Positions 1-64,000 of a DNA stretch of 64,000 bases are shown here, piece by piece; within the stretch, counting starts at the first letter, position 1; each line of letters begins with the position of its first letter. Source of the DNA: Chelatococcus sp. (GTDB lineage Bacteria; Pseudomonadota; Alphaproteobacteria; Rhizobiales; Beijerinckiaceae); assembly GCA_003248805.1 (NCBI GenBank), contig QFQY01000014.1, forward strand, positions 41,000-104,999, given 5' to 3'. Under the pieces are notes generated by a model, which saw only the letters and a list, made by a program, of their open reading frames with translations, was not told where the DNA came from and did not search any database. The position numbers and the translations under genes are program-made.

Positions 1-2
1 AG

Positions 3-254
3 GCGCAGGCCTGGACGGCGGCCAACCCCGACAAGACGGCCGAGATCTTCGCGCCCTTCGTCCCGGCCAAGGTCACGCCCGAGACGGTCGCCGCGATCCT
101 GCGCAGCCACACCCATGACCATCATTCCACCGGCGCGGCGCTCCGCGACGACGTCGCGCTGTTCACCGAGCAGCTCAAGCTCGTCAACGTGATCCGCAAG
201 AACACCGACGCCAAGGCCTTTGCGCAGAAGATCGTCCCCAATGTCCCCGTTTGA
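3..254 (+). CDS. ABC transporter substrate-binding protein, C-terminal fragment (5' end outside window); probably NitT/TauT (SsuA-like) family
   Basis: Frame 3 is open from the window edge to TGA at 252-254 (AQAWTAANPDKTAEIFAPFVPAKVTPETV...KIVPNVPV). It lies directly upstream of a matching permease and ATPase. The family call is by context only. Confidence 0.5.
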   Translation, partial: AQAWTAANPDKTAEIFAPFVPAKVTPETVAAILRSHTHDHHSTGAALRDDVALFTEQLKLVNVIRKNTDAKAFAQKIVPNVPV

Positions 255-1260
255 ACAGACCAGCTCCGCACCAGCATTCGACCGGCCGCGCCTGCCGGTC
301 GATGGCTCGGTGCTGGCGCGGGGCGCGCTCGCCACGGCGGCCTGGACCGCCGTGGCGGCCTCCGTCACGCTGCTCGCCAACAAGAAGGTCGGCTTTGCCG
401 ACCCGCTCTATGTCGGCGAGACCAATGCCGGCTTCGTCGGTTGGGCCGTTCTGCTGGCGCTGGCGACGGCGGTCGGCGCGCTCTGGCCGCCGCTCGGCCG
501 GCGCCTCGGCCGGGCCGCGCCCTGGCTCGTGGTGCTCGCGCTCTTCGTCGGCATCTGGGATGTGCTGACGGCGAAGCTTGGCCTGCTGCCCGTGCCCTTC
601 TTCGCCCCGCCATCCGCGCTGGTCGAGGTCTATGCCGAGGACTGGCCGCGGCTGGGCGAAAGCGTGCTGCATTCGCTGCGCCTGCTCGCGCTGGGCTTCC
701 TGTTCGGCACGCTCTCCGGCTTCGTCACCGGCGTCGCGATCGGCTGGTCGCGCGGGCTCGGCTACTGGGTCCATCCGGTGCTGCGCTTCCTCGGCCCGAT
801 CCCTTCGACCGCGCTCCTGCCGATGGCCTTCTTCTTCTTCCCGTCGAGCTTCTCGGCGGCGATCTTCCTGATCGCGCTCGCCACCTGGTTCCCGGTCACG
901 GTGCTGACCTGGTCCGGCGTCGCCAGCGTCGACAAGGCCTATTACGACGTCGCCCGGACGCTCGGCGCAGGGCGCGCCTTCCTGATCTTCAAGGTCGCCA
1001 TCCCTGCCGCCCTGCCGCATGTCTTCGTCGGCCTGTTCATGGGGCTCGGCGCCTCCTTCTCGGTGCTCGTCGCGGCCGAGATGATGGGGGTCAAGTCCGG
1101 CCTCGGCTACTACCTGCAATGGGCGCAGGGCTGGGCCGCCTATTCCAACATGTATGGCGCGCTGATCGTGATGGCGCTGATCTTCTCGGGGCTCATCACG
1201 CTGCTCTTCGCCGTGCGCGACCGCCTGCTCGGCTGGCAGAAGGATGTCGTGAAATGGTAG
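241..1260 (+). CDS. ABC transporter permease, nitrate/sulfonate/bicarbonate (SsuC/TauC-like) family
   Basis: ORF 220..1260. The ATG at 241 overlaps the upstream stop. The protein is multi-pass hydrophobic with a BPD-type permease core (…LGAGRAFLIFKVAIPAALPHVFVGLFMGLGASFSVLVAAEMMG…). Confidence 0.8.
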   Translation: MSPFEQTSSAPAFDRPRLPVDGSVLARGALATAAWTAVAASVTLLANKKVGFADPLYVGETNAGFVGWAVLLALATAVGALWPPLGRRLGRAAPWLVVLALFVGIWDVLTAKLGLLPVPFFAPPSALVEVYAEDWPRLGESVLHSLRLLALGFLFGTLSGFVTGVAIGWSRGLGYWVHPVLRFLGPIPSTALLPMAFFFFPSSFSAAIFLIALATWFPVTVLTWSGVASVDKAYYDVARTLGAGRAFLIFKVAIPAALPHVFVGLFMGLGASFSVLVAAEMMGVKSGLGYYLQWAQGWAAYSNMYGALIVMALIFSGLITLLFAVRDRLLGWQKDVVKW

Positions 1261-2060
1261 CCGCCCAGCTCGCTGTCGCGCCCGCGACCGGCACTCCCGG
1301 GTCCAACGGCGCCGAACTCTCGATCGCGGGCGTCTCGCATGCCTTCGATCTCGAAGGCCGCCCTCTGCCGGTCCTTGATGATATCGATCTCGAGATTCGG
1401 GCCGGCGAGTTCGTCGCCCTGCTCGGGCCGAGCGGCTGCGGCAAGTCGACCTTGCTCAGGCTCGTCGCCGGGCTCGAACAGCCCTCCCAGGGTCGGATCG
1501 CGGCGGCAGGGGAGGAGATCACCACGCCCGATCCCTCCCGCGTCGTCGTCTTCCAGGACCCGACGCTCTATCCATGGCGCACGGTCTGGAAGAACGTCGC
1601 GCTCGGGCTGGAAGCTCGCGGCCTGCTCGCCAGCCAGAAAGGCCGCGTCGACGACGCCCTGAAGACCGTCGGCCTCGCCGGATTCGAGCGCGCGTTCCCG
1701 CGCCAGCTCTCGGGAGGTATGGCGCAGCGCGCGGCCCTCGCCCGCGCCCTCGTCAACGACCCCAGCGTGCTCATCTTGGACGAACCGCTCGGCAAGCTCG
1801 ACTCGCTGACGCGGATCGCCATGCAGACCGAGATCGCCGAGCTCTGGCGCCAGCGTGGCTTCACCACCCTGCTCGTCACCCACGACGTCGAGGAAGCCCT
1901 GTTCCTGGCGCAGCGCGTCATCGTGCTGAGCGAGCGCCCGGCCCGGATCAAGGCCGAGATCGTCAACGCCCTGCCCTATCCGCGCCATCGCGGCGATCCG
2001 CGCCTCGCGGAATTGCGCGGGCAGGCGCTCGCCCATCTCGGGCTCGACGCGAGCTGGTAA
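1254..2060 (+). CDS. ABC transporter ATP-binding protein (SsuB/TauB-like)
   Basis: This is the 3' part of track ORF 441..2060, starting at ATG 1254, which overlaps the permease stop. It has Walker A GPSGCGKST, signature LSGGMAQR and Walker B LILDEP. Confidence 0.9.
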   Translation: MVAAQLAVAPATGTPGSNGAELSIAGVSHAFDLEGRPLPVLDDIDLEIRAGEFVALLGPSGCGKSTLLRLVAGLEQPSQGRIAAAGEEITTPDPSRVVVFQDPTLYPWRTVWKNVALGLEARGLLASQKGRVDDALKTVGLAGFERAFPRQLSGGMAQRAALARALVNDPSVLILDEPLGKLDSLTRIAMQTEIAELWRQRGFTTLLVTHDVEEALFLAQRVIVLSERPARIKAEIVNALPYPRHRGDPRLAELRGQALAHLGLDASW

Positions 2061-2096
2061 GTCAGCCCTCCCTTTCCTCTCCGATAGGATACTTCC

Positions 2097-2450
2097 ATGT
2101 CTCGACGTCTCGCGCTGACGCTCGCCCTTGCTCTGGCCGCAACGCAGGCCTCCGCCCACGCCCATCTCAAGACCGCTTCCCCAGCCGAGGGAGCAACTGT
2201 CGCCGCGCCGGCAGAGATCACCCTCGGCTTCACCGAGGAGCTGGAGGTCAAGCTCAGCAGCATCATCGTCAAGGATGCGCGCGGCGTGGTTGTCAGCGCC
2301 GCACCGGCCGAGGCCGTACGGGGAGACCGAAAGGCGCTCAAGGTCCGACTCAAGCCGGTATCGCCCGGCGCCTACAGTGTCGAATGGGCCGCGACCTCGG
2401 TCGATACCCACCGCGTCAACGGGCAATATCGCTTCACTGTCAGGCCCTGA
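2097..2450 (+). CDS. copC: CopC-family periplasmic copper-binding protein
   Basis: 117 aa. Signal peptide followed by mature N-terminal HAHLKTASPAEGATV, the typical CopC H-x-H-L start. Its size and beta-rich sequence fit the family, and a CopD-like gene follows immediately. Confidence 0.85.
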   Translation: MSRRLALTLALALAATQASAHAHLKTASPAEGATVAAPAEITLGFTEELEVKLSSIIVKDARGVVVSAAPAEAVRGDRKALKVRLKPVSPGAYSVEWAATSVDTHRVNGQYRFTVRP

Positions 2451-2451
2451 T

Positions 2452-4236
2452 GTGGAGGCGCTGATCGGGACGGCGCTCCCGGCCCTGCGGGCCGTCCACC
2501 TCGTTGTCCTGTTCGGAGCGCTCGGGTCGGCGACAGTCCGCCTCCTCCTCGGGCGGGGGCTGGCCACCGGGGCGGGTGGGGAGGCGCTGCCGGGGCAGCT
2601 CGCGATCTGCGGCCGTCTTTGCGTTCTCCTCGCCATCGTCAGCGGCGCGGGCTGGTTCTGGCTTCAGGGCTCTGTCATGGCGGGGCGGCCGATCGCCGAC
2701 CTCCCGACACTGCGAACCATCGCGGAAACCGGCTTCGGCAAGGCGCTGCTGCTGCGTGCAGCCCTTCTTGCCGGCGCCGTGGCGCTATTCAGGCGCGGGG
2801 GCTGGGCGAGCCCGGCGGCGCTGTCGCTTTTGGTGCTTGCAGCCCTGCTGCAGGGAGCGCTGGGACACGGGGCGGCGACCGATCCGACGACGATGACTGC
2901 ACTCGGCATCCATGCCGCGGCGGCAGGGCTGTGGCTCGGATGCCTGCCACCTCTGTTGATGGTTTGCATGCATCTGCCGGACCAGGCGCCGATACTCGCA
3001 AAACGCTTCACGCCGTTGGGGCTGGCCTGTGTAGCGATCCTCGCGGCGACCTCCCTCATGCAGGCCCAGGCGTTCGCCGGCACGCTGCCGGCGCTGCTCG
3101 GCACCGATTACGGCAAGCTCGCTCTGGTCAAGCTCGCGCTGTTCGCCGGGCTCCTGCTGCTGGCGGCCGCCAATCGCTTTCGCTTCGTTCCAAAAGCGGA
3201 AGCAGGCGGCTCCGTCTCAGGACTGACGCTGTCGATCGCCGCCGAGATCGGCCTGGGTTTGGCGATCGTGGGGGTCGCCGCGACACTCGCCAACCAGCCA
3301 CCGGGAATCCACGATCAGCCGAACTGGCCATTCGCCCTGCGTCCGGTCCCGGGGCTCTGGGACGACGCCTATCTGCGTTCAGGACTTTTAGGACTGCTGA
3401 AATCCATCTGTATCGTGGTCGCTCTGGCAACCCTCGCGGTGCTGGTCCGGCGGCTGCGATGGGCCGCATTGCTGGCGGGCGTGGTGGCGTTGGCATTTGT
3501 CCGGATTCCGCCGTGGCGCCCCTATGTGGTGGATGCGGTGCCGACGAGTTTCCAGTCGTCGCCGACCGGCTATGGCGCGCGCTCGATCGCGGCGGGCCAA
3601 GCCCTGTTCCAGAGCACCTGCGCCGATTGCCACGGCAAGGATGCGCGAGGCCGCGGGCCGATGGCGGTCGCGCGTTCCGTCTGGCCGCCCGACCTCTCCG
3701 CACCGCTGATCGCAGGGCGCCCCGATGGCGAACTGTTCTGGTCGATCCGCCACGGTGTCGGAGCGATGCCGCCGGCGCCCGGCCTGGATGACGCTTCTGT
3801 CTGGGCCCTCGTCGATTTCATTCGGCTACGGGCCGGTGCGCGAGCCTTCGAGTCGGCCGAAATGCAATGGGGCAACCCGACTCGTGTGCCGGGTTTCGTC
3901 GCTCGCTGCCGGAAGGGGACGATCCTCGGCCCGGGAAGCGGCGAGCCGCTTCAGCTCTGGATCGAGCGCGACGCAGCAGGCGTGAGGGCTTGGGTTCAAG
4001 CGATGTGCAGCGCGGAACGATGCCCGGTCGAGGATCCGGAACCGCTGGCGACGGCGCTGGCCGAACTGACCAGGAGCCCTTTTCCGCCTGCACAGGTCCT
4101 GGTCGATGCCAATGGCTGGCTGCGGCGCACCTTCAGGACCGACGACGAGGCCGCGCCCACTCTCGTGGCGGGGGAAATGTTCCGCATCCGCGAGCGACCC
4201 CTCGACGGCACCGCAGCGCACCATCGCAGGCCGTGA
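2452..4236 (+). CDS. copD: CopD-family membrane protein fused to a C-terminal cytochrome c (CxxCH) domain and a further soluble domain
   Basis: In frame with track ORF 2128..4236. A GTG at 2452 sits right after the copC stop. The N-terminal ~400 aa form many hydrophobic helices. A haem-binding motif CADCHGKDARG is followed by WSIRHGVGAMP. The start codon is uncertain. Confidence 0.7.
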   Translation: MEALIGTALPALRAVHLVVLFGALGSATVRLLLGRGLATGAGGEALPGQLAICGRLCVLLAIVSGAGWFWLQGSVMAGRPIADLPTLRTIAETGFGKALLLRAALLAGAVALFRRGGWASPAALSLLVLAALLQGALGHGAATDPTTMTALGIHAAAAGLWLGCLPPLLMVCMHLPDQAPILAKRFTPLGLACVAILAATSLMQAQAFAGTLPALLGTDYGKLALVKLALFAGLLLLAAANRFRFVPKAEAGGSVSGLTLSIAAEIGLGLAIVGVAATLANQPPGIHDQPNWPFALRPVPGLWDDAYLRSGLLGLLKSICIVVALATLAVLVRRLRWAALLAGVVALAFVRIPPWRPYVVDAVPTSFQSSPTGYGARSIAAGQALFQSTCADCHGKDARGRGPMAVARSVWPPDLSAPLIAGRPDGELFWSIRHGVGAMPPAPGLDDASVWALVDFIRLRAGARAFESAEMQWGNPTRVPGFVARCRKGTILGPGSGEPLQLWIERDAAGVRAWVQAMCSAERCPVEDPEPLATALAELTRSPFPPAQVLVDANGWLRRTFRTDDEAAPTLVAGEMFRIRERPLDGTAAHHRRP

Positions 4237-4300
4237 CCCGAAGACAAAGGCGGCTGAGACTGCGCGCAGGCGAGGCTGTCGGGCTACCGCGGGCCGACTG

Positions 4301-4843
4301 TCAGATGCCGGCTCCGGCCTGGAGCTCGTCCTCGATCTGCCCGTAGACACCGCGCCAGTAGAGCAGGGCCCGCTCGGTCGTGGCGTGGCGGATCGCCTTG
4401 ATGCGCCCGATCAGGATTGCGTGGGAGTGTCGCTCCAGCGCTTCCTCCGTCTCGCAGTCGATGACCGCCAGGGCGCCGTCGAGCGTCGGGGCGCCGGTGA
4501 CGAGGGGAGCCCAGCTCGCTTCCGCGAACCGGGCCTCGCCCTTGAATCCGCCGCGGCCGGCGAAACGGTCGGCGATCGGCCGGTGCCGGGCGGCGAGCAC
4601 GTTGATCGCGAAATGGCCGGCTCTCTCAATCGTCGGCCAGGCGGAGGCCGCGCGGTTGACGCAGACGATCACCGTCGGAGGCTCGGCGGAGAGGGCGGTG
4701 ACGGAGGTCGCCGTGAGGCCGCCCCTGACCCCGCCATGACTCGCCGTGATGATGCTCACGGCGCCGGCCACGTTGCGCATCACCGCCTTGAAGGCGTCCG
4801 TCGGGATGTCGTCCGCCGCGAGGCGGTTCGGCAGGTCATTCAT
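4301..4843 (-). CDS. Flavin reductase (NAD(P)H:FMN oxidoreductase, HpaC/SsuE-functional class)
   Basis: The start MNDLPNRL (ATG complement of 4841-4843) overlaps the upstream gene by 8 nt. It carries flavin_reduct-type sequence FKAVMRNVAGAVSIITASHGGVRGGLTATSVTALSAEPPTVIVCVN. Confidence 0.85.
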   Translation of the reverse strand: MNDLPNRLAADDIPTDAFKAVMRNVAGAVSIITASHGGVRGGLTATSVTALSAEPPTVIVCVNRAASAWPTIERAGHFAINVLAARHRPIADRFAGRGGFKGEARFAEASWAPLVTGAPTLDGALAVIDCETEEALERHSHAILIGRIKAIRHATTERALLYWRGVYGQIEDELQAGAGI

Positions 4844-5948
4844 GGGAGGTCTCGATCGCAGGAGAGGCGCTGTCGGTAGCGGTGCGCAGCAGGGGCAGCA
4901 GCGTGCGCCCTTGCCGCTCGATCTCGCGGAGATAGGGCGTGTCGGACAGGATGAATCTGGTGATGCCGAGATCGCGATATCTGCGCAGCGAGCGCGCGAC
5001 CTCCTCGGCCGAGCCGACGAGCCAGGTCGTTCCGGCACCGCCGCCGCCGAACTTGCCGGGCGTGGTGTAGAGGTTGTCGTCGAGAACCTCGCCGCCGGCC
5101 TGCAGATCGAACAGGCGCTGCTGGCCGACCGCGACGCCATGCCTGTGGTCGTTCCAGCGCGTGCCGCTGCCCTTCGCCATCTCCGCCACCCTGGCCTCGG
5201 CCGCGGCCCAGGCTTCGGCGGAGCTGCCGCGCACCAGGGTGGTGATCCGCAGGCCGAACTCCAGAGGCGGCAGATCGCGGTCGAGCGTCACGGCGAGCGC
5301 CTTCAGCCGCTCGATCCGCCGGCGGATGTCGTCGAGCGGCTCGCCCCAGAAGAGCTGCACGTCGGCGTCCGTCGCCGCCACGCGCTCGGCCGCTTCGGAG
5401 GCGCCGCCGAAATAGAGCGGCGGATGCCGCCGCGCGCCGCGGGCCCGGATGCGCGGCTGCACGGTCGAAGCGGCGACGCGGAAATGGGTGCCCTCGAACG
5501 TGACGTTCTCCTCCGTCCAGAGCCGGCGGACGAGACGCATGAACTCGCGCGTCCGCTCGTAGCGCTGCACCTGGTCGCCCTCGCTGTCGCCATAGGCGGC
5601 GAGCTCGTCCTTGCCGGAGACGATGTTGAAGCGGGTGCGACCGCCGCTGAGATGGTCGAGCGTCGCGGCGGCGGCGGCGAAGTGGGCCGGCCGCCAGTAG
5701 CCCGGGCGGATCGCGATCAGTGGCTCGAAACGGCTCGTGCGGGCGGTGAGCGCGGTGGCGAGGGTGAAGGTGTCCGGCCGTCCCCACCCCGTGCCGATCA
5801 GCGCGCCCGTCCAGCCATGCTGCTCGAGCGCCTCGGCATGGCTCGTCAGCGTCTCGAGGCTGTTGTGCCCGTCGCTGACCACGTCGCCGCGATGTCCGGC
5901 CTCGGCGGTATTGGGAATATACCAGAGATACTCGGAAGCGGCCGTCAT
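4836..5948 (-). CDS. LLM-class (luciferase-like) flavin-dependent monooxygenase, SsuD/alkanesulfonate-monooxygenase-like
   Basis: 370 aa. YLWYIPNTAEAGHRGD…ATLDHLSGGRTRFNIVSG…LYFGGASEAA is typical of SsuD-like LLM enzymes. It is translationally coupled to the flavin reductase. Confidence 0.8.
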   Translation of the reverse strand: MTAASEYLWYIPNTAEAGHRGDVVSDGHNSLETLTSHAEALEQHGWTGALIGTGWGRPDTFTLATALTARTSRFEPLIAIRPGYWRPAHFAAAAATLDHLSGGRTRFNIVSGKDELAAYGDSEGDQVQRYERTREFMRLVRRLWTEENVTFEGTHFRVAASTVQPRIRARGARRHPPLYFGGASEAAERVAATDADVQLFWGEPLDDIRRRIERLKALAVTLDRDLPPLEFGLRITTLVRGSSAEAWAAAEARVAEMAKGSGTRWNDHRHGVAVGQQRLFDLQAGGEVLDDNLYTTPGKFGGGGAGTTWLVGSAEEVARSLRRYRDLGITRFILSDTPYLREIERQGRTLLPLLRTATDSASPAIETSHE

Positions 5949-6006
5949 AGGGCGAACGCGCCCGTCGCCGGCCTGCGATCTCTCCGCATCGGCCTCATGA
6001 TCGGCC

Positions 6007-7269
6007 TCATGCGGCGAGCCCGAGATGGCCGCGCAGCGACGCCTGCTCGTAATCGCGGCGGAAGACGCCGCGTTCCTGCAGGATGGGGACGACCGTCGCG
6101 ACGAATTCGTCGAAGCCGCCCGGCGTCAGGTGCGGGGCGAAGACGAAGCCGTCGGCGGCATCCTCCTGCACATGCCGTTCGATCTCCTCCGCGACCTGCC
6201 GCGGAGTGCCGATAAACTGCTTGCGTTCGGTGACGCGGATGATGAGATCGCGGATGCTCAGCCCCTCGCGTCCGGCCAGTTCGCGCCAGGCCCTGGCGGT
6301 CTCGAGGCGGTCGTCGTAGCGGGTCGCACGGCCCTGGGCTAGCTGGGCGGAGACGTCGGGCTCGATCTCCGGCAGGGGGCCGTCCGGGTCGTAGGCGGAG
6401 AGATCCCGGTTCCAGACCTGCTCCAGAAAGACGATCGCGCCTTTCGGGCTGACCTGCTGGAGGCGGATGGCGCGGTGGCGCGCGCGGGCCTCCTCGGGCG
6501 TGTCGCCGAGGACGAAATTGGCGCCGGGCAGGATCTTCAGGGAGTCGCGGTCGCGGCCGTGGCGCGCGAGGCGGCCCTTGACGTCGGCGTAGAAGGCCTG
6601 CCCTTCCGCGAGCGTGCCGTGGCGCGAATAGATCAGGTCGGCGTGGCTCGCCGCGAGCTCGCGTCCCTCGTCGGAATCGCCGGCTTGCGCGATCACCGGC
6701 GTGCCTTGCGGCAAGGGGGCGGCGTCGGTCGTGCCGGCGATGCCGACATGCGGCCCATGGGCCTCGAAGGTGCCGCCGGCCCAGACCCGGCGTGCGGCCT
6801 CGATGAATTCCCGGGCGCGCTCGTAGCGCTGGGCGAAGGGCAGATGGTCGCCGCGCCGGAAATTGGCGCCGGTGAAGGCGCCGGGCGAGGTCACGACGTT
6901 CCAGCCCGAGCGCCCCTCGGAGAGGATGTCCAGCGTGGCGAGCTGGCGCGCGAGGGGATAGGGCTCGTTGAAGGTCGTCGTCAGCGTGCCGATGAGGCCG
7001 ACATGGCGCGTGACCGAGGACAGCGCGGTCAGGATCGCCAGCGTGTTGGGGCGGCCCGCCACGTCGAGTTCGTGGAAGCGGCCCTTCTGCTCGCGGACGC
7101 GCAGGCCTTCGGCGAGAAAGATGAAGTCGAACCGGCCGCGCTCGACCGTTTCGGCGAAACGGCGGAAGGACGAGAAGGCGATCTGGCTGCCCGCCTCGGG
7201 GTCGCTCCAGACGGTGAAGTTGTTGACGCCGGGAAACTGCGCGCCGAGGATGACCTGCTTCTTGCTCAC
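6007..7269 (-). CDS. NtaA/SnaA/DszA-family FMN-dependent monooxygenase
   Basis: Only the 3' 420 codons of track ORF 6007..8184 are credible. The GTG start (complement of 7267-7269) gives VSKKQVILGAQFPGVNNFTVW…LATLDILSEGRSGWNVVTS…FIGTPRQVAEEI. Confidence 0.85.
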   Translation of the reverse strand: MSKKQVILGAQFPGVNNFTVWSDPEAGSQIAFSSFRRFAETVERGRFDFIFLAEGLRVREQKGRFHELDVAGRPNTLAILTALSSVTRHVGLIGTLTTTFNEPYPLARQLATLDILSEGRSGWNVVTSPGAFTGANFRRGDHLPFAQRYERAREFIEAARRVWAGGTFEAHGPHVGIAGTTDAAPLPQGTPVIAQAGDSDEGRELAASHADLIYSRHGTLAEGQAFYADVKGRLARHGRDRDSLKILPGANFVLGDTPEEARARHRAIRLQQVSPKGAIVFLEQVWNRDLSAYDPDGPLPEIEPDVSAQLAQGRATRYDDRLETARAWRELAGREGLSIRDLIIRVTERKQFIGTPRQVAEEIERHVQEDAADGFVFAPHLTPGGFDEFVATVVPILQERGVFRRDYEQASLRGHLGLAA

Positions 7270-7286
7270 GACGTCGATCCTCGTCT

Positions 7287-8258
7287 TCAGGCTGCGGATG
7301 AGTAGCGGTTGGGCGTCGCGGGCAGGCCGAAGCGCCGACGCAAAGCCCCTTCGGCCGCAGGCCGCACCAGCCCGGCCGCCCGCAGCGCGGGCGCGGTGCG
7401 GGCGGCGAAGGCCTCGGCCTCCTCGGGCGCGCCCGACAGAACGATGCTGACGGCCCGCGCCCCGGCCTCGGCGGCGCCGCGCAGGGCTGCGAACAGGGGA
7501 TCGCTCTCGCCGAGTTCGGCCACGATCAGCGCCTGCCCGCCGCCGGGGCGCGCCTTGAAGGCTGCGATATGCGCCGCGTCCAGAATGGCGAGATCGGCTT
7601 CGGCGGCGAGCGCGTCGCCCTCGCCGGGGGCCCAGCGCGCGGCCACGACCGGCTGCCCCTGCGGCGGGCGCGGGGTGATCGACGGGCCGAGAACCTTGAA
7701 CGCCGCGCCGGCGAAGTCGACATAGTGGAGCTTGCCGCCGTCGAGATAGCGCTGGGTACGGGTGTCCCGGATCACCGCATCGTCCTCCCAACTGTCCCAG
7801 AGGCGGCGGATGGCGTCGACCGCGTCGGCGAGATCGCGGTCGAGCGCGGCCCCGTCCCCCGCGTCGGGAAAGCCGTTGAGCTTGCCGATCGCCCGGAACG
7901 CCGCGGCGTTGTGCGCGGCCGGCAGGCGCTGCGCCAGCAGCCCCGCTCTTCCCTCGCTGACATGGTCGAGGGTCGCGATCGCGGTCGAGACATGGAAAGG
8001 CTCGACGAGGTTGAGCGCCGCTCCGGCGATCAGGCCGATCCGCGGTGCCCGAGGCGCCAGCCAGTTGGCGAGCAAGGCGGCGTCCGGGCCGTCGCCGTCG
8101 GGATGCGCGAAGCCGTCCGCCAGCACGGCGAATTCGGCGACGCCGTCGAGCGCCGTGATCAGGCGCGTCCAGCGCTCGCGCCACTCTGCGGCGGCGCCGA
8201 GGGCACGGCTGCCGACATCCAGTGTCACGCCGAGGATCAGGGGTTCGATCGAGGTCAT
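7287..8258 (-). CDS. LLM-class flavin-dependent oxidoreductase
   Basis: 323 aa with IATLDHVSEGRAGLL and a luciferase-like TIM-barrel pattern. It lies in an operon with the NtaA-type gene. Confidence 0.7.
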   Translation of the reverse strand: MTSIEPLILGVTLDVGSRALGAAAEWRERWTRLITALDGVAEFAVLADGFAHPDGDGPDAALLANWLAPRAPRIGLIAGAALNLVEPFHVSTAIATLDHVSEGRAGLLAQRLPAAHNAAAFRAIGKLNGFPDAGDGAALDRDLADAVDAIRRLWDSWEDDAVIRDTRTQRYLDGGKLHYVDFAGAAFKVLGPSITPRPPQGQPVVAARWAPGEGDALAAEADLAILDAAHIAAFKARPGGGQALIVAELGESDPLFAALRGAAEAGARAVSIVLSGAPEEAEAFAARTAPALRAAGLVRPAAEGALRRRFGLPATPNRYSSAA

Positions 8259-8278
8259 GTCGTCGGTCCGGGGTTCGA

Positions 8279-8905
8279 TCAGGCGGCCAGCACGCCGTGA
8301 TGGGCGAGGCGCGCCACGATGCGCGCCTCCTGCTCCTGCTTCACCACGGCCACGCGCGCCGTCGCCGCCTCCAGCGACTCGGCCGGCGGCTTGACCGGAG
8401 AGGTCCCGGGCCTGCCGGCCGCGCGGCCGATCGCCTTCTCGAAGGGCAGCGAGCGATAGAGCGCCGGGTCGGCCGAGACGTCGAAGAGCGGCCGATACCC
8501 CAGCTTGAGATAGAGCGCCGTCGCTTCGGGCTGGCGGAAGCCCGTCGTCAGATAGGCGCGGCTGTAGCCGAGCGCCGCGGCGCGCGCCTCGAGCTCCGCA
8601 ACCACGCGCTCGGCCAGCCCCTGGCGGCGAAAGTCGTCATGGGTCCAGATGCGCTTGAGCTCGGCCGTCTCGTCGTCATGGCTCATGAAGGCGCCGCCGG
8701 CGATGGTGCGGCCGTCGCGCTGCAGCAGGACGAAGTCGCCCAGCGGTGGCCTGAAGGCTTCGGCCGGATAGCGGAAGAGCTCCGCGCGGGCGCCGCCAGG
8801 GCGGCTGTTGGCGCCGTAGCGCCCGTCATATTCGCGGATGAGTGCTTCGACGAGGGGCTGCGCCGCGGCGTCGTGATGCGACGACCGGATGAACACGTCA
8901 GTCAT
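8279..8905 (-). CDS. GNAT-family N-acetyltransferase (paralog of 14639..15166)
   Basis: Starts MTDVFIRSS (ATG complement of 8903-8905). It has the acetyl-CoA site RRQGLAERVVAELEARAAALGY. By eye it is roughly half identical to the second GNAT in the window. Confidence 0.8.
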   Translation of the reverse strand: MTDVFIRSSHHDAAAQPLVEALIREYDGRYGANSRPGGARAELFRYPAEAFRPPLGDFVLLQRDGRTIAGGAFMSHDDETAELKRIWTHDDFRRQGLAERVVAELEARAAALGYSRAYLTTGFRQPEATALYLKLGYRPLFDVSADPALYRSLPFEKAIGRAAGRPGTSPVKPPAESLEAATARVAVVKQEQEARIVARLAHHGVLAA

Positions 8906-9285
8906 GGTGAGATCTCCGTGAACGGGCCTCCTCACGACGCCCGCCATCGGGGCGCTGCGGAGCAGCCGTCCGGTTTCGGCGACCGGTGGTCGGGGCAAGA
9001 CGGCACCCGTCTCCGCTGCCGACAGCCGGCGGTGTCTGCTCGGTGAGAAAGCAAGCCGTGTCACTGAATGGTTTCGGTGATGGTGTTGTCAAATTCAATG
9101 ATCGAATATTGTTTTCGACCTCAAATATAAAGCGATTAGAGGGAGTATTTTTTCGTAGATATGACCAATGCCGTAATGGTTATTCTGTTTACAGTACAAA
9201 TAGAGGATTTTTCATCTTGGAATCGCTCTCGTGTCGCAGGCCGGATCGGCCCGTCGGCATTGCTCCGGCGTGGGCATCGCAGGCG

Positions 9286-9636
9286 TCAATGCGGCCAGGG
9301 CGTGCCGTGCCGCTCGGCCAGCACTTCGAGGATGCGGCGCGTATCGTTGAGGAAACGGCGGCCATCGATTTCGCCCGCGTCGGGCGGAGCGGTGGAGGGG
9401 TCCGCGAAGACGAGGACCGGCAGGCCCTGATGAGCCTCGTCCAGTGCCGCGATCACCGCCTCGCGCGGTCGGGCGAAAGGCACGCGCCGGATCTCGATGG
9501 AGTCGTTCAGCGCGGGAAAGCTCGCCAGCACGCCCTCGATCTGGTTGCAGAACGGGCAGAACCACAGCTTGCCCGGCAGCTTCGGGTCCTCGAAGCCGGG
9601 CTGGATCAGAAAGATGGTATCGCGCGGGGCGCTCAT
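9286..9636 (-). CDS. Small thioredoxin-fold-like protein with a CPFC motif (DUF3088-like)
   Basis: 116 aa, MSAPRDTIFLIQPGFEDPKLPGKLWFCPFCNQIEGVL. The family name is from memory of DUF3088 sequences. The CxxC motif is seen directly. Confidence 0.6.
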   Translation of the reverse strand: MSAPRDTIFLIQPGFEDPKLPGKLWFCPFCNQIEGVLASFPALNDSIEIRRVPFARPREAVIAALDEAHQGLPVLVFADPSTAPPDAGEIDGRRFLNDTRRILEVLAERHGTPWPH

Positions 9637-9733
9637 GATCGTGATGGCTCCTTCGAGTGGGGCTGGACGGGCGAAGGGCGGCCATCGGCAGCGATGTGGT
9701 TTGCCGGGGCGGCGGCCTGGCGGAAGCAGGGGT

Positions 9734-10660
9734 TCATCGCGGCTCGGACCCGATCGCGGCGCGCACTGTCCCGGCTGTCAGCTCAGGCCGGCACAGCTCG
9801 ATGAAGCGTTGGGCATAGCCCGGCAGAAAGCGGCCGCGCGGCACGGCGAGATAGGAGGTCGCCCGGGGGAAGAGATCGTCGGCGACCTTGACGAGATCGC
9901 GGTCGCGTTCCGGGTCGAAGGCGATTTCGGTGATGATTCCGAGACCAAGCCCGAGCGCGACATAGGACTTGATGACGTCGGAATCGATGGCGGAGACGAC
10001 GATGTCCGGCGACAGGCCACGCTCGCGGAAGGCCGCGTCGATCAGCGGTCGCCCGGTGAAGCCGTGGCCATAGGTGACGATCGGCCGCTCGGCGATTGTG
10101 GCGAGGTCGAGGCCGGTCCGGCCTGCGAAGGGATCGCCGCGGTCGGCGACGACGATGTGGCGCCAGCTATAGTAGGGAAAGGCGGCGAGTTCGGCGACGT
10201 TCGTCAGGCTTTCGGTCGCGATGCCGATATGGGCCGCGCCCTCGCGCAGGCGGGCGACGATGTCGCCGGGGTCGCCCTGGCTGATCGAGAGCCTGACCTG
10301 CGGAAACTGCGCCCGAAAGCGTTTGACGATGTCGGGCAGGGCGTAGCGCGCCTGGGTGTGGGTTGTGGCGATCACGAGCTCACCCGCCGACGGGTCGCGG
10401 AGATGGCCGGTCACGCGCTTGATGCTCGTCGCGTCGGCGAGGATGCGCTCGACATAGCCGAGAACGGCGCGCCCGGCTTCCGTGAGACCGAGCATGCGCT
10501 TGCCGCGCCGTTCGAACAGCGCGACGCCGAGTTCGAGCTCGAGATCCTTGATGTGCTTGGAGACGCCGGATTGCGAGGTGTTCAGCGCGGCCGCCGCCTC
10601 GGTGAAGTTGAAGCCGCTGCGGACGGCTTCCTGAACAATGCGGAGCTGCTGCAGGTTCAT
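9734..10660 (-). CDS. LysR-family transcriptional regulator, CysB/Cbl-like
   Basis: Starts MNLQQLRIVQEAVRSGFNFTEAAAALNTSQSGVSKHIKDLE (ATG complement of 10658-10660), the CysB-type HTH. The upstream extension of track ORF 9734..11011 is rejected. Confidence 0.85.
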   Translation of the reverse strand: MNLQQLRIVQEAVRSGFNFTEAAAALNTSQSGVSKHIKDLELELGVALFERRGKRMLGLTEAGRAVLGYVERILADATSIKRVTGHLRDPSAGELVIATTHTQARYALPDIVKRFRAQFPQVRLSISQGDPGDIVARLREGAAHIGIATESLTNVAELAAFPYYSWRHIVVADRGDPFAGRTGLDLATIAERPIVTYGHGFTGRPLIDAAFRERGLSPDIVVSAIDSDVIKSYVALGLGLGIITEIAFDPERDRDLVKVADDLFPRATSYLAVPRGRFLPGYAQRFIELCRPELTAGTVRAAIGSEPR

Positions 10661-10980
10661 CGATGAGGGAAGGGGTCTGGCGATCCGGACACGAGGGGCG
10701 AAGGCCGCGATCATAGGAGGCCGGCGCGAGGGTATCTTTCCGAAGTCGGCCTCGCCCGGAGGAGGACTTCCGCCCTGGCGCGGCGCCGGCGAATGCGCTC
10801 TTCCGCAGGCCTGCCCTCGCGACGGCCGGAAGCCTTGGCGGAGCCGGCTTCCCTGACGAGCGCACCCCGTTCCGAAGGCCGCGGACGAGCGAGGGCGTTG
10901 TCGCGAATTTTCGCCGCGGCAGAGAAGAAGTTCTGCCTGATCCCGGTTTCGAGGAGAAGCGAGCGTTCGAATTTCGAGCT

Positions 10981-10999
10981 TTATCGGCCTCAACGATAA
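10981..10999. promoter_or_regulatory. Candidate LysR-type operator (T-N11-A dyad) upstream of the 11086 operon
   Basis: Perfect dyad TTATCG-GCCTCAA-CGATAA in an AT-richer patch about 87 nt upstream of ATG 11086. It lies between the divergent CysB-like gene and the nine-gene operon. Confidence 0.35.
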
Positions 11000-11085
11000 G
11001 AAAATTCTCAATCCTTATTTAGCCGAACGGCCGCGTACCGCGACAATCGCCGCCAATCGCCCTCGACGGGCCTGCGGAGCGGAAC

Positions 11086-12060
11086 ATGACCTACGCGCTG
11101 AGTCTTCTCGACAAGAGCCCGATCGCGGACGGCTCGACACCCGAGCAGGCGCTCGCCGATTCCGTCGCCTATGCACGCCATGCCGAGCGGCTCGGCTATC
11201 ATCGCTTCTGGCTGGCGGAGCACCACGGCAACGGCGAGGTCGCGGGTGTCGCTCCCGAAATCCTGGCGGCCTGGATTCTGGCGTCGACCGACCGCATCCG
11301 CGTCGGCTCCGGCGGGGTGATGCTGCAGCATTACAGCCCCTTCAAGGTCGCGGAGAGCTTCAAGCTGCTCTCCGCCCTGGCACCCGGCCGCGTCGATCTC
11401 GGCATCGGCCGGGCGCCGGGCGGGCTGCCTCTGGCGACGCAGGCGCTTCAGTCGCGTCTCGACCGGTCGGCGCCGGCGGATTTCACCGCTCTGGTCGAGG
11501 CGCTCGACGGCTATCTGAATGATGACCTCGCCCGGCCGCTCGCCCGCGTCGCGCCGCGGCGCATTCTGCTGGGCGGCTCGCCGGAGAGCGGTGCTCTCGC
11601 CGCGCGCCTCGGCTGGGAATTCGTCTTCGCCGGTCATTTCAACGGCGACGCCGCGCTCATCGAAGCGAGCCTCGGGGCCTATCGTGCCGGCGGCGGCCAC
11701 GCGCCGGCGCTGGCGGTGCATGCCTTCGCGGCCGCCTCTTCGGCGGCGGCGCGGGAAGCGGTGCGCGAGACACGGATCTTCCGCGTGACCCTGTCGGACG
11801 GTCGTGCCGTGAACCTGCGCAGCCGCGAGCAGGCCGAGAGCTTCGCCCGTCAGGCGGGCGACACGCAGTTCACGATCCGCGAAACCCATCCCCACGTCAT
11901 CGCCGGCACGGGCGAGGAGGTCCGCGCCGAACTCGATGCCCTGGGCGAACGCTTCGGCGTGGCCGAGTTCGTGCTCGACAACCCGGTTCGGGACGCGGCC
12001 GCACGACGGCAGTCCATCGAGCTGATCGCCGCCGCCGGCGCCCGCCGGGCCGCGGCCTGA
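11086..12060 (+). CDS. LLM-class flavin-dependent oxidoreductase (luciferase-family group 1, YhbW/YtmO-like)
   Basis: 324 aa. LSLLDKSPI…[15 protein letters not shown]…[17 protein letters not shown]…[10 protein letters not shown] is characteristic of this LLM subgroup. Confidence 0.85.
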
Positions 12061-12095
12061 CCCTTCATCACTCTCGCATCCGACGAGGCCTGTCC

Positions 12096-13448
12096 ATGAG
12101 CGCGACCGCTGCGAAACCCGTCTCCTTCGGCATCATGCTGCATGGCGCCGGCGGGCATATGAACGCCTGGCGCCACCCGTCCGGCCCGGCCGATGCCAGC
12201 GTCAACCTGGACTTCTACATCGATACCGCCCGCAAGGCGGAGGCCGCCGGCATCGCCTTCGCCTTCGTGGCGGACGGGCTCTACATCAACGAAAAGTCGA
12301 TCCCGCATTTCCTCAACCGCTTCGAACCGCTGACGATCCTCTCGGCGCTGGCGGTCGCGACGACGAAGATCGGGCTCGCGGGCACGGTCTCGACCTCTTA
12401 TTCGGACCCCTTCACCGTCGCCCGGCAATTCGCCTCGCTCGATCTGATCTCGAAGGGGCGCGCCGGCTGGAACGTCGTCACGACGCCGCTCGAGGGCTCG
12501 GCGAAGAACTACAGCCGCCCGCATCCCGAGCACGCGCTGCGCTACGAGATCGCCGACGAATATCTCGAGGTCACGCAGGGGCTGTGGGATTCCTGGGACG
12601 AGGACGCATTCCCGCGCGACCGCGAGAGCAGCCGCTTCTTCGATCCCGCCAAGCTGCACCGGCTCGACCACAAGGGGCGCTTCTTCCAGGTCGAGGGGCC
12701 GCTCAACATCGCTCGCTCGAAGCAGGGCCAGCCGGTGATCTTCCAGGCAGGCTCCTCCGATGCCGGCATCAAGCTCGCCGGCAAATATGCCGACGCCGTC
12801 TTCACCCATTCGCCCTCGCTCGACGAGACGAAGGCGTTCCGCGACCAGGTTCGCGCCGCCGCCGTCGCCCATGGCCGCAGGGCCGACGACGTCAAGGTCT
12901 TCCCGGGCATCGGCCCGATCGTCGGCCGCACGGCGGAAGAGGCGCAGGCGAAATACGAGGTCATCCGCAACCTGCTCTCGATCGACGACGCGCTGGCCTA
13001 TCTCGGCCGCTTCTTCGACCATCACGACTTCACGCAGTACCCGCTCGACGCGCCGTTCCCGGAACTCGGAGACATCGGCAAGAACAGCTTCCGTTCGACG
13101 ACCGACCGCATCAAGAAGACGGCGCGGGAGAAGAACCAGACCTTGCGGGAAGCGGCGCTGGCGGCCGCGACGCCGAAGCCCAATTTTATCGGCACCGGCG
13201 CGCATGTCGCCGGCGAGATCATCCGCTGGATCGACGCGGGCGCGGCGGACGGGTTCATCCTCGGCTTCTCGGTCACGGCCGAGGGGCTCGCCGATTTCGT
13301 CGAGCTGGTCGTGCCCGAGCTGGAGGCGCGCGGCCGCTACAGCCGCGATCTCGCCGGGCAGACCCTGCGCGACCATCTCGGCCTGCCGTTCAAGCCGAGC
13401 CGCCATGCACAGGCGCAGCCCGCTCCCGCGCTGGCGGTGGCCGGATGA
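12096..13448 (+). CDS. NtaA/SnaA/DszA-family FMN-dependent monooxygenase
   Basis: 450 aa. [18 protein letters not shown]…[19 protein letters not shown]…[14 protein letters not shown]. Confidence 0.85.
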
Positions 13449-14623
13449 ACGCGCCGGTCCGGAACCCGTCGCCGATTCTTCCCGAGGTCGCGGAGGAGCT
13501 CGACCGCTTCATCGCCCTGCGCCGTCATTTCCACCGGAACCCGGAACTCTCGACGCAGGAGCGGGAGACGGCCCGGCACATCGCGGAACTGCTCGCCGAA
13601 TGGGGCTACGAGGTCGAGACCGGGATCGGCGGCGAGGGCGTGGTCGGCACGCTGCGTCTGGGAACCGGCACGAAGGCGCTGGGCATCCGGGCCGATTTCG
13701 ACGCGCTGCCGATCGCCGAGGCGACGAACCTGCCGCATGCCAGCCGGAACGCCGGTGTAATGCATGCCTGCGGCCATGACGGGCACACCACGATCCTGCT
13801 CGCCGCCGCCCGGGCGCTCGCCCGTCGCGGGCGCTTCGACGGCACGCTGCGGCTGATCTTTCAGCCGGCCGAGGAGATTTCGGTCGGCGCCAGAAACATG
13901 ATCCGCGAGCGTCTGTTCGAGCGCTTTCCAGTCGATGCGATCTTCGGACTGCACAACTGGCCGGGCGTGCCGGAGGGCGTGTTCGGCTTCGTCGACGGAC
14001 CCGCCATGGCGGCGGTCGACCGGGCCGTGATCAGGATCGTCGGACGCGGTGGTCACGGCGCCGCGCCGCACGAGACGGTCGATCCCGTCCTCGCCGCGGC
14101 CCATGTGGTGACCGCGCTGCAGAGCCTTGTCTCCCGCAACGTTCCCCCGCTGGAGACCGCCGTCGTCACGGTCGGCTCGATCCATGGTGGCACGGCTTCC
14201 AACGTGATCCCGGATTCGGTCGAGCTCCAGGCGACGATCCGCAGCTTTTCGCCGGCCGTGCGCCGGCTCCTCTCCGAGCGCCTGCCGGCTCTGGTGAAGG
14301 CTCAGGCGCAGGCCTTCGGCGCGACGGCGGAGGTCGAGTACCGGCTCGGAATGCCGGCCGTGGTCAACCATGCGGGCCCGTCGCAGTTCGCGCGCGAAAC
14401 GGCATTGTCCGTCTTCGGCGCCGCCGGGGTGGAGCCGCATCTGGCGCCGCGTACGGCGAGCGAGGATTTCGCCTATTTCCTGGAGGAGCGTCCCGGCGCC
14501 TTTCTGTTCGTCGGAGCGGGCGAGGGCGCGCCGCTGCATTCCCCCCACTACGATTTCAACGACGCGCTGATCGCGCCGGCCGCGACCTATTGGACCCGGC
14601 TCGCCGAGCGCTTTCTCGCCTGA
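13445..14623 (+). CDS. M20-family amidohydrolase (hippurate hydrolase / N-acyl-amino-acid deacylase type)
   Basis: ATG 13445 overlaps the preceding stop (ATGA). It has [12 protein letters not shown]…[10 protein letters not shown]…GGHGAAPH…SEDFAYF motifs. Confidence 0.9.
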
Positions 14624-14638
14624 AGACGGGAAAAGCCG

Positions 14639-15166
14639 ATGTCAGACATGTTCTTCTCCACCAGCCCGACCGACCCTGCGGCCCAGCCCCTCGTCCAGGA
14701 TCTGATCCGCGAATATGATGGGCGCTATGGCGACGTTCCCGGCCGCGCTCCGGCCGTCGTCGAGCTCAATCGCTACGCGCCGGAACTCTTCTTGCCGCCG
14801 CGCGGGCGCTTCCTGCTGCTGTTGCGCGACGGAGAGCCGATCGCCGGCGGCGCCTTCATGCCCCATGCCGAGCCCGAGACGGCCGAGGTCAAGCGCGTCT
14901 GGGCGCGTTCGGACCTGCGCCGCCAGGGGCTGGCCGCCCGCGTCGTCCGCGAACTCGAGCGCCTGGCCTGGGAGCAGGGCTACCGCCACTTCTACCTGAC
15001 CACCGGCAGCCGCCAGCCCGAGGCGGTCGGGCTCTATCTGTCGCTCGGTTACGAGCCGCATTTCGACCTGAACGTCGATGCCACCCAATTCAGCCATCTG
15101 CCTTTCCGCAAGCGCCTCGTCGCGCCGGCCGGTCGCGTCGCCGAGGCGCTCGCCTTTTCGGCCTGA
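14639..15166 (+). CDS. GNAT-family N-acetyltransferase (paralog of 8279..8905)
   Basis: 175 aa. AQPLVQDLIREYDGRYG…RRQGLAARVVRELERLAWEQGY. Confidence 0.85.
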   Translation: MSDMFFSTSPTDPAAQPLVQDLIREYDGRYGDVPGRAPAVVELNRYAPELFLPPRGRFLLLLRDGEPIAGGAFMPHAEPETAEVKRVWARSDLRRQGLAARVVRELERLAWEQGYRHFYLTTGSRQPEAVGLYLSLGYEPHFDLNVDATQFSHLPFRKRLVAPAGRVAEALAFSA

Positions 15167-15193
15167 GCCCCCACACCGTCAAAGGATCCAGCC

Positions 15194-16960
15194 ATGACCC
15201 TTGCCCTCGACGGCCGTGCCGCGACCGTTCCCCCGACATCCGTGCATGCGGGAGGCGCCGGGCTCCGGATCGTTCCGGCCCGCAATCCCTGGCGCATCCT
15301 CGGCGGCGCCTTCGCGCTGCTCGTCGTCCTCGCGGTGCTGAACTCGGTGCTGGGCAATCCGCGCTGGGGCTGGGACGTGTTCGCGGAGTGGTTCTTCGCC
15401 GAGCCGGTTCTGGTCGGCCTCGGCCGGACGCTGCTTCTGACGCTGCTCGGCGCCGTGCTCGGCTTCACCTTCGGGGCGCTGCTGGCGCTGGCGCGGCTCT
15501 CCGGCTCGGCCCCGCTGGCGGCGGTGTCCTGGACCTTCGTCTGGATCTTCCGCTCGATCCCCCTGATCGTGCTGCTGCTGATCCTCAACAATCTCGGCTA
15601 TCTCTATGAGACCGTCTCGCTCGGCGTGCCCTTCACCGGCTGGACGCTGTTCTCCTACCCGACGACGCAGCTCATCAGCCCCTTCATGGCGGCGGTGCTC
15701 GGGCTGACGCTGAATCAGGCCGCCTTCTCCGCCGAGTTCATCCGCGGCGGGCTGCTCGCGGTCGACCAGGGCCAGCACGAGGCCGCGGCCGCGCTGGGGC
15801 TGCCGAAGCGGCGCCAGTTCTTCCGCATCGTGCTGCCGCAGGCGATGCGCTCGATCACGCCCACCGCCTTCAACGACATCATCGGCCTCGCGAAGGGCAC
15901 CTCCAACGTCTACATCCTGGCGCTGCCGGAGCTGTTCTACACCGTCCAGGTCATCTACCGCCGCAATCTGGAGGTGATCCCGCTGCTGATGGTGGCGACG
16001 GTGTGGTATCTCGTCATCCTGACCGCGCTGTCGGTGGTCCAGTCCCAAATCGAGCGCTACTACGCCCGCGGCGCGCTCCGTCAGCAGAAGCCTTCGGTCT
16101 TCGCTCCGCTGCTGCGGCTCTTCGCCCGGGGCAGGACGAATGCAGCGGCGGAGCCACTCGCACCGTCATCGGCGCCCACCGCGCCGCTCGCTCATCGCCG
16201 GGGCGGCGAGATCGCCATCCGGAGCGTCTCGAAGAGCTTCGGCGAGCTCAAGGTGCTCGACGACGTCTCGCTGACGCTGCCCTCCGGCTCGGTCACAGCG
16301 ATCATCGGACCGTCCGGCTCGGGCAAATCGACGCTGCTGCGCTCGATCAACCATCTCGAACGCCTCGATCGCGGCGCGATCACGCTCGACGGCCAGCTCA
16401 TCGGCTATCGGCAGGAGGGCGAGCTTCTCTACGAACTGAAGGAGCGCGAGGTCCTGCGCCGGCGGGTCGATGTCGGCATGGTGTTCCAGAACTTCAACCT
16501 GTTCCCGCATCTGACCGCGCTGGAGAACGTCGTCGAGGCGCCGATCCATGCCCGCGGCGCGAGCCGCGCCGAAGCCGAGCTGGCGGCCCGCGACCTGCTC
16601 GCCCGCGTCGGCCTCTCCGACAAGGCCAACGCCTATCCGCGTCAGCTCTCGGGCGGCCAGCAGCAGCGCGTCGCCATCGCCCGCGCGCTGGCACTGAAGC
16701 CCAAGGCGCTGCTCTTCGACGAGCCGACCTCGGCGCTCGATCCCGAACTGGTCGGCGAGGTGCTGGCCGTCATCAAGGAGCTCGCCCGCTCGGGAGCGAC
16801 CCTCGTCATCGTCACCCATGAGATCGGCTTCGCCCGCGAGGTCGCCGACCAGGTCGTCTTCATGGATGGCGGCCGCATCGTCGAGGCCGGCCCGCCGGAG
16901 CGGGTGCTCGACGCCCCCGAACAGCGGCGCACCGCCGAATTCCTCGCCCGGGTGCTGTGA
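15194..16960 (+). CDS. Polar amino-acid ABC transporter, fused permease/ATP-binding protein
   Basis: Single 588-aa ORF. The N-terminal half is a HisM/GlnP-type permease (…[30 protein letters not shown]…). The C-terminal half is an ATPase ([35 protein letters not shown]). Confidence 0.85.
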
Positions 16961-17004
16961 AAGCGCCTCGTCCCCGATCGCCCTCCCGACCGAAAGGCCC
17001 TCCC

Positions 17005-17946
17005 ATGACCTCCTCGAACGCATTTTCCCGTCGCGTCCTGCTCGGCATCCTGGCCGGAGCCGCGCTCTGCCCCTCGCTCGCCTTCGCGCAGCAGAGTTTC
17101 GACCTCACCTCGGTCCAGAAGGGGCAGCCTCGTGCCGAGGCGGTGCCCGAGGCGATCAAGCTGCTGAAGGACGTGAAGCTCGCCAAGCCGGGCACCCTCA
17201 CCGTCGCCACGACGGGCACGCGCCTGCCCTTCGGCATCAACGCGACGGACGACCAGAAGGTTATCGTCGGCTCCGAGCCGGATATCGCCAGGCTCGTGGC
17301 CGACGGCCTCGGCCTGAAGCTCGAACTCGTGCAGGTGGCCTGGGCCGACTGGCCGCTCGGCGTAACCTCGGGCAAGTACGACGCGGCGATCTCGAACATC
17401 ACCGTCACGGAGCAGCGCAAGGAGAAGTTCGACTTCTCGACCTACCGCAAGGACCAGCTCGGCCTGTACGCCAGCCTCAAGAGCGGCATCAAGGAGATTT
17501 CCAGGCCGGAAGACATCGCCGGCCTCAGGGTGATCGTCTCCTCCGGCACCAACCAGGAGCAGATCCTGCTCCGCTGGATCAAGGCCAACGAGGCCAAGGG
17601 CCTGAAGACCACCGAGGTGCAGTATTATGACGACGACGTCGTGCTCTATCTCGCCCTCGATTCCGGCCGTGCCGACGTCTATTTCGGCCCCAACGGCATC
17701 CTGGGCTTCAAGGCCGCGCAGACCGGTACGACCCGCCTCGTCGGTTCCTTCTCAGGCGGCTGGCCGGAGACGGCCGAGATCGCCGTGACGACGAAGAAGG
17801 GCGCCGGCTTCGCCGATGCGATCACCGCCGTGCTCAACGCCCAGATCAAGAACGGCAACTATCAGAAGTCGCTGGCGCGCTGGGGCCTCTCGGCGGAGGC
17901 GATCGAGCTCTCCCGCAGCAATCCGGCCGGGCTGCCGAAAAGCTGA
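17005..17946 (+). CDS. Polar amino-acid ABC transporter substrate-binding protein (family 3), copy 1
   Basis: Starts MTSSNAFSRRVLLGILAGAALCPSLAFAQ (signal peptide), followed by …GSEPDIARLVADGLGLKLELVQVAWADWPLGVTSGKYDAAISNITVTEQRKEKFDFS. Confidence 0.85.
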   Translation: MTSSNAFSRRVLLGILAGAALCPSLAFAQQSFDLTSVQKGQPRAEAVPEAIKLLKDVKLAKPGTLTVATTGTRLPFGINATDDQKVIVGSEPDIARLVADGLGLKLELVQVAWADWPLGVTSGKYDAAISNITVTEQRKEKFDFSTYRKDQLGLYASLKSGIKEISRPEDIAGLRVIVSSGTNQEQILLRWIKANEAKGLKTTEVQYYDDDVVLYLALDSGRADVYFGPNGILGFKAAQTGTTRLVGSFSGGWPETAEIAVTTKKGAGFADAITAVLNAQIKNGNYQKSLARWGLSAEAIELSRSNPAGLPKS

Positions 17947-18050
17947 TGGCCGGAATCCTACGGCCCGAGCGCCCGCCGGCGCGCCGTCGCCGGGCGTTGT
18001 CCCCTCGACCTGCGGGGGCGCCACCGGCGCCCCTCGTTCGGAGCTTTGTC

Positions 18051-18974
18051 ATGATCACCCGCCGGGCGGCCATCGCCGCCGCCATCGCCCTGACACTCGC
18101 GGCGCCCGCCTTCGCCCAATCCATCTACGACCTCGGCCCCGAGCAGCCGGGCAGGCCGCGCACCAAACCCAATCCGGCCGCGATCGCGGCGATCTCGAAG
18201 GACTACAAGTTCGTCGAGCCCGGCGTACTCACGGTCGCGACAAACGCCAGCACGCCGCCGCTGGCGACCTATGCGACCGATTCCAAGACGTTGGTCGGCG
18301 CCGATCCCGATGTCGCCCAGCTCATCGCCGACGGCCTCGGCCTCAAGCTGAAGCTCGTGCCGACACCCTGGGCCGACTGGCCGCTCGGTGTGCTCTCGGG
18401 CAAATACGACGCGGCGATCTCGAATATCGGCGTCACCGAACAGCGCAAGGAGAAGTTCGATTTCTCCAGCTATCGGCTTGGGCTCCACGGCTTCTTCGTC
18501 AAGGCCGACAGCAAGGTCGACAAGATCGCCGAGCCGAAGGACGCGGCGGGGCTGCGCGTCGTGCTCGGCGCGGGCACCAATCAGGAACGCATCCTGCTCG
18601 AATGGAGCAAGCAGAACGTTGCGGCCGGCCTCAAGCCGATCGAGCTCATCACCTTCGACGACGAGGCCAACCGGCTTCTGGCGCTCTCCTCCGGACGCGC
18701 CGACGTCATCGTCCAGCCTCATGCGCAGCTTCTCTTCATCCAGCAGCGCGACCGGAACATCCGGCGCGTCGGCGTGCTCAGCGCCGGCTGGCCCGAGCGC
18801 TCGGACGTCGCGGTCGCGACCCGCAAGGGCGCCGGCATCGCCGAGGCGATCACGCTCGCGCTGGATGGCGCCTATCGCGACGGCAGTTTCGACGCCGCGC
18901 TGAAACGGTGGGGCGTCGAGGAGGAACGCCTCGACAGGCCGCAGACCAATCCCCGCGGCCTGCCGAAATATTGA
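18051..18974 (+). CDS. Polar amino-acid ABC transporter substrate-binding protein (family 3), copy 2 (tandem paralog)
   Basis: Starts MITRRAAIAAAIALTLAAPAFAQ. …GADPDVAQLIADGLGLKLKLVPTPWADWPLGVLSGKYDAAISNIGVTEQRKEKFDFS is nearly the same core as copy 1. Confidence 0.85.
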   Translation: MITRRAAIAAAIALTLAAPAFAQSIYDLGPEQPGRPRTKPNPAAIAAISKDYKFVEPGVLTVATNASTPPLATYATDSKTLVGADPDVAQLIADGLGLKLKLVPTPWADWPLGVLSGKYDAAISNIGVTEQRKEKFDFSSYRLGLHGFFVKADSKVDKIAEPKDAAGLRVVLGAGTNQERILLEWSKQNVAAGLKPIELITFDDEANRLLALSSGRADVIVQPHAQLLFIQQRDRNIRRVGVLSAGWPERSDVAVATRKGAGIAEAITLALDGAYRDGSFDAALKRWGVEEERLDRPQTNPRGLPKY

Positions 18975-18981
18975 GGGCGTC

Positions 18982-20001
18982 ATGGCGATCGGTTCTCTCG
19001 GCTTCCTGACGCCCGGCAATTTCGAGGGGCACGATCCGGCTACCGGCCTCGAGCGCGGCCTCGACCTGTTCGTGCTGGGCGAGCGGCTGGGCTATGATTC
19101 GGCTTGGGTGCGCCAGCGCCATCTCGAGCGCGGCGTCTCGTCCGCCGCGACCTTCCTCGCGGCGGCGACGCAGCGCACGCGCCGCATCGGGCTCGGCACG
19201 GCGGTGATCCAGCTCGGCTACGAGAACCCGTTCCGCCTCGCCGAGGACCTCGCGACGGTCGACGCCCTGTCCCATGGGCGGCTGCAGATCGGCGTCAGCG
19301 TCGGCGCGCCCGCCCATTCCCACTATCTCGGCGCGCATTTCTTCGACGGCCATCCGGACGCCGTCGATTTCGGCTACGATCGCGCCCTGCGCCTGCGGGA
19401 CAATCTGCGCAGCCCGCTGCTCGGCGGCGAGGATGCGGTCATCGTCTCGCCGGCCGGGCCGCAGCGGCCGCGCCTGCATCCGGTCGTCCCCGGACTCGGC
19501 GAGCGCCTTTGGTACGGCGGCGGCTCGCTGCGCTCGGCCGCCTGGGCCGGGCAGAACGGCTTTCGCCTGCTGACCGGCAACATCGTCCAGGGCGAGACCA
19601 GCGACCGCTTCTTCGAGGCGCAGCAGCGGATCGTCGAAACCTTTCTCGACGCCTGGTCCGGGCCGGGAGCACCGCAGATCGCGCTCGGCCGGGTCATCGT
19701 GCCGACCGATGGCGCCGACGCGGCCTCGCGCCGCCGCTATGCGGATTACGCGCAGAGCCGAACGGCCCGCACGCAGGGCCCGCAAGGGCCCAAGCGCACG
19801 CTCTTCGCTCCCGATCTCGTCGGCAGCGCCGACCAGATCCTGACGCAGCTTCGCAGCGATCCGATCCTGCCCTACGCCACGGCCTTCAGGCTCGAGCTGC
19901 CTTATGATTTCGCGCTCGGCGAATACGAGCAGATTCTCGACGACGTGCTGCGCCTGGTCGCGCCGGAACTCGGCTGGCGGCTGCCGGCCGTGGCCGCGTG
20001 A
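18982..20001 (+). CDS. LLM-class flavin-dependent oxidoreductase
   Basis: 339 aa. MAIGSLGFLTPGN…GYDSAWVRQRH…VDALSHGRLQIGVS. Confidence 0.75.
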   Translation: MAIGSLGFLTPGNFEGHDPATGLERGLDLFVLGERLGYDSAWVRQRHLERGVSSAATFLAAATQRTRRIGLGTAVIQLGYENPFRLAEDLATVDALSHGRLQIGVSVGAPAHSHYLGAHFFDGHPDAVDFGYDRALRLRDNLRSPLLGGEDAVIVSPAGPQRPRLHPVVPGLGERLWYGGGSLRSAAWAGQNGFRLLTGNIVQGETSDRFFEAQQRIVETFLDAWSGPGAPQIALGRVIVPTDGADAASRRRYADYAQSRTARTQGPQGPKRTLFAPDLVGSADQILTQLRSDPILPYATAFRLELPYDFALGEYEQILDDVLRLVAPELGWRLPAVAA

Positions 20002-20043
20002 ACGCTCCCGCCGTCCCCCGCCCACCACGGACAGGTCTCCTCC

Positions 20044-21228
20044 ATGAACCATCGAACGGCGGACGTCGTCGTGCTCGGCCTCGGTGCCATGGGCTCGGCC
20101 AGCCTGTTCCAGCTCGCCGCGCGGGGAGCGGATGTCCTCGGTGTCGACCAGTTCCGGCCGCCGCATGAGTTCGGCTCGAGCCATGGCGAGACGCGCGTCA
20201 CGCGCCTGGCGGTCGCCGAGGGGACGGCGCTGGCCCCGCTGGTGCGCCGCTCGCACGAGCTCTGGACGGAGCTGGAAGAGCTCAGCGGCGAGAGCCTGTT
20301 CGGGCGCGTCGGCTTCCTGGCCATATCGAGCGAGGGGCCGCGGCCGAGCCCGACCGATTTCGTCGAGCGCACACTCGCGGTCGCCCGCGCCAGCGACATC
20401 CACCACGAACTGATCGGCGCTAACGAAGCGCATCGGCGCTATCCGTGGCTGAACCTCTCCGAGAGCGACCGCGTCTATCACGAGCCGGATGGCGGATATC
20501 TCCATCCCGAGCGTTGTGTCGCCGCCCAGCTGCGGCTCGCCGAAGCGGCGGGGGCGCGCATCGCGCTCGGCACGCGTGTCGGCGAGATCGTGCCGCAACG
20601 CGATCATGTCGAGCTCCGGACCGATCGCGGCACGATCGTCGCTGGGCAGGTCGTGGTCAGCGCCGGGGCCTGGGCCGGGCGGCTGCTCGGTCCGGCCATC
20701 GCCGGCCTGCTCCGCCCGACGCGCGAGATCCTGCACTGGTATGGGCTCGATCCTGCCGCGCCAGCCGGTTGGGCCGAGGCGCCGGTCTATATCTGGTCCT
20801 ATGGGCCGCATCCGGAGGAGGGCTTCTATGGCTTCCCCGCGCTCGACGGAGCGGTGAAGCTCGCTCATGGCGAGAAGACGCGCGGGGTCGACCCCGACGG
20901 GTTCGACCGCTCGAGCCATGAAGGCGAATCGACGGCGTTCTACGCGCGTGCGGTCCAGGGGCGCCTGAAGGGGCTGCGGCCGGACCGGACGCGGCGCAAG
21001 ACCTGCCTCTATACCGTCTCGCCCGACAACGGCTTCATCATCGACCGCTGGCCGGAGAGCGAGCGCGTGCTCGTGGTTTCGCCCTGCTCGGGGCACGGTT
21101 TCAATCATTCGGCGGCGATCGGCGAAGCCGTCGCTCAGACGGTGTTCGACGGCGCGAGCCGCATCGATCTGTCGAGCTTCGGGCTGACCCGATTCCGCGA
21201 TCGCGCCGAACCCTCGAGAGCGGGATGA
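20044..21228 (+). CDS. solA: FAD-dependent amine oxidase of the monomeric sarcosine oxidase / N-methyltryptophan oxidase family
   Basis: DVVVLGLGAMGSA dinucleotide fold, HGETRVTRLA, the covalent-FAD cysteine context KTCLYTVSPD, and CSGHGFNHSAAIGE. The symbol denotes the family only. The substrate is unknown. Confidence 0.75.
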   Translation: MNHRTADVVVLGLGAMGSASLFQLAARGADVLGVDQFRPPHEFGSSHGETRVTRLAVAEGTALAPLVRRSHELWTELEELSGESLFGRVGFLAISSEGPRPSPTDFVERTLAVARASDIHHELIGANEAHRRYPWLNLSESDRVYHEPDGGYLHPERCVAAQLRLAEAAGARIALGTRVGEIVPQRDHVELRTDRGTIVAGQVVVSAGAWAGRLLGPAIAGLLRPTREILHWYGLDPAAPAGWAEAPVYIWSYGPHPEEGFYGFPALDGAVKLAHGEKTRGVDPDGFDRSSHEGESTAFYARAVQGRLKGLRPDRTRRKTCLYTVSPDNGFIIDRWPESERVLVVSPCSGHGFNHSAAIGEAVAQTVFDGASRIDLSSFGLTRFRDRAEPSRAG

Positions 21229-21273
21229 GGACGCCGTGTGATGCCCGGCGGTGGCGGAAGCCCCCGCGTCGGG

Positions 21274-22254
21274 TCACTCCACATAGGAGAGATAGCGCTC
21301 GCCGCTGTCAGGGAAGATCACCACGATGGTCTTGCCCGCGTTCTCCGGCCGGGCGGCCAGCGTCAGCGCGACATGCAGCGAAGCGCCCGACGACATGCCA
21401 GCGAGGATGCCTTCTTCTCGCGCGACGGCGCGAGCAGTGTCGAGCGCCGTCTCGGTGGTGACCTGCAATGCCTCGTCGATGAGGCCGAGGTCGAGATTGC
21501 CCGGCAGATGCAAGCGATCGACCTGCGTGACCTTGTGCACACCCTCGATGCCCGGAGCATAGGGTTGCTCCGGCGAGGGCAGCGATTCATCTGCCGGTTC
21601 GGAGATGACGACGCGCAGGCGCGGGTTCTTCTCCTTCAGGTACCGGCCGGTCCCGGAGACCGATCCGCCCGTTCCGACCGCGCTGACGAGGATGTCCACG
21701 TCGCCGCCGCTGTCGCGCCAAATCTCCGGCCCTGTGCCGGCGTAGTGGGCTTCCGGATTGGCCGGGTTGGCGCGCTGATCGGTGAAATAGGCGTCCGGAT
21801 TCTCGCTCACGATCCGCTCCAGGATCCTCTCGATCGCGTTCTCTTTGAGGAATTCCTGGTTGTCGATCAGCACCACCTCGGCGCCATAGAGCTTGAGCAG
21901 GTTGATCTTGTCCTTGCCGATCGTGCTGCGCAGGTAGAACTTGCTGCGATAGCCGCGCGCGGCGGCCACCGCCGCCAGGCCGATGCCGGTATTGCCGCTG
22001 GTGATGTCGACCAGCTTGCCGCCGCGCTTCAGCTTCCCGGCACGCTCCGCCGCCGTGATGATGCCGAGCGCCGCACGATCCTTGACGCTGCCGGCCGGGT
22101 TGAAGAACTCGACCTTCGCGAGGATGCGCGCGGCGAGTCCCCGATTGCGGACGATGTTGGCGAGTTCGACCAGAGGCGTCCCGCCGATCAGCGTCGTCAG
22201 ATCCGGGTGAATGTCGGACTGGGCCGACTTGTGAACTGTCGCAGCAGCGGTCAT
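21274..22254 (-). CDS. PLP-dependent cysteine synthase family protein (CysK/CysM-like)
   Basis: 326 aa. LIGGTPLVEL…KVEFFNPAGSVKDRAA (PLP lysine) …TSGNTGIGLA…GTGGSVSG. Confidence 0.85.
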   Translation of the reverse strand: MTAAATVHKSAQSDIHPDLTTLIGGTPLVELANIVRNRGLAARILAKVEFFNPAGSVKDRAALGIITAAERAGKLKRGGKLVDITSGNTGIGLAAVAAARGYRSKFYLRSTIGKDKINLLKLYGAEVVLIDNQEFLKENAIERILERIVSENPDAYFTDQRANPANPEAHYAGTGPEIWRDSGGDVDILVSAVGTGGSVSGTGRYLKEKNPRLRVVISEPADESLPSPEQPYAPGIEGVHKVTQVDRLHLPGNLDLGLIDEALQVTTETALDTARAVAREEGILAGMSSGASLHVALTLAARPENAGKTIVVIFPDSGERYLSYVE

Positions 22255-22338
22255 GAGGCCTCGCGAACGATCGGATATCGACGGTGGCGAGATGATAAGG
22301 TTAGCTCGATCGAGCTCAAATCTCGTTTTCGAATTTTA

Positions 22339-22355
22339 TTATCGGATATTTCGAT
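22339..22355. promoter_or_regulatory. Candidate LysR-type operator dyad in the divergent cysK-like/patB-like promoter region
   Basis: TTATCG-GATATTT-CGAT has the same half-site and 7-nt spacer as the dyad at 10981-10999. It lies in a 216-nt AT-richer intergenic region that also holds GATATCG-type cores at 22274-22280 and 22393-22399. Confidence 0.3.
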
Positions 22356-22470
22356 GGAGGGTCGCCTTCCTGTCGATGTCGAATTGTTTAAAGATATCGG
22401 CCGTGCCGAATGGAGAGATATTCGCTGAGATCGGCGCGAACTTTGGATTGTTTTTCTGCAGGTGTGCCGC

Positions 22471-23646
22471 ATGAGCCGTCGTGATGGAGCCAGGTCACGG
22501 GTGTACGACTTCGACACCGTTCACGAACGCCGTGAAACCGGCAGCACGAAATGGAGCCGCTATCCGGCCGACGTGCTGCCGCTCTGGATCGCCGATATGG
22601 ATTTCGCGGTCGCGCCCGAAATCCTCTCCGCGCTGAGGCTCCGGCTGGAGCACCCGGTGCTCGGCTATGCGGTGGCCAAAGCCGAACTTCGCGAGACGAT
22701 CGTCGAGGATCTCGTCGAGCGCTTCGACTGGCGGATCGCGCCGGACGACATCGTCTTTCTCCCCGGCGTCGAGCCCGGTTTCAACATGGCTCTCAAGGCG
22801 CGTCTCGCCCCCGGCGAGGCCGTGCTGGTGCAGACGCCGATGTACAGGCCGATCCTGGACGCGCCGCGGCATTGGGGCCTCGAACGGCTCGACGTTCCGC
22901 TCGTCCGCGGCCCGGAGGGCTACGAGCCGGATCGTGACGCGCTGGCCCGGGCGCTGCGGCGGTCGCGCGCCTTCCTGCTGTGCAATCCGCACAACCCGAC
23001 GGGACATGTCTATACGCGCGACGACCTCGCCTTCATCGCTGCGACCTGCGAGGCGAACGACACCCTGATCGTCTCCGACGAGATTCATTGCGATCTCGTC
23101 TTCGACGGCCGGCGGCACATCCCGATCGCAAGCCTCGCGCCCGAGGTGGCGCGGCGCACGATCACTCTGATGTCGGCGAGCAAGACCTACAATATTCCCG
23201 GTCTGAAGACGGCGTTCGCCGTCATCCAGGACCCGGCTCTGCGCGAGGCGTTCAACGGCGCGCGCAGCGGCATGGTCGACAGCGTCAACCTGATGGGGCT
23301 GGAGGCGACGCTGGCGGCTTATCGCGATGCGGGAGCCTGGCGTGTCGCCCTGATCGACTATCTGCAGGCGAACCGCGATGTCCTGGCCCGCGAACTCGCG
23401 CGGTTGCTGCCCGACATCGTCTATCACGCGCCGCAGGCTTCGTTCCTGGCCTGGCTCGATTGCCGCGCCCTCGATCTCGGACCCAGCCCGCAGCGCTTCT
23501 TTCTCGACGAGGCGAAGCTCGGACTCTATGCGGGCGAGGCTTTCGGCGCGGGTTACGAGGGCTTCGTGCGGCTGAATTTCGGTTGCACGCGCGCGACGCT
23601 TCTGACGGCCGTGGAACGGATGGCGGCAGCCGTCGCGCGGCGTTGA
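22471..23646 (+). CDS. MalY/PatB-family cystathionine beta-lyase (class I/II aminotransferase fold C-S lyase)
   Basis: FDTVHERRETGSTKWSRY…LPLWIADMDFAVAPEI…NPHNPTG…SASKTYNIPGLK (PLP lysine). The start could be ATG 22471 or GTG 22462. Confidence 0.85.
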   Translation: MSRRDGARSRVYDFDTVHERRETGSTKWSRYPADVLPLWIADMDFAVAPEILSALRLRLEHPVLGYAVAKAELRETIVEDLVERFDWRIAPDDIVFLPGVEPGFNMALKARLAPGEAVLVQTPMYRPILDAPRHWGLERLDVPLVRGPEGYEPDRDALARALRRSRAFLLCNPHNPTGHVYTRDDLAFIAATCEANDTLIVSDEIHCDLVFDGRRHIPIASLAPEVARRTITLMSASKTYNIPGLKTAFAVIQDPALREAFNGARSGMVDSVNLMGLEATLAAYRDAGAWRVALIDYLQANRDVLARELARLLPDIVYHAPQASFLAWLDCRALDLGPSPQRFFLDEAKLGLYAGEAFGAGYEGFVRLNFGCTRATLLTAVERMAAAVARR

Positions 23647-23657
23647 GGCGCCTCTCC

Positions 23658-24161
23658 TCAGCCCCATACCTGTTCGCTCGTCGTGACCTCGAGCTTCGAG
23701 CGCAGGCCGGCGAGCGCGATGCGATGGACGGTTTCGGTCGGGGCCGTGCAGAGGTCGCCGACGACCCGCACGCGAAAAGCGTCGGCGGCGCGCGACAATG
23801 CGGTGAAGACGACGCAGTTCTGGGTCATCATTCCGGCGATCAGGAGTTCCTCCGTTCCCGCCAGATGGTCGGCGAGATCGGTGTCCTGAAAAGCGTCGGC
23901 GGCATGTTTGGTCACGATGGGCGCGTCGCCGGCGGCCGCGAGAATCGCGGGGCTGATGGCGATGCCGGGCCCGTTCGAGGCGAAAAGGCCCGCCGCCTGG
24001 GTCGAGACATGGCGCACCAGCACGAGCCGGTCTCCGGATCCGCGCGCCCGCGCGATGGCGGAGACGATCCGCGCCTGCGTCTCTTCGACCTCCCAGAGCG
24101 GGAGCGTCCCGCCGGGGAAATAGTCGGCCTGGACATCGATGACGAGCAAGGTGCGGGACAT
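23658..24161 (-). CDS. Cysteine hydrolase / isochorismatase-family protein
   Basis: Starts MSRTLLVIDVQADYFPGG…, with later …KHAADAFQDTDL…LLIAGMMTQNCV (catalytic Cys context). Confidence 0.8.
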   Translation of the reverse strand: MSRTLLVIDVQADYFPGGTLPLWEVEETQARIVSAIARARGSGDRLVLVRHVSTQAAGLFASNGPGIAISPAILAAAGDAPIVTKHAADAFQDTDLADHLAGTEELLIAGMMTQNCVVFTALSRAADAFRVRVVGDLCTAPTETVHRIALAGLRSKLEVTTSEQVWG

Positions 24162-24257
24162 GGGGCGGGCTCCAACGAGGGGAATGTCCCGGACCATAAA
24201 TCGCTCGGCGGACCCGCTTCATTGGCCCGTTGGCCATTTTTCGGGTAGATCGGGCCA

Positions 24258-25193
24258 ATGCGTCTCGCAGTCCTCGCCTATGACGGGATCAGCCCCTTCA
24301 TGCTCTCGACGCCGCTGGCGGTCTTCGCGGAGCCCTTCGTGGCGGGCGGTCATGAGGTGACGGTCTATGCGGATTCGCCCCGGTTCGCCGCCGGTGGCGG
24401 CCTGACCATCGAAGCCGCGAGCCCTGTCGAGAAGGCGTCCGAGGCCGATGTCGTCATCCTGCCCGGCTGGCGCAGCGTCGACGAGCCGGTCTCCGACACG
24501 ATCCTGGCCGCGCTGAAGGCGGCGGACGCGCGTGGGGCCATTGTCGTCGGGCTGTGCCTCGGGGCGTTCGGGCTCGCCCAGGCGGGGCTGCTCTCGGGCC
24601 GGCGCGCGACGACGCATTGGGCGCGGGCCGAGACTCTGGCCGAGCGCTATCCCGACATCATGGTCGATGGCGGTGCGTTGTTCGTGGACGAAGGACGAAT
24701 CCTGACCTCGGCCGGCATTGCGGCAGGGCTCGATTGCTGCCTGCATCTGCTGGCCCGGCTGTCCGGGCTGGCGGAGGCCAATCGTGTCGCCCGGCATCTC
24801 GTGGTCGCGCCGCAGCGGGGAGGCGGGCAGCCGCAGCTGATCGAGCGGCCGGCCGCCGGCTCCTCGGCCGACCGGCGTGTCGCGGATCTTCTGGAGGGAT
24901 TGCGGGCCGCGCCCTGCGACGCGCCCTCGCTCGACATGCTCGCGCGGCAGGCCGGGATGAGCCGCCGCAGCCTGACCCGCCACATCCGCGCCCGGACCGG
25001 CGGCAGCCTGGGGGACTGGCTGCGGCGCCTGCGCCTCGCCCATGCGCAGGAGCTCATGATCGGCGGGATGCGCGGGCTCGATGGTGTCGCGGCGCGCAGC
25101 GGCTTCCCCGACGCGCAGGCGCTTCGCGCCGCGTTCCGCTCCGAGTTCGGTCTCACGCCGCGGCAGTGGCTCGCGCGCCAGAGGGTGGGCTGA
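24258..25193 (+). CDS. GlxA-family transcriptional regulator (DJ-1/PfpI domain with AraC-type HTH)
   Basis: MRLAVLAYDGISPFMLSTPLAVF…VVGLCLGAFGLAQAGLL… The C-terminal part reads LARQAGMSRRSLTRHIR…GFPDAQALRAAFRSEFGLTPRQW. Confidence 0.85.
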   Translation: MRLAVLAYDGISPFMLSTPLAVFAEPFVAGGHEVTVYADSPRFAAGGGLTIEAASPVEKASEADVVILPGWRSVDEPVSDTILAALKAADARGAIVVGLCLGAFGLAQAGLLSGRRATTHWARAETLAERYPDIMVDGGALFVDEGRILTSAGIAAGLDCCLHLLARLSGLAEANRVARHLVVAPQRGGGQPQLIERPAAGSSADRRVADLLEGLRAAPCDAPSLDMLARQAGMSRRSLTRHIRARTGGSLGDWLRRLRLAHAQELMIGGMRGLDGVAARSGFPDAQALRAAFRSEFGLTPRQWLARQRVG

Positions 25194-25515
25194 TGCGATC
25201 TGAGCGATCCGGTCCTTGCGATCGATGAGATCACTGGGGCAACATCGAAGAGTGGTTGGAGGCTGGCGGAAAGCTTTTGGAGCGTCGTGGAAACCGGTCG
25301 ACCACGGCACGGAGCGCTACGCAATCTTCGTCAGGGTCGCCGTTGCCACCGCGCAACCGGCCGGGCGCGGCGAATTTCCCAATGACCACAGGCCCATCAA
25401 TATCTCGTCGGGCGCGCCATTCCAGAAACCCTTGAGGTCACTCGGGTTTCGGCTTTGGAAAAACTCCTCGGAGGCCATCGGGAACCTCGGCTGGCACAGC
25501 TGTCGCAGGGTTCTC

Positions 25516-25640
25516 ATGGCTGCGATCCGCAAGAGGGGTTCCAGTTGGCACCCACAGGTGAGGCGCGAAGGTTCACCATCGGTGACCAAGAGCTTTCCCA
25601 CGAAGGCCGCTGCTGCCGCATGGGCTATGTGTTTGATCCC
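25516..25640 (+). pseudogene. Remnant of a tyrosine-recombinase (phage-type integrase) N-terminus
   Basis: MAAIRKRGSSWHPQVRREGSPSVTKSFPTKAAAAAWA matches the stereotyped N-terminus of alphaproteobacterial integrases (IRKRG.SW.AQVRR.G…K.F.TK.EAE.WA). Similarity ends after ~40 aa and no catalytic domain follows. Confidence 0.55.
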
Positions 25641-25759
25641 ATGGGTTGATGGAGCGATCCTTTCGACGGCATGGAGCGACGCGCTATGGGACAGGCGGGT
25701 CACGGGTGCGCCACGACCACGCACGCCGTCAGAGCTGCGAGACAGTGATCGCAAGCTTC

Positions 25760-25995
25760 GCTCGCGGAACTGAGCCGGCCTCTCGGCATCAACCCGAAGA
25801 CGATCGCGAAGGGCGGAAGCGATCGGCGACGGCGTGTGAACGGCCTTCGGCTCAGGCTGCGAACGACCCGTTCGCCTGGCCTGGTCCGTCTTCCGGCCGC
25901 CGAACTCATGGCGCCAGCGGTCGCAACGCACCGGCGCGATACCGGCCGGGCGGATCGCCCGGGCATGCCGCCAACGCCTCATGCAGGCGTCGGTC
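25760..25995 (+). mobile_element. Degenerate fragment of an IS481-type transposase N-terminal (HTH) region, frameshifted
   Basis: Pieces in different frames resemble the HTH region as I remember it: LGINPKTIAK(G)RKR in two frames, AAELMAPAVATHRRDT in one frame, and IP.GRIARACRQR in another. No intact ORF, DDE domain or terminal repeats were identified. Confidence 0.4.
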
Positions 25996-26159
25996 AGGTC
26001 GAGGTTGTTATGTTATAACAAAACATGGTAACGACCGCGTCATGTGCAGTCCTCCCTTGATCCCGGTCCTCCCGACGCGCCCCGCAAATCCTCCCGGCCT
26101 CGCTTCCGCCTCGCGGATGCAGGCGCATTTCGGGTCTTGTGCGTCGTCCGGGCGCGGAC

Positions 26160-26345
26160 CTATGATCGACAAGTCGGTTCCCGAGAGGGATCAAAAGGGA
26201 ATCCGGTATCCGTTCTTCGAACGGGAAACCGGAGCTGCCCCCGCAACTGTGAGCGGCGAGCGCCGTTCGTCTGGGCCACTGGGTTTTCCTGGGAAGGCCG
26301 GACGGCGCAAGGACCCGCGAGCCAGGAGACCTGCCGACGCAGGAT
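26160..26345 (+). promoter_or_regulatory. Cobalamin (AdoCbl) riboswitch
   Basis: Conserved core elements appear in order: GGTTCCC…AGGGA…AAAAGGGAATCCGGT…GCTGCCCCCGCAACTGTGAGCGG…GCCACTGG…GGGAAGGC, then the B12 box GAGCCAGGAGACCTGCC at 26318-26334. It sits ~170 nt upstream of the next ORF. Boundaries are approximate. Confidence 0.85.
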
Positions 26346-26513
26346 CGTACGTAGACCGGGCGGGGTGCACCGGCGGCGGATTTGGCGACGCGGGGCGCGG
26401 CGGCGAGGTTGATCGTCCGGCGCATGCCCCGTTGCGGCGAGTTCCCGACTGTTCCCCGGAGACTTGGGAGCAGTCGTCTTGAATCGTTGCCGTCATTCCA
26501 TCTCGACCGCGGA

Positions 26514-27356
26514 ATGTCCGTCGCGAGGGCGCTCATGAGCGCCCATGCGGAAGCCGACGACCTGCCGGCGCGGACCAATTACGACCTCAAGGAGGAAGTC
26601 CGCGCGTACTGGTCGCAGCGCTCGGAGACCTTCGACCTTTCTTACGGGCACAAGATCCGGTCCGACGCCGAGCTGGACGTCTGGAAGGCGCTGATCTCGT
26701 CCCACTGGCGGGCTCGCCCCGGCGACAGGGTCATCGAACTGGCTTCCGGCACCGGCGAGGTCACGCGCATCCTGCTGGCACTCGGCTGTTCGGTCGACGG
26801 CATCGACCTGTGCGAGCCGATGATCGCGCGGGCACGGGCCAAGCATGTCGGAGCCTCGGCGCGCTTCCTGCTCGGCGACGCCGAGAACACCATGATGCCG
26901 GACGACCATTACGATGCCGCCATCTGCCGGCATCTGGTCTGGACCCTGCCGGATCCGGCTCGCGCGCTGGCGGACTGGTGGCGCGTGCTCAGGCCGGGCG
27001 GCAGCCTCGTCGTGATCGACGGCGACTGGGTCAACAAGTCCTTCAAGGCCAGGCTGCTCGGGCGGCTTTCGCGCCTGGTCGACCGGATGTCCGGAGCATC
27101 GGTTCCCTGGGACCAGGCGGCGCATGAACGCATCATGCGCGGCGTCCACTTCCGGAAGGGGCTCAAGGCGCGCGACCTCGAAGCGATGCTCGCGCAGGCC
27201 GGCTTCACCGACATCCGCGTCGGAGCGCTGCACGGCATCAAGCGCCGGCAATTCGCCTCCGCCAGCTGGAGCGAGCGCCTGCGGCTGCTGGCGGCCTACG
27301 ACCAGACCTTCATCATCAGCGCCCGCAAGCCGGGCCGGAACGCCGCCGGAGAATAG
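26514..27356 (+). CDS. Class I SAM-dependent methyltransferase
   Basis: VIELASGTGEVTRILLALGCSVDGIDLCEPMI (motif I, GxGxG), …LRPGGSLVVID. The start is ATG 26514 or 26535. It is the first gene downstream of the riboswitch. Confidence 0.75.
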   Translation: MSVARALMSAHAEADDLPARTNYDLKEEVRAYWSQRSETFDLSYGHKIRSDAELDVWKALISSHWRARPGDRVIELASGTGEVTRILLALGCSVDGIDLCEPMIARARAKHVGASARFLLGDAENTMMPDDHYDAAICRHLVWTLPDPARALADWWRVLRPGGSLVVIDGDWVNKSFKARLLGRLSRLVDRMSGASVPWDQAAHERIMRGVHFRKGLKARDLEAMLAQAGFTDIRVGALHGIKRRQFASASWSERLRLLAAYDQTFIISARKPGRNAAGE

Positions 27357-27361
27357 CAGCC

Positions 27362-28915
27362 ATGACCGCATTTCCTTCCACGCGCCGCGAAATGCTCGGG
27401 GGCGCTCTCGCCGCCGGGCTCGGCCTGTCGGCGCCACGCGCCTTCGCGCAAAGCGCGACGGCCGGCGAGCTGCGGATCGCCCAGCCCTGGGAATTCAAGA
27501 CCCTGCAGCCCGACGAGGTCGGTTTCACGTTCACCCGCGCCGGGGTCGTCGAAACGCTCGTGGCCTATGGCAGCGACGGCGCGATCGAGCCCACCCTGGC
27601 CTCGTCCTGGACCGTCAGCGACGACGGGCTCGTCTGGCGCTTCACCCTGCGCGACGCCGTCTTTCATGACGGGACGAAGCTCGATGCCGCCGTCGCCAAG
27701 GCGTCCTTCGAGCGGCTGTTGCCGCGCTCGCTCTATCTCAGGCGCACGGGCATCGTCGGGATCGACGCGGATGGGAGAGACCTCGTCCTGCGGCTCGAGA
27801 AGCCTTTCGGGCCCTTCCTGGCGTATCTCGTCGACAGTTCCGCCGCGGTCCTGGCCCCCGGCGCCTTCGATGCCGCCGGCAATGTCACCGCCATGATCGG
27901 CACCGGCCCGTTCCGGATCGCCTCCATCGACCTGCCGCGTGCCATGACGCTCGCGCGCCACGGCGACTACTGGGGCCAGAAGGCGCATGTCGAGACGGTG
28001 CGCTACGATGCCGTCGTCAATGGCGATACGCGCAGCAACATCGCGGCCGCCAGCGATGCCGACGTCGTCTTCAACCTGACCGCCCCGGGAGTCGCCCGCG
28101 CGACGGCCGCCGGGATGAAGGTCTGGCGCACGATCATGCCGCGCGTGCACATCCTGATGCTGAACTGCGCGAAGCCGCAATTCACGGACGTCAGAACGCG
28201 AAAGGCCCTGAGCATGGCTCTGGACCGGCCGGGCATTGCCGGCGGCATCATGCGCAATCCGAAGCTCGCCGCGACGCAGTACCTGCCGCCCACGCTGCCG
28301 GATTGGCACTTCGCCGACCTGCCGCCGCTGGTCCAGGACGTCACCGGGGCCAATGCCCTGCTCGATGCGGCCGGATGGGCGCGGGGGCCGGACGGGGTCC
28401 GCGTCAAGGACGGCGTGCGCTTCGCTGGCACGATCCGCACTTTTCCGAACCGGCCCGAGCTGCCCGTGATCGCCAGCGCCATGCAGGCGCAGTTCAAGGC
28501 GGTCGGCTTCGATCTCGCGATCAGCGTCGGCGAATGGCAGGCGATCTACGAGGCGCAGAAGGACGGCTCGCTCGATCTCGGCCTGAGTTCGCGGAACCTC
28601 GTGATGGTGCCCGATCCGATCGGCACGATCGCGCTCGACTACGCCTCGGACATCGTCGCCACCGGCGGCAGCGGAACGACCGGCTGGCGCCATGACGGCC
28701 TGCGCCGCGATGTCGACCAGTACATGCGCGAAGCCGACGACGGCCGGAGCAAGGCTCTCCGTCGCGGCATCGCAGGGCTGATCCATGACGAACTGCCGAT
28801 CATCCCGGTCGTCTGGTACGACCAGATCGTCGCGACCCACCCTCGGATATCGGGCTTCGTCAACGATCCGCTCGAGCAGCGCTATTTCCTGAACCAGGTC
28901 CGGATCGCGTCGTGA
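27362..28915 (+). CDS. ABC transporter substrate-binding protein, family 5 (peptide/nickel/opine type), Tat-type signal
   Basis: 517 aa. N-terminus MTAFPSTRREMLGGALAAGLGLSAPRAFAQ, then …WRFTLRDAVFHDGTKLDA…GTGPFRI…. Confidence 0.85.
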   Translation: MTAFPSTRREMLGGALAAGLGLSAPRAFAQSATAGELRIAQPWEFKTLQPDEVGFTFTRAGVVETLVAYGSDGAIEPTLASSWTVSDDGLVWRFTLRDAVFHDGTKLDAAVAKASFERLLPRSLYLRRTGIVGIDADGRDLVLRLEKPFGPFLAYLVDSSAAVLAPGAFDAAGNVTAMIGTGPFRIASIDLPRAMTLARHGDYWGQKAHVETVRYDAVVNGDTRSNIAAASDADVVFNLTAPGVARATAAGMKVWRTIMPRVHILMLNCAKPQFTDVRTRKALSMALDRPGIAGGIMRNPKLAATQYLPPTLPDWHFADLPPLVQDVTGANALLDAAGWARGPDGVRVKDGVRFAGTIRTFPNRPELPVIASAMQAQFKAVGFDLAISVGEWQAIYEAQKDGSLDLGLSSRNLVMVPDPIGTIALDYASDIVATGGSGTTGWRHDGLRRDVDQYMREADDGRSKALRRGIAGLIHDELPIIPVVWYDQIVATHPRISGFVNDPLEQRYFLNQVRIAS

Positions 28916-28946
28916 ACGCCGCCGGAGGCATCGCTGGCGCGGCGGC

Positions 28947-29900
28947 ATGACGCCGCTCGCACGGCTCGTGATCTCGCGCCTGGGCCAGGCGGTCGCGACG
29001 GCGTGGCTGCTCGCGACGCTCTGTTTCGGCTTCATGCATGCGCTGCCGGGGGACGCCGCGCTGCGGATCGCCGGCGCGCGGCTGGGCGAGGACCGCGTGA
29101 CGGCGGAGGCGCTCGCGCGCATCCGCGCCGAGGAAGGGCTCGATCGGCCGCTGGCGATGCAATATGCGACCTGGCTCGGCCGGCTCGCGCGCGGCGATCT
29201 CGGCAACTCGCTGGTCTCGCGCCAGCCCGTCTGGCAGGAGCTCGCGGATCGTGGGCGCTACACGCTCGGCCTCGGCGCGCTCGGCTGGCTGCTCTCCTAT
29301 GCGATCGCCCTGCCGCTCGGCCTCTGTTGCGGGTTCCGGCCCGGAGGCTGGCTTGACCGGACGACGAATGCCTGCGCCGTCGCCCTGGCCTCGCTGCCGA
29401 GCTTCCTGATCGGCATCGGGCTGATCTCCGTCTTCGCCATCGCGCTGCGCTGGCTGCCGCCGGCCGGCTTCCGCACCACGGCCCATATGGTGCTGCCGGC
29501 CCTGACCTTGGCGCTCGGCCTCGCGGCCTTCTCGGTGAGGATCGTGCGCAATGCGGTGCTCGAGGTCCGCGGCGCCTTCTTCATGACGTTCGCCCGCTTG
29601 CGCGGCCATTCCACGCTCGCCGCCTTCAGGCAGCATGGCGTGCGCAACGCGGCGATCCCGATCACGACCTTCGCCGCGCTCCAGTTCGCCTATGTCGTGG
29701 ACGGCTTCGTCATCGTCGAGACCTTGTTCAACTATCCCGGCCTCGGCGATCTGCTCGTCCGGTCCCTGCTCGCGCGGGACGTGCCCGTCATCATGGGCGC
29801 GGCGCTGGTCATCGGGCTCTTGTATGCGGGGGTCAACCTGCTGGCCGACATCGCCTGCCTCAAGCTCGATCCGCGCCGTGCGGTGGAGGGCGCGGCATGA
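28947..29900 (+). CDS. ABC transporter permease (DppB/NikB-like)
   Basis: 317 aa. MTPLARLVISRLGQAVATAWLLATLCFGFMHALPGD… and a C-terminal …LLADIACLKLDPR. Confidence 0.85.
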   Translation: MTPLARLVISRLGQAVATAWLLATLCFGFMHALPGDAALRIAGARLGEDRVTAEALARIRAEEGLDRPLAMQYATWLGRLARGDLGNSLVSRQPVWQELADRGRYTLGLGALGWLLSYAIALPLGLCCGFRPGGWLDRTTNACAVALASLPSFLIGIGLISVFAIALRWLPPAGFRTTAHMVLPALTLALGLAAFSVRIVRNAVLEVRGAFFMTFARLRGHSTLAAFRQHGVRNAAIPITTFAALQFAYVVDGFVIVETLFNYPGLGDLLVRSLLARDVPVIMGAALVIGLLYAGVNLLADIACLKLDPRRAVEGAA

Positions 29901-30739
29901 GCGCGCTCGCCGAGCCCGCCGCCGCGGACCGCCGCCTGGGCCTGACGACCGGGCTCTGCCTGCTCGGAGCCGTCGCCGGCCTGGCGCTGCTGGGGCCGCT
30001 CGTCGTCGCGAACGACCCCAACGCCCAGGATCTGGTGCGGATTCTCGAAGCGCCAAGCTTCGCTCACCCGCTCGGCACGGACCATGTCGGACGCGACGTG
30101 CTGGCGAGGCTGGTGCATGGGGCTGCCCGCTCGCTGAGCCTCGGCCTCGTCTCCGTTGCCCTCGCGACGGGGGCGGGCACGGCCCTGGGCCTGCTCGCCG
30201 CTCATTCGGGGCGGCTCGCCGACAGCCTGCTCATGCGCCTGGCCGACCTGCTGCTCGCCTTCCCCGGCATGCTCCTGGCGCTGGTCATCGCCGGATTTCT
30301 GGGTGGCGGCGTGCTGCCGCTGCTCGTGGGGATCACGCTGTCGATCGTGCCCCAGTTCATGCGGATGGCACGCGCCGTCGCGCTCGGCGTCCTCGTCGAG
30401 TCGCATGTCGAGGCGGCGCGCCTCGCGGGCTTTTCCACGCGCAGGATCCTCGTCCGTCATGTCCTGCCGCCGGTCTGGCGACAGATCGCGACGCTCGCCA
30501 CGCTCGGCCTCGGGAGCACCATCATGTCGATCTCGGTCCTCGGCTTCCTGGGGCTCGGCCTCCAGCCGCCGACCCCGGAATGGGGTGCGACGATCAGCGA
30601 GATGCTGCCCTATCTGTCCGAAGGGCCGATCCAGCTCGCCGCACCCTGCCTGGCCATCTTCGCCTCGGTGCTCGGAGCGACCCTGGTCGGCCAGGCCCTG
30701 TCCGAGCAGCCGGCGACCTCGGCGGGCGAGGCGCGATGA
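29897..30739 (+). CDS. ABC transporter permease (DppC/NikC-like)
   Basis: 280 aa. Overlaps the previous stop (ATGA). …HPLGTDHVGRDVLARLVHGA… motif. Confidence 0.85.
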   Translation: MSALAEPAAADRRLGLTTGLCLLGAVAGLALLGPLVVANDPNAQDLVRILEAPSFAHPLGTDHVGRDVLARLVHGAARSLSLGLVSVALATGAGTALGLLAAHSGRLADSLLMRLADLLLAFPGMLLALVIAGFLGGGVLPLLVGITLSIVPQFMRMARAVALGVLVESHVEAARLAGFSTRRILVRHVLPPVWRQIATLATLGLGSTIMSISVLGFLGLGLQPPTPEWGATISEMLPYLSEGPIQLAAPCLAIFASVLGATLVGQALSEQPATSAGEAR

Positions 30740-32169
30740 GCGGCTGCGCGCTTCGTCTTTCGGGCCTGACGATCCGGGACGCCCGCGGAACCGCGCTTGT
30801 CGCCGGCGCGACCCTGGAGGTGCCGTTCGGCCAGGCTCTCGTCCTGATCGGCGAGAGCGGCAGCGGCAAGAGCCTGATCGCCCAGGCCGTGCTCGGACTC
30901 CTGCCGGAGGGCTTCTCGGCCGAAGGCGAGATCGCGATCGGACGCCACCGGCCGGTCGCGGCAGGCGACAGGGCGGCGCTGCGCCGCTTCTGGGCCCGTG
31001 AGGTGATGCTGTTGCCACAGGAGCCGCGGGCCGCCTTCGACCCGACGATGCGCATCGTGCGCCAGATCGCCCATGCCCGCCACGGGGCCCTGGAGCCGGT
31101 CGAGGCGCTGGCCGCCGTCGATCTGACTCCGGGGGATGGCGGGCGCTACCTCTTCGAGCTCTCGGGCGGCATGGCCCAGCGCGCGCTGTTCGCGGCCGTC
31201 CTGACCGGGTCCGCCCCGCTGGTGATCGCCGACGAGCCGACGAAAGGGCTCGACCAGCCCAGGATCGCGCAGACCGTCGCCCTGATCCGCGAGCTGCTGC
31301 GGCGCGGCCGGGCGCTGGTGATCGTGACCCATGATCTCGGGCTCGCGCGGGATCTGGGCGGGGCCGTCGCCGTCATGCGAGAGGGGCGAATCGTCGAGAC
31401 CGGGCGGAGCGAAACCGTCTTCTCCGCGCCGAGACATCCCTATACCAGGGCCTGGCTCGATGCGGACCCGACCCGGTGGCGCCCGTGCTGGTCCTGCCTC
31501 GCCATGGACGCCCCCGTTCTCGCCGCCCATGGCCTGAGTTTCGGCTATCGGCGCTCGGCGCCGCTGTTCCGGGATCTCGATGTGCATGTCCCGCGCGGGG
31601 GCGTGCTGGGGCTCAGGGGGCCGAGCGGCTCGGGCAAGTCGACGCTCGGCAACATCCTCCTCGGCCTGCAGGCGCCGCGGCAGGGCACGGTGCTGTGGGC
31701 GGGCGTCGATCCCTATCGCACCCCGGCTCTTCGGCAGCGACTGCGCCGCCGATACCAGAAGCTGCACCAGGATCCGGCCACCGTCTTCCTGCCGAACCGG
31801 GCGCTCTCCCGGCAGATCGCGGACCTCGCCGAAGTCGTCCCGGGGCTCGACCTCGACAAGGCGCTGCCGCCGCTGCTCGACCGCCTCAGGCTGAAGCCCG
31901 CCATCCTGTCGCGCTTCGCCTCGGAGGTCTCCGGCGGCGAGGCGCAGCGCGCCGCGCTCGCACGTATCCTGCTACTGGAACCCGAGCTGATCGTCGCGGA
32001 CGAGCCGACCTCCCGCCTCGACCCGCTGGTCCAGCGGGAGACCATGGCGCTCCTGCGCGAGATCGTCGCGGAGAGGCGGATGGGGCTCGTGCTGATCAGC
32101 CACGACACCGCGCTCACGCGGGCGAGCGCGGATGCGGTCATCGATCTCGGATGCGCCGCCGACCGGTAG
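30736..32169 (+). CDS. ABC transporter ATP-binding protein with two fused ATPase domains (DppD-DppF/NikD-NikE type)
   Basis: The 3' part of track ORF 29635..32169, from ATG 30736. Domain 1 has GESGSGKS, LSGGMAQR and ADEPTKGLD. Domain 2 has [17 protein letters not shown] and VADEPTSRLD. Confidence 0.85.
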   Translation: MSGCALRLSGLTIRDARGTALVAGATLEVPFGQALVLIGESGSGKSLIAQAVLGLLPEGFSAEGEIAIGRHRPVAAGDRAALRRFWAREVMLLPQEPRAAFDPTMRIVRQIAHARHGALEPVEALAAVDLTPGDGGRYLFELSGGMAQRALFAAVLTGSAPLVIADEPTKGLDQPRIAQTVALIRELLRRGRALVIVTHDLGLARDLGGAVAVMREGRIVETGRSETVFSAPRHPYTRAWLDADPTRWRPCWSCLAMDAPVLAAHGLSFGYRRSAPLFRDLDVHVPRGGVLGLRGPSGSGKSTLGNILLGLQAPRQGTVLWAGVDPYRTPALRQRLRRRYQKLHQDPATVFLPNRALSRQIADLAEVVPGLDLDKALPPLLDRLRLKPAILSRFASEVSGGEAQRAALARILLLEPELIVADEPTSRLDPLVQRETMALLREIVAERRMGLVLISHDTALTRASADAVIDLGCAADR

Positions 32170-32243
32170 TCCTCTCCGGCCGGGAGCCATCGCGACGAAA
32201 GGCCCCGTCCCGGATCGCGGACGCTGCCGCCCCGGGCGTCGCG

Positions 32244-33212
32244 TCAGGCGGCGTTGCGGAGCAACTGCTGGGAAACCCAGCCATAGGTGTGCTCGAGACC
32301 GACCCGCAGCGCCTGGGTCGGCTCCCAGCCCAGCTTGGCGCGGATTAGACGGTTGTCCGAATTGCGCCCCCGCACCCCCGTCGGACCCGGGATGTGGTTC
32401 TTCTCGATGCGTTTGCCGGCCACGTCCGCAATCATGTCGGCGAGCTGGTTGATCGTCACCATCTCCTCGGAGCCGATGTTCACGGGCTCCTTGTAGTCCG
32501 AGCGCATCAGCCGGATCGTCCCTTCCACGCATTCGTCGACATACAGGAACGAGCGCGTCTGCAGGCCGTCTCCCCAGATGTCGATGGTCCCGCCGTTCGG
32601 CACCGAGGCGATCTTGCGGCAGAGCGCGGCGGGCGCCTTCTCCTTGCCGCCGTTCCAGGTGCCTTCCGGCCCGAAGATGTTGTGGTAGCGGGCGATCCGC
32701 GTGATCATGCCCCGGTTGCGGCCATAGGTCATGTAGAGCCGTTCGCTGAACAGCTTCTCCCAGCCATATTCGCTGTCGGGAGCGGCCGGATAGGCCGAGG
32801 ATTCCTCGCAGTTGGGGTCGTCCGGGTCGACCTGGTTGCGCTCCGGATAGATGCAGGCGGAGGACGAGTAGAAGACGCGCTTGATGTTGCGCTTATAGGC
32901 CGCGTCGAGAACATTGAGGTTGATGCTCGCCGAATTGTGCATGATGTCGGCATCATGCTCGCCAGTAAAAATATATCCGGCGCCGCCCATGTCGGCCGCG
33001 AGCTGGTAGACTTCGTCGAATGATCGGTCGATCACCGACCGTGTGAAGTAGCTGTCGCGCAGATCGCCGACGGCGAAATCATCCGCTTGCGTCTCTGCGT
33101 ATTCATGATGCTTGAGATCGACGCCGCGAACCCAGAAGCCTTCCCGTTTCAGGCGTTTCACGAGATGGCCTGCAATAAATCCACCAGACCCGCACACAAG
33201 AGCCGATTTCAT
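32244..33212 (-). CDS. NAD-dependent epimerase/dehydratase, GDP-mannose 3,5-epimerase-like
   Basis: 322 aa. VCGSGGFIAGHL (Rossmann), …SSACIYP…YGWEKL (YxxxK) …WGDGLQTRSF. It is visibly lower in GC than its neighbours. Confidence 0.8.
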   Translation of the reverse strand: MKSALVCGSGGFIAGHLVKRLKREGFWVRGVDLKHHEYAETQADDFAVGDLRDSYFTRSVIDRSFDEVYQLAADMGGAGYIFTGEHDADIMHNSASINLNVLDAAYKRNIKRVFYSSSACIYPERNQVDPDDPNCEESSAYPAAPDSEYGWEKLFSERLYMTYGRNRGMITRIARYHNIFGPEGTWNGGKEKAPAALCRKIASVPNGGTIDIWGDGLQTRSFLYVDECVEGTIRLMRSDYKEPVNIGSEEMVTINQLADMIADVAGKRIEKNHIPGPTGVRGRNSDNRLIRAKLGWEPTQALRVGLEHTYGWVSQQLLRNAA

Positions 33213-33733
33213 TTTTACAAATTCCCCTGCTCTGAGATCGGCTTATAATTGCCGAGCCGTTTATCGCAGGGATCTCAGTGAAATAAGACTGGCAATTCTG
33301 AACTAGCGCTTCGCAATGGGGTTAGTCTCGAGGAGGGGTATCGGGCCCCCGGCTGGCGACGGCCTCCCGCTCCTTCGGCATCCCGATGATCTGCGCATTC
33401 CTCGGACGGTGACGCTGGTCTCGTCCGTTCCTTGATCGACGGACTTCCACTCGACCCGGAAGGAAGACGAGGGGCGGAGAGACCGTTTGGATACGTCTGG
33501 AGCCTCCCTCGAGACGCCGCTGCCCGGCTCGTCGGAGGAGGGCTCGAATTCTCAAACAGCTCTCAGGTCAGTGGCAGACAAGGCAAAGGATCTGCCGGAA
33601 GCGCAGGATCAGGCGCTCGGCGGCAGCGCGCATCAGCGGGGAGACGCGGACAGGCAAACCGTGATCGACGCGCTGAACACCGCCGAGATCGTTTTGCGAA
33701 TCCTGCTGCTTTGACGGCAGGCCGACCGCAGCG

Positions 33734-34012
33734 CTACTTCGCGCCGCGCTTCTTTCGATCGTCCTTGACCGGCTCCGCCGCAGACTTCGTCGAGCGAGTG
33801 AGCGTCGCGATCGCGAGCGGCGGCTTGCCCGACTTTTCGGCGATGATCTGGTCCTGCTCTGCGATGGCGGTGCGGGCGGGTTCGTCGCCATCGAGCCCGC
33901 CGAGCAGCGCGGTCGGGACGCGCCGATTCGATGTTCTGGATCCGTCTTCATAGACGACGTCGAACATCGTGAACTCGGCATCGAGGGCTTTGGATTTCGT
34001 GCGCTTGGCCAT
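33734..34012 (-). CDS. Small hypothetical protein (92 aa, lysine-rich termini)
   Basis: Clean ORF MAKRTKSKALDAEFTMFDVVYEDGSRTSNRRVP… with GC-rich third codon positions. No family was recognised. Confidence 0.5.
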   Translation of the reverse strand: MAKRTKSKALDAEFTMFDVVYEDGSRTSNRRVPTALLGGLDGDEPARTAIAEQDQIIAEKSGKPPLAIATLTRSTKSAAEPVKDDRKKRGAK

Positions 34013-34231
34013 AGAAGTCTACTGTCTCTCCGACCCCGCTTCCGATCCGGGAGCCTCTGGCTGCCGGCAGCGCCCATGGCTGCAAGCGAATCACCCGGAG
34101 GCTCGACAGGGCGTCATTCCAGCCTGAGCCGGCCCAAGCCCAATCGCACAGGATGTCGGGGGTAAAGGTTGGGGCAGCGCTTGCGCGCCATTCCGTAAAG
34201 ACTGCGGTATCAGTGCCTCACGGAGGGAATT

Positions 34232-34307
<76 letters not shown>

Positions 34308-34418
34308 TCCGGCGCCGCAACCGCGGCGCAGCGCTCTATAGGCGGGAGCGCTCGAAGACTCAAGCGCCGAATGTCATGCTAGCGACATTCTTTTTTCGCC
34401 GCCGCGGGCAGGTCGCCC

Positions 34419-34838
34419 TCAGGGCTCCTCGTCGCCCTCGATATCGCCGTCGATCAGGTCGGCGACGTCGTCGTCGCCTTCCTCGTCTTCCTCGAGGAAG
34501 GTGTCGTCGTCCTCGCCGGCGATGTCGTCCTCGATCTCGATGTCGTCCTCGCTGGTAACGACGGCTTCCTTCTCGGTGGCCTCGGCATCGGCCTCGTCGA
34601 GCGAAACGATCTCGACCGCGCCGTCGGCGGCCTCGGCCTCTTCCTCGTCATCCTCGGGCTTCGCGGCCGCGGCGGCCTTCGCCTGCGGCTCGAACATCGA
34701 ACGCGGGAACGACTGGCCCGTATAGGGCGAGACGATCGGATCCTTGTTCAGGTCATAGAATTTGCGGCCTGTCGTCGGGCAGACACGCTTCGTTCCCAGT
34801 TCCGGTTTCGCCACTGCGTCGGACCTTCGATCTGTCAT
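34419..34838 (-). CDS. FYDLN_acid-family protein (TIGR02300-like; zinc-ribbon N-terminus with acidic tail)
   Basis: 139 aa. GTKRVCPTTGRKFYDLNKDPIVSPYTG, followed by a long D/E-rich tail. Confidence 0.8.
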   Translation of the reverse strand: MTDRRSDAVAKPELGTKRVCPTTGRKFYDLNKDPIVSPYTGQSFPRSMFEPQAKAAAAAKPEDDEEEAEAADGAVEIVSLDEADAEATEKEAVVTSEDDIEIEDDIAGEDDDTFLEEDEEGDDDVADLIDGDIEGDEEP

Positions 34839-34925
34839 GTTCTGGAAAAGCAGGCGCGTCCGTTAGTCGGGGCGCGCCGCCCTGTCAAATGGTGTTTTCG
34901 CCGCTCCCGCCGCAGCGCCGCGTGA

Positions 34926-36991
<2,066 letters not shown>

Positions 36992-37068
36992 GCCTCGGAT
37001 TCGGGCGGGCGCCGCCCAGCTTTGACGCTTGGAACGAATCGAAAGCAAGCGCACACTGCCGTTGCGAC

Positions 37069-37893
37069 ATGACGACGGAGGTGGCGATGCGGCGTTGGCT
37101 GTTCGGTCTCTCGTGTCTGGCGGCAGCTCTGGCGACGAGTTCGCCCGGCGACGCCCAGCAGGCGACGGCGCCTCCCGAGGAGGTCGACGTGGCGCTCGTG
37201 TTGGCCGTCGACGTGTCCTATTCGATGGATCTCGACGAGCTCGCGCTCCAGCGCAACGGCTATATCGAGGCGTTCCGGGCGCGCGAACTGCACGACGCCA
37301 TCGCGAAGGGCGCGCTCGGCAAGATCGCGGTGACGTATTTCGAATGGGCCGGCGGCAATTTCCAGCACGTCATCAGGCCCTGGAAGATCATCGACGGGCC
37401 GGCTGCCGCGATCGCCTTCGCCGAGGAGCTCGGCGAGGCGCCCACCCGGCGCGGACGGCGGACCTCGATCTCGGGCGCCATCGATCTCGGCGTCTCGCTG
37501 CTGGAGCAGTCCAACGTCGTCGCCCTGCGCAAGGTGATCGACATCTCCGGCGACGGCGCCAACAATGACGGGCGCCCGGTCACGGCGGCGCGGGACGAGG
37601 CGAACGCCAAGGGCATCGCGATCAACGGCCTGCCGGTGATGCTGAAGCAGGCCAGCTATTTCGACATCGACAATCTCGACGTCTACTATCAGGACTGCGT
37701 CGTCACCGGCATCGGCGCCTTCGTCATTCCGATCCGCGAGCGCCATCAGTTCGTCGACGCGACGCGCACCAAGCTGCTGCGCGAGATCGCCGAGGCGCCG
37801 CCGGAGGCCACGGTGCAGAAGGCCCAGAGCTCGGCGCCCAACTCCTCCTGCCTCGCGGGCGAGCGCCAGTGGCGCGACCGGATGGGGAATTGA
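37069..37893 (+). CDS. DUF1194-type (vWA-like) secreted protein
   Basis: Signal-like N-terminus, then VDVALVLAVDVSYSMDLDELALQRNGY…ISGDGANNDG…GIAINGLPV. The start is 37069 or the ATG at 37087. Confidence 0.7.
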   Translation: MTTEVAMRRWLFGLSCLAAALATSSPGDAQQATAPPEEVDVALVLAVDVSYSMDLDELALQRNGYIEAFRARELHDAIAKGALGKIAVTYFEWAGGNFQHVIRPWKIIDGPAAAIAFAEELGEAPTRRGRRTSISGAIDLGVSLLEQSNVVALRKVIDISGDGANNDGRPVTAARDEANAKGIAINGLPVMLKQASYFDIDNLDVYYQDCVVTGIGAFVIPIRERHQFVDATRTKLLREIAEAPPEATVQKAQSSAPNSSCLAGERQWRDRMGN

Positions 37894-37901
37894 GTCCGGA
37901 C

Positions 37902-37928
37902 GGCATCCCGGGCGGCGCCCGGGATGCC
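37902..37928. terminator. Strong hairpin between convergent genes (possible bidirectional terminator)
   Basis: GGCATCCCGGGC-ggc-GCCCGGGATGCC forms a perfect 12-bp stem with a 3-nt loop. It lies between the DUF1194 stop (37893) and the HlyD-family stop (37937). There is no clear U-tract. Confidence 0.45.
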
Positions 37929-37936
37929 CGGTCCGC

Positions 37937-39280
37937 TCAGGTCTCGCGGAAGGCGCGGGCCATGCTGTCGCGCAGCGGCTGCATCAGATATTCGAAGAAG
38001 GTGCGCTCGGTCGTCTGGATATAGACCTCCGCCGGCATGCCCGGCGTCGGCTCGAAGCCGCGAACGCCGGCGACGCTCGCGCTCTTGAGCCTGACGCGGA
38101 CGACATAGACGTCGGGCGCCGACGGGGCCGAGCGCATCTTGTCGTCCGGCAAGGCGTCGGCCGAGATGTAGACCACGACGCCCTCGACCATCGGCGTGGT
38201 GCGCTGGTTCAGCGCGGTGAGCCGCACGGCGGCGGTCTGGCTGTGCTTGATCTTGTCGATGTCCTGCGGCCTCACCCGGGCTTCGATGACGAGCTCGTCC
38301 TGCAGGGAGACGATCTCCATGATCGCCTTGCCCGGCTCGATGACGCCACCTGGCGTGTGGTAACGCAGCTTCACGACCGTGCCCTTCACCGGGGCGAGGA
38401 TGCGTGTGCGCTCGAGCTGGTTGCGCATGCCGCGGCTGCGCTCCCGGACGTCGTTGAGCTCCGCGCTGATGTCCTGGAGCTGTTCCGAGGCGACCTTGAT
38501 CGCCTGCTTGCGGACGCCTTCCATCTGCTCGAGCGAACGGGCGATGCGCTCGCGCGAATCGCCGATATCGCCCGTGATGCGCCCGATCTCGCCCTGGATG
38601 TTGGCGGCGCTGCGCTGGAGGGACAGGACCTCGGGCTTGCGGATGTAGCCGCGCGCAAGCAGGGCCGCCTTGCCTTCCAGCTCCTCCTTGAGCAGTTCCG
38701 CCTGGCGATGGAGCGAGGCGACCTGGACCCGACTTCCGGCGATGCGCTCCTCCAGCCCGTCGATGCTCTTCTGGTAGGTGGCGACGTCGCTCGCGATGTT
38801 GGCGCGGCGAGCCTCGAAGGTCGCTCGCTGGGCGGCGAGCAGCGTGGCGATGTCGGAATCGCCGGCAGCCGCAGTGAGATGCGCAGGAAAGACGAGGCTG
38901 TCCTGCCCGGCGACTTCCGCCCGCAGCCGGGCCTCGATCGCCTCGGCGCGCATCTGCCGCAGATGCAGCCGCCGCAGCTCCGCCCGCGGGGAGACGTCGT
39001 CGAGCATGATCAGCGGCTGGCCGCTCTCCACCACATCGCCCTCGCGCACCAGAATCTGGCCGATCACGCCGCCTTCCAGATGCTGGATCGTCTTGTTCTG
39101 GCCGTTTGTGGTGAAGACGCCGGTCGCGATGACGGCGCCCGAGATCGGCGCCGTGTTGCCCCAGACGCCGAAGCCCATCACCGTCGCGGCCAGCACCGCC
39201 ACCCCGCAGAGCTTGGCCCAGCGGGCGTTGCGCGGCACGCCCTGGTACCAGGGCTGGACATCGAGCGTGAGGGCGGACAT
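37937..39280 (-). CDS. Type I secretion system membrane-fusion (periplasmic adaptor) protein, HlyD family
   Basis: 447 aa. One N-terminal TM segment (AKLCGVAVLAATVMGFGVWG), QHLEGGVIGQILVREGDVVESGQPL (lipoyl/barrel hairpin), a long coiled-coil region, and ILAPVKGTVVKL. Confidence 0.9.
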   Translation of the reverse strand: MSALTLDVQPWYQGVPRNARWAKLCGVAVLAATVMGFGVWGNTAPISGAVIATGVFTTNGQNKTIQHLEGGVIGQILVREGDVVESGQPLIMLDDVSPRAELRRLHLRQMRAEAIEARLRAEVAGQDSLVFPAHLTAAAGDSDIATLLAAQRATFEARRANIASDVATYQKSIDGLEERIAGSRVQVASLHRQAELLKEELEGKAALLARGYIRKPEVLSLQRSAANIQGEIGRITGDIGDSRERIARSLEQMEGVRKQAIKVASEQLQDISAELNDVRERSRGMRNQLERTRILAPVKGTVVKLRYHTPGGVIEPGKAIMEIVSLQDELVIEARVRPQDIDKIKHSQTAAVRLTALNQRTTPMVEGVVVYISADALPDDKMRSAPSAPDVYVVRVRLKSASVAGVRGFEPTPGMPAEVYIQTTERTFFEYLMQPLRDSMARAFRET

Positions 39281-39311
39281 CGGCGGGGCCTCCGGCGGGT
39301 TTTCGCTGCTG

Positions 39312-41351
39312 TCAGCTGGGCTGGGGCTGGCCGCCCTCGGGCGTGCGCTGCCCCGTGATCAAGGGCAGCACGTCGTCGCGTCGGCCGATCATCTGGAGGC
39401 CGCCGTCCTTGATCATCATGATCTTGTCGACGCTGCGCAGCAGGGTCGGGCGCTGCGTCACTGCGACGATGGTCATGCCCCGCGCCTTGGCCCGCTCGAA
39501 GGCCACGGCGAGCGCCTTCTCGCCGAGGACGTCGAGATTGGAGTTCGGCTCGTCGAGCACGACCAGCCGGGGATTGCCGAAGAAGGCGCGGGCGAGGCCG
39601 ATGCGCTGCTTCTGGCCGCCGGAGAGCGGGCTGCCGTCCATGCCGATCTGCGTTTCGTAGCCCTGGGCGAACTGCGAGATCATCTCGTGGATGTCGGCGA
39701 TCTCCGCGGCCTCGAACACCTCGGCATCGGTAGCGTCCTCCCGCATGCGGGCGATGTTGGCCTTGATCGAGGCCGGGAAGAGCTGCATGTCCTGCGGCAG
39801 GTAGCCGACGCTCTCGCCGAACTGGCGCGGGTCCCAGTTGCGCAGATCCATCATGTCGAGCCTGACATTGCCGGCCGTCGGGTTGATCGAACCGACGAGC
39901 ATGCGCGCCAGCGTGGACTTGCCGCAGCCGGACGCCCCGACGATGGCGAGCGAGTCGCCCGGTTCCAGGCTGAAACTGATGCCGTTGAGGATGACCTTCT
40001 TCGTCGGCGGAGGCACATAGAGGATGCGCTCGACGTCGAGCTTGCCCGCAGGGCGCGGCAGGCGCAGCCGGTCGAGGTTGAGCGGAGAGCTCTGCAGCAG
40101 CGCCTGGACCCGCGAATAGGCGGCCCGCGCATGGATGAAGCTGCGCCAGCCCTCGATCGTGCCCTCGAGCGGGGCGAGCGCGCGCCCGGCCACGACGGAG
40201 GAGGCGATCACCATGCCGCCGGTGAGCTGGCCGGACAGCGAGAGCCAGGCGCCCCAACCGAGCATCGCGATCTGGGTGGAGAGCCGGAAGAACTTGGAGA
40301 TGCCGGTCATCACGACATTGCGGTCCTGGGCGCTGACCTGCGCCCGCAGCGACTCCGCCGTCTCGCGACCCCAGATCACCACGCCCTCGGGGATCATGCC
40401 CATGGCGTTGATGACCTGCGCGTTGCGCGACATCGCCTCGGTCTGCAGGTTCGCGCGCGTCGAGTACGCGCTGGCCCTGGCGAAGGGCACCGCCGTGAGC
40501 TGCTGGTTGATATAGGCGAGAAGGACCAGCACCAGCGCGGCGACGGCAACGATATAGCCGAGGTCCGGATGGATCAGGAACACCGCCAGCAGATAGATCG
40601 GCGCGGTCGGCGCATCGAGCATCGTCAGGACGACCGGCCCGGTCAGAAAACTGCGGATCTGCTGAAGGTCCGCCAGCACCTGGAATTCGCGGCTCGAGCC
40701 GGTCTGCGCCGCCTTGGCCGCGGCTGCGAGCACCGGCGCGCCGAGCCGGCTTTCGACATCGGCCGCGACGCGGGTGAGGATGAAGCGGCGCATCATGTCG
40801 AGCAGGACATGGGCGAGGATCGCGATCATGACGATGATCGAGAGCATCACCAGCGTATCGAGGCTGCGGCTGGTCAGCACCCGGTCCGACATCTGGAAAA
40901 GGTAGATCGGCACGGCGAGCACGAGCGTGTTCACCATCACCGAGAACAGCGCCACGATCAGGAGATTGCGCCGCGCATCGGCCAGCCCCTTGCCGAGCAC
41001 CTGCCGGAAGTCGCGGTCCCCGAGGCGCTTCTCGATGGGCGAACCGCCGCCGCCTCCGCCGCCCCGGCCTCCGCCCCCGCCATGGGAGGGCGGCGCGCCG
41101 TTGCCGGGGCTCACCGAGGGAGCCTTCGGACGCATCGTCGCGGGGCGCCGGGGCGCCGGAGCCTCGGCAGGCGCTTCGGCGCGGGCGGGCGCGGTCTGCT
41201 CCGAAACGGGGTCGTTGCTGTTCGCGACCGCCCCGCGCCTCATCTCGTCGAGGCCCATTTCCTCGAGGCCCATGGCCCGGGGCAGGACCGGCCCCATGGG
41301 GGCGGCGGTCGATCGCGGCGACGCCGCGCTTGTCATGGGGTCGTCATGCAT
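39312..41351 (-). CDS. Type I secretion system permease/ATPase (PrtD/HasD type, no C39 peptidase domain), with an unusual low-complexity N-terminal extension
   Basis: The TMD begins …ARRNLLIVALFSVMVNTLVLAVPIYLFQMSDRVL. The NBD has GASGCGKST, LSGGQKQR and VLDEPNSNLD. About 100 aa upstream of the TMD are A/P-rich and include GGGGGRGGGGGGG. The alternative start at M73 (41135) would still retain the Gly tract. Confidence 0.85.
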   Translation of the reverse strand: MHDDPMTSAASPRSTAAPMGPVLPRAMGLEEMGLDEMRRGAVANSNDPVSEQTAPARAEAPAEAPAPRRPATMRPKAPSVSPGNGAPPSHGGGGGRGGGGGGGSPIEKRLGDRDFRQVLGKGLADARRNLLIVALFSVMVNTLVLAVPIYLFQMSDRVLTSRSLDTLVMLSIIVMIAILAHVLLDMMRRFILTRVAADVESRLGAPVLAAAAKAAQTGSSREFQVLADLQQIRSFLTGPVVLTMLDAPTAPIYLLAVFLIHPDLGYIVAVAALVLVLLAYINQQLTAVPFARASAYSTRANLQTEAMSRNAQVINAMGMIPEGVVIWGRETAESLRAQVSAQDRNVVMTGISKFFRLSTQIAMLGWGAWLSLSGQLTGGMVIASSVVAGRALAPLEGTIEGWRSFIHARAAYSRVQALLQSSPLNLDRLRLPRPAGKLDVERILYVPPPTKKVILNGISFSLEPGDSLAIVGASGCGKSTLARMLVGSINPTAGNVRLDMMDLRNWDPRQFGESVGYLPQDMQLFPASIKANIARMREDATDAEVFEAAEIADIHEMISQFAQGYETQIGMDGSPLSGGQKQRIGLARAFFGNPRLVVLDEPNSNLDVLGEKALAVAFERAKARGMTIVAVTQRPTLLRSVDKIMMIKDGGLQMIGRRDDVLPLITGQRTPEGGQPQPS

Positions 41352-41366
41352 GATTCCGGCAGCCCC

Positions 41367-43358
41367 TCAGCTCAGCATCTGCGACATGAGATGGTCGTTG
41401 GCGCTGCCGGAGCAGCCGCCGTAACCGGGCTCGGGATGGCCGCCGTCATCCTCCGGCTCCGAGGCGAAAACGGCGAGTTCCGGAGCGAGCAGGCTGGTGT
41501 CGTGGATGACGATCCGGTCGTCATCCGTGACGATGTTGGCCTGCACGAGAATGCTGGCCTCATAGGCATCGCCGCCGAGATATTTGGAGGTCGAGAGCGC
41601 GCCCGGGTCGACGATGCGCGCTTCGTTCAGCATCGTGTTGCCGCCGGTTGAGACGCCCTGTCCGCTGTCGTCGGTCGTGCTCGCCTGAACGCTCTGGTCG
41701 ACGTCGGACATCACGTTGACCTGCGTGATCGTGTTGACGTCGTAGTAGTCGCCATTGACGTAGAGGATCTTCAGCGTGCCGGAAGCGCTGCCCGTCAGCT
41801 GCCAGTCGGCGTCGGGCGTCAGGCGCGAGACATTCTGGTCCAGACCCTCCAGCAGGTTGCGCTGGGCGTCGTTGAGCGCCTTGAAGGCCGCGCTGTCATA
41901 GGTCGTGATGCCGGCGTCGTTGACGAGCCGGTTGAAGCCGGCCGAGACCTCCGCGCCGGTGTCGTCGGCGTTGCCTGCCGAGACGATCTTCGCGACGTCG
42001 CTGTCCAGCATGACGTTGTACTGGAAGATCCAGTCGGCCCGGTGGTAGGAGCCGCCGACGATGATGATGTCGTAGGAGTCGAAGCCGGAGACCTTGGCGA
42101 GATTGTCCTGGTCGTTGCCGCCCGTCCGGGCGTCGAAATAGGTGCCCGCCGTCACCTGGACCGAGCGGTCGTTGTCGTCCAGCCCGTTGAACTGGACCAC
42201 CGACTTCACGTCGTAGAAGTCGCCGCGAAAGACGTCGACCTGCCAGTGCGGCGTCGCGGCTGCGCCACGATGCGCCAGGGCGATGTCGTGGACGACGAAC
42301 TCCGCGATGTTGTGGACCTGGTTGCCGTCCGCCCGGACGAAAGGCGAGGCGGAATCGCTCCGGGCGATGTCGACCCGGTCGCTGTCCGTCAGGATGTTGA
42401 CCTGCACGATGCCGCGGCTGAAGAAGTAGTCGCCGCCGATCATCAGGGAGCCGCTCGCCTCGTTCGCGTCGACGATGAGCGCGGCGTTGACTTGCGTGTT
42501 CTGGCCCGCCTCGACCACGGTCGCGACGCCCTGTGCCGGGGCGGGTCCGTCGATGCGGCTCTCCGCCTGCGCGGCTGCGGCCTCCGTGGGGACACGCCAC
42601 GGCGCGATCTCGAGAGGGTCGATGACCGGCAGCGGCGCGTCGCTGACGACGCCGTCGACGATGCGGCCGACAGGCGGCGTGGCGGTGGCGCCCTCGTCCG
42701 GCGCCTCGCCGCTCGCGCGCCAGCCGGCATCGCGGGCCTCGACCGAGGCGATCAGGGACGTGGCGTCGCCCGCCGCATGGCGCGGCAGCGTTTCCGGAGT
42801 CTCGTCGAGGGCCCGCGCGAGCATTTGCGAAATCTCGAGAGACGTATCGACCGCGGGCGGGACGACGGGCTCTCCGTCCGCGCCGCGCAGGCCCTGCGCG
42901 ATCAGCGTGTCGCGATCCTCCATCGCATGGATCTGCTTGACCGCGACCAGGCTCTCGTATCCGCCCTCCTCGTAGGTGACGGCGATGTGCCGCGGCACGG
43001 CCAGGCCGGGACCATCCGCCTCCTGAAAAGACTGCGGCTGCAGCGCCGCCGGCTTGTAGGGCAGGGGGGTGGGCACCACGCTGCCGCCGGGCATGGGCAC
43101 GCCGGGGATCGCCATTCTTGGAATCGGAATCAGATGGCCGGGATCGAGGGGCGGCGACTCGGGCAGGAGCACCGGGCGTGACGAAAGATCGTCGAAGTCC
43201 GGGCGGGCGCCGGCGTCGCGGAGCATGGCCCCCGGTTCGTCCGGCGGACGGACCGCCGGCGCGCCGTCATAGATTTCAGAGGAACGGGCGAGCGCATCGG
43301 AGATGTGCAGATAGCCCGCGAAGTGCCAGATGGTTTCGGTGAAACCGGCCGCGTTCAT
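41367..43358 (-). CDS. Large repeat protein (663 aa from MNAAGF…), probable T1SS-associated protein; no RTX nonapeptides and no Sec signal
   Basis: ORF 41367..43490. The likely start is ATG (complement of 43356-43358). The N-terminal half is proline-rich. The C-terminal ~335 aa contain five degenerate modules G-x-N-x3-N-x-A-x-I … GGDYY-x4-I-x-Q-x-N-x-(L/M)-x-D-x-D. It ends 15 nt before the ABC gene ORF. Confidence 0.7.
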   Translation of the reverse strand: MNAAGFTETIWHFAGYLHISDALARSSEIYDGAPAVRPPDEPGAMLRDAGARPDFDDLSSRPVLLPESPPLDPGHLIPIPRMAIPGVPMPGGSVVPTPLPYKPAALQPQSFQEADGPGLAVPRHIAVTYEEGGYESLVAVKQIHAMEDRDTLIAQGLRGADGEPVVPPAVDTSLEISQMLARALDETPETLPRHAAGDATSLIASVEARDAGWRASGEAPDEGATATPPVGRIVDGVVSDAPLPVIDPLEIAPWRVPTEAAAAQAESRIDGPAPAQGVATVVEAGQNTQVNAALIVDANEASGSLMIGGDYFFSRGIVQVNILTDSDRVDIARSDSASPFVRADGNQVHNIAEFVVHDIALAHRGAAATPHWQVDVFRGDFYDVKSVVQFNGLDDNDRSVQVTAGTYFDARTGGNDQDNLAKVSGFDSYDIIIVGGSYHRADWIFQYNVMLDSDVAKIVSAGNADDTGAEVSAGFNRLVNDAGITTYDSAAFKALNDAQRNLLEGLDQNVSRLTPDADWQLTGSASGTLKILYVNGDYYDVNTITQVNVMSDVDQSVQASTTDDSGQGVSTGGNTMLNEARIVDPGALSTSKYLGGDAYEASILVQANIVTDDDRIVIHDTSLLAPELAVFASEPEDDGGHPEPGYGGCSGSANDHLMSQMLS

Positions 43359-43448
43359 GACACGATCCTGAGGGCTGCCACGGGCATCCGGCGATGGCGC
43401 TCGCAAGGAACGCCTTGCATGGCCGGACGGGCCGTGGAGAGACGCAAA

Positions 43449-43516
43449 GGGCCGCGCGGCGGCCTGGCACCGCGCGGCCCGACTCGACATCCGGCCCGAA
43501 GACCGACGGGGTCTTC
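43449..43516 (-). terminator. Two stem-loops immediately downstream of the Q/N-rich gene (candidate partial terminator/attenuator or RNA-stabilising structures)
   Basis: GAAGACC-gacgg-GGTCTTC at 43498-43516 starts 1 nt after the stop codon. GGGCCGCGCGG-N10-CCGCGCGGCCC at 43449-43480 is a perfect 11-bp stem. There is no U-tract. Confidence 0.4.
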
Positions 43517-43517
43517 G

Positions 43518-44357
43518 TCAAAGGGCGTCGTTGATGTCGCCGCCGACGACCTGCAGGTCGACGGAGTTGAACTGGATGTTCGCGCCCATCGCAATGTGCT
43601 GGGTGAAGGCTTCCTGCGTGATCGAAGCCGCGGCGCTCGCGGTGCCGACGCCCGAGAAGTCGCCATCGTCGCCGGTGATCGCGCCGACGTTGGAGGTCGC
43701 CTCGCCACCCCAGGCCTTCGCCGTCATCGAGAAGTCGCCCACGGAGCTGGGATCGTGCGAGCGGCCGAAGCTCTCGGCGTCGAGCCCACCGGCGGCGTAG
43801 GACACCGAGGCGCCGCAGAGCGAGTCGTTGTCGGTCAGGTTGCTGACCTGATCGAGATTGAAGTTGGAGCCCGTGGTCGTGAGCTGGCTCACGACATCCG
43901 GCATCACGATCGACTGGCCGAGGTCGCTGATGTTGTCGATGTCGATCGCGTCGTTGTCGGACGGCACGCCGCTGTAGTCCGCGGAGATACCGAGATCGAC
44001 GTTGACACAGACGTTCACCGCCGTGTCGACCGTGTTCTCGACATGGTTCTGAACGTCGTTCGTGTTGGTGTTCGCGTTCTCGTTGCCGTTCTCGCTGTAG
44101 TTCAGGTTGCCATTGGCGTTACCGTTGGCGTTGCCGTTCAGATTGCCGTTGGCGTTGCCGTTGACGGCAGTGTTCCAGACGCTCGTGTCGACCGCCTGGC
44201 CGGCATACTGCGACTGGCCCTGGCCCTGGTAGGAGCCCTGGCCCTGGGCCTGACCTTGCCCCTGACCCTGGCCCTGCAACTGGGCCTGCAGCTCGGCCTG
44301 AGCCTGAGCCTGATCCTGGCTCGGATCATACGGTTTCGGGTGCGACCTGTTGCTCAT
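43518..44357 (-). CDS. Low-complexity Q/G- and N/G/A-rich repeat protein (279 aa), candidate type I secretion substrate
   Basis: Starts MSNRSHPKPYDP (ATG complement of 44355-44357), preceded by GGGAGAG. AQAQAELQAQLQGQGQGQGQAQGQGSYQGQGQSQYAGQ is followed by NGNANGNLNGNANGNANGNLNYSENGNENANTNTN. There is no signal peptide. The C-terminus is …GANIQFNSVDLQVVGGDINDAL. Confidence 0.7.
   Translation of the reverse strand: MSNRSHPKPYDPSQDQAQAQAELQAQLQGQGQGQGQAQGQGSYQGQGQSQYAGQAVDTSVWNTAVNGNANGNLNGNANGNANGNLNYSENGNENANTNTNDVQNHVENTVDTAVNVCVNVDLGISADYSGVPSDNDAIDIDNISDLGQSIVMPDVVSQLTTTGSNFNLDQVSNLTDNDSLCGASVSYAAGGLDAESFGRSHDPSSVGDFSMTAKAWGGEATSNVGAITGDDGDFSGVGTASAAASITQEAFTQHIAMGANIQFNSVDLQVVGGDINDAL
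44076..44320. repeat. In-frame short tandem DNA repeats encoding the N/G/A and Q/G tracts
   Basis: Reiterated GTTGCCGTT/GGCGTT units lie at 44076-44168. Reiterated CTGGCC/CTGACC/CTGAGC hexamers lie at 44196-44320 (plus-strand reading). Confidence 0.8.
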
Positions 44358-44905
44358 GACACTCTCCCGTTGGTGATGTCGGAGCGTCGTCGAAAGACCC
44401 CATCGCATCTCTTCTGTGACGCGAAAGTGGTACCTCTTCGAACACTCCTGATATCCTGTTGCGGTTCATTTGTTGCGGTGCCGGCCACTTGTAAAAATCG
44501 GGAAAACACCGCTCTCGACTGTCGTCCGGATAGATTTGGGTCGCTAATACCAGGTCATGGCGTCCTCCCATTCGCTTCGTCCCGACCGCCGAGCGCGCCG
44601 CCGATCCCTTGCCGGGATTTCTCTTTCGACGCTTCGCGGAGGATATGAAGTAGTTATTTGTGGTTAGCGCCGCTCGAATGGCGTGTCGATTTCAGTAAAA
44701 AAACGAAGTTGCGCAAATCCCTTAAGCGGATTTGCGTATCGCTTCTGAGCTCAGCGAGATTAACGACTCGGCAGATGCTCGTTTTCTTGAGCCGAGAATT
44801 CAACCATGCTATCGAAGCGTCAACTTTGATAAGCCGTACCCATCGCCGACGGGTCGTTGTCTTTTCCCGACCCGACCAGAAAAAGACGGGGCGGAGGAGG
44901 AAGCC

Positions 44906-45724
44906 ATGTGCGGATCAGGGAAATTCCGCTGCGAGGCGGAGGCCTATCTCTTTGTCGAAAGCCTCTCCTGGGATGGCAGCCCGCGCTGCCCGCACTGCGG
45001 CGAGCGTTCGCGGCTGGGCCGCCTGCGGGGCCGCAGCACCTCGCCCGGAACCTGGAAATGCTATCGTTGCCGGAAGCCGTTTTCCGTGCGCATCGGCACC
45101 GCGTTCCACAACAGCCATGTGCCGCTGCATGTCTGGCTGCAGGCGCTCTATCTCATGGCCGCCTCGGGGGGGCGCGTCAGCGTCCATTCGCTCTCGCAGG
45201 TGCTGATGGTGTCCCAGCGGACGGCCTGGCACCTCAAGCAGAGGATCGCCGCGAGCTTCGAGGCGCTCGCTCCAGACGGGACCGGAAAGGCCGCGGCGCC
45301 GGCCGGCGATGTCGATCTCGCTCTCACGCCACAGCCGGGCGAGCCGGGCGAGCCCTGGTTGAACGTCAGCCGCTACGAGCGCTTCCGGCAGGCGGCCGAG
45401 GCGAAAGGCGGACCCGAGACGCGGCCGCTCTTCCTGGCCGGCCTGCACGGCCTGCTGGGGCACAAGCTCCAGGCCGCGCCGCGCGGCGAGGAGCGAGACG
45501 AAGTCCAGCTCGAGCTTCTGCTGGAGGCCCGGCCCGAGCGTGATCGCTCGCTGCCGGCTCACGCAGGCGCGCTCCTCAGCAGCGGCCTTCGGACAGCGGG
45601 TCCGTCACATGCCGATCCCACAACGCCTGAAGATGGCCGCCATGTTCGTGCGCAGCCGCCGCATCCGTTTCCGAGCCGGCATCTGAACCCGCGAAATATC
45701 GGCTCGCGTCTCCACCCGTTCTAG
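44906..45724 (+). CDS. IS1595-type transposase N-terminal zinc-ribbon/HTH domain protein lacking a recognisable DDE domain
   Basis: ATG 44906 is preceded by GGAGGAGG. …SPRCPHCGERS…WKCYRCRKPFSVRIGTAFHNSHVPLHVWLQALYLM…VSQRTAWHLKQRI resembles the Zn-ribbon N-terminus of IS1595 transposases. No VE.DE.Y.GG-type catalytic region follows. The last ~150 nt overlap a convergent ORF and lose the GC3 bias. Confidence 0.55.
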   Translation: MCGSGKFRCEAEAYLFVESLSWDGSPRCPHCGERSRLGRLRGRSTSPGTWKCYRCRKPFSVRIGTAFHNSHVPLHVWLQALYLMAASGGRVSVHSLSQVLMVSQRTAWHLKQRIAASFEALAPDGTGKAAAPAGDVDLALTPQPGEPGEPWLNVSRYERFRQAAEAKGGPETRPLFLAGLHGLLGHKLQAAPRGEERDEVQLELLLEARPERDRSLPAHAGALLSSGLRTAGPSHADPTTPEDGRHVRAQPPHPFPSRHLNPRNIGSRLHPF

Positions 45725-46112
45725 ACGCCAGCGAGGCGTCGATGCTCTGCAGCGAGGCAAAGAAGGCCGAGCCGGCCGCCGCCCCCTCGGCGAAGGCCGT
45801 GTCTCTGGAACTCGACAACAGGAGGATCTCCTCACCGATCAGTTCCGGCCTCGCCCCGGTCATGGCGGCGAGGACGCTCGTCTGGACCGAGGCGAGCGCA
45901 TGCTCGGGAAGACGGCCGCCCGCATGCCTCGCCATCAGCGTGACGAGAGCGGTGAGGAAGCCGAGGGTGCGGGGAAGTGGGCGGCCGGGCATCGCCGAGG
46001 CGGGGTCCTCGTCCGCCCGGAAGGCGGAAGCGGCCCGGCCGGTGCGCAAAAAGGGCGCGAGCCTGGCCGAGATGGCCTTGCTGACGGATCTGGCTCGCAG
46101 CAAGCCAAACAT
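45576..46112 (-). CDS. Hypothetical protein (178 aa)
   Basis: MFGLLRARSVSKAISARLAPFLR… It has GC-rich third positions through to the stop. No family was recognised. It converges on and overlaps the 3' end of the previous ORF. Confidence 0.45.
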   Translation of the reverse strand: MFGLLRARSVSKAISARLAPFLRTGRAASAFRADEDPASAMPGRPLPRTLGFLTALVTLMARHAGGRLPEHALASVQTSVLAAMTGARPELIGEEILLLSSSRDTAFAEGAAAGSAFFASLQSIDASLASRTGGDASRYFAGSDAGSETDAAAAHEHGGHLQALWDRHVTDPLSEGRC

Positions 46113-46280
46113 GGTCGCGCCCTCGCGGCAGCGTGGATTTCGTGCCAGTTTAGAGCAGTCTGCGCCCTGGCGGGAGCCGCTCTTCCGAGGGAAGAGGTCA
46201 TCGGTCTCCGGCATCGGCGATGTTTCTGCGCTCGGCTCTGTCCGTCCGAACGGACTGCGATCTTGCGGAAGGCGAAGACA

Positions 46281-46862
46281 ATGAACCGCTCGTCCTTGCC
46301 GCCGCCGCCGGATTTCGCGGCGCTCGAAATGGCGGCGCAGGCCGGCTCGGACGAGCGCCAGCGCTTCCTCGCCCTGATCGGCGACCTCAATTTCGCCTGG
46401 GCGAACAATGAGAGCCTCCTGATCTACCTGCTCATGCTTCTGGCCGGCGTCGACGAGCGGAAGGCGGCGATCATCCACGCGACGCTCAATACGACGCGGG
46501 CCAGGCTCGACCTGATCCAGCGCCTCGCCAAGATCGGCCTCCCGGACGGCATGGAACGAGGCGAGCTCGAGGGCATCGTCGATGCGTTCACCGCCGCGAC
46601 GCGGCTGCGCAACGATCTGATGCACGCGACTTTCGTGATCGGCAGCGGCGGCGCCTTCACCCATACCCACAGCATGAAGCTGCAGGAGGCGGGAAACCGC
46701 CTGCGCTTCGGCACCCGCCGTCTCCTCGACGAGGCGAGGCTGACCGAGATCCGCAAGGCGGTTCAGGATCTCAAGGCGTTGAACCGGCGAATCTGGGGCT
46801 TCCTGCCGGTTCTCGAGGAGGCACTCGGCAAGCCGGGCGGGCAGGGCCCCGCTGCCGGTTGA
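46281..46862 (+). CDS. Hypothetical helical protein (193 aa)
   Basis: The ATG at 46281 lies within track ORF 45900..46862. MNRSSLPPPPDFAALEMAAQAGSDERQRFLALIGDLNFAWANNESLLIYLL… No family was recognised. Confidence 0.5.
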   Translation: MNRSSLPPPPDFAALEMAAQAGSDERQRFLALIGDLNFAWANNESLLIYLLMLLAGVDERKAAIIHATLNTTRARLDLIQRLAKIGLPDGMERGELEGIVDAFTAATRLRNDLMHATFVIGSGGAFTHTHSMKLQEAGNRLRFGTRRLLDEARLTEIRKAVQDLKALNRRIWGFLPVLEEALGKPGGQGPAAG

Positions 46863-46874
46863 GCCGGCTGCCTC

Positions 46875-47786
46875 TCACTGCGCCGCCCCGGACTCCGCCG
46901 ACATGGCGGCCACGGCCGTCCGGACGCGGTCGACGAAATCGCTGACCAGGGGCGACCGGAACCGGCCGGCCGGCCAGACCGTGCCGATATCGTAGAGCAC
47001 GGCCGGCCGGAATGGTCGGACGACGATGCCCCGGCCGCCATACTCGGCGGCCGTATAGGGATCGACGAGCCCGATCCCGGCGCCGGACGCGACGAGCGAG
47101 CAGACGATCATCGACAGCGGCGTCTCGACCCGTATCTGCCGCGTGACGCGCGCCGCCGAGAACAGCGCGTCGGTCCGGTAGCGCCACAGGGTCGATCCTG
47201 CGAGCGAGACGAAAGGCTCGTCGACGAAATCCCGCGGCTCCAGGAACGCCTTCCCGGCCAGCCGGTGGCCCTCCGGCAGAACCGCGACGGCGGACACTGA
47301 GGGCAGGGCCTCGACCTCGATATTGGGGAAGTCGAGCGGATACTGGGCGAAGCCGATGTCGCAGAAGCCCGTGGAGACCCAGTCGACGACCTGCGAGGAG
47401 ATGCTGCCGTAGATCGCCACGTCGAGACCCGGTCTCTCCTTGAGATAGGCGGCGATGACGCGCGAGAGGAAGCCGACGTTGAAGGTCGGCAGGGCCGCGA
47501 TGCGCAGGCTCCCGGACAGCCCTTCCCGGAGATTGCGCGCCGTGTTCTGGATCTGCTCGAGCCCGACGAACTGCCGCTCGACCTCGCGATATAACGAGAG
47601 TGCCTCATTGGTCGGGACGAGTCTCGTGCCGCGCCGTTCGAAGAGCGTCAGCCCGAGCGTATATTGCAGGTCGTGGATCAGCCGCGTCACCGCCGGCTGG
47701 CTTATATTCAGCGCGCGAGCCGCCGAAGTGACCCCTCCCGTCACGATCACGGTCCGGAAGGCCTCGATCTGGCGTGGGTTCAGCAT
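46875..47786 (-). CDS. LysR-family transcriptional regulator
   Basis: Starts MLNPRQIEAFRTVIVTGGVTSAARALNISQPAVTRLIHDLQ (ATG complement of 47784-47786). It is divergent from the ABC/oxidoreductase operon. Confidence 0.85.
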   Translation of the reverse strand: MLNPRQIEAFRTVIVTGGVTSAARALNISQPAVTRLIHDLQYTLGLTLFERRGTRLVPTNEALSLYREVERQFVGLEQIQNTARNLREGLSGSLRIAALPTFNVGFLSRVIAAYLKERPGLDVAIYGSISSQVVDWVSTGFCDIGFAQYPLDFPNIEVEALPSVSAVAVLPEGHRLAGKAFLEPRDFVDEPFVSLAGSTLWRYRTDALFSAARVTRQIRVETPLSMIVCSLVASGAGIGLVDPYTAAEYGGRGIVVRPFRPAVLYDIGTVWPAGRFRSPLVSDFVDRVRTAVAAMSAESGAAQ

Positions 47787-47907
47787 CGTTCGAACATCCC
47801 TCGCGGCAGCCCATAACATTTGGATATGGAACGAGCGAATCATTCGATTTGACTAAATCCAGCCTGACGGGAAACCTCGCCCGATCATCCGAAAAGGAGG
47901 GGATCTC

Positions 47908-48945
47908 ATGAAATCGACCGTGTTTGGATTCTTGCTCGCCACGACCGCGCTGGTCGGCGCCGGTTCCGCCTTCGCGCAGCAGAAGACGCTCTATGTCGCG
48001 GGCTATGGCGGCTCCTACGAGCAGACCATGCGCAAGGATGTCATCCCGGCCTTCGAGAAGCAGGCCAACGTCAAGATCGAATATGTCGCCGGCAATTCGA
48101 CCGACACCCTGGCCAAACTCCAGGCGCAGAAGGGCAACCAGCAGATCGACGTCGCCATCGTCGACGACGGCCCGGCCTATCAGGCGGTGGCGCTCGGCTT
48201 CTGCGGCACGCTGACCGACGGCCCGGTCTACAAGGACGTGGCGCCGGTGATGAAGTTCAAGTCCAACAAGGGCGTCGGCCTCGGCCTCGTCGGCACCGGC
48301 CTGTTCTACAACAAGAAGGTCTTCGAGGAGAACAAGTGGCCGGCGCCGACCTCCTGGACCGACCTCAAGTCCAAGACCTACGGCAAGAAGATCGTCTCCC
48401 CGCCGATCAACAACACCTATGGCCTGCATGCCCTGATCGCCTTCGCGCAGATCGGCGGCGGCGGCGAGACCAATATCGAGCCGGGTTTCGAGGCCTTCAA
48501 GAAGGACATCAACCCCAACATCGTCGCGTATGAGCCCTCGCCGGCGAAGATGACCGAGCTCTTCCAGAACGGCCAGGCCGTGCTCGGCGTCTGGGGTTCC
48601 GGCCGCGTCAAGGCCTTCGCCGATACCGGCTTCCCGGTCGAGTTCGTCTACCCGAAGGAAGGCGGCTTCGCGCTCGGCGTGGCGGCCTGCCCGATCGAGG
48701 GCTCGAAGAACGCGGCCGAGGCGAACGCCTTCATCCAGTTCATGCTCTCGCCCGCGATCCAGAAGGTGATGGCAACCGGCGCCGGCTTCGGCCCCGCCAA
48801 CGTGACCGTGACCCTGACCCCCGACGAGCAGAAGGGCCTGCCCTATGGCGAGGACGTGAAGAAGCTCAAGGCGGTCGACTGGGACATCGTCAACGCCAAG
48901 CGCGAGGAATGGACCAGGCGCTGGAATCGCGAGGTCGAGCGCTGA
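47908..48945 (+). CDS. ABC transporter substrate-binding protein, family 1 (PotD/PotF-like)
   Basis: 345 aa with signal peptide MKSTVFGFLLATTALVGAGSAFAQ. It is preceded by AAGGAGG. Confidence 0.8.
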   Translation: MKSTVFGFLLATTALVGAGSAFAQQKTLYVAGYGGSYEQTMRKDVIPAFEKQANVKIEYVAGNSTDTLAKLQAQKGNQQIDVAIVDDGPAYQAVALGFCGTLTDGPVYKDVAPVMKFKSNKGVGLGLVGTGLFYNKKVFEENKWPAPTSWTDLKSKTYGKKIVSPPINNTYGLHALIAFAQIGGGGETNIEPGFEAFKKDINPNIVAYEPSPAKMTELFQNGQAVLGVWGSGRVKAFADTGFPVEFVYPKEGGFALGVAACPIEGSKNAAEANAFIQFMLSPAIQKVMATGAGFGPANVTVTLTPDEQKGLPYGEDVKKLKAVDWDIVNAKREEWTRRWNREVER

Positions 48946-48958
48946 GGTCCAATCCGTC

Positions 48959-49045
48959 ATTCTCGGGTGCCGCTCGCGGCGACCCGAGAATCTCGTGACG
49001 AGGACGCCCCCCACTGCACGGGATGGTCGGGTCAAGCCCGACCAT
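48959..49045. repeat. REP-like intergenic element with two hairpins
   Basis: ATTCTCGGGT-N13-ACCCGAGAAT at 48959-48991 and ATGGTCGGG-tcaag-CCCGACCAT at 49023-49045. It lies between the SBP and ATPase genes. Confidence 0.6.
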
Positions 49046-49080
49046 GACGCCCGCGTTCAAGCAAGAGCGACCCGAACCCC

Positions 49081-50121
49081 ATGTCACATCTCGTTCTCGA
49101 AGGGCTCGGCAAGTCCTATGGCGCGGCGGTCGCCGTCGAAGCGCTCGACCTCGCGGTGGAGCGCGGCGAGTTCGTCTCGCTGCTCGGCCCCTCCGGCTGC
49201 GGCAAGACGACGACGCTCCAGATGATCGCCGGTTTCGCGCAGGTCGATCGCGGCCGAATCCTGCTCGATGGCTCAGACCTCGTCGCGGTGCCGCCGTCCA
49301 GGCGCGGACTCGGCATCGTGTTCCAGAGCTACGCGCTCTTTCCGCACATGACGGTCGCCGAGAACATCGCCTTCGGGCTCGAGATGCGCGGCATCGGCAA
49401 GGCCGAGCGCGAGGCGCGCACGCTCGAGGCGATGGCGCTGGTCGGCCTGAAGGGGTTCGCGGAGCGCTATCCGCGCCGGATGTCGGGCGGCCAGCAGCAG
49501 CGCGTCGCCCTGGCGCGGGCGCTCGTCATCAAGCCGGCGCTGCTCCTGCTCGACGAGCCGCTCTCCAATCTCGACGCCAAGCTGCGCGAAGAGATGCAGG
49601 GCGAGCTGCGCCAGATCCAGCGCTCGGTCGGCACCACGACGATCCTCGTCACCCACGACCAGCACGAGGCGATGGCGCTGTCGGACCGCATCGTGGTGAT
49701 GAACCAGGGGCGCGCCGAGCAGGTCGGCACGCCGGACGGCGTCTATGGCCGTCCCGCCAGCCGCTTCGTCGCCAATTTCCTCGGCAAGACCAACCTGCTG
49801 AAGGCGAGCGGAAACGGGCAGGGGCAGGCGGCGGTCGACGGCTTCACGCTGGCCATGGCCGAAGCCCCGGCCGGCGCATTCACGCTCGCGGTCCGGCCCG
49901 AGCGGCTGACGATCGCCCCGGCCGGCGCCCCGGGCTTTCCGGCGCGCGTGACGAGCCGCGTCTTCCAGGGCGCGCACTGGCTGCTCGGCGCCGAGAGCGC
50001 CGCGGGCCCGCTCATCCTGATCCGCCCCAATGACGGCGCCCCGGTTCCGGCCGAAGGCGAGTCGGTGAGGCTTTCCTTCGCGCCGGCGGATGCCGCGCTC
50101 CTCGCCGGTGGAGCGCCCTGA
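49081..50121 (+). CDS. ABC transporter ATP-binding protein (PotA/UgpC-like with C-terminal TOBE-type domain)
   Basis: [35 protein letters not shown]. Confidence 0.9.
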   Translation: MSHLVLEGLGKSYGAAVAVEALDLAVERGEFVSLLGPSGCGKTTTLQMIAGFAQVDRGRILLDGSDLVAVPPSRRGLGIVFQSYALFPHMTVAENIAFGLEMRGIGKAEREARTLEAMALVGLKGFAERYPRRMSGGQQQRVALARALVIKPALLLLDEPLSNLDAKLREEMQGELRQIQRSVGTTTILVTHDQHEAMALSDRIVVMNQGRAEQVGTPDGVYGRPASRFVANFLGKTNLLKASGNGQGQAAVDGFTLAMAEAPAGAFTLAVRPERLTIAPAGAPGFPARVTSRVFQGAHWLLGAESAAGPLILIRPNDGAPVPAEGESVRLSFAPADAALLAGGAP

Positions 50122-50987
50122 TGAGCTTCGCCGCCAGCGAGCGCAGCGCGCCCTATTGGCTCTCCGGGCCGGCGCTGCTCGTCTTCCTCGGCCTCGTCAT
50201 CGTGCCGCTGGCGATGACCGTGCTGCTCTCCTTCTACGACTGGGGGCAGTACAAGGGCATCGTTCCGGAGTTCACCCTGAAGAACTGGATCGAGATCGCG
50301 ACCGATTCCTATTTCTTCGAGATCTTCGTGCGGACGTTTCGCATCGCCGTCCTGGTGACGCTGGCGTCGGTCGTGGTCGGCGTGCCGGAAGCCTATATCC
50401 TCAACCGGATGTCGCCCGGCTGGCGCAGCGCCTGCCTGCTCGTCGTCATCGGGCCGCTGCTGGTCTCCGTCGTGGCGCGCACGCTCGGCTGGGCGTTGCT
50501 GCTCGGCTCGACCGGCCTCGTCAACCAGGGTCTGATGGCGCTGGGGCTGATCGGCACGCCGCTCGAATTCATGTTCACCGAGACGGGCGTGATCATCGCG
50601 CTGACCCATGTGCTGATCCCCTTCATGATCCTGGCGGTCTGGGCCTCGCTGCAGCGCCTCGACCCGCAGGTCGAGAACGCGGCCGAATCGCTCGGGGCGG
50701 GCTGGCTCACCATCTGGCGGCGCGTGATCCTGCCGCAGATCGTGCCCGGCATCCTGTCCGGCGCCATCATCGTCTTCGCGCTGGCTGCGAGCGCCTTCGC
50801 CTCGCCCGCAATCATCGGCGGACGCCGGCTCAAGGTCGCGGCGACGCTCGCCTATGACGAGTTCCTCAACACGCTGAACTGGCCGCTCGGCGCGGCGGTG
50901 GCCGTGCTGCTGCTGGTCGCCCTCGTCGCCATCATCGTCGGCTCGAACCGGCTGGTGGAGCGCCGCTACGCGCAGGTGTTCGAATGA
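50121..50987 (+). CDS. ABC transporter permease (PotB-like)
   Basis: 288 aa multi-pass membrane protein. …AAESLGAGWLTIWRRVILPQIVPGILSGAIIVF… (EAA loop). Confidence 0.85.
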   Translation: MSFAASERSAPYWLSGPALLVFLGLVIVPLAMTVLLSFYDWGQYKGIVPEFTLKNWIEIATDSYFFEIFVRTFRIAVLVTLASVVVGVPEAYILNRMSPGWRSACLLVVIGPLLVSVVARTLGWALLLGSTGLVNQGLMALGLIGTPLEFMFTETGVIIALTHVLIPFMILAVWASLQRLDPQVENAAESLGAGWLTIWRRVILPQIVPGILSGAIIVFALAASAFASPAIIGGRRLKVAATLAYDEFLNTLNWPLGAAVAVLLLVALVAIIVGSNRLVERRYAQVFE

Positions 50988-51029
50988 TGCCTGCCCGCGC
51001 CATTTCTTCGGCTTGCGCCGCGACGTCAG

Positions 51030-51140
51030 CCCTCATCCTGAGGAGCGCCGCAGGCGCGTCTCGAAGGATGCTTCAGGAGGCGCTGGAGACAGCTGGAGCA
51101 TCCTTCGAGACGCCGCTTACGCGGCTCCTCAGGATGAGGG
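51030..51140. repeat. Long imperfect palindromic (REP/RIME-like) element inserted between two permease genes
   Basis: The left arm CCCTCATCCTGAGGAGCGCCGCAGGCGCGTCTCGAAGGATGC (51030-51071) pairs with the right arm GCATCCTTCGAGACGCCGCTTACGCGGCTCCTCAGGATGAGGG (51098-51140). Confidence 0.75.
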
Positions 51141-51162
51141 CTGGAGAGGCAGGAGGTCGCGC

Positions 51163-51963
51163 ATGAGACGAAACGGCCCCCTCGCGCTCGCCTTCCACCT
51201 GGCTTTCGTCGTCTTCATGCTGGCGCCGCTCGCCATCGTCTGCGTCGTCGCCTTCACGCCGGAGGGCTATCTCTCCCTGCCGACGCGCGGGCCGAGCCTG
51301 CGCTGGTTCAAGGCGATCTTCGACTATCCGGAGTTCCTGCGCGCCTTCTACGCTTCGCTCTGGCTCGCCGCCCTGTCCTCGACGATCGCCATCGCGCTCG
51401 CCGTGCCGGCCGCGCTCGCCATCGCGCGTTATCGTTTCCCGGGGCGCGAGGCGATCACGGCACTGTTCATGTCACCGCTGATGGTGCCGCATATCGTGCT
51501 CGGTATCGCGTTCCTGCGCTTCTTCACGCAGATCGGATTGTCCGGCACCTTCACCGGCCTGGTCCTGAGCCATGTCATCGTCATCCTGCCCTTCGCGCTC
51601 AGGCTCGTGCTCGCCGCCTCCTACGGCATCGACAGGCGCATCGAGCATGCCGCGATCTCGCTCGGCGCCGGAACGATGACCGTGTTCCGCCGGGTCACGC
51701 TGCCGCTGATCCTGCCGGGCGTCGTCTCGGGCTGGCTGCTGGCGGCGATCAACTCCTTCGACGAGGTGACGATGACGGTCTTCATCGCCTCGCCGGCCAC
51801 CACCACGCTGCCCGTCCGGATGTTCCTCTACATCCAGGACAACATCGATCCCCTGATCGCGGCGGTCTCCGCCTGCCTGATCGCGCTGACCGCAGTGTTG
51901 CTGCTGGCGCTCGACAGGCTCTACGGCCTCGACCGTCTGTTCGTCGGAACCGGAAAAGGTTGA
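51163..51963 (+). CDS. ABC transporter permease (PotC-like)
   Basis: ATG 51163 is preceded by AGGAGG. MRRNGPLALAFHLAFVVFMLAP…AAISLGAGTMTVFRRVTLPLILPG. Confidence 0.85.
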   Translation: MRRNGPLALAFHLAFVVFMLAPLAIVCVVAFTPEGYLSLPTRGPSLRWFKAIFDYPEFLRAFYASLWLAALSSTIAIALAVPAALAIARYRFPGREAITALFMSPLMVPHIVLGIAFLRFFTQIGLSGTFTGLVLSHVIVILPFALRLVLAASYGIDRRIEHAAISLGAGTMTVFRRVTLPLILPGVVSGWLLAAINSFDEVTMTVFIASPATTTLPVRMFLYIQDNIDPLIAAVSACLIALTAVLLLALDRLYGLDRLFVGTGKG

Positions 51964-53099
51964 ATCCCGTGTCGTCTACGATTCCGAAGGAGCCGGATGT
52001 CGCCGTCATCGGCGGCGGCGTGGTCGGAGGCTCGATCGCGCTCGGCCTCGCCCGCAGCGGCGCGCGCGTCGCCATTCTCGACGAGGGCGATGTCGCCTTC
52101 CGGGCCTCGCGCGGCAATTTCGCGCTGGTCTGGGTTCAGTCCAAGGGCTTCGGCATGCCCGAATACGCCCTCTGGTCGCGCCGTTCGGCCGATGCCTGGC
52201 ACGGGCTGGCCGAGATCCTGCGCGACGAGACCGGCATCGACACCGCCCACAGCCAGCCCGGCGGCTTCATGCTCTGCCTCTCCGAGGCGGAGCTGGACAA
52301 GCGCGTCCAATTGATGCGCCGCCTCCATAACCAGGAATCCATGACCGGCTTCACCTACGAGGTGCTCGACCATGCGGAGACGAAGCGGCGCCTGCCCGAT
52401 ATCGGCAGGGACGTGGTGGGGTCGCTCTATTCGCCGCATGACGGCCATGTGAACTCGCTGAAGCTCTTCCGCTCCCTGCGCGAGGCCACCATCCGGCGCG
52501 GCGTCGACTACCGTCCGAACCATCCCGTCGCGACCATCGCCCCGCAGGATGGCGGGTTCCGGATTTCGGGCCCCTGGGGCGAGATGCGGGCGGGCAGGGT
52601 GGTGCTCTGCGCCGGCCTCGGCAATGCGCGGCTCGCCCCCATGGTCGGGCTCGACGCGCCGGTGAAGCCGAGCAAGGGCCAGATCATCGTCACCGAGAAG
52701 ACCGAGCCCTTCCTCGACAATCCGATGGTGACGCTGCGCCAGACCGACGAAGGCGGCGTGATGATCGGCGACAGCCAGGAGGACCGCGAGTTCGATACGG
52801 TGGCGAGCCCGGCGATCGCCTCTGTCCTGGCCGAGCGCGCGATCAAGATGTTCCCGCGGCTGGCCGGCCTCAACGTGGTGCGGACATGGTCCGCGCTGCG
52901 CGTCATGAGCCCCGACGGCTTCCCGATCTACGAGCAGTCCGTGAGCTGTCCCGGCGCCTTCGTCGTCACCTGCCATTCCGGTGTGACCCTGGCGGCCAAC
53001 CATGTCCTCACCCTTGCCCCCGCCATCCTCGCCGGCGCCCTGCCGGACGCGGTCGCAAGCTTTTCCGCACGGAGGTTCCATGTTCCGGCTCATGCGTGA
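51960..53099 (+). CDS. FAD-dependent oxidoreductase, beta-subunit-like component of heteromeric amine/opine/D-hydroxyproline dehydrogenases (OoxB/HcnC/LhpB class)
   Basis: DVAVIGGGVVGGSIALGLARSG dinucleotide fold. 379 aa. It is followed by a small 2Fe-2S gene and an OoxA/HcnB-like gene with overlapping stops and starts. The start is TTG 51960 or GTG 51969. Confidence 0.75.
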   Translation: MNPVSSTIPKEPDVAVIGGGVVGGSIALGLARSGARVAILDEGDVAFRASRGNFALVWVQSKGFGMPEYALWSRRSADAWHGLAEILRDETGIDTAHSQPGGFMLCLSEAELDKRVQLMRRLHNQESMTGFTYEVLDHAETKRRLPDIGRDVVGSLYSPHDGHVNSLKLFRSLREATIRRGVDYRPNHPVATIAPQDGGFRISGPWGEMRAGRVVLCAGLGNARLAPMVGLDAPVKPSKGQIIVTEKTEPFLDNPMVTLRQTDEGGVMIGDSQEDREFDTVASPAIASVLAERAIKMFPRLAGLNVVRTWSALRVMSPDGFPIYEQSVSCPGAFVVTCHSGVTLAANHVLTLAPAILAGALPDAVASFSARRFHVPAHA

Positions 53100-53388
53100 C
53101 GCGGCCCCGGCCGCCGCGCTGAATTTCACCTTCGACGGCAGGGCGATGGCCGGCCGCGCGGGCGATACCGTCGCCGCCGCCCTGCTCGCCAACGGCGTCA
53201 CCACCTGCCGCGAGACTCCCGTCTCGGGTGCGCCGCGCGCGCCCTATTGCCTGATGGGCGTCTGCTTCGAGTGTCTCGTCGTGATCGACGGCGTCGGCAA
53301 TCGCCAGGGCTGCCTGGTGCCGCTCGCCGACGGCATGACCATCGAGACCCAGCACGGGCGCCGGCGCCTGGGGGAGAGCACGCCGTGA
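53080..53388 (+). CDS. Small (2Fe-2S)-binding protein (HcnA / gamma-subunit-like)
   Basis: ATG 53080 is preceded by GGAGG. FTFDGRAMAGRAGDTVAAALLANGV…APYCLMGVCFECLVVIDG. Confidence 0.75.
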   Translation: MFRLMRDAAPAAALNFTFDGRAMAGRAGDTVAAALLANGVTTCRETPVSGAPRAPYCLMGVCFECLVVIDGVGNRQGCLVPLADGMTIETQHGRRRLGESTP

Positions 53389-54845
53389 CACCCGCCCGCG
53401 ACATCGACGCCCTCGCCGCCGCCTACGATCTCGTCGTGGTCGGCGCCGGCCCGGCCGGCCTCTCGGCTGCGGCACGCGCCGCCGAACTCGGCCTTTCGGT
53501 CCTGCTCGCCGACGAGAACCCGGCTCCCGGCGGCCAGATCTACCGCGCGATCACGACGACGCCCGTGCAGAACCGCGCCATCCTCGGCGAGGATTACTGG
53601 CGCGGCTCCGGTATCGTCGCCCGCTTCGAGCGCTCGAAGGCCGTCTACGCCGCGGGCTGCACGGTCTGGTCGCTCGGGCCCTCCGACACCGACCCCGCCA
53701 GCGACAGTTTCGAGATCGGGCTCTCGCTCGGCGGCAAGGCGCGCATGATCGCAGCCTCGCAGGTCATCCTGGCCACCGGCGCGCAGGAGCGGCCCTTCCC
53801 GATCCCGGGCTGGACGCTGCCCGGCGTGATGACGGCGGGCGCCGCGCAGATCGCGCTGAAGGGCGCCGGCATCGTGCCCGCCGGCCGCACCGTGATCGCC
53901 GGTTGCGGCCCGCTGCTCTACCTGCTCGCGGCCCAGCTCGCGGCTGCCGGCAGCGAGATCGTGGCCGTGCTCGACACGACGCCGCGCGCCAACTGGGCGA
54001 AGGCGCTCGCAGCCTTCCCCGATTTCCTGCGCTCCCCCTATCTCGCCAAGGGCCTGAAGCTGATGGCGGCGACACGACGCAGGTTGCGCTTCGTGTCCGG
54101 CGTCACGGGCCTCGCCGCGGGCGGCGAAGGCCGGCTCGTCTCCGTCACGGCCCAGCGCGGGGGAGCGTCCGAAACCATCGCCTGCGACACGCTGCTGCTG
54201 CACCAGGGCGTGATCCCGGGCGTGAACCTGTCCAACGCGGCAGGCTGCGCCCATGATTTCGACGAGACGCAGCATGCCTTCGTGCCGCGCCTCGATGCGT
54301 GGTTCGCAAGCTCCGTCGCGGGCATCGCCATCGCCGGAGACGGGGCGGGCATCGGTGGCGCGGAAAGCGCGGCTCTCCGCGGCGAGATCGCGGCCTTCGA
54401 CGCGGCCCGCCGTCTCGGCCGCCTGAGTCCGGCCGAGCGCGACCGCCAGGCCGCTCCCATCCGCGCCGATCTCGAACGCTGCCTGCGCGGGCGCCGCTTT
54501 CTCGACCTGCTCTACAGGCCGGCCCCGCAATTCCTCGCGCCCCGGGACGATGCCACCATCGTCTGCCGCTGCGAGGAGGTCACGGCCGGGCAGATCCGCG
54601 ACGCCGCGACCCGTCTCGGAGTCACCGGCCCCAACCAGATGAAGGCCTTCCTGCGCTGCGGCATGGGTCCGTGCCAGGGCCGGCTCTGTGGCCCGACCGT
54701 GGTCGAGCTGATCGCGCAGGCGCGCGGCACCACGCCCGCCGAGGTCGGCTATTACCGGCTGCGTCCGCCGGTGAAGCCGGTCACGCTGGCCGAGCTCGCG
54801 GGCCTGCCCCAGACGGAGGCCGCCGTGAAGGCGGTCGTGCGGTGA
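53385..54845 (+). CDS. NAD(P)/FAD-dependent oxidoreductase, alpha-subunit-like (OoxA/HcnB/LhpF class)
   Basis: GTG 53385 overlaps the preceding stop (GTGA). DLVVVGAGPAGLSAAARAAELG…, and a C-terminal Cys cluster …IVCRCEEVTAGQI…LRCGMGPCQGRLCG. Confidence 0.75.
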   Translation: MTPARDIDALAAAYDLVVVGAGPAGLSAAARAAELGLSVLLADENPAPGGQIYRAITTTPVQNRAILGEDYWRGSGIVARFERSKAVYAAGCTVWSLGPSDTDPASDSFEIGLSLGGKARMIAASQVILATGAQERPFPIPGWTLPGVMTAGAAQIALKGAGIVPAGRTVIAGCGPLLYLLAAQLAAAGSEIVAVLDTTPRANWAKALAAFPDFLRSPYLAKGLKLMAATRRRLRFVSGVTGLAAGGEGRLVSVTAQRGGASETIACDTLLLHQGVIPGVNLSNAAGCAHDFDETQHAFVPRLDAWFASSVAGIAIAGDGAGIGGAESAALRGEIAAFDAARRLGRLSPAERDRQAAPIRADLERCLRGRRFLDLLYRPAPQFLAPRDDATIVCRCEEVTAGQIRDAATRLGVTGPNQMKAFLRCGMGPCQGRLCGPTVVELIAQARGTTPAEVGYYRLRPPVKPVTLAELAGLPQTEAAVKAVVR

Positions 54846-55972
54846 ACGCCGGGCGCCCCAGCGCCGACGTCATCGTTATCGGCGGCGGCATCCATGGCTG
54901 CTCGACCGCGTTGCATTGCGCATTGCGCGGGCTCTCGGTCATCCTGATCGAGAAGGACCATGCCGGCCGTCACGCTTCCGGCGTCAATGCCGGCGGCGTG
55001 CGCCAGCTCGCGCGGCACGTCGCCGAAATTCCGCTCTCCAACGCCTCGATGGCGATCTGGCATCGGATCGCGGAGCTCGTCGACGACGATTGCGGGTTCA
55101 GCTCCGACGGGCAGGTGCTGGTCGCGGAGAACGAGGCCGACCTCGCCCAGTGCCGGGCTCGCGTCGACGACCTCAACCTGCGCGGCTTCCACCACGAAGA
55201 GATGATCGACGCGAAGGAGCTGCGCGAGATCGTCCCGGCCGTCTCGGAGGAGTGCCCCGGCGGCGTGATCTCGCGGCGCGACGGCGCCGCCATTCCGCTC
55301 CGCACCACGCAGGCCTTCAAGCTCAAGGCCGCCGCCCTCGGCGTCGATATCCGCGAAGGGGTGCGCGTCGATACGGTCGAGCGGGACGGTGCGAACTGGC
55401 GCGTCGTTACGGATTCCGGTGCGTTTCTCGCCCCGCGCGTCGTCAATGCGGCCGGCGCCTGGGGGAACCGCATCGCGACCGCGCTCGGTGAGCCGGTGCC
55501 GCTCGAGCCCGTCGCGCCGATGCTCTCGATCACCGCCCCGCTGCCGGCCTTCATCAGGCCGGTGGTGATCCTGCGCGGGCGCAAGCTCTCCTTCAAGCAG
55601 TTCGACAACGGCACGGTGCTGATCGGCGGCGGCTATCTCGGCCGCGCGATTCCGGACGAGAACCGCACGATCCTCGACTGGCCCAAGCTCGCGGCCAATC
55701 TGAAGACGGTCTGGGAGCTGTTCCCCATCATGCGCGGCGCCTCGATCGTCCGCGCCTGGGCCGGCATCGAGGGCCGTGTCGCGGACGATCTGCCCATCTT
55801 CGGCAAGAGCGCGAGGCATGAGGGCCTCTATCACCAGTTCGGCTTTTCGCTGCACGGCTTCCAGCTCGGCCCCGGCGCCGGCGCCGTGATGGCCGAGATC
55901 ATCGCGACAGGCCGCTCGAACGTGCCGATCGACGGGCTCGGCATCGAGCGTTTCGCTCGCGGAACGTCGTGA
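54842..55972 (+). CDS. FAD-dependent oxidoreductase (DadA / sarcosine-oxidase-beta-like), second copy in the operon
   Basis: GTG 54842 overlaps the preceding stop. DVIVIGGGIHGCSTALHCALRG…HQFGFSLHGFQLGPGAG. Confidence 0.75.
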   Translation: MNAGRPSADVIVIGGGIHGCSTALHCALRGLSVILIEKDHAGRHASGVNAGGVRQLARHVAEIPLSNASMAIWHRIAELVDDDCGFSSDGQVLVAENEADLAQCRARVDDLNLRGFHHEEMIDAKELREIVPAVSEECPGGVISRRDGAAIPLRTTQAFKLKAAALGVDIREGVRVDTVERDGANWRVVTDSGAFLAPRVVNAAGAWGNRIATALGEPVPLEPVAPMLSITAPLPAFIRPVVILRGRKLSFKQFDNGTVLIGGGYLGRAIPDENRTILDWPKLAANLKTVWELFPIMRGASIVRAWAGIEGRVADDLPIFGKSARHEGLYHQFGFSLHGFQLGPGAGAVMAEIIATGRSNVPIDGLGIERFARGTS

Positions 55973-55983
55973 TCACAGCCATT

Positions 55984-56066
55984 CCGTCATTGCGAGCGCA
56001 GCGAAGCAATCCAGGGAGCCTCGCGCTCTATGAGTCTGGATTGCTTCGCTGCGCTCGCAATGACGG
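55984..56066. repeat. Perfect 31-bp inverted repeat (REP-like element of the GTCATTGCGAGCG type)
   Basis: CCGTCATTGCGAGCGCAGCGAAGCAATCCAG (55984-56014) and CTGGATTGCTTCGCTGCGCTCGCAATGACGG (56036-56066), with a 21-nt loop. Confidence 0.85.
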
Positions 56067-56097
56067 CGAGACACCCCTTCACCACAGGAGAACCACG

Positions 56098-56445
56098 ATG
56101 ACCATCAAGCGCAGCATCAAGACGCCGATCCAGAACCGCATCGTCGAGACCGGCGGGCTCGTCTTCGTCGGCGGCGTCATTGCCGACGACACCAGCAAGA
56201 CCATGGGGCCGCAGACCGAGAACATCCTCGGCAAGATCGAGGGCTATCTCGGCGAGGTCGGGCTCGACCGCAAGGCGATCGTCGCCGCGCAGATCTACGT
56301 GACCGATCTCTCCCAGAAGAAGGAGATGGACGCGGCCTGGACCGGCTTCTTCGGGGACGACATGCCGACCCGCGCCACGGTCGGCGTCGCCGATCTCGGC
56401 GGCGGCGCCATGATCGAGGTCGTGGTCACCGCGTCGCGCGGCTGA
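56098..56445 (+). CDS. RidA/YjgF-family reactive enamine/imine deaminase
   Basis: 115 aa. …GLVFVGGVIADD…ENILGKIEGYL…AAQIYVTDL…MPTRATVGVADL…IEVVVTA. Confidence 0.85.
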   Translation: MTIKRSIKTPIQNRIVETGGLVFVGGVIADDTSKTMGPQTENILGKIEGYLGEVGLDRKAIVAAQIYVTDLSQKKEMDAAWTGFFGDDMPTRATVGVADLGGGAMIEVVVTASRG

Positions 56446-58941
56446 TCAGGTGCCGCGCGGCTTCGCCCGGGTCGTGGGCGGAGCCGCTGCCGGATCGTCC
56501 GGCCAGGGGTGGCGCGGATAGCGCCCCTTCATCTCGGATTTCACCGCCGCCCAGGACCCCCGCCAGAAGCCCGGCAGGTCGCGCGTGACCTGGATCGGGC
56601 GATGCGCCGGCGACAGCAACTCCAGCACCAGCGGCACACGACCGCCGGCGAGCGCCGGATGGGTCGAGAGCCCGTAGAGCTCCTGCACCCGGACCGAGAT
56701 CGTCGGCCCCGCCTCGGCGGCATAGTCCACTGCGAGCGAGGAGCCGGTCGGCGCGGTGAAATGCGTCGGCGCCTCGGTCTCCAGCCGTCGTTTCATCTCC
56801 CACGGGATCAGGCTCGCGAGCGCGCCGTCGAGGTCGCCCGGCTCGATCGCCGCAAGCGAGGCCCGGCCCAGGATATGCGGCGCGAGCCAGATGTCCGGGT
56901 TGCGCGCCAGTCCCTCGTCGGAGAGGTCCGGCCAATCGGCTTCCGGCTCCGCCCGGCGCAGGAAGGCGATGCGCTCGCGCAACTGGCTTTGCCCCCGCGT
57001 CCAGGGCAGCAGGCCGATGCCGAGGCCGGCTATCCCGCGCGCCAGCACCTCGGCGTTCTCCGGGCTCGCCTCGACGGGCAGCGGGCGTTCCGACAGGGTG
57101 AGCGCGCCGAAGCGCCGCGCCGCCCGGGCCCGGAGCGCGCGCGCGGCACGGTCGAACACTGCTTCCGCCGTCTCTAAGATCGGAAACGGCGCCAGACCCT
57201 GTGCGACGAGCGCGGCAATCTCGGTCTCGGCGATCGCGGCGCCGGCCATGATCCGTGCCTGCTGGGCCGAGCCGGTCATCTCCGCCACGACGATGAGGGA
57301 CTCGCGCGCGAGTCGTTGGCCGGGTTCGAGTGCCGCGCCGCGTCCATTGGCGAGGAGAAACTGGCCGGAACCGGGGTTGCGCGCCTTGGCCACGCGGTCG
57401 GGATAGGCAAAGGCGAGCATCAGGCCGGGCGAGAGCGGCTGCCGGGATATGACGGGAACGGCTTGCGCCGCCATACGCGCCCAGCCCTCGGCGAGGCGGC
57501 GCATATCGGCGGCGCGGCCGCCGCGCTCGCGCGCGAAGCGCTCGAGCCGCTCCGCCAGATCTATCGCATCCCCGCCGAGCCCGCGCTCGACCATCAGGGC
57601 CGCGAGCATCGCGGCGGGCTCCGCCTCGCCGAAGCGCGCGGCCGCGACGACCATCCGCGCCAGGCGCGGCGGCAAGGGCAGGCCGCGCAGGACGCGCCCC
57701 TCCGGCGTGATGCGACCCTCTTCGTCGAAGGCGCCGATGCCGGCGAGCAGGGCGCGCGCCTCCTTGACGGCGGGAGCCGGCGGCGGATCGAGAAAGGCGA
57801 GACGGGCGGGATCGGACACGCCCCAGGCGGCGCAGTCGAGCAGCAGTCCCGAGAGATCGGCGGAGAGGATCTCGGGCCGGGCGAAGGCCTCGAGCGCGCC
57901 GGTCGCGGCCTCCTCCCAGAGCCGGTAGCAGATACCTGGCTCGGTGCGCCCCGCGCGGCCCCGGCGCTGATCGGCCGCCGCGCGGCTGACGCGGCGCGTC
58001 TCCAGCCGGGTGATGCCGATATCCGGCTCGTAGACCGGCACGCGTGCGAGGCCGGAATCGATCACGACACGCACGCCCTCGATCGTCAGCGAGGTTTCCG
58101 CGATGGCGGTCGCCAGCACGACCTTGCGGCGGCCGGGCGGGGCGGGCAGCACGGCGCGATCCTGCTCGGCCTGATCGAGCGCGCCGTAAAGCGGCGCGAT
58201 CTCGACGGAGGCGTCGCGGATGCGCTCGCGCAGCCTTTCCTCGACGCGCCTGATCTCGCCCTGACCGGGCAGGAAGACGAGGAGAGAGCCGGCCTGCTCC
58301 GCGAGCGCGAGAAGAACGGTGTCCGTGACCTGATCCTCGATCCGCTTCAGCGGGTCGCGGCCGCGATAGCGCGTCTCGACCGGAAAGGAACGGCCCTCGC
58401 TGGCGATCAGCGGGGCGTCGCCGAGCAATTTGCCCACGCGCGCGCCGTCGAGCGTCGCCGACATCACCAGGATGCGCAGGTCCTCGCGCAGGCCGCCCTG
58501 TGCGTCGAGCGCCAGCGCCAGCCCGAAATCGGCGTCGAGCGAACGCTCGTGGAATTCGTCGAAGAGCACGGCGGCGATGCCGTCGAGCGCGGGATCGTCG
58601 AGGATCATCCGGGCGAAGACGCCCTCGGTGACGACCTCGATGCGCGTGCGCGGCCCCACTTTGGAGCCGAGCCGAACGCGCAGGCCGACCGTCTCGCCCA
58701 CGCGCTCGCCCAGCGTCTGCGCCATGCGGGCCGCCGCGCCGCGCGCGGCCAGCCGGCGCGGCTCCAGCAGGATGAGCTTCTTTCCACCCGTCCAGGCCTC
58801 GTCCAGCAAGGCGAGCGGCACGCGCGTCGTCTTGCCTGCGCCGGGCGGAGCGACGAGCACGGCATTCGACTGCCCGGCCAGCGCGGCGCAGAGCTCGCCG
58901 AGCACGGCGTCGATCGGCAAAGCGGTGTCGAAGGAGCGCAT
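56446..58941 (-). CDS. hrpB: ATP-dependent RNA helicase HrpB (DEAH box)
   Basis: The 3' 831 codons of track ORF 56446..61218. Starts MRSFDTALPIDAVL…APPGAGKTT…LFDEFHERSL…VMSATLD…ATAIAETSLTIEGV…QRRGRAGR… with the C-terminal HrpB tail. Confidence 0.9.
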   Translation of the reverse strand: MRSFDTALPIDAVLGELCAALAGQSNAVLVAPPGAGKTTRVPLALLDEAWTGGKKLILLEPRRLAARGAAARMAQTLGERVGETVGLRVRLGSKVGPRTRIEVVTEGVFARMILDDPALDGIAAVLFDEFHERSLDADFGLALALDAQGGLREDLRILVMSATLDGARVGKLLGDAPLIASEGRSFPVETRYRGRDPLKRIEDQVTDTVLLALAEQAGSLLVFLPGQGEIRRVEERLRERIRDASVEIAPLYGALDQAEQDRAVLPAPPGRRKVVLATAIAETSLTIEGVRVVIDSGLARVPVYEPDIGITRLETRRVSRAAADQRRGRAGRTEPGICYRLWEEAATGALEAFARPEILSADLSGLLLDCAAWGVSDPARLAFLDPPPAPAVKEARALLAGIGAFDEEGRITPEGRVLRGLPLPPRLARMVVAAARFGEAEPAAMLAALMVERGLGGDAIDLAERLERFARERGGRAADMRRLAEGWARMAAQAVPVISRQPLSPGLMLAFAYPDRVAKARNPGSGQFLLANGRGAALEPGQRLARESLIVVAEMTGSAQQARIMAGAAIAETEIAALVAQGLAPFPILETAEAVFDRAARALRARAARRFGALTLSERPLPVEASPENAEVLARGIAGLGIGLLPWTRGQSQLRERIAFLRRAEPEADWPDLSDEGLARNPDIWLAPHILGRASLAAIEPGDLDGALASLIPWEMKRRLETEAPTHFTAPTGSSLAVDYAAEAGPTISVRVQELYGLSTHPALAGGRVPLVLELLSPAHRPIQVTRDLPGFWRGSWAAVKSEMKGRYPRHPWPDDPAAAPPTTRAKPRGT

Positions 58942-59136
58942 CGCGGGGGTGTGGCGCAGCCGCGCGCGCCACGCAAGCGGGGCTTGCTGGAACGAGTCTA
59001 AATGAGTGCTTTGGCCGCACTCGCGGCGCAGGGTTGCACCTGCTATAGGACCAGAATCCAGACGGCCTGCCGTCCCGGCCATGGCGCAGATTGGAGCCCG
59101 GTCGGCGGCGCCCGTTTCAAACGAAGCAGTTTCTCG

Positions 59137-60078
59137 ATGCATCTTACGATCGGCACAAGGCGCAGCCCGCTCGCCATGGCTCAGACCGAGCAGATCATGG
59201 CACTCATCCGGGCCAGGCATCCGCATGTCGAGTTCTCGCTCAAGCCGATCGCGACCATCGCCGACAAGGACCGGGTCTCCCACTTCCATCAGTTCGGCAT
59301 CATCGGCGTCTTCTCCACCGAGCATGAGGAGCAGCTCGTCTCGGGCGAGGTCGACATCGTCGTCCATTCGCTGAAGGATCTGCCGACGAAGCTGCGCGAC
59401 GGTCTCGTGCTGGCCGCCGTGCCGGGGCGCGAGGATCCGCGCGACATCCTCTGCGGGTCTCCCCTGGCCGAGCTGAAGCCCGGCGCCCGTGTCGGGACTG
59501 GGTCGCTCAGGCGGCGCGCGCAGCTGCTGGCGCTGACGCCGGGCGTCGAGATCGTGCCGATCCGCGGCAATATTGGCCCGCGCCTGGCCCGGACCGAGGG
59601 CGAGGACGGGCTCGACGCGGTGATCCTCGCCTGCGCCGGCCTGCAGCGCCTCGGCCTCAAGCCGGGCCACTCGGAAATCCTGGAGCCGGGACTGTTTCCA
59701 TACGCGGTCGGGCAGGGCGCTCTCGGCGTCCAGGCGCGCGCGGCCGACACGGAGATCCTCGCCATCCTGAAGGACATCGAGGACGCGAAGACGCGGGCGG
59801 AGGTCGATGCCGAACGGGCGATGCTGCATGCGCTCGGGGCGGGCTGCAGCCTGCCGGTCGGCACCAGCGCCCATTGGCGCGACGGCAAACTCGTGCTCAG
59901 CGGCCAGGTCACCTCGATCGACGGTCGCAAGCGCGTCGTCGAGGAGCTGGAAGGCTCTCCGGAAGAGGCGGCGCAGCTCGGCCTCGCCGTGGCGGATGCG
60001 CTGCGCGCCGCCGGAGGCGCCGCGATCCTCGAAGCCTCCTATGGCAATTTCGCCCATTTCAAGCTTCACGGACACTGA
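59137..60078 (+). CDS. hemC: Hydroxymethylbilane synthase (porphobilinogen deaminase)-family protein, divergent
   Basis: IGTRRSPLAMAQTE…VHSLKDLP…GTGSLRRRAQL…RGNIGPRL…AERAMLHALGAGCSLPVG (cofactor Cys). The usual T.GD and GGKGLF.KE motifs are replaced by TIAD and GIIGVFSTE. Confidence 0.75.
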   Translation: MHLTIGTRRSPLAMAQTEQIMALIRARHPHVEFSLKPIATIADKDRVSHFHQFGIIGVFSTEHEEQLVSGEVDIVVHSLKDLPTKLRDGLVLAAVPGREDPRDILCGSPLAELKPGARVGTGSLRRRAQLLALTPGVEIVPIRGNIGPRLARTEGEDGLDAVILACAGLQRLGLKPGHSEILEPGLFPYAVGQGALGVQARAADTEILAILKDIEDAKTRAEVDAERAMLHALGAGCSLPVGTSAHWRDGKLVLSGQVTSIDGRKRVVEELEGSPEEAAQLGLAVADALRAAGGAAILEASYGNFAHFKLHGH

Positions 60079-60144
60079 GCCCCGCGCCGCCGCCTTGGCG
60101 ACGCCTCTCGCCAAGCCGGCGTCCGGCATGCTAACCGCAAGCTC

Positions 60145-60990
60145 ATGACAGAGACCGGCCAGACCCGCATCGAGACCCGCTTCCAGTCCTGCGCCCGCGA
60201 GGGCCGGGCCGCACTGGTGACTTTCGTCACCGCAGGCGACCCCGACCTCGCCACCTCGCAGGCGATCCTGAACGCCCTGCCGGCGGCGGGGGCGGATGTG
60301 ATCGAGCTCGGCGTGCCGTTCACCGATCCGATGGCCGACGGCATCCCGGTCCAGCTCGCCGGCCAGCGCGCGCTCAAGGCGGGGCAGACGCTGAAGAAGA
60401 CTTTGGCGATGGTCGAGGCCTTCCGCGCCGCCGGCCACGATACGCCGATCGTGCTGATGGGCTACTACAACCCGATCTACGTCTACGGCGTCGAGCGCTT
60501 CCTCGCGGATGCGCGCCGGGTCGGCGTCGACGGGCTGATCGTCGTCGATCTGCCGCCGGAGGAAGATGCCGAGCTCTGCCTGCCGGCGCTCGCGGCGGGT
60601 ATCAGCTTCATCCGCCTCGCTACGCCTACGACCGACGACAAGCGCCTGCCCAAGGTGCTCGGGAACACGTCGGGCTTCGTCTATTACGTCTCGATGACCG
60701 GCGTCACCGGCGGCTCCATCGCGAATTACGACGCGGTCGGCGACGCGGTGGCGCGCATCAAGCGTCATACGCGCCTGCCCGTCGCGGTCGGATTCGGCGT
60801 CAAGACCGCGCAGGACGCCGTGGCGATCGCGCGCGGCGCGGACGGCGTCGTCGTCGGCTCGGCGCTCGTCGAGCGCGTCCGGCTCTCGCTCGATGCCGAG
60901 GGCAAGGCCACGGAAAAGACCGTTTCGGCGGTCACTTCGCTGGTGGCGGAACTCGCCGCCGGCGTCCGCTCCGTCGCGAAGGCCGCCTGA
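60145..60990 (+). CDS. trpA: Tryptophan synthase alpha chain
   Basis: 281 aa. …[12 protein letters not shown]…[21 protein letters not shown]…[10 protein letters not shown]…GFGV. Confidence 0.9.
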
Positions 60991-61078
60991 GCTCATTCCC
61001 GCATCGGCTTTTCCCGAAGACCGGTGCCACCGTTCGGGCCGATGCTCACAGGCTCCGGCGCAAGTCAGGAACGATCCG

Positions 61079-61978
<900 letters not shown>

Positions 61979-62009
61979 AACCGGGCGGCGGGCGGAGGTC
62001 CGGGACGAT

Positions 62010-63332
62010 ATGGGGTCTTCCGACACGCTGCTGGCGCGTTTCCTGGCGCTGCATCCCAAGCTGATCGACCTTTCGCTCGGGCGCATTCTCACCCTGCTCG
62101 AAAAGCTCGGCGATCCCCAGAAGCGCCTGCCGCCGGTGATCCACGTCGCGGGAACCAACGGCAAGGGCTCGACGATCGCCTTCATGCGGGCGATCCTGGA
62201 GGCGGCCGGGCTCAGGGTGCACGTCTACACCTCGCCGCATCTCGTGCGTTTCCATGAGCGCATCCGGCTCGGCGCGCCCGGGGGTGGGCGGTTCGTCGAC
62301 GAGGCGGCGCTCGTGGAGGCGCTGGAGCGTTGCGAGCGGGCCAATGACGGGGCGGCGATCACCTTCTTCGAGATCACCGGCGCCGCCGCCTTCCTGCTCT
62401 TCGCCGAGCACGAGGCCGATGTGCTGCTGCTCGAGGTCGGGCTCGGCGGCCGTTTCGACGCGACGAACGTCATCGACCATCCGGCCTGCGCGGTGGTGAC
62501 GCCGGTCTCGATGGACCATGCCGAGTATCTCGGCGACAGTGTCACCAAGATCGCGGGCGAAAAGGCGGGCATCTTCAAGCGCGGCGCGCCTGCCGTGATC
62601 GCGCCGCAGGAGCCGGAGCCGACCGCCGTGCTGGAAGCCGCCGCCGAGCGGGCCGGCGCCTCCAAGATTCTGGTCGGGGCGCAGGATTTCCATGTCCATG
62701 AGGCCGGCGGCCGGCTGGTCTACGAAGATCAGGACGGGCTTTTGGACCTGCCCCTGCCGAAGCTCGCGGGGCGCCACCAGCATGTCAATGCGGGCACGGC
62801 GATCGCGGCCCTGCGGGCCGCCGGCTATGGCGGCCTGCCCGCCAGCGCCTTCGAACAGGGGATGCTGAACGCGGACTGGCCCGCGCGGCTGCAGCGGCTG
62901 GCGCGCGGCAACCTGCTCGAGCTCCTGCCGCCGCGTGCGGAGCTCTGGCTCGACGGCGGGCACAACCCGGATGGCGGGCGCGTTCTCGCCCAGGCCATGG
63001 CCGATCTCGCCGACCGCAACCCGGCCCCGCTGGTGCTGGTTGCCGGCCTGCTGTCGACCAAGGATGCACGCGCCACGCTCGGCCATTTCAAGGGGCTGGC
63101 GCAGGGGCTCTTCGCCGTCCCGATCCACAACCAGCTCGCCGCACGCTCGGCCGAGGAGGTCGCGGCTATCGCTCGGGAGGCCGGACTGAAGGCCGAGGCC
63201 TCAGGCTCTGTCGAGCAGGCGTTGCGCGAGATCGCGGCGCGTGCCTGGCCGGCCCCGCCGCGCATCCTGATCTGCGGCTCGCTCTATCTCGCCGGAGAAG
63301 TGCTCGCCGCCAACGGCACGCCGCCGGTGTAG
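62010..63332 (+). CDS. folC: Bifunctional folylpolyglutamate synthase / dihydrofolate synthase
   Basis: 440 aa. …[12 protein letters not shown]…[14 protein letters not shown]…DGGHNPDG. Confidence 0.9.
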
Positions 63333-63357
63333 GCGGCGACAACCTGAAGGGGACGCC

Positions 63358-64000
63358 ATGACGAGTTGGACCCGCAGGACCGTCTCCGCCATCGGGCAGG
63401 GCGGCTGGTATATCGAGCGCGGGCAGCGGCGCGAGGCGGTGGCGGCCCTGCGCCGCGGCCTCGACCTCGGGCTCACCCATATCGACACTGCCGAGATGTA
63501 TGGCGACGGGCGTTCGGAAGAGATCATCGGCGAGGCGATCTCGGAGCGGCGCGACGAGGTCTTCCTGGTGTCGAAGGTGCTGCCTCACAACGCCTCGCGG
63601 GCCGGCACCATCGCCGCCTGCGAGCGCTCCCTGCGCCGCCTCGGCACCGACCGGCTCGACGCCTACCTGCTGCACTGGCGCGGCGGATACCCGTTGGCCG
63701 AAACCTTCGCCGCCTTCGAGGCGCTGAAGCGGGACGGAAAGATCCTCTCCTGGGGCGTCAGCAATTTCGACGTCGACGATCTGGAGGAGGCGCTCGGCGT
63801 CGCCGGGGAGGGGGCCATCGCCTGCAACCAGGTGCTCTACCATCTCGGCGAGCGGGCGATCGAGCATGCGGTGCTGCCCTGGTGCGCGCGCCACGGCGTC
63901 GCGGTCACGGCCTACAGCCCGTTCGGGCATGACGATTTCCCGGAGCCGGCGAGCCCCGGCGGCGCGGTGCTGGGCGAGATCGCCGCCAGCCATGGCGCGA
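63358..64000 (+). CDS. Aldo/keto reductase (3' end outside window)
   Basis: It is absent from the ORF track because no stop is reached. ATG 63358 gives [20 protein letters not shown]…[23 protein letters not shown]…VSKV…LDAYLLHW…GVSNF. Confidence 0.8.

What the first reader, a model, noticed from the sequence alone, without database searches (positions are those of the whole stretch)
43518..44357. Extreme Q/G and N/G/A low-complexity protein encoded by slippage-prone in-frame microsatellites
Residues ~14-50 are almost pure Q/G/A (QAQAQAELQAQLQGQGQGQGQAQGQGSYQGQGQSQYAGQ). They are followed by NGNANGNLNGNANGNANGNLN…NENANTNTN. This composition is reminiscent of amyloid or prion-like and silk-like sequences and is rare in bacterial proteins from GC-rich genomes.

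At the DNA level (44076-44320) the tracts are reiterated 6- and 9-nt units. Their copy number could change by replication slippage without breaking the frame, which would give length polymorphism between strains. The gene is first in the T1SS operon and has a good SD (GGGAGAG), the position typical of an abundant structural cargo.
Basis: partly seen in the sequence, partly recalled or inferred. Interest (0 to 1): 0.65.

Follow-up and report, generated by a model that had tools for sequence, protein, structure and literature searches.

The report
Secreted Q/N-repeat protein, unknown family
This gene encodes an acidic 279-residue protein whose front half is strictly alternating glutamine and asparagine; it leads an undescribed secretion gene cassette found in at least 120 soil and water alphaproteobacterial species, and its repeat length differs between near-identical strains.

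Summary
Window 43518..44357 (-) is a real gene for a 279-aa, 28.5-kDa protein of pI about 4. Residues 14-54 are (Q-x)n and residues 62-108 are (N-x)n, both in perfect phase.

At the DNA level the tracts are imperfect 6/12/18-nt repeats. There is no 9-nt period, and the longest perfect run is 18 nt.

The predicted length polymorphism is real. Five in-frame indels between proteins at least 90% identical, in four lineages, all fall inside the tracts.

The protein has no Pfam, NCBIfam or PDB relative. It belongs to a family of about 300 clusters in Hyphomicrobiales and Reyranella. The family is always the first gene of a fixed cassette:
- the small Q/N protein
- a roughly 650-aa all-beta repeat protein of novel fold
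- a PrtD-type ABC exporter
- an HlyD/AprE adaptor

Two unknown upstream genes accompany the cassette. A strong hairpin follows the first gene in 71 of 72 loci.

The C-terminal module recurs as 3-12 tandem copies in giant relatives that sit in the same cassette position.

My best reading is a non-RTX type I secretion cargo that self-associates outside the cell, probably together with the second protein. Amyloid or prion behaviour is untested. AlphaFold gives no confident monomer fold.

The parts
43518..44357 (-). Gene A: 279-aa acidic Q/N-repeat protein (28.5 kDa, pI about 4.05), with no Sec signal and no TM segment
   Evidence: ORF and translation. About 300 homologous clusters. pI and mass. 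Maximum 19-residue hydropathy is 0.93.
44362..44368 (-). Shine-Dalgarno sequence GGGAGAG, 4 nt before the ATG
   Evidence: Read directly from the sequence.
44196..44318 (-). Coding DNA of the (Q-x)n tract, residues 14-54. A +6-nt allele inserts near 44240.
   Evidence: TRF periods 6/12/18. Phase purity 18/21 against 0/20. The +6-nt allele occurs in L009 and L010.
44034..44174 (-). Coding DNA of the (N-x)n tract, residues 62-108
   Evidence: TRF periods 6/12. Phase purity 20/24 against 0/23.
44139..44162 (-). 24-nt unit AACGGCAACGCCAACGGCAATCTG (NGNANGNL), deleted in the 271-aa allele; its first 17 nt recur exactly at the start of the next unit
   Evidence: DNA alignment of the window against L007 and L009. 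Two independent assemblies, L007 and L008, carry the deletion.
43521..44042 (-). C-terminal module, residues 106-279. It carries the conserved motifs IMPDVVxQ, NFNxDQVxNLxDND and QEAFTQxIxxGANIQFNS, and ends in DAL.
   Evidence: Family alignments A3 and A5. Tandem copies in giant relatives.
43449..43480 (-). 13-bp GC hairpin about 40 nt after the stop of gene A; candidate attenuator or mRNA 3' stabiliser
   Evidence: RNA fold of the intergenic region, z = -2.9. An equivalent hairpin occurs in 71 of 72 loci, median dG -28 against -18 in the coding control. The U tract is weak here and in many loci.
41367..43358 (-). Gene B: 663-aa acidic all-beta repeat protein with six 'GDYY..I.Q.N...D.D' units, a conserved N-terminal TETIWHFAGYLHI motif and disordered ends
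   Evidence: Homologues. Alignment A4. AF2 pTM 0.71. Repeat listing. The start at 43358 agrees with the gene callers and the family N-terminus.
39312..41351 (-). PrtD-type T1SS ABC exporter without a C39 or CLD domain, with a P/G-rich N-terminal extension of about 120 aa
   Evidence: TIGR01842 at 689 bits against a cut-off of 510, matching residues 123-662. Pfam ABC_tran and ABC_membrane.
37937..39280 (-). HlyD/AprE-type T1SS membrane-fusion adaptor
   Evidence: TIGR01843 at 383 bits. Pfam HH_AprE and Beta-barrel_AprE on the identical product.
46281..46862 (+). Co-conserved 193-aa gene of unknown function ('up193')
   Evidence: Found within about 2 kb of gene A in 74 of 79 loci. No Pfam, NCBIfam, PADLOC or PDB hit.
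45576..46112 (-). Co-conserved 178-aa gene of unknown function ('up178')
   Evidence: ORF cluster present in 69 of 79 loci. No family hit.
44906..45724 (+). 272-aa protein with only the IS1595 transposase zinc-ribbon domain; possible domesticated regulator
   Evidence: PF12760, E = 5e-9. Adjacent to the cassette in 26 of 79 loci.

Best explanation
Gene A is the lead cargo of a dedicated PrtD-type type I secretion system.

**Proposed mechanism**
1. The protein is made without a Sec signal and is kept unfolded in the cytoplasm.
2. It is exported C-terminus first through the ABC exporter, the adaptor and an outer-membrane channel encoded elsewhere.
3. Outside the cell it self-associates into a surface or matrix polymer.

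**Proposed roles of the parts**
- The C-terminal module of about 170 aa is the building unit. Relatives carry it as 3-12 covalent tandem copies.
- The N-terminal tracts present an all-Gln face and an all-Asn face. I propose they act as polar-zipper association segments that join single-module subunits.
- Protein B is co-secreted and all-beta. It carries the same short Q-x-N...D-x-D motif, and I propose it is the partner (base, nucleator or anchor).
- Tract length drifts by in-frame slippage between imperfect 6/12/24-nt repeats.

**Shown here**
- The gene and its family are real.
- The cassette order is fixed.
- The protein lacks RTX repeats, is acidic and has no signal peptide.
- The repeat phase is conserved across the family.
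- The C-terminal module is reused in tandem arrays.
- A hairpin follows gene A.
- Tract length is polymorphic.

**Inferred, not shown**
- Export.
- Self-assembly.
- The A-B partnership.
For: - **Secretion context.** PrtD-type ABC and HlyD adaptor. The order A-B-ABC-MFP holds in 71-74 of 79 loci from many genera and in Blastochloris and Methylobacterium genomes.
- **Cargo-like properties.** A and B have no signal peptide or TM segment, have pI 4.05 and 4.25, and carry no RTX motif. 46 of 113 family C-termini end in acidic-x-hydrophobic. 86 of 113 have an acidic residue followed by a hydrophobic one within the last six residues.
- **High expression of A.** A hairpin follows the stop of A in 71 of 72 loci, which fits higher output of A than of B, C and D.
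- **Conserved polar faces.** The Q and N positions are at least 90% conserved across 113 sequences, while the intervening residues vary among G, A, L, D, E and K.
- **Modularity.** Relatives hold 3-12 tandem copies of the C-terminal module and no Q/N tracts. One such giant occupies the A position before a B homologue (hhalign probability 100%, E = 7e-47), an ABC exporter and an adaptor.
- **Subunit-like gene arrays.** Tandem A paralogues occur in three loci.
- **Partner protein.** B is confidently all-beta with repeats (pTM 0.71).
- **Fold state of A.** A has no confident monomer fold (pLDDT 50), which fits a protein that folds only on assembly. The N-terminal half lies on the disordered side of the Uversky plot and the C-terminal half on the folded side.
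- **Polymorphism.** Five tract indels.
Against: - There is no experimental evidence of expression, export or assembly in any member. No paper was found.
- The AF2 failure for A may only reflect a shallow alignment (Neff about 3).
- Homology between the A module and the B units is not established (hhalign E about 0.016, probability 3%).
- Foldseek finds no significant relative of B. A solenoid or fibre architecture is therefore not shown.
- Most homologues have highly charged N tracts, which argues against classical Q/N prion-type aggregation.
- The U tract after the hairpin is weak in the window and in many loci.
- No outer-membrane channel gene lies in the locus.
Confidence: 0.45

Rival explanations
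1. A is a soluble, largely disordered exoprotein that binds Ca2+ or other metals, or exopolysaccharide, through its Asn/Asp/Glu/Gln arrays. It would modulate the matrix, as the Rhizobium Rap proteins do, without polymerising. The tracts would be hydrophilic spacers or ligand-binding surfaces.
For: - The protein is very acidic (pI about 4) and rich in D and N.
- Homologues have (D/E)-N-K-hydrophobic repeats.
- AF2 and the Uversky plot indicate disorder in the N-terminal half.
- Polysaccharide genes lie beside the cassette in Methylobacterium and Blastochloris.
- PrsDE-secreted Rap proteins set a precedent in Rhizobiales (PMC9298526, listed).
Against: - The strict period-2 phase is conserved over 40-47 residues while the x residues vary. 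This points to a structural face rather than to bulk composition.
- Tandem-array relatives and tandem paralogues look like structural subunits.
- No Ra/CHDL or other lectin domain is present.
Confidence: 0.25
2. A and B form a surface adhesin. B would be retained at the outer membrane by its conserved N-terminal motif, as LapA-type adhesins are. A would be an extensible Q/N/G stalk or tether whose length is tuned by repeat number.
For: - B has a nearly invariant 30-aa N-terminal motif followed by a disordered Pro-rich linker of about 90 aa.
- Giant multi-module relatives resemble T1SS adhesins.
- Tract length is polymorphic.
Against: - No LapG/LapD-type or other retention machinery was seen in the loci.
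- No adhesin-type Pfam domain is present.
- A is a separate small protein, not part of B.
Confidence: 0.15
3. A, with or without B, is a T1SS-exported bacteriocin or contact-dependent toxin comparable to Caulobacter CdzC/CdzD. One of the small co-conserved genes would supply immunity.
For: - The cassette is a T1SS cassette with two cargo genes and small unknown genes alongside.
- Cdz proteins aggregate on the cell surface (PMC5380434).
Against: - A is hydrophilic and acidic and has no hydrophobic glycine zipper.
- The ABC exporter is PrtD-type (C-terminal signals), not a leader-processing type.
- No Pfam transmembrane-domain hit or other sign of a membrane-protein immunity gene was found, although TM prediction was not run on up193 or up178.
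- The cassette is stably syntenic across genera rather than strain-variable.
Confidence: 0.07

Closest known systems
Non-RTX substrates of PrtD/HasD-type T1SS (e.g. HasA), and T1SS cargo operons such as hlyCABD and rsaA-rsaDE
   Same: - The ABC exporter has no C39 or CLD domain and passes the TIGR01842 cut-off, and an AprE/HlyD adaptor sits beside it.
- The cargo gene comes first and is acidic, lacks a Sec signal and has no RTX repeats.
- A stem-loop lies between the cargo and the transporter genes. From my own knowledge, hlyA-hlyB is arranged this way.
   Different: - There is no sequence or structural relation to HasA, proteases, lipases or RsaA.
- Two cargo-like genes are present instead of one.
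- The Q/N alternating tracts have no counterpart.
Curli (CsgA/CsgB) and Fap (FapC/FapB) functional amyloids
   Same: - Each has a major small Q/N/G/A-rich repeat subunit plus a second related protein that could nucleate.
- Tandem subunit paralogues occur.
- FapC is the top Foldseek hit for B, though not significant (E = 0.16).
   Different: - There is no Curlin_rpt or Fap Pfam hit.
- A and B have no Sec signal, and no CsgG/FapF-type outer-membrane channel gene lies in the locus.
- Export here would go through a T1SS.
- Amyloid formation is untested.
Caulobacter Cdz system (CdzAB T1SS with CdzC/CdzD; PMC5380434)
   Same: It is an alphaproteobacterial T1SS cassette with two small-to-medium cargo proteins that aggregate on the producer surface.
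   Different: - Cdz proteins are hydrophobic glycine-zipper proteins with leader peptides and a transmembrane immunity protein.
- A is hydrophilic and acidic, lacks such a zipper, and the cassette has no evident immunity gene.
Eukaryotic Q/N-rich prion domains and polar zippers
   Same: The Michelitsch-Weissman Q/N-rich criterion (at least 30 Q+N in 80 residues; the criterion is cited from my own knowledge) is met in 112 of 113 family members.
   Different: - The strict period-2 alternation is not typical of prion domains.
- Most homologues carry many charges in the tract (median 15 per 80 aa).
- The protein is secreted, not cytoplasmic.
Repeat-length-variable bacterial surface proteins (in-frame tandem-repeat polymorphism)
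   Same: In-frame indels between near-identical strains are confined to the repeats. The 24-nt deletion removes one of two adjacent 24-nt units that share an exact 17-nt start.
   Different: The repeats are short and degenerate, with at most 18 nt of perfect repeat. There is no frameshifting on/off switch.

Membership tests
Type I secretion substrate (PrtD-type system) | Encoded next to a T1SS ABC exporter and membrane-fusion adaptor | tested here: met
   TIGR01842 at 689 bits and TIGR01843 at 383 bits. Synteny holds in 71-74 of 79 loci.
Type I secretion substrate (PrtD-type system) | No N-terminal Sec/Tat signal or TM segment; acidic protein | tested here: met
   The N-terminus is MSNRSHPKPYDPSQ. 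Maximum 19-residue hydropathy is 0.93 and pI is 4.05. No dedicated signal-peptide predictor was available.
Type I secretion substrate (PrtD-type system) | Uncleaved C-terminal secretion signal, with the extreme C-terminus being an acidic residue followed by hydrophobic residues | tested here: inconclusive
   A ends in ...GGDINDAL. 46 of 113 family members end in [DE]-x-hydrophobic, and 86 of 113 have an acidic then a hydrophobic residue within the last six. The motif definition comes from my own knowledge of protease, lipase and HasA signals.
Type I secretion substrate (PrtD-type system) | Demonstrated ABC/MFP-dependent export | not testable with these tools
   This needs secretome analysis of wild type against a transporter mutant.
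RTX protein | GGxGxDxUx nonapeptide repeats or a HemolysinCabind Pfam hit | tested here: not met
   There are 0 motifs in A and B and 1 across 113 A homologues. No Pfam hit.
Curli subunit (CsgA/CsgB) | Curlin repeat (Pfam Curlin_rpt), a Sec signal, and csgEFG neighbours | tested here: not met
   No Pfam hit even at E <= 1. No signal peptide. The neighbours are T1SS genes.
Fap amyloid (FapC) | Sequence or fold similarity to FapC, and a fapF channel gene | tested here: not met
   PDB profile searches find nothing. The only FapC match is to protein B at E = 0.16 and TM 0.05-0.15.
Q/N-rich prion-like domain | At least 30 Q+N in an 80-residue window | tested here: met
   33 in A, and 112 of 113 in the family.
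Q/N-rich prion-like domain | Prion-like composition score (PLAAC/PAPA) and self-propagating aggregation | not tested
   The predictors were not available. A has 4 charged residues in the window, but the family median is 15.
Cdz-like glycine-zipper bacteriocin | Hydrophobic GxxxG zipper, an N-terminal leader, and a transmembrane immunity gene | tested here: not met
   A is hydrophilic, with GRAVY -0.51 overall and -1.39 for residues 1-105. The features of Cdz are taken from PMC5380434.
Phase-variable simple-sequence contingency locus | A long perfect repeat whose copy-number change shifts the frame or the promoter spacing | tested here: not met
   The longest perfect run is 18 nt of a 6-nt unit. 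All five observed indels are multiples of 6 nt.

The most novel reading that the evidence does not exclude
The cassette is a previously unrecognised way of building an extracellular cross-beta or functional-amyloid-like fibre, driven by type I secretion.
- Protein B, with six beta units, is exported first or retained at the surface and acts as template.
- Protein A, with one distantly related unit plus Gln and Asn polar-zipper strands, polymerises onto it.
- Giant relatives are the covalently concatenated form of the same fibre.
- Tract slippage tunes subunit spacing or surface properties between strains.
Probability: 0.2. Interest if true: 0.8.

Novelty: new variant of a known kind. Interest (0 to 1): 0.6.

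Why it matters
If the reading is right, a large group of environmentally and agriculturally important Alphaproteobacteria (Bosea, Bradyrhizobium, Nitrobacter, Afipia, Methylobacterium, Reyranella, Blastochloris) share a dedicated and wholly unannotated secretion cassette.

- **Annotation.** The two cargo families have no Pfam or NCBIfam model and no structural relative. Describing them would close an annotation gap in hundreds of genomes.
- **T1SS biology.** It would add a non-RTX cargo class to type I secretion.
- **Polar-zipper test case.** It would give a tractable bacterial system for testing whether strictly alternating Gln and Asn strands act as polar zippers outside the cell.
- **Strain typing.** The tract-length polymorphism is a ready-made strain marker.

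Tried and rejected
**Family and structure searches**
- Pfam, NCBIfam and PADLOC scans of A, B and the flanking unknown genes returned nothing meaningful.
- PDB sequence and profile searches with A (full length and C-terminal module), B and up193 returned only low-complexity noise: the circumsporozoite protein NANP-type repeat and TCERG1 QA repeats.
- AlphaFold2 of A with 113 sequences gave pLDDT 50 and pTM 0.22, which is unusable, so I did not run a fold search on it.
- Foldseek of the B model against PDB and BFVD found no hit at E <= 0.001, with TM scores of 0.15 or less. I do not claim the beta-solenoid label.

**A-B homology**
- BLASTP and hhalign of A against B recover only a short shared motif (E about 0.016, probability about 3%). 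I reject this as proof of homology and keep it as a lead.

**Regulatory elements**
- An Rfam scan of 43300-45000 found no match.
- The sigma-70 promoter scan found none upstream of A.
- A simple U-tract count after the conserved hairpin found at least 4 U of 9 in only 30 of 72 loci, so I do not call it a canonical terminator.

**Literature**
- Searches on T1SS, Q/N repeats, prion-like and amyloid in Rhizobiales, and on exact motif strings, found no description of this family.

**Rejected readings**
- RTX protein: no nonapeptides.
- Curli or Fap.
- Cdz-type bacteriocin.
- Phase-variable contingency gene.
- Shadow ORF. The 447-aa plus-strand ORF at 43305..44648 is the antisense artefact, not gene A.
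Full report
**1. What is in the sequence**

The minus strand of window 43518..44357 carries an ORF with an ATG at 44355-44357. The sequence GGGAGAG (44362..44368) lies 4 nt upstream. The product has 279 aa, a mass of 28.5 kDa and a pI of about 4.05. It has no hydrophobic N-terminus and no segment that could span a membrane: the maximum 19-residue Kyte-Doolittle mean is 0.93.

Residues 14-54 read QDQAQAQAELQAQLQGQGQGQGQAQGQGSYQGQGQSQYAGQ. Q fills 18 of the 21 positions of one phase and none of the 20 positions of the other. Residues 62-108 do the same with N, at 20 of 24 against 0 of 23. The best 80-residue window holds 33 Q+N.

**2. The DNA repeats**

Tandem Repeats Finder reports arrays at 44075-44163 and 44214-44318. 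The periods are 6, 12 and 18, at only 68-76% match for the long arrays. There is no 9-nt period.

The longest perfect tandem runs in the gene are 18 nt (3.0 copies of a hexamer) and 16 nt. Synonymous variation interrupts the units: GGC/GGT/GGG, CAG/CAA and AAC/AAT. These are degenerate coding repeats held in place at the protein level, not classical microsatellites.

**3. The predicted length polymorphism is real**

The 90%-identity cluster of this protein holds three alleles of 279, 271 and 281 aa.
- The 271-aa allele occurs in two independent assemblies, L007 and L008. It lacks exactly 24 nt, AACGGCAACGCCAACGGCAATCTG (NGNANGNL, window 44139..44162). The first 17 nt of this unit recur exactly at the start of the next unit.
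- The 281-aa allele, in L009 and L010, has one extra hexamer (a Q-G pair) in the Q tract.
- Across 6.1 kb of locus at about 99% identity, each allele's alignment shows only one further gap, of 1 nt. I did not locate it, but since both alleles translate in frame it presumably lies outside gene A.

Three more lineages behave the same way:
- Bosea sp. TND4EK4 differs by -4 aa in the Q tract, with no other difference.
- Nitrobacter differs by +2 aa in the N tract, with no other difference.
- Blastochloris differs by +2 aa in the N tract.

That makes five of five indels inside tracts that cover about 29% of the protein, and all are multiples of 6 nt.

Across 96 full-length homologues, the region before the conserved MPDVV motif ranges from 119 to 182 aa. 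The C-terminal part ranges only from 112 to 145 aa.

**4. The family**

Neither Pfam nor NCBIfam recognises the protein. A search of 5.8 billion proteins finds 299 clusters. All are of about 250-335 aa and all are named 'hypothetical'. They come from Bosea, Bradyrhizobium, Nitrobacter, Afipia, Pseudorhodoplanes, Methylobacterium/Methylorubrum and Blastochloris.

A scan of one genome per species finds 120 carriers. These also include Reyranella, Tardiphaga, Salinarimonas, Methyloceanibacter, Xanthobacteraceae and Beijerinckiaceae.

Every member has the same plan:
1. A short N-terminus with a K-x-D-P motif.
2. A (Q-x)n tract.
3. A short aromatic linker.
4. An (N-x)n tract that grades into an (x-N-x-hydrophobic)n tract and a V-x-V-x-V-D-L segment.
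5. A conserved C-terminal module containing IMPDVVxQ, GNxFNxDQVNNLxDND, FSM..A..GG and QEAFTQxIxxGANIQFNS.

The Q and N positions are at least 90% conserved. The residues between them vary: G, A, L and D in the Q tract, and G, E, D, K, L and A in the N tract. Selection therefore acts on two polar faces, not on bulk composition.

In this Bosea-like clade the tract is nearly uncharged, with 4 charged residues in the best window. The family median is 15. This weakens the analogy with yeast prion domains.

**5. Genomic context**

The window's locus reads, on the minus strand:
- A
- a 159-nt spacer
- B (663 aa, 41367..43358)
- a 15-nt gap
- the ABC exporter (39312..41351)
- a 31-nt gap
- the adaptor (37937..39280)

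The ABC protein passes the PrtD-type T1SS model (TIGR01842, 689 bits against a cut-off of 510). It has no C39 or CLD domain, only a P/G-rich N-terminal extension of about 120 aa. The adaptor passes TIGR01843.

tblastn of the four proteins against 79 related loci finds the same order in 71-74 of them. The exceptions are truncated contigs or orphan copies.

ORF clustering adds two further co-conserved genes of unknown function upstream:
- up193 at 46281..46862 (+), present in 74 of 79 loci.
- up178 at 45576..46112 (-), present in 69 of 79 loci.

It also shows several genes that accompany the cassette only in part of the loci:
- A zinc-ribbon-only IS1595-like protein in 26 loci.
- LuxR-type regulators in about 38 loci.
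- A GNAT (Acetyltransf_6)-TPR gene after the adaptor in 40 loci. This gene is absent from the window.

No outer-membrane channel gene is in the locus.

The A-B spacer holds a 13-bp GC hairpin (43449..43480). The spacer folds better than shuffled sequence (z = -2.9). An equivalent hairpin lies within about 50 nt of the A stop codon in 71 of 72 loci. Its median dG is -28 kcal/mol, against -18 for coding controls. A clear U tract follows in only part of the loci. I therefore read it as an attenuator or an mRNA 3' stabiliser. Either would let A be made in excess of B and the transporter.

**6. Protein B**

B has no family or PDB relative either. It is acidic (pI 4.25) and lacks RTX motifs. It has six units ending in GGDYY....I.Q.N...D.D.

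AlphaFold2 with 47 homologues gives pTM 0.71. Residues 120-625 are confidently all-beta, and each unit contributes a 23-residue strand. The first 119 and the last 38 residues are disordered. The first 30 residues are nearly invariant (TETIWHFAGYLHI...).

Foldseek finds nothing significant in PDB or BFVD. The fold has no detectable relative, and I do not claim a solenoid.

**7. The C-terminal module of A is a reusable unit**

A profile of residues 106-279 was searched against 1.84 billion representatives. It finds 246 proteins. Among them are giants of 657-1605 aa that match the profile in 3-12 separate stretches. The motif spacing shows a period of about 130-160 aa. These giants have no Q/N tracts (14-20 Q+N per 80 aa), and most of those inspected end in GEDDLA or a close variant.

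One giant (1578 aa, 11 matched stretches) sits in the A position of a cassette. It is followed by a clear B homologue (hhalign probability 100%, E = 7e-47), an ABC exporter and an adaptor. Some genomes instead carry two or three A genes in tandem.

The same role is thus filled either by many covalently linked modules, or by single modules that carry Q/N tracts. This is the main reason I think the tracts mediate non-covalent association of subunits.

A and B share a short Q-x-N...L-x-D-x-D motif, which two hhalign runs pick up. The statistics are weak (E about 0.016, probability about 3%), so common ancestry of the units is only a lead.

**8. Structure of A**

AlphaFold2 with 113 homologues gives mean pLDDT 50 and pTM 0.22, and essentially no secondary structure. 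The N-terminal 105 residues lie on the disordered side of the charge-hydropathy plot. The C-terminal 174 residues lie on the folded side.

This fits a cargo that stays unfolded until exported and assembled. It could also reflect the shallow alignment (Neff about 3).

**9. Interpretation**

My best-supported reading (confidence about 0.45) is as follows. A is the abundant lead cargo of a dedicated PrtD-type T1SS. It belongs to a new non-RTX cargo family. Outside the cell it self-associates, probably with B, into a surface or matrix polymer. Tract length drifts by in-frame slippage.

Within this reading, the confidence differs by step:
- Export by the adjacent system is likely (about 0.8) but inferred.
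- Polymerisation is plausible (about 0.4).
- A true amyloid is only a possibility (about 0.2).

The rivals are:
- A soluble disordered Ca2+- or polysaccharide-binding matrix protein (0.25).
- A surface adhesin or tether with B as the anchor (0.15).
- A Cdz-like bacteriocin (0.07).

The bacteriocin reading is disfavoured for four reasons: the protein is hydrophilic, the exporter is PrtD-type, no immunity gene is evident, and synteny is stable across genera.

**10. Comparison with known systems and novelty**

Functionally the system most resembles non-RTX T1SS cargo operons. In its logic of a major subunit plus a partner, it resembles the curli and Fap systems. It fails the defining sequence features of RTX proteins, curlin, Fap and Cdz proteins.

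No paper in the searchable library describes the family or its motifs. A survey of Rhizobiales notes only that QN-rich proteins make up 0.2-1.4% of proteomes and are mostly membrane or secreted proteins (PMC5922492).

I class the finding as a new variant of a known kind: a T1SS cargo with polymorphic coding repeats. It comes with a conserved, unannotated six-gene module and two cargo families that have no known relatives. That places it above average in interest (0.6), even though the function is unproven.

Noticed in passing
window 43449..43480 (-): A 13-bp GC hairpin lies about 40 nt after the stop of gene A. An equivalent hairpin is present in 71 of 72 homologous loci, but a clear U tract follows in only some of them. 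It is a possible attenuator or mRNA stabiliser between cargo A and the rest of the operon.
   Followed up: partly
window 46281..46862 (+) and 45576..46112 (-): Two small genes of 193 and 178 aa have no Pfam, NCBIfam, PADLOC or PDB relative. They accompany the cassette in 74 and 69 of 79 loci, in variable orientation. They could be a regulator, chaperone or immunity candidate.
   Followed up: partly
window 44906..45724 (+): A 272-aa protein carries only the IS1595 transposase zinc-ribbon domain and no DDE domain was detected. It is conserved next to the cassette in 26 loci (Bosea, Reyranella, Salinarimonas and others), which suggests a domesticated DNA-binding protein rather than a mobile element.
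   Followed up: partly
window 41000..41351 (-), N-terminus of the ABC exporter: A Pro/Gly/Ala-rich extension of about 120 aa, including a GGGGGRGGGGGGGS run, precedes the PrtD-type core. Homologous exporters in other loci are similarly long (660-707 aa), but the one next to the giant cargo in L091 is 584 aa.
   Followed up: no
window 43359..43490 (-): The mechanical 707-aa ORF for protein B starts at 43490 and would run through the hairpin. The family N-terminus and the gene callers place the real start at 43358, with an AGGA sequence 8 nt upstream.
   Followed up: yes
window 43305..44648 (+): A 447-aa ORF lies antisense to gene A. It is a shadow ORF of the kind typical of GC-rich DNA, not a gene.
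   Followed up: yes
L091:1863-6599 (GCA_039180125.1), and proteins P0219-P0232: Giant relatives of 657-1605 aa are built of 3-12 tandem copies of A's C-terminal module. They have no Q/N tracts, no Pfam domain, and conserved GEDDLA ends. One occupies the A slot of a B-ABC-MFP cassette.
   Followed up: partly
L067:6952-9971 (Reyranella sp.), L065, L077: Two or three A-like genes lie in tandem upstream of B. One MAG (SZAS LIN-11) also has an orphan A copy (L070) away from any cassette.
   Followed up: partly
L048:14409-15977, L011:16360-18267 and 38 other loci: A GNAT (Acetyltransf_6)-TPR protein is encoded directly after the adaptor on the same strand in 40 of 79 loci. It is absent from the window's Bosea-like clade. 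It may be a cargo- or polysaccharide-modifying enzyme.
   Followed up: partly
window 41367..43358 (-), protein B residues 1-30: A nearly invariant N-terminal motif (M..GG.TETIWHFAGYLHI..AR) is followed by a disordered Pro-rich linker of about 90 aa. This is reminiscent of the N-terminal retention modules of surface-anchored T1SS adhesins, but no similarity was tested.
   Followed up: no
L092 (Methylobacterium sp. DM1) and L011 (Blastochloris tepida): Glycosyltransferase, WecG and Bac_transf genes plus a HisKA_3/LuxR two-component pair, or GH39 genes, flank the cassette in these genomes. This hints at a link with exopolysaccharide production.
   Followed up: no
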